A stretch of 1,130 nucleotides of DNA from Naegleria gruberi (lineage: Eukaryota). Below the pieces are notes generated by a model. It did no database searches, had not been told where the DNA came from, and was given only the letters and a program-made list of their open reading frames with translations. The stretch is from the NCBI GenBank assembly GCA_000004985.1, contig GG739540.1. One strand, written 5' to 3'. Positions 1 to 1,130 of this stretch are shown here, piece by piece; positions within the stretch are counted from its first letter, which is position 1; each line of letters starts with the position of its first letter. Both the position numbers and the translations under genes were made by a program.

Positions 1-252
1 TTAACTGAGAGATTTGTGGAGGGGAACAGAGAGAGACGTATTCCTGCATCAGATTTACCATCCCTCCTACAAAAAGTTGGTCTTCCCGCTATACAAACTG
101 TTGAATGGCCAGAAGATGAACACAGAAAGAAGAAGGAAGCTGAAAGAGAAGAAAATGCAAAGAATACCAAGACTAAACGTACTCGTAAGATGAATGTCAA
201 GAAGATGACCAATAAGCACTTGGCTGAAGAATTTGTTGCTCACCAAAAGTAA
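1..252 (+). CDS. 3'-terminal fragment of a protein-coding gene; the 5' end lies upstream of the window. It encodes a basic Lys/Arg-rich C-terminal tail (...EDEHRKKKEAEREENAKNTKTKRTRKMNVKKMTNKHLAEEFVAHQK*), plausibly a nuclear or nucleolar RNA-associated protein.
   Basis: Frame 1 is open from base 1 (TTA ACT GAG ...) to TAA at 250-252. The GTG at 16 that the ORF track uses as a start is internal. G+C is about 40% here against about 23% in the flanking non-coding DNA. Codon choice is consistent with that of a highly expressed eukaryotic gene (AAG, AGA/CGT, GCT, GTT, CCA, CAA). The basic cluster KRTRK...KK resembles a nuclear localisation signal. I do not recognise the protein family from memory. 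Confidence 0.8.
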   Translation, partial: LTERFVEGNRERRIPASDLPSLLQKVGLPAIQTVEWPEDEHRKKKEAEREENAKNTKTKRTRKMNVKKMTNKHLAEEFVAHQK

Positions 253-261
253 ATATTCAAA

Positions 262-284
262 GTTTTTTGACATGATCAAAAAAC
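262..284. repeat. Perfect 9-bp inverted repeat (hairpin) GTTTTTTGA-catga-TCAAAAAAC, located 10 nt after the stop codon of the upstream gene and flanked by AGTTTT on both sides (261-266 and 285-290).
   Basis: Pairing checked base by base: 262-270 pairs with 276-284 over nine Watson-Crick pairs around a 5-nt loop at 271-275. It is followed by AGTTTTAC. The stem has only two G:C pairs, so it is weak as a bacterial intrinsic terminator. In a eukaryote it would sit in the 3' UTR. Confidence 0.6.
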
Positions 285-392
285 AGTTTTACTTCATAAC
301 AAAAGAGGGTAGAAATTAATTATGTGTGTTATTGATGTATTAAATTGGGAATGTTTTGTATTATTCGAAATAATATTAATAAGGTGATATTC

Positions 393-433
393 TAAATTTG
401 GTAATTTACAAAGTAATTTCAAATCAATTTCAC
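393..433. repeat. Helically phased AATTT tracts (395-399, 403-407, 415-419, 426-430), forming three copies of the 9-mer [T/C]AATTT[A/C][C/A][A/C] at 402, 414 and 425.
   Basis: The tracts are read directly from the sequence. The three spacings are 8, 12 and 11 nt, so only the last two match the roughly 10.5-bp helical repeat. The block lies in the 23% G+C intergenic region. Confidence 0.4.
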
Positions 434-485
434 TAATAGGATTACAAAAGGTTAAATCTCTCAATGTTGATATTTTAGAAATGTA

Positions 486-602
486 ATGAAATATATTCTT
501 ATTCTTAATAATGCTTCACAAATATGGTCCAACCCAAGCAACGGAATTTACGATGAGGATGTAGCTTTTGAATTAAGAGATGATTATGATGTTCAAGTCT
601 GA
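486..602 (+). CDS. Small ORF of 38 aa (MKYILILNNASQIWSNPSNGIYDEDVAFELRDDYDVQV*). It may be a chance ORF, an upstream ORF, or a micro-exon.
   Basis: Frame 3 is open from 471 to TGA at 600-602. The second half (511-600) has higher G+C, about 37%, and an acidic, protein-like C-terminus. No ribosome-binding site is present. An open run of this length is expected several times by chance in a window of this composition. Confidence 0.12.
   Translation: MKYILILNNASQIWSNPSNGIYDEDVAFELRDDYDVQV
495..506. repeat. Tandem duplication of ATTCTT, two copies.
   Basis: ATTCTT at 495-500 is immediately repeated at 501-506. Confidence 0.5.
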
Positions 603-615
603 CTGTTCTGATGAG

Positions 616-622
616 TTATAAG
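616..622 (+). promoter_or_regulatory. TATA-like element (TTATAAG) about 70 bp upstream of ATG 692.
   Basis: This is a sequence match only. The position fits a eukaryotic core promoter for the ORF that starts at 692. Confidence 0.12.
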
Positions 623-637
623 AAGCCTAAGAATTAG

Positions 638-643
638 ATTTGA
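638..643 (+). promoter_or_regulatory. AATAAA hexamer. It could be a polyadenylation signal for a transcript ending at about 655-670, or a chance match.
   Basis: This is the only canonical AATAAA between the stop at 252 and ATG 692. AT-rich DNA yields such hexamers often. Confidence 0.12.
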
Positions 644-691
644 TGAAAATAAATAAGTCTATTTCATGGTTTTACTGTTATTTACGATTAG

Positions 692-955
692 ATGAATCTT
701 CCACTCAGAGATTCACATGCTCTTTATTTTAGCGAAGTCTCTTTTTTCACTGAGAATTTTCTTGTGGTGTTTAAGGTCCTCACTTTAATTGCTGCATTCT
801 CTCTCATCCAAAACAACCCTACTACAGAATTTAAAAAAAATGGTAAGAGTGATTATAGAAAATACACTCTCGTATTGAATGTAAAAGACGTTAATACTTT
901 ACCTAAAGGTCTCAAGAGCAAACTTGTTAAGAGTTTGGAAAATGTAAGTAACTAG
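692..955 (+). CDS. Hypothetical ORF of 87 aa (ATG 692 to TAG 955). It may be exon 1 (692..943) of a spliced gene that continues at 978. The N-terminal half is hydrophobic (FLVVFKVLTLIAAFSLI) and the C-terminal half is Lys-rich.
   Basis: This is the only long open frame in 253-1130 on either strand, and the minus strand here is full of stops. G+C is about 33% versus about 23% upstream. The ATG directly follows an in-frame TAG at 689-691. No Shine-Dalgarno sequence lies upstream. Chance expectation for an 88-codon open run in DNA this AT-rich is about 0.1-0.2 per window, so support is marginal. A GTAAGT sits at 944-949 immediately before the stop. Confidence 0.35.
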   Translation: MNLPLRDSHALYFSEVSFFTENFLVVFKVLTLIAAFSLIQNNPTTEFKKNGKSDYRKYTLVLNVKDVNTLPKGLKSKLVKSLENVSN

Positions 956-977
956 AAGTTTTTGGCTGACAACATAG
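944..977 (+). other. Candidate short spliceosomal intron. The alternative 3' end is 980.
   Basis: GTAAGT at 944-949 matches the canonical 5' splice site. CTGAC at 969-973 matches the CTRAY branch-point consensus. TAG at 975-977 and CAG at 978-980 lie 4-7 nt downstream of it. Removal keeps 692..943 (phase 0 at the AAT codon 941-943) in frame with 978..1130. Lengths of 34 to 37 nt are within the range of the shortest fungal, fission-yeast-type introns. Confidence 0.3.
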
Positions 978-1130
978 CAGAATTCATTTGTTGGGTTACA
1001 TGGACGGGTACTTAGAAATTATGATGATGAGAGAAAATGCTGCATTATTAAAATTGTAATGGGAAATCCATACGGAAAAGTATTGGATTGGGAACTTTCA
1101 GAAGATACTATAAAAAGTTGTTTCGAACTT
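978..1130 (+). CDS. Open reading frame (frame 3) that runs off the right edge of the window: QNSFVGLHGRVLRNYDDERKCCIIKIVMGNPYGKVLDWELSEDTIKSCFEL... It is a candidate downstream exon of the gene that starts at 692.
   Basis: After the TAG at 975-977 there is no stop through 1130. G+C is about 33%. GGA is used for Gly three times. This frame has no ATG before 1050 (the nearby ATG run at 1021-1029 is in a different frame), so as a standalone gene it would be only a 27-aa fragment; that favours an exon interpretation. It is in frame with 692..943 if 944..977 or 944..980 is removed. Confidence 0.25.

What the first reader, a model, noticed from the sequence alone, without database searches (positions are those of the whole stretch)
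1..1130. The window looks eukaryotic, with short introns and AT-rich intergenic DNA, rather than prokaryotic
Three observations support this. No AGGAGG-like ribosome-binding site sits upstream of any candidate ATG (692, 486, 1050). About 440 bp of 23% G+C sequence, saturated with stops, lies between a gene's 3' end and the next ORF. Canonical spliceosomal signals (GTAAGT and GTAAGA donors, a CTRAY branch, YAG acceptors) occur exactly where frames change. The upstream gene also ends in a long KR-rich, NLS-like tail typical of nuclear proteins. The ORF track supplied uses GTG as a start, as for a prokaryotic caller, and would mis-annotate this locus.
Basis: partly seen in the sequence, partly recalled or inferred. 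Interest (0 to 1): 0.5.

Follow-up and report, generated by a model that had tools for sequence, protein, structure and literature searches.

The report
Naegleria nuclear DNA, not prokaryotic

Summary
The eukaryotic reading holds. Translated in frame 1, nt 28-249 are 100% identical over 74 residues to the C-terminus of the annotated Naegleria gruberi TFIIE-beta subunit. The only other relatives are N. fowleri, Willaertia magna and one metagenome protein. All four searched homologues carry the TFA2 winged-helix-2 domain, and their profile hits human TFIIE-beta in the PDB.

Downstream lies a 587-nt spacer of 27.9% G+C. Its 253-691 stretch is 25.7% G+C, with 7-19 stops in each of the six frames and no Shine-Dalgarno-like motif.

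After the spacer begins a gene related (88% nt identity) to N. gruberi NAEGRDRAFT_45348. The proposed intron 944-980 (GTAAGT...CTGAC...CAG, 37 nt) is corroborated by comparison. Its counterpart in a related metagenome contig is 41 nt long. All indels fall in the intron or upstream of exon A. Splicing restores the frame in both sequences, and the flanking exons give dN/dS of about 0.15.

Not supported:
- GTAAGA at 843 or 185 as splice donors.
- ORF 692-955 as a reliable first exon.
- Splice-motif counts as evidence on their own; they are at chance level.

No bacterial, archaeal, phage or plasmid relative was found. This is known biology from a sequenced organism, so interest is low. Small by-products are a probably 5'-truncated reference gene model and apparent sequence errors at the window's 5' end.

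The parts
1..252 (+). 3' end of the TFIIE-beta (Tfa2) gene. Frame 1 from nt 28 to 249 encodes RERRIPASDLPSLLQKVGLPAIQTVEWPEDEHRKKKEAEREENAKNTKTKRTRKMNVKKMTNKHLAEEFVAHQK, followed by stop TAA at 250-252. Nt 5-28 encode the preceding LRDLWRGT, but in frame 2, with TAA at 2-4.
   Evidence: phmmer gave the best hit at E 8e-40 and 97% identity, to N. gruberi XP_002668371.1, which clusters with XP_002682618.1, named 'transcription initiation factor IIE beta subunit'. PF18121 is present in all four searched homologues. Their profile hits human TFIIE-beta in the PDB at E 2.4e-6.
1..36 (+). Apparent stop plus a 1-nt deletion relative to the N. gruberi TFIIE-beta coding sequence. TAA stands where Lys is expected, and ACAGAGAGAGA stands where ACAAGAGAGAGA is expected.
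   Evidence: The six-frame translation was compared with P0002 and P0006, which read ..VDVKLRDLWRGTRERRIP... The position at the window edge suggests a sequence or assembly error. A pseudogene is not excluded.
253..839 (.). AT-rich intergenic DNA: the 3' UTR of TFIIE-beta plus the promoter and 5' leader of the next gene. It has no conserved ORF. Nt 802-839 are alignable to the relative but contain a 3-nt indel.
   Evidence: G+C is 27.9% overall and 25.7% for 253-691, with 7-19 stops per frame. There is no similarity to L001 upstream of 802. No Rfam family or tRNA was found. No intrinsic terminator was found, and sigma-70-like sites are below shuffle expectation.
692..847 (+). Frame-2 ORF extension (MNLPLRDSH...EFKKNGK) upstream of exon A. 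It is probably non-coding leader, and its status is unresolved.
   Evidence: It is not conserved in L001. Upstream of the 4-nt indel at 846/847 the two sequences are read in different frames. It is T-rich, with AT skew of -0.25 to -0.37.
840..842 (+). ATG homologous to the likely start codon of the related gene (context AAAAAAAATGG). In the window it is out of frame with exon A because of a 4-nt indel.
   Evidence: The blastn alignment shows window ATGGTA----AGAGT against L001 ATGGTAGGAAAGAGT.
848..943 (+). Exon A, frame 2: SDYRKYTLVLNVKDVNTLPKGLKSKLVKSLEN.
   Evidence: It is 93% identical to L001 with no indels. The 7 substitutions fall at codon positions 1/2/3 as 2/0/5, dN/dS is 0.08, and the other frames contain stops.
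944..980 (+). 37-nt GT-AG spliceosomal intron: GTAAGTAACTAGAAGTTTTTGGCTGACAACATAGCAG. Donor GTAAGT, CTGAC at 966-970, acceptor CAG.
   Evidence: The L001 counterpart is 41 nt long (2316-2356), with the same GTAAGT and CAG ends. The intron carries 1-nt and 3-nt indels and 16% mismatches, against 7-8% in the exons. Removing it joins frame 2 to frame 3 in the window and restores the corresponding frames in L001. Read through, the window hits TAG at 953.
981..1130 (+). Exon B, frame 3: NSFVGLHGRVLRNYDDERKCCIIKIVMGNPYGKVLDWELSEDTIKSCFEL, which runs off the window. It contains ATG 1059-1061, the start of the reference N. gruberi model for the homologue.
   Evidence: It is 92% identical to L001 with no indels. 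Substitutions fall at positions 1/2/3 as 2/3/7, and dN/dS is 0.21. tblastn of N. gruberi XP_002682597.1 residues 1-23 matches 1059-1127 at 83% identity.

Best explanation
The window is a piece of nuclear genome from Naegleria, either N. gruberi or a very close relative (Heterolobosea, Discoba).

It holds three things. First, the last ~80 codons of the TFIIE-beta gene, whose basic K/R-rich C-terminal tail is a normal feature of that nuclear protein. Second, a ~590-nt AT-rich intergenic region. Third, the 5' part of a Naegleria-specific gene of unknown function that belongs to the family of N. gruberi NAEGRDRAFT_45348. In that gene a first coding exon (to nt 943) is joined to a second (from nt 981) by removal of a 37-nt canonical GT-AG intron.

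Shown: the identity of the upstream gene and hence the taxon, the lack of prokaryotic or viral relatives in the collections searched, and the coding-type conservation of both exons with indels confined to the intron.

Inferred: that splicing actually occurs, and where translation of the downstream gene starts. In the window copy the homologous ATG is out of frame.
For: Upstream gene and taxon:
- An exhaustive phmmer search of window residues 1-83 against 1.84 billion representatives returned only four hits. They are N. gruberi (97%; 100% over the last 74 residues), N. fowleri (72%), Willaertia magna (61%) and one JGI metagenome protein (46%).
- The N. gruberi cluster member is named 'transcription initiation factor IIE beta subunit'.
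- All four searched homologues pass the Pfam cutoff for PF18121 TFA2_Winged_2.
- Their profile hits human TFIIE-beta PDB chains at E 2.4e-6. The alignment runs through the LWR...LLQKxG segment that the window encodes.

Composition: window G+C is 31.8%, against 33% for the N. gruberi genome (PMC8296547 Table 2).

Intron:
- The blastn alignment to L001 is 88% identical over 802-1127. Indels occur only in 944-980 (1 nt and 3 nt) and upstream of 848 (3 nt and 4 nt).
- Intron length is 37 nt against 41 nt. Both copies keep GTAAGT...CAG, and both restore the reading frame on removal.
- 12 of 19 exon substitutions fall at third positions (P=0.007). dN/dS is 0.15 at dS 0.27.
- The L001 gene products share a 90% cluster with N. 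gruberi XP_002682597.1, whose model has a further ~200-nt GTAAGG...CAG intron.

Prokaryotic features: there is no SD motif, no intrinsic terminator, and no hit in phages, plasmids, GTDB genomes or IMG/VR.
Against: - No RNA evidence was available, and only one comparison sequence supports the intron.
- The branch-like CTGAC is not conserved in L001, which has CCAAC.
- The reference N. gruberi model for the homologue starts at the Met equivalent to ATG 1059, so the official annotation contains neither exon A nor this intron.
- In the window the conserved ATG (840) is out of frame with exon A.
- The first 30 nt carry a stop and a frameshift relative to N. gruberi TFIIE-beta. The sequence is therefore not a clean copy of the reference genome.
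- The exact window was not found in any DNA collection available here. None of them holds eukaryotic genomes, so species and strain rest on protein identity alone.
Confidence: 0.9

Rival explanations
1. The DNA is eukaryotic (Naegleria), but 944-980 is not an intron. Translation of the downstream gene starts at ATG 1059, as in the reference N. gruberi model, and 802-1058 is a conserved 5' leader or promoter.
For: The N. gruberi model XP_002682597.1 begins MGNPYGKVLDW, which is equivalent to window ATG 1059. In the window ATG 840 is out of frame with 'exon A'. Splice-motif counts are at chance level.
Against: The 58 codons upstream of ATG 1059, read in the spliced frames, give dN/dS of 0.11, with 8 of 12 substitutions at third positions (P=0.019) and no indels. 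The 37/41-nt stretch between them takes two indels and twice the mismatch rate. In a single-sequence AF2 model of low confidence (pLDDT 64), Met61 (ATG 1059) sits inside a beta-strand of a beta-alpha-beta-beta-alpha unit that spans both exons.
Confidence: 0.12
2. The window is a damaged copy: either a young pseudogene or duplicated segment in a Naegleria genome, or an error-laden read or contig. It would not be an intact functional locus.
For: There is a stop and a 1-nt deletion relative to TFIIE-beta within nt 1-36. A 4-nt indel puts the conserved start ATG out of frame. The downstream gene is only 83% identical over its first 23 residues to the N. gruberi homologue, whereas the TFIIE-beta tail is 100% identical. 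The homologue's upstream neighbour in L001 is a different, divergently transcribed gene. Together these suggest a paralogue or a rearrangement.
Against: The 74 TFIIE-beta codens after the frameshift are intact and identical, and the exon A and B substitutions look selected. Both TFIIE-beta defects lie at the extreme window edge, where assembly errors concentrate. This rival is compatible with the main explanation and only qualifies it.
Confidence: 0.3
3. The DNA is prokaryotic, phage or giant-virus DNA with compact, unspliced genes. In the relative a 75-aa ORF overlaps the next ORF by TAATG.
For: A prokaryote-style caller produced contiguous ORFs of 75, 280 and 472 aa on L001, with an ATG/TAA overlap at the position equivalent to window 1057-1061.
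Against: The 75-aa ORF reads through the intron in a frame where 9 of 10 codon changes in the exon B region are non-synonymous, and the window has TAG at 953. The three ORFs are parts of one N. gruberi protein. The upstream gene is TFIIE-beta, here 100% identical to the annotated N. gruberi protein. There are no hits in phages, plasmids, IMG/VR or GTDB genomes, no SD motif and no terminator.
Confidence: 0.01

Closest known systems
Naegleria gruberi transcription initiation factor IIE beta subunit (XP_002682618.1 / EFC49874.1; partial allele XP_002668371.1)
   Same: Window nt 28-249 translate to its last 74 residues without a single difference, including the basic tail and the KMTNKHL motif. 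The stop codon is at the same place.
   Different: Only the C-terminal ~80 codons lie in the window; the winged-helix domains are upstream of it. Nt 1-36 carry a TAA and a 1-nt deletion relative to the reference protein's reading frame.
Human TFIIE-beta (GTF2E2; PDB 5IY6 and others)
   Same: The architecture after WH2 is the same: an LWR motif, an 'xxLLxKxGL/I' segment, then a lysine/arginine-rich tail ending in K-T-(H/N)-N/K-(E)HL. The heterolobosean profile aligns to human residues 143-246. The recalled human C-terminus was verified against the PDB.
   Different: Pairwise BLASTP of the 83-aa fragment against the human tail gives no alignment. The relation is visible only through the profile of full-length homologues.
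Naegleria gruberi NAEGRDRAFT_45348 (XP_002682597.1, 704 aa, 'predicted protein')
   Same: Window 1059-1127 matches its first 23 residues at 83% identity. The metagenome relative L001 matches it at 92-98% identity along its length.
   Different: The window copy is more diverged (88% nt identity to L001) and sits next to TFIIE-beta rather than next to the divergent membrane-protein gene seen in L001. The reference model lacks exon A, the 37/41-nt intron and the first 26 codons of exon B. No Pfam, PDB or fold assignment was obtained.
Canonical U2-type GT-AG spliceosomal introns of Naegleria
   Same: It has a GTAAGT donor, a CAG acceptor and a CTGAC branch-like site 11 nt from the acceptor. The same gene family has an annotated GTAAGG...CAG intron of ~200 nt.
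   Different: At 37 nt it is far shorter than the 203-nt mean reported for N. gruberi (PMC8296547 Table 2). The length distribution was not available to me, so I cannot say whether 37 nt is unusual.

Membership tests
TFIIE-beta / Tfa2 (eukaryotic general transcription factor) | Sequence identity or homology to annotated TFIIE-beta proteins | tested here: met
   The best hit has E 8e-40, is 100% identical over the last 74 residues, and clusters with the annotated N. gruberi TFIIE-beta.
TFIIE-beta / Tfa2 (eukaryotic general transcription factor) | Winged-helix domain 2 (Pfam PF18121) N-terminal to the tail | tested here: inconclusive
   The domain is present above the cutoff in all four searched full-length homologues. 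It lies upstream of nt 1, so it cannot be seen in the window itself. The window fragment alone gives no Pfam hit.
TFIIE-beta / Tfa2 (eukaryotic general transcription factor) | Relation to experimentally solved TFIIE-beta | tested here: met
   The profile of the heterolobosean homologues hits human TFIIE-beta chains at E 2.4e-6 and 6.4e-6. The alignment includes the LWR...LLQKxG segment encoded by window nt 14-100. The fragment alone gives no hit.
TFIIE-beta / Tfa2 (eukaryotic general transcription factor) | Basic (K/R-rich) C-terminal region | tested here: met
   15 of the last 44 residues are K or R. The tail is conserved across the four homologues.
GT-AG spliceosomal intron (window 944-980) | GT at the 5' end and AG at the 3' end, with a consensus-like donor | tested here: met
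   GTAAGT...CAG is found in the window, and the same ends are found in L001.
GT-AG spliceosomal intron (window 944-980) | Removal restores one continuous conserved reading frame | tested here: met
   In the window, removal joins frame 2 to frame 3 (37 nt). In L001 the 41-nt counterpart likewise restores the frame. Unspliced, the window hits TAG at 953.
GT-AG spliceosomal intron (window 944-980) | Relaxed constraint inside relative to the flanking exons | tested here: met
   There are two indels totalling 4 nt and 6 mismatches in 37 nt inside. The exons have no indels and 7-8% mismatch. Exon dN/dS is 0.15. This rests on a single comparison sequence.
GT-AG spliceosomal intron (window 944-980) | Conserved branch-point motif (CTRAY) near the 3' end | tested here: inconclusive
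   CTGAC occurs at 966-970 in the window, but the aligned L001 bases are CCAAC. CTRAY occurs at chance frequency in the window.
GT-AG spliceosomal intron (window 944-980) | Spliced transcripts observed | not testable with these tools
   No RNA-seq access was available. N. gruberi RNA-seq exists under PRJEB23822 (PMC6142364).
Prokaryotic or phage coding region | Shine-Dalgarno motifs, intrinsic terminators and collinear unspliced homologues in prokaryotes or phages | tested here: not met
   There are no SD-like 4-mers upstream of any candidate ATG. No terminators were found, and promoter-like sites are below expectation. There are no hits in phages, plasmids, GTDB genomes or IMG/VR.

The most novel reading that the evidence does not exclude
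The downstream gene would be a previously unannotated or mis-modelled member of a Naegleria-specific family. Its true 5' end would comprise an extra coding exon and an unusually small (37-41 nt) intron that the reference model NAEGRDRAFT_45348 lacks, together encoding a small beta-alpha-beta-beta-alpha N-terminal domain. The window copy, adjacent to TFIIE-beta, would be a diverged paralogue whose start codon has been displaced by a 4-nt indel, making it either a start-shifted gene or a young pseudogene.
Probability: 0.4. Interest if true: 0.15.

Novelty: already known. Interest (0 to 1): 0.1.

Why it matters
Its main use is quality control. It shows that a window fed to a prokaryote-oriented scan is eukaryotic (Naegleria) DNA, and that prokaryotic ORF calling fragments such loci. 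A real example exists in ENA, where one gene was called as ORFs of 75, 280 and 472 aa. The biology is standard: TFIIE-beta, AT-rich intergenic DNA and a GT-AG intron. The only new detail is a probable 5' extension, with a very short intron, for one hypothetical N. gruberi gene model.

Tried and rejected
- **Alternative genetic codes** (tables 4, 6, 10, 12, 25, 27, 30, 31). I considered ciliates because of the short intron and low G+C. I rejected this because the TFIIE-beta tail ends at TAA exactly where the N. gruberi protein ends.
- **Direct Pfam, PDB and BLASTP tests** of the 83-aa fragment against TFIIE-beta. All were negative. My remembered resemblance to the human tail became testable only through the full-length homologues.
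- **Exact-match DNA scans** of IMG/VR, JGI metagenomes and GTDB genomes. Nothing was found.
- **Relatives of the downstream product** in the same three collections. Nothing was found.
- **Word-index protein searches.** One search found nothing. One search found only the ENA read-through ORF P0001. One search found nothing, because the N. gruberi homologue is hidden behind a cluster representative (P0008) that lacks the queried region; this emerged only.
- **A tiny intron after the start codon** (ATG 840 | GTAAGA ... TATAG 858, or other acceptors). No combination restores frame 2, and the relative has GTAGGA there and reads straight through.
- **ORF 486-602 as an exon.** It is not conserved and has no hits.
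- **Homology upstream of 802.** Local alignment scores 43-44 against a shuffle mean of 38 +/- 5.
- **Fold assignment of the spliced N-terminal 84 aa.** AF2 gave pLDDT 64. Foldseek against the PDB gave only weak generic ferredoxin-like matches (ACT, PII), with E >= 0.03 and TM < 0.5. The afdb50 library was unavailable.
- **The Fritz-Laylin 2010 genome paper** is not in the held library.
- **PRJEB11402**, the source of L001, is not mentioned in any held paper.
Full report
**What is in the window.** The window is 1130 nt at 31.8% G+C. It has three parts.
- A frame-1 reading frame enters from the left edge and stops at TAA 250-252. This part is 40% G+C.
- A stop-rich AT-rich stretch follows. The 253-691 segment is 439 nt at 25.7% G+C, with 7-19 stops in each of the six frames.
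- From about 840 to the right edge there are two open stretches: frame 2 up to 955, and frame 3 from 978 onward.

No Shine-Dalgarno-like 4-mer precedes ATG 486, 692, 840 or 1059. No intrinsic terminator follows the first gene, and sigma-70-like sites are fewer than in shuffles. No Rfam family or tRNA is present.

**Identity of the upstream gene, and hence of the organism.** The 83-residue C-terminal fragment gave nothing with Pfam, with phmmer against the PDB, or with the word-indexed protein search. From memory it resembled the tail of TFIIE-beta. I verified my recollection of the human tail against the PDB, but pairwise BLASTP to it gave no alignment.

The exhaustive phmmer search of 1.84 billion representatives settled the matter. 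It returned only four hits:
- P0002, 97% identical, E 8e-40.
- P0003, 72% identical.
- P0004, 61% identical.
- P0005, 46% identical.

The cluster look-up names them. P0002 is N. gruberi XP_002668371.1, which shares a cluster with XP_002682618.1, 'transcription initiation factor IIE beta subunit [Naegleria gruberi]'. P0003 is from N. fowleri, P0004 from Willaertia magna, and P0005 from a JGI metagenome.

All four searched homologues carry Pfam PF18121 (TFA2 winged-helix 2) above the curated cutoff. A profile of the full-length N. gruberi protein and the three other homologues hits human TFIIE-beta PDB chains at E 2.4e-6. That alignment runs from WH2 through the 'LWR...LLQKxGL' segment that the window encodes.

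Window nt 28-249 translate to the last 74 residues of the N. gruberi protein with no difference, and the stop is in the same place. TFIIE-beta is a eukaryotic general transcription factor (established knowledge). N. gruberi belongs to Heterolobosea within Discoba. Its genome is 41 Mb at 33% G+C, with 1.7 exons per gene (PMC8296547, Table 2), which fits the window's composition.

**The downstream gene and the intron.** A word search with the hypothetical spliced product found one protein, P0001. It is a 75-aa product called on ENA metagenome contig ERZ929261 k127_402304, referred to here as L001 (4924 nt). blastn aligns window 802-1127 to L001 2167-2503 at 88% identity. The four indels fall in two places only:
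- 3 nt at window 817/818 and 4 nt at 846/847, both upstream of exon A.
- 1 nt and 3 nt inside 944-980.

Blocks 848-943 and 981-1127 have no indels and 7-8% mismatches. The 37-nt stretch between them has 16% mismatches.

The stretch is GTAAGT...CTGAC...CAG, 37 nt, in the window. In L001 it is GTAAGT...CCAAC...CAG, 41 nt. The lengths differ by 4, which is not a multiple of 3. Even so, removing the stretch joins the upstream open frame to the downstream open frame in both sequences. Read through, the window hits TAG at 953. L001 happens to stay open in a third frame, and that is what the prokaryote-style caller reported as P0001.

In the spliced frames, 12 of 19 substitutions are at third codon positions (binomial P=0.007). 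NG86 gives dN=0.042, dS=0.275 and dN/dS=0.15. The alternative frames contain stops, or the changes in them are nearly all non-synonymous. The evidence comes from one comparison sequence only, and there is no RNA.

**Family of the downstream gene.** An exact look-up of the two large L001 products, 280 aa and 472 aa, puts both in one 90% cluster with N. gruberi XP_002682597.1 (NAEGRDRAFT_45348, 704 aa, 'predicted protein'). That protein is encoded on a contig of the same length (1,001,995 nt) as the one carrying TFIIE-beta, so presumably the same scaffold.

tblastn of that protein on L001 gives 92% identity over residues 1-251 and 98.5% over residues 242-704. The two blocks are separated by a GTAAGG...CAG intron of about 200 nt. 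L001 is therefore an N. gruberi-complex locus, and the ENA caller cut one eukaryotic gene into three ORFs.

The reference model starts at MGNPYGKVLDW, the Met equivalent to window ATG 1059. The 58 codons upstream of it (exon A plus 981-1058) show dN/dS of 0.11, with 8 of 12 substitutions at third positions (P=0.019). The reference model is therefore probably 5'-truncated.

Function remains unknown. There are no Pfam hits and no PDB sequence hits. A single-sequence AF2 model has low confidence (pLDDT 64) and a beta-alpha-beta-beta-alpha order. Foldseek gives only weak generic ferredoxin-like matches.

**What is not supported or remains unresolved.**
- Motif counts alone are at chance level: GTAAGT once against 0.5 expected, GTAAGA twice against 0.65, CTRAY four times against 4.3.
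- GTAAGA at 185 lies within the collinear TFIIE-beta codons R-K-M.
- GTAAGA at 843 directly follows ATG 840. The relative has GTAGGA there and reads straight through (ATG GTA GGA AAG AGT...). No acceptor restores frame 2 in the window.
- Because of the 4-nt indel, the conserved ATG 840 is out of frame with exon A in the window. The frame-2 ORF instead runs back to ATG 692 through T-rich DNA that has no counterpart in L001. The start of the window's copy is therefore unresolved. It could be a start shift to 692 or 1059, a young pseudogene, or a sequence error.
- The first 36 nt contain TAA where N. gruberi has Lys, and they lack one A in ACA(A)GAGAGAGA. LRDLWRGT is consequently in frame 2 and RERRIP... 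in frame 1. At the very edge of a short sequence this looks like an assembly or sequencing error.
- The downstream gene is more diverged from N. gruberi than the TFIIE-beta tail is: 83% over 23 residues and dS of about 0.27 to L001, against 100% over 74 residues. Its upstream neighbour also differs from that in L001, which has a divergently transcribed multi-pass membrane protein. The window copy is therefore either a paralogue lying next to TFIIE-beta or the orthologue in another member of the N. gruberi complex. I could not distinguish these without eukaryotic genome DNA.

blastn of the whole window found nothing in 50,697 phage records or 72,556 plasmids. tblastn of the spliced product found nothing in phages. 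Pattern-plus-tblastn scans for the product found nothing in IMG/VR, in JGI metagenomes, or in one genome per GTDB species. No standalone prokaryotic homologue of the 692-955 product was found.

**Verdict.** Novelty is 'already known' and interest is low. The by-products are small:
- A probable 5' extension, with a 37-41-nt intron, for a hypothetical N. gruberi gene model.
- A documented case of prokaryotic gene callers fragmenting a eukaryotic gene in a public metagenome annotation.
- Apparent errors at the window's 5' edge.

Noticed in passing
window 1-36: Relative to N. gruberi TFIIE-beta (..VDVKLRDLWRGTRERRIP..), the window has TAA at 2-4 where Lys is expected and lacks one A in ACA(A)GAGAGAGA. 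LRDLWRGT is therefore in frame 2 and RERRIP... in frame 1. The stop and frameshift sit at the very edge of the sequence and are probably a contig-end or sequencing error.
   Followed up: partly
window 840-850; L001 2208-2222: The ATG in the AAAAAAAATGG context is homologous to the likely start codon in L001, but a 4-nt indel (GGAA) puts it out of frame with exon A in the window. The start of the window's gene copy is unresolved: a pseudogene, a start shift or an error.
   Followed up: partly
window 848-1058; L001 2208-2434: The reference N. gruberi model NAEGRDRAFT_45348 (XP_002682597.1) starts at the Met equivalent to window 1059. The ~58 codons upstream, split by the 37/41-nt intron, evolve like coding sequence (dN/dS 0.11), so the reference model is probably 5'-truncated.
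   Followed up: partly
L001 2208-4752: The ENA metagenome annotation, made with a prokaryote-style caller, splits one Naegleria gene into products of 75 aa (reading through the intron), 280 aa and 472 aa. The apparent TAATG stop/start overlap is an artefact. All three pieces correspond to one 704-aa N. gruberi protein, or to its upstream extension.
   Followed up: yes
L001 about 3158-3360: A second, ~200-nt GTAAGG...CAG intron is implied by the N. gruberi protein model. The protein skips the L001 read-through GKEKIEATRD...LLCK* and resumes at AGSSSSSNRN.
   Followed up: partly
L001 2-1444 (- strand): The upstream neighbour in the related contig is a divergently transcribed protein of more than 481 aa, apparently multi-pass membrane from its sequence, with a Ser-rich N-terminus and no Pfam family. 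Synteny with the window ends at window nt ~802.
   Followed up: no
window 486-602: A 38-aa ATG ORF (MKYILILNNASQIWSNPSNGIYDEDVAFELRDDYDVQV) coincides with a local G+C bump (34%) inside the spacer. It is not conserved in L001 and has no family hits, so it is probably chance.
   Followed up: partly
window 790-808 and 1026-1044: A 19-nt inverted repeat, 89% complementary with arms 217 nt apart, brackets exon A, the intron and the start of exon B. There is also a 21-nt imperfect direct repeat at 102-122 and 191-211 inside the TFIIE-beta tail. Both are probably chance or a compositional effect.
   Followed up: no
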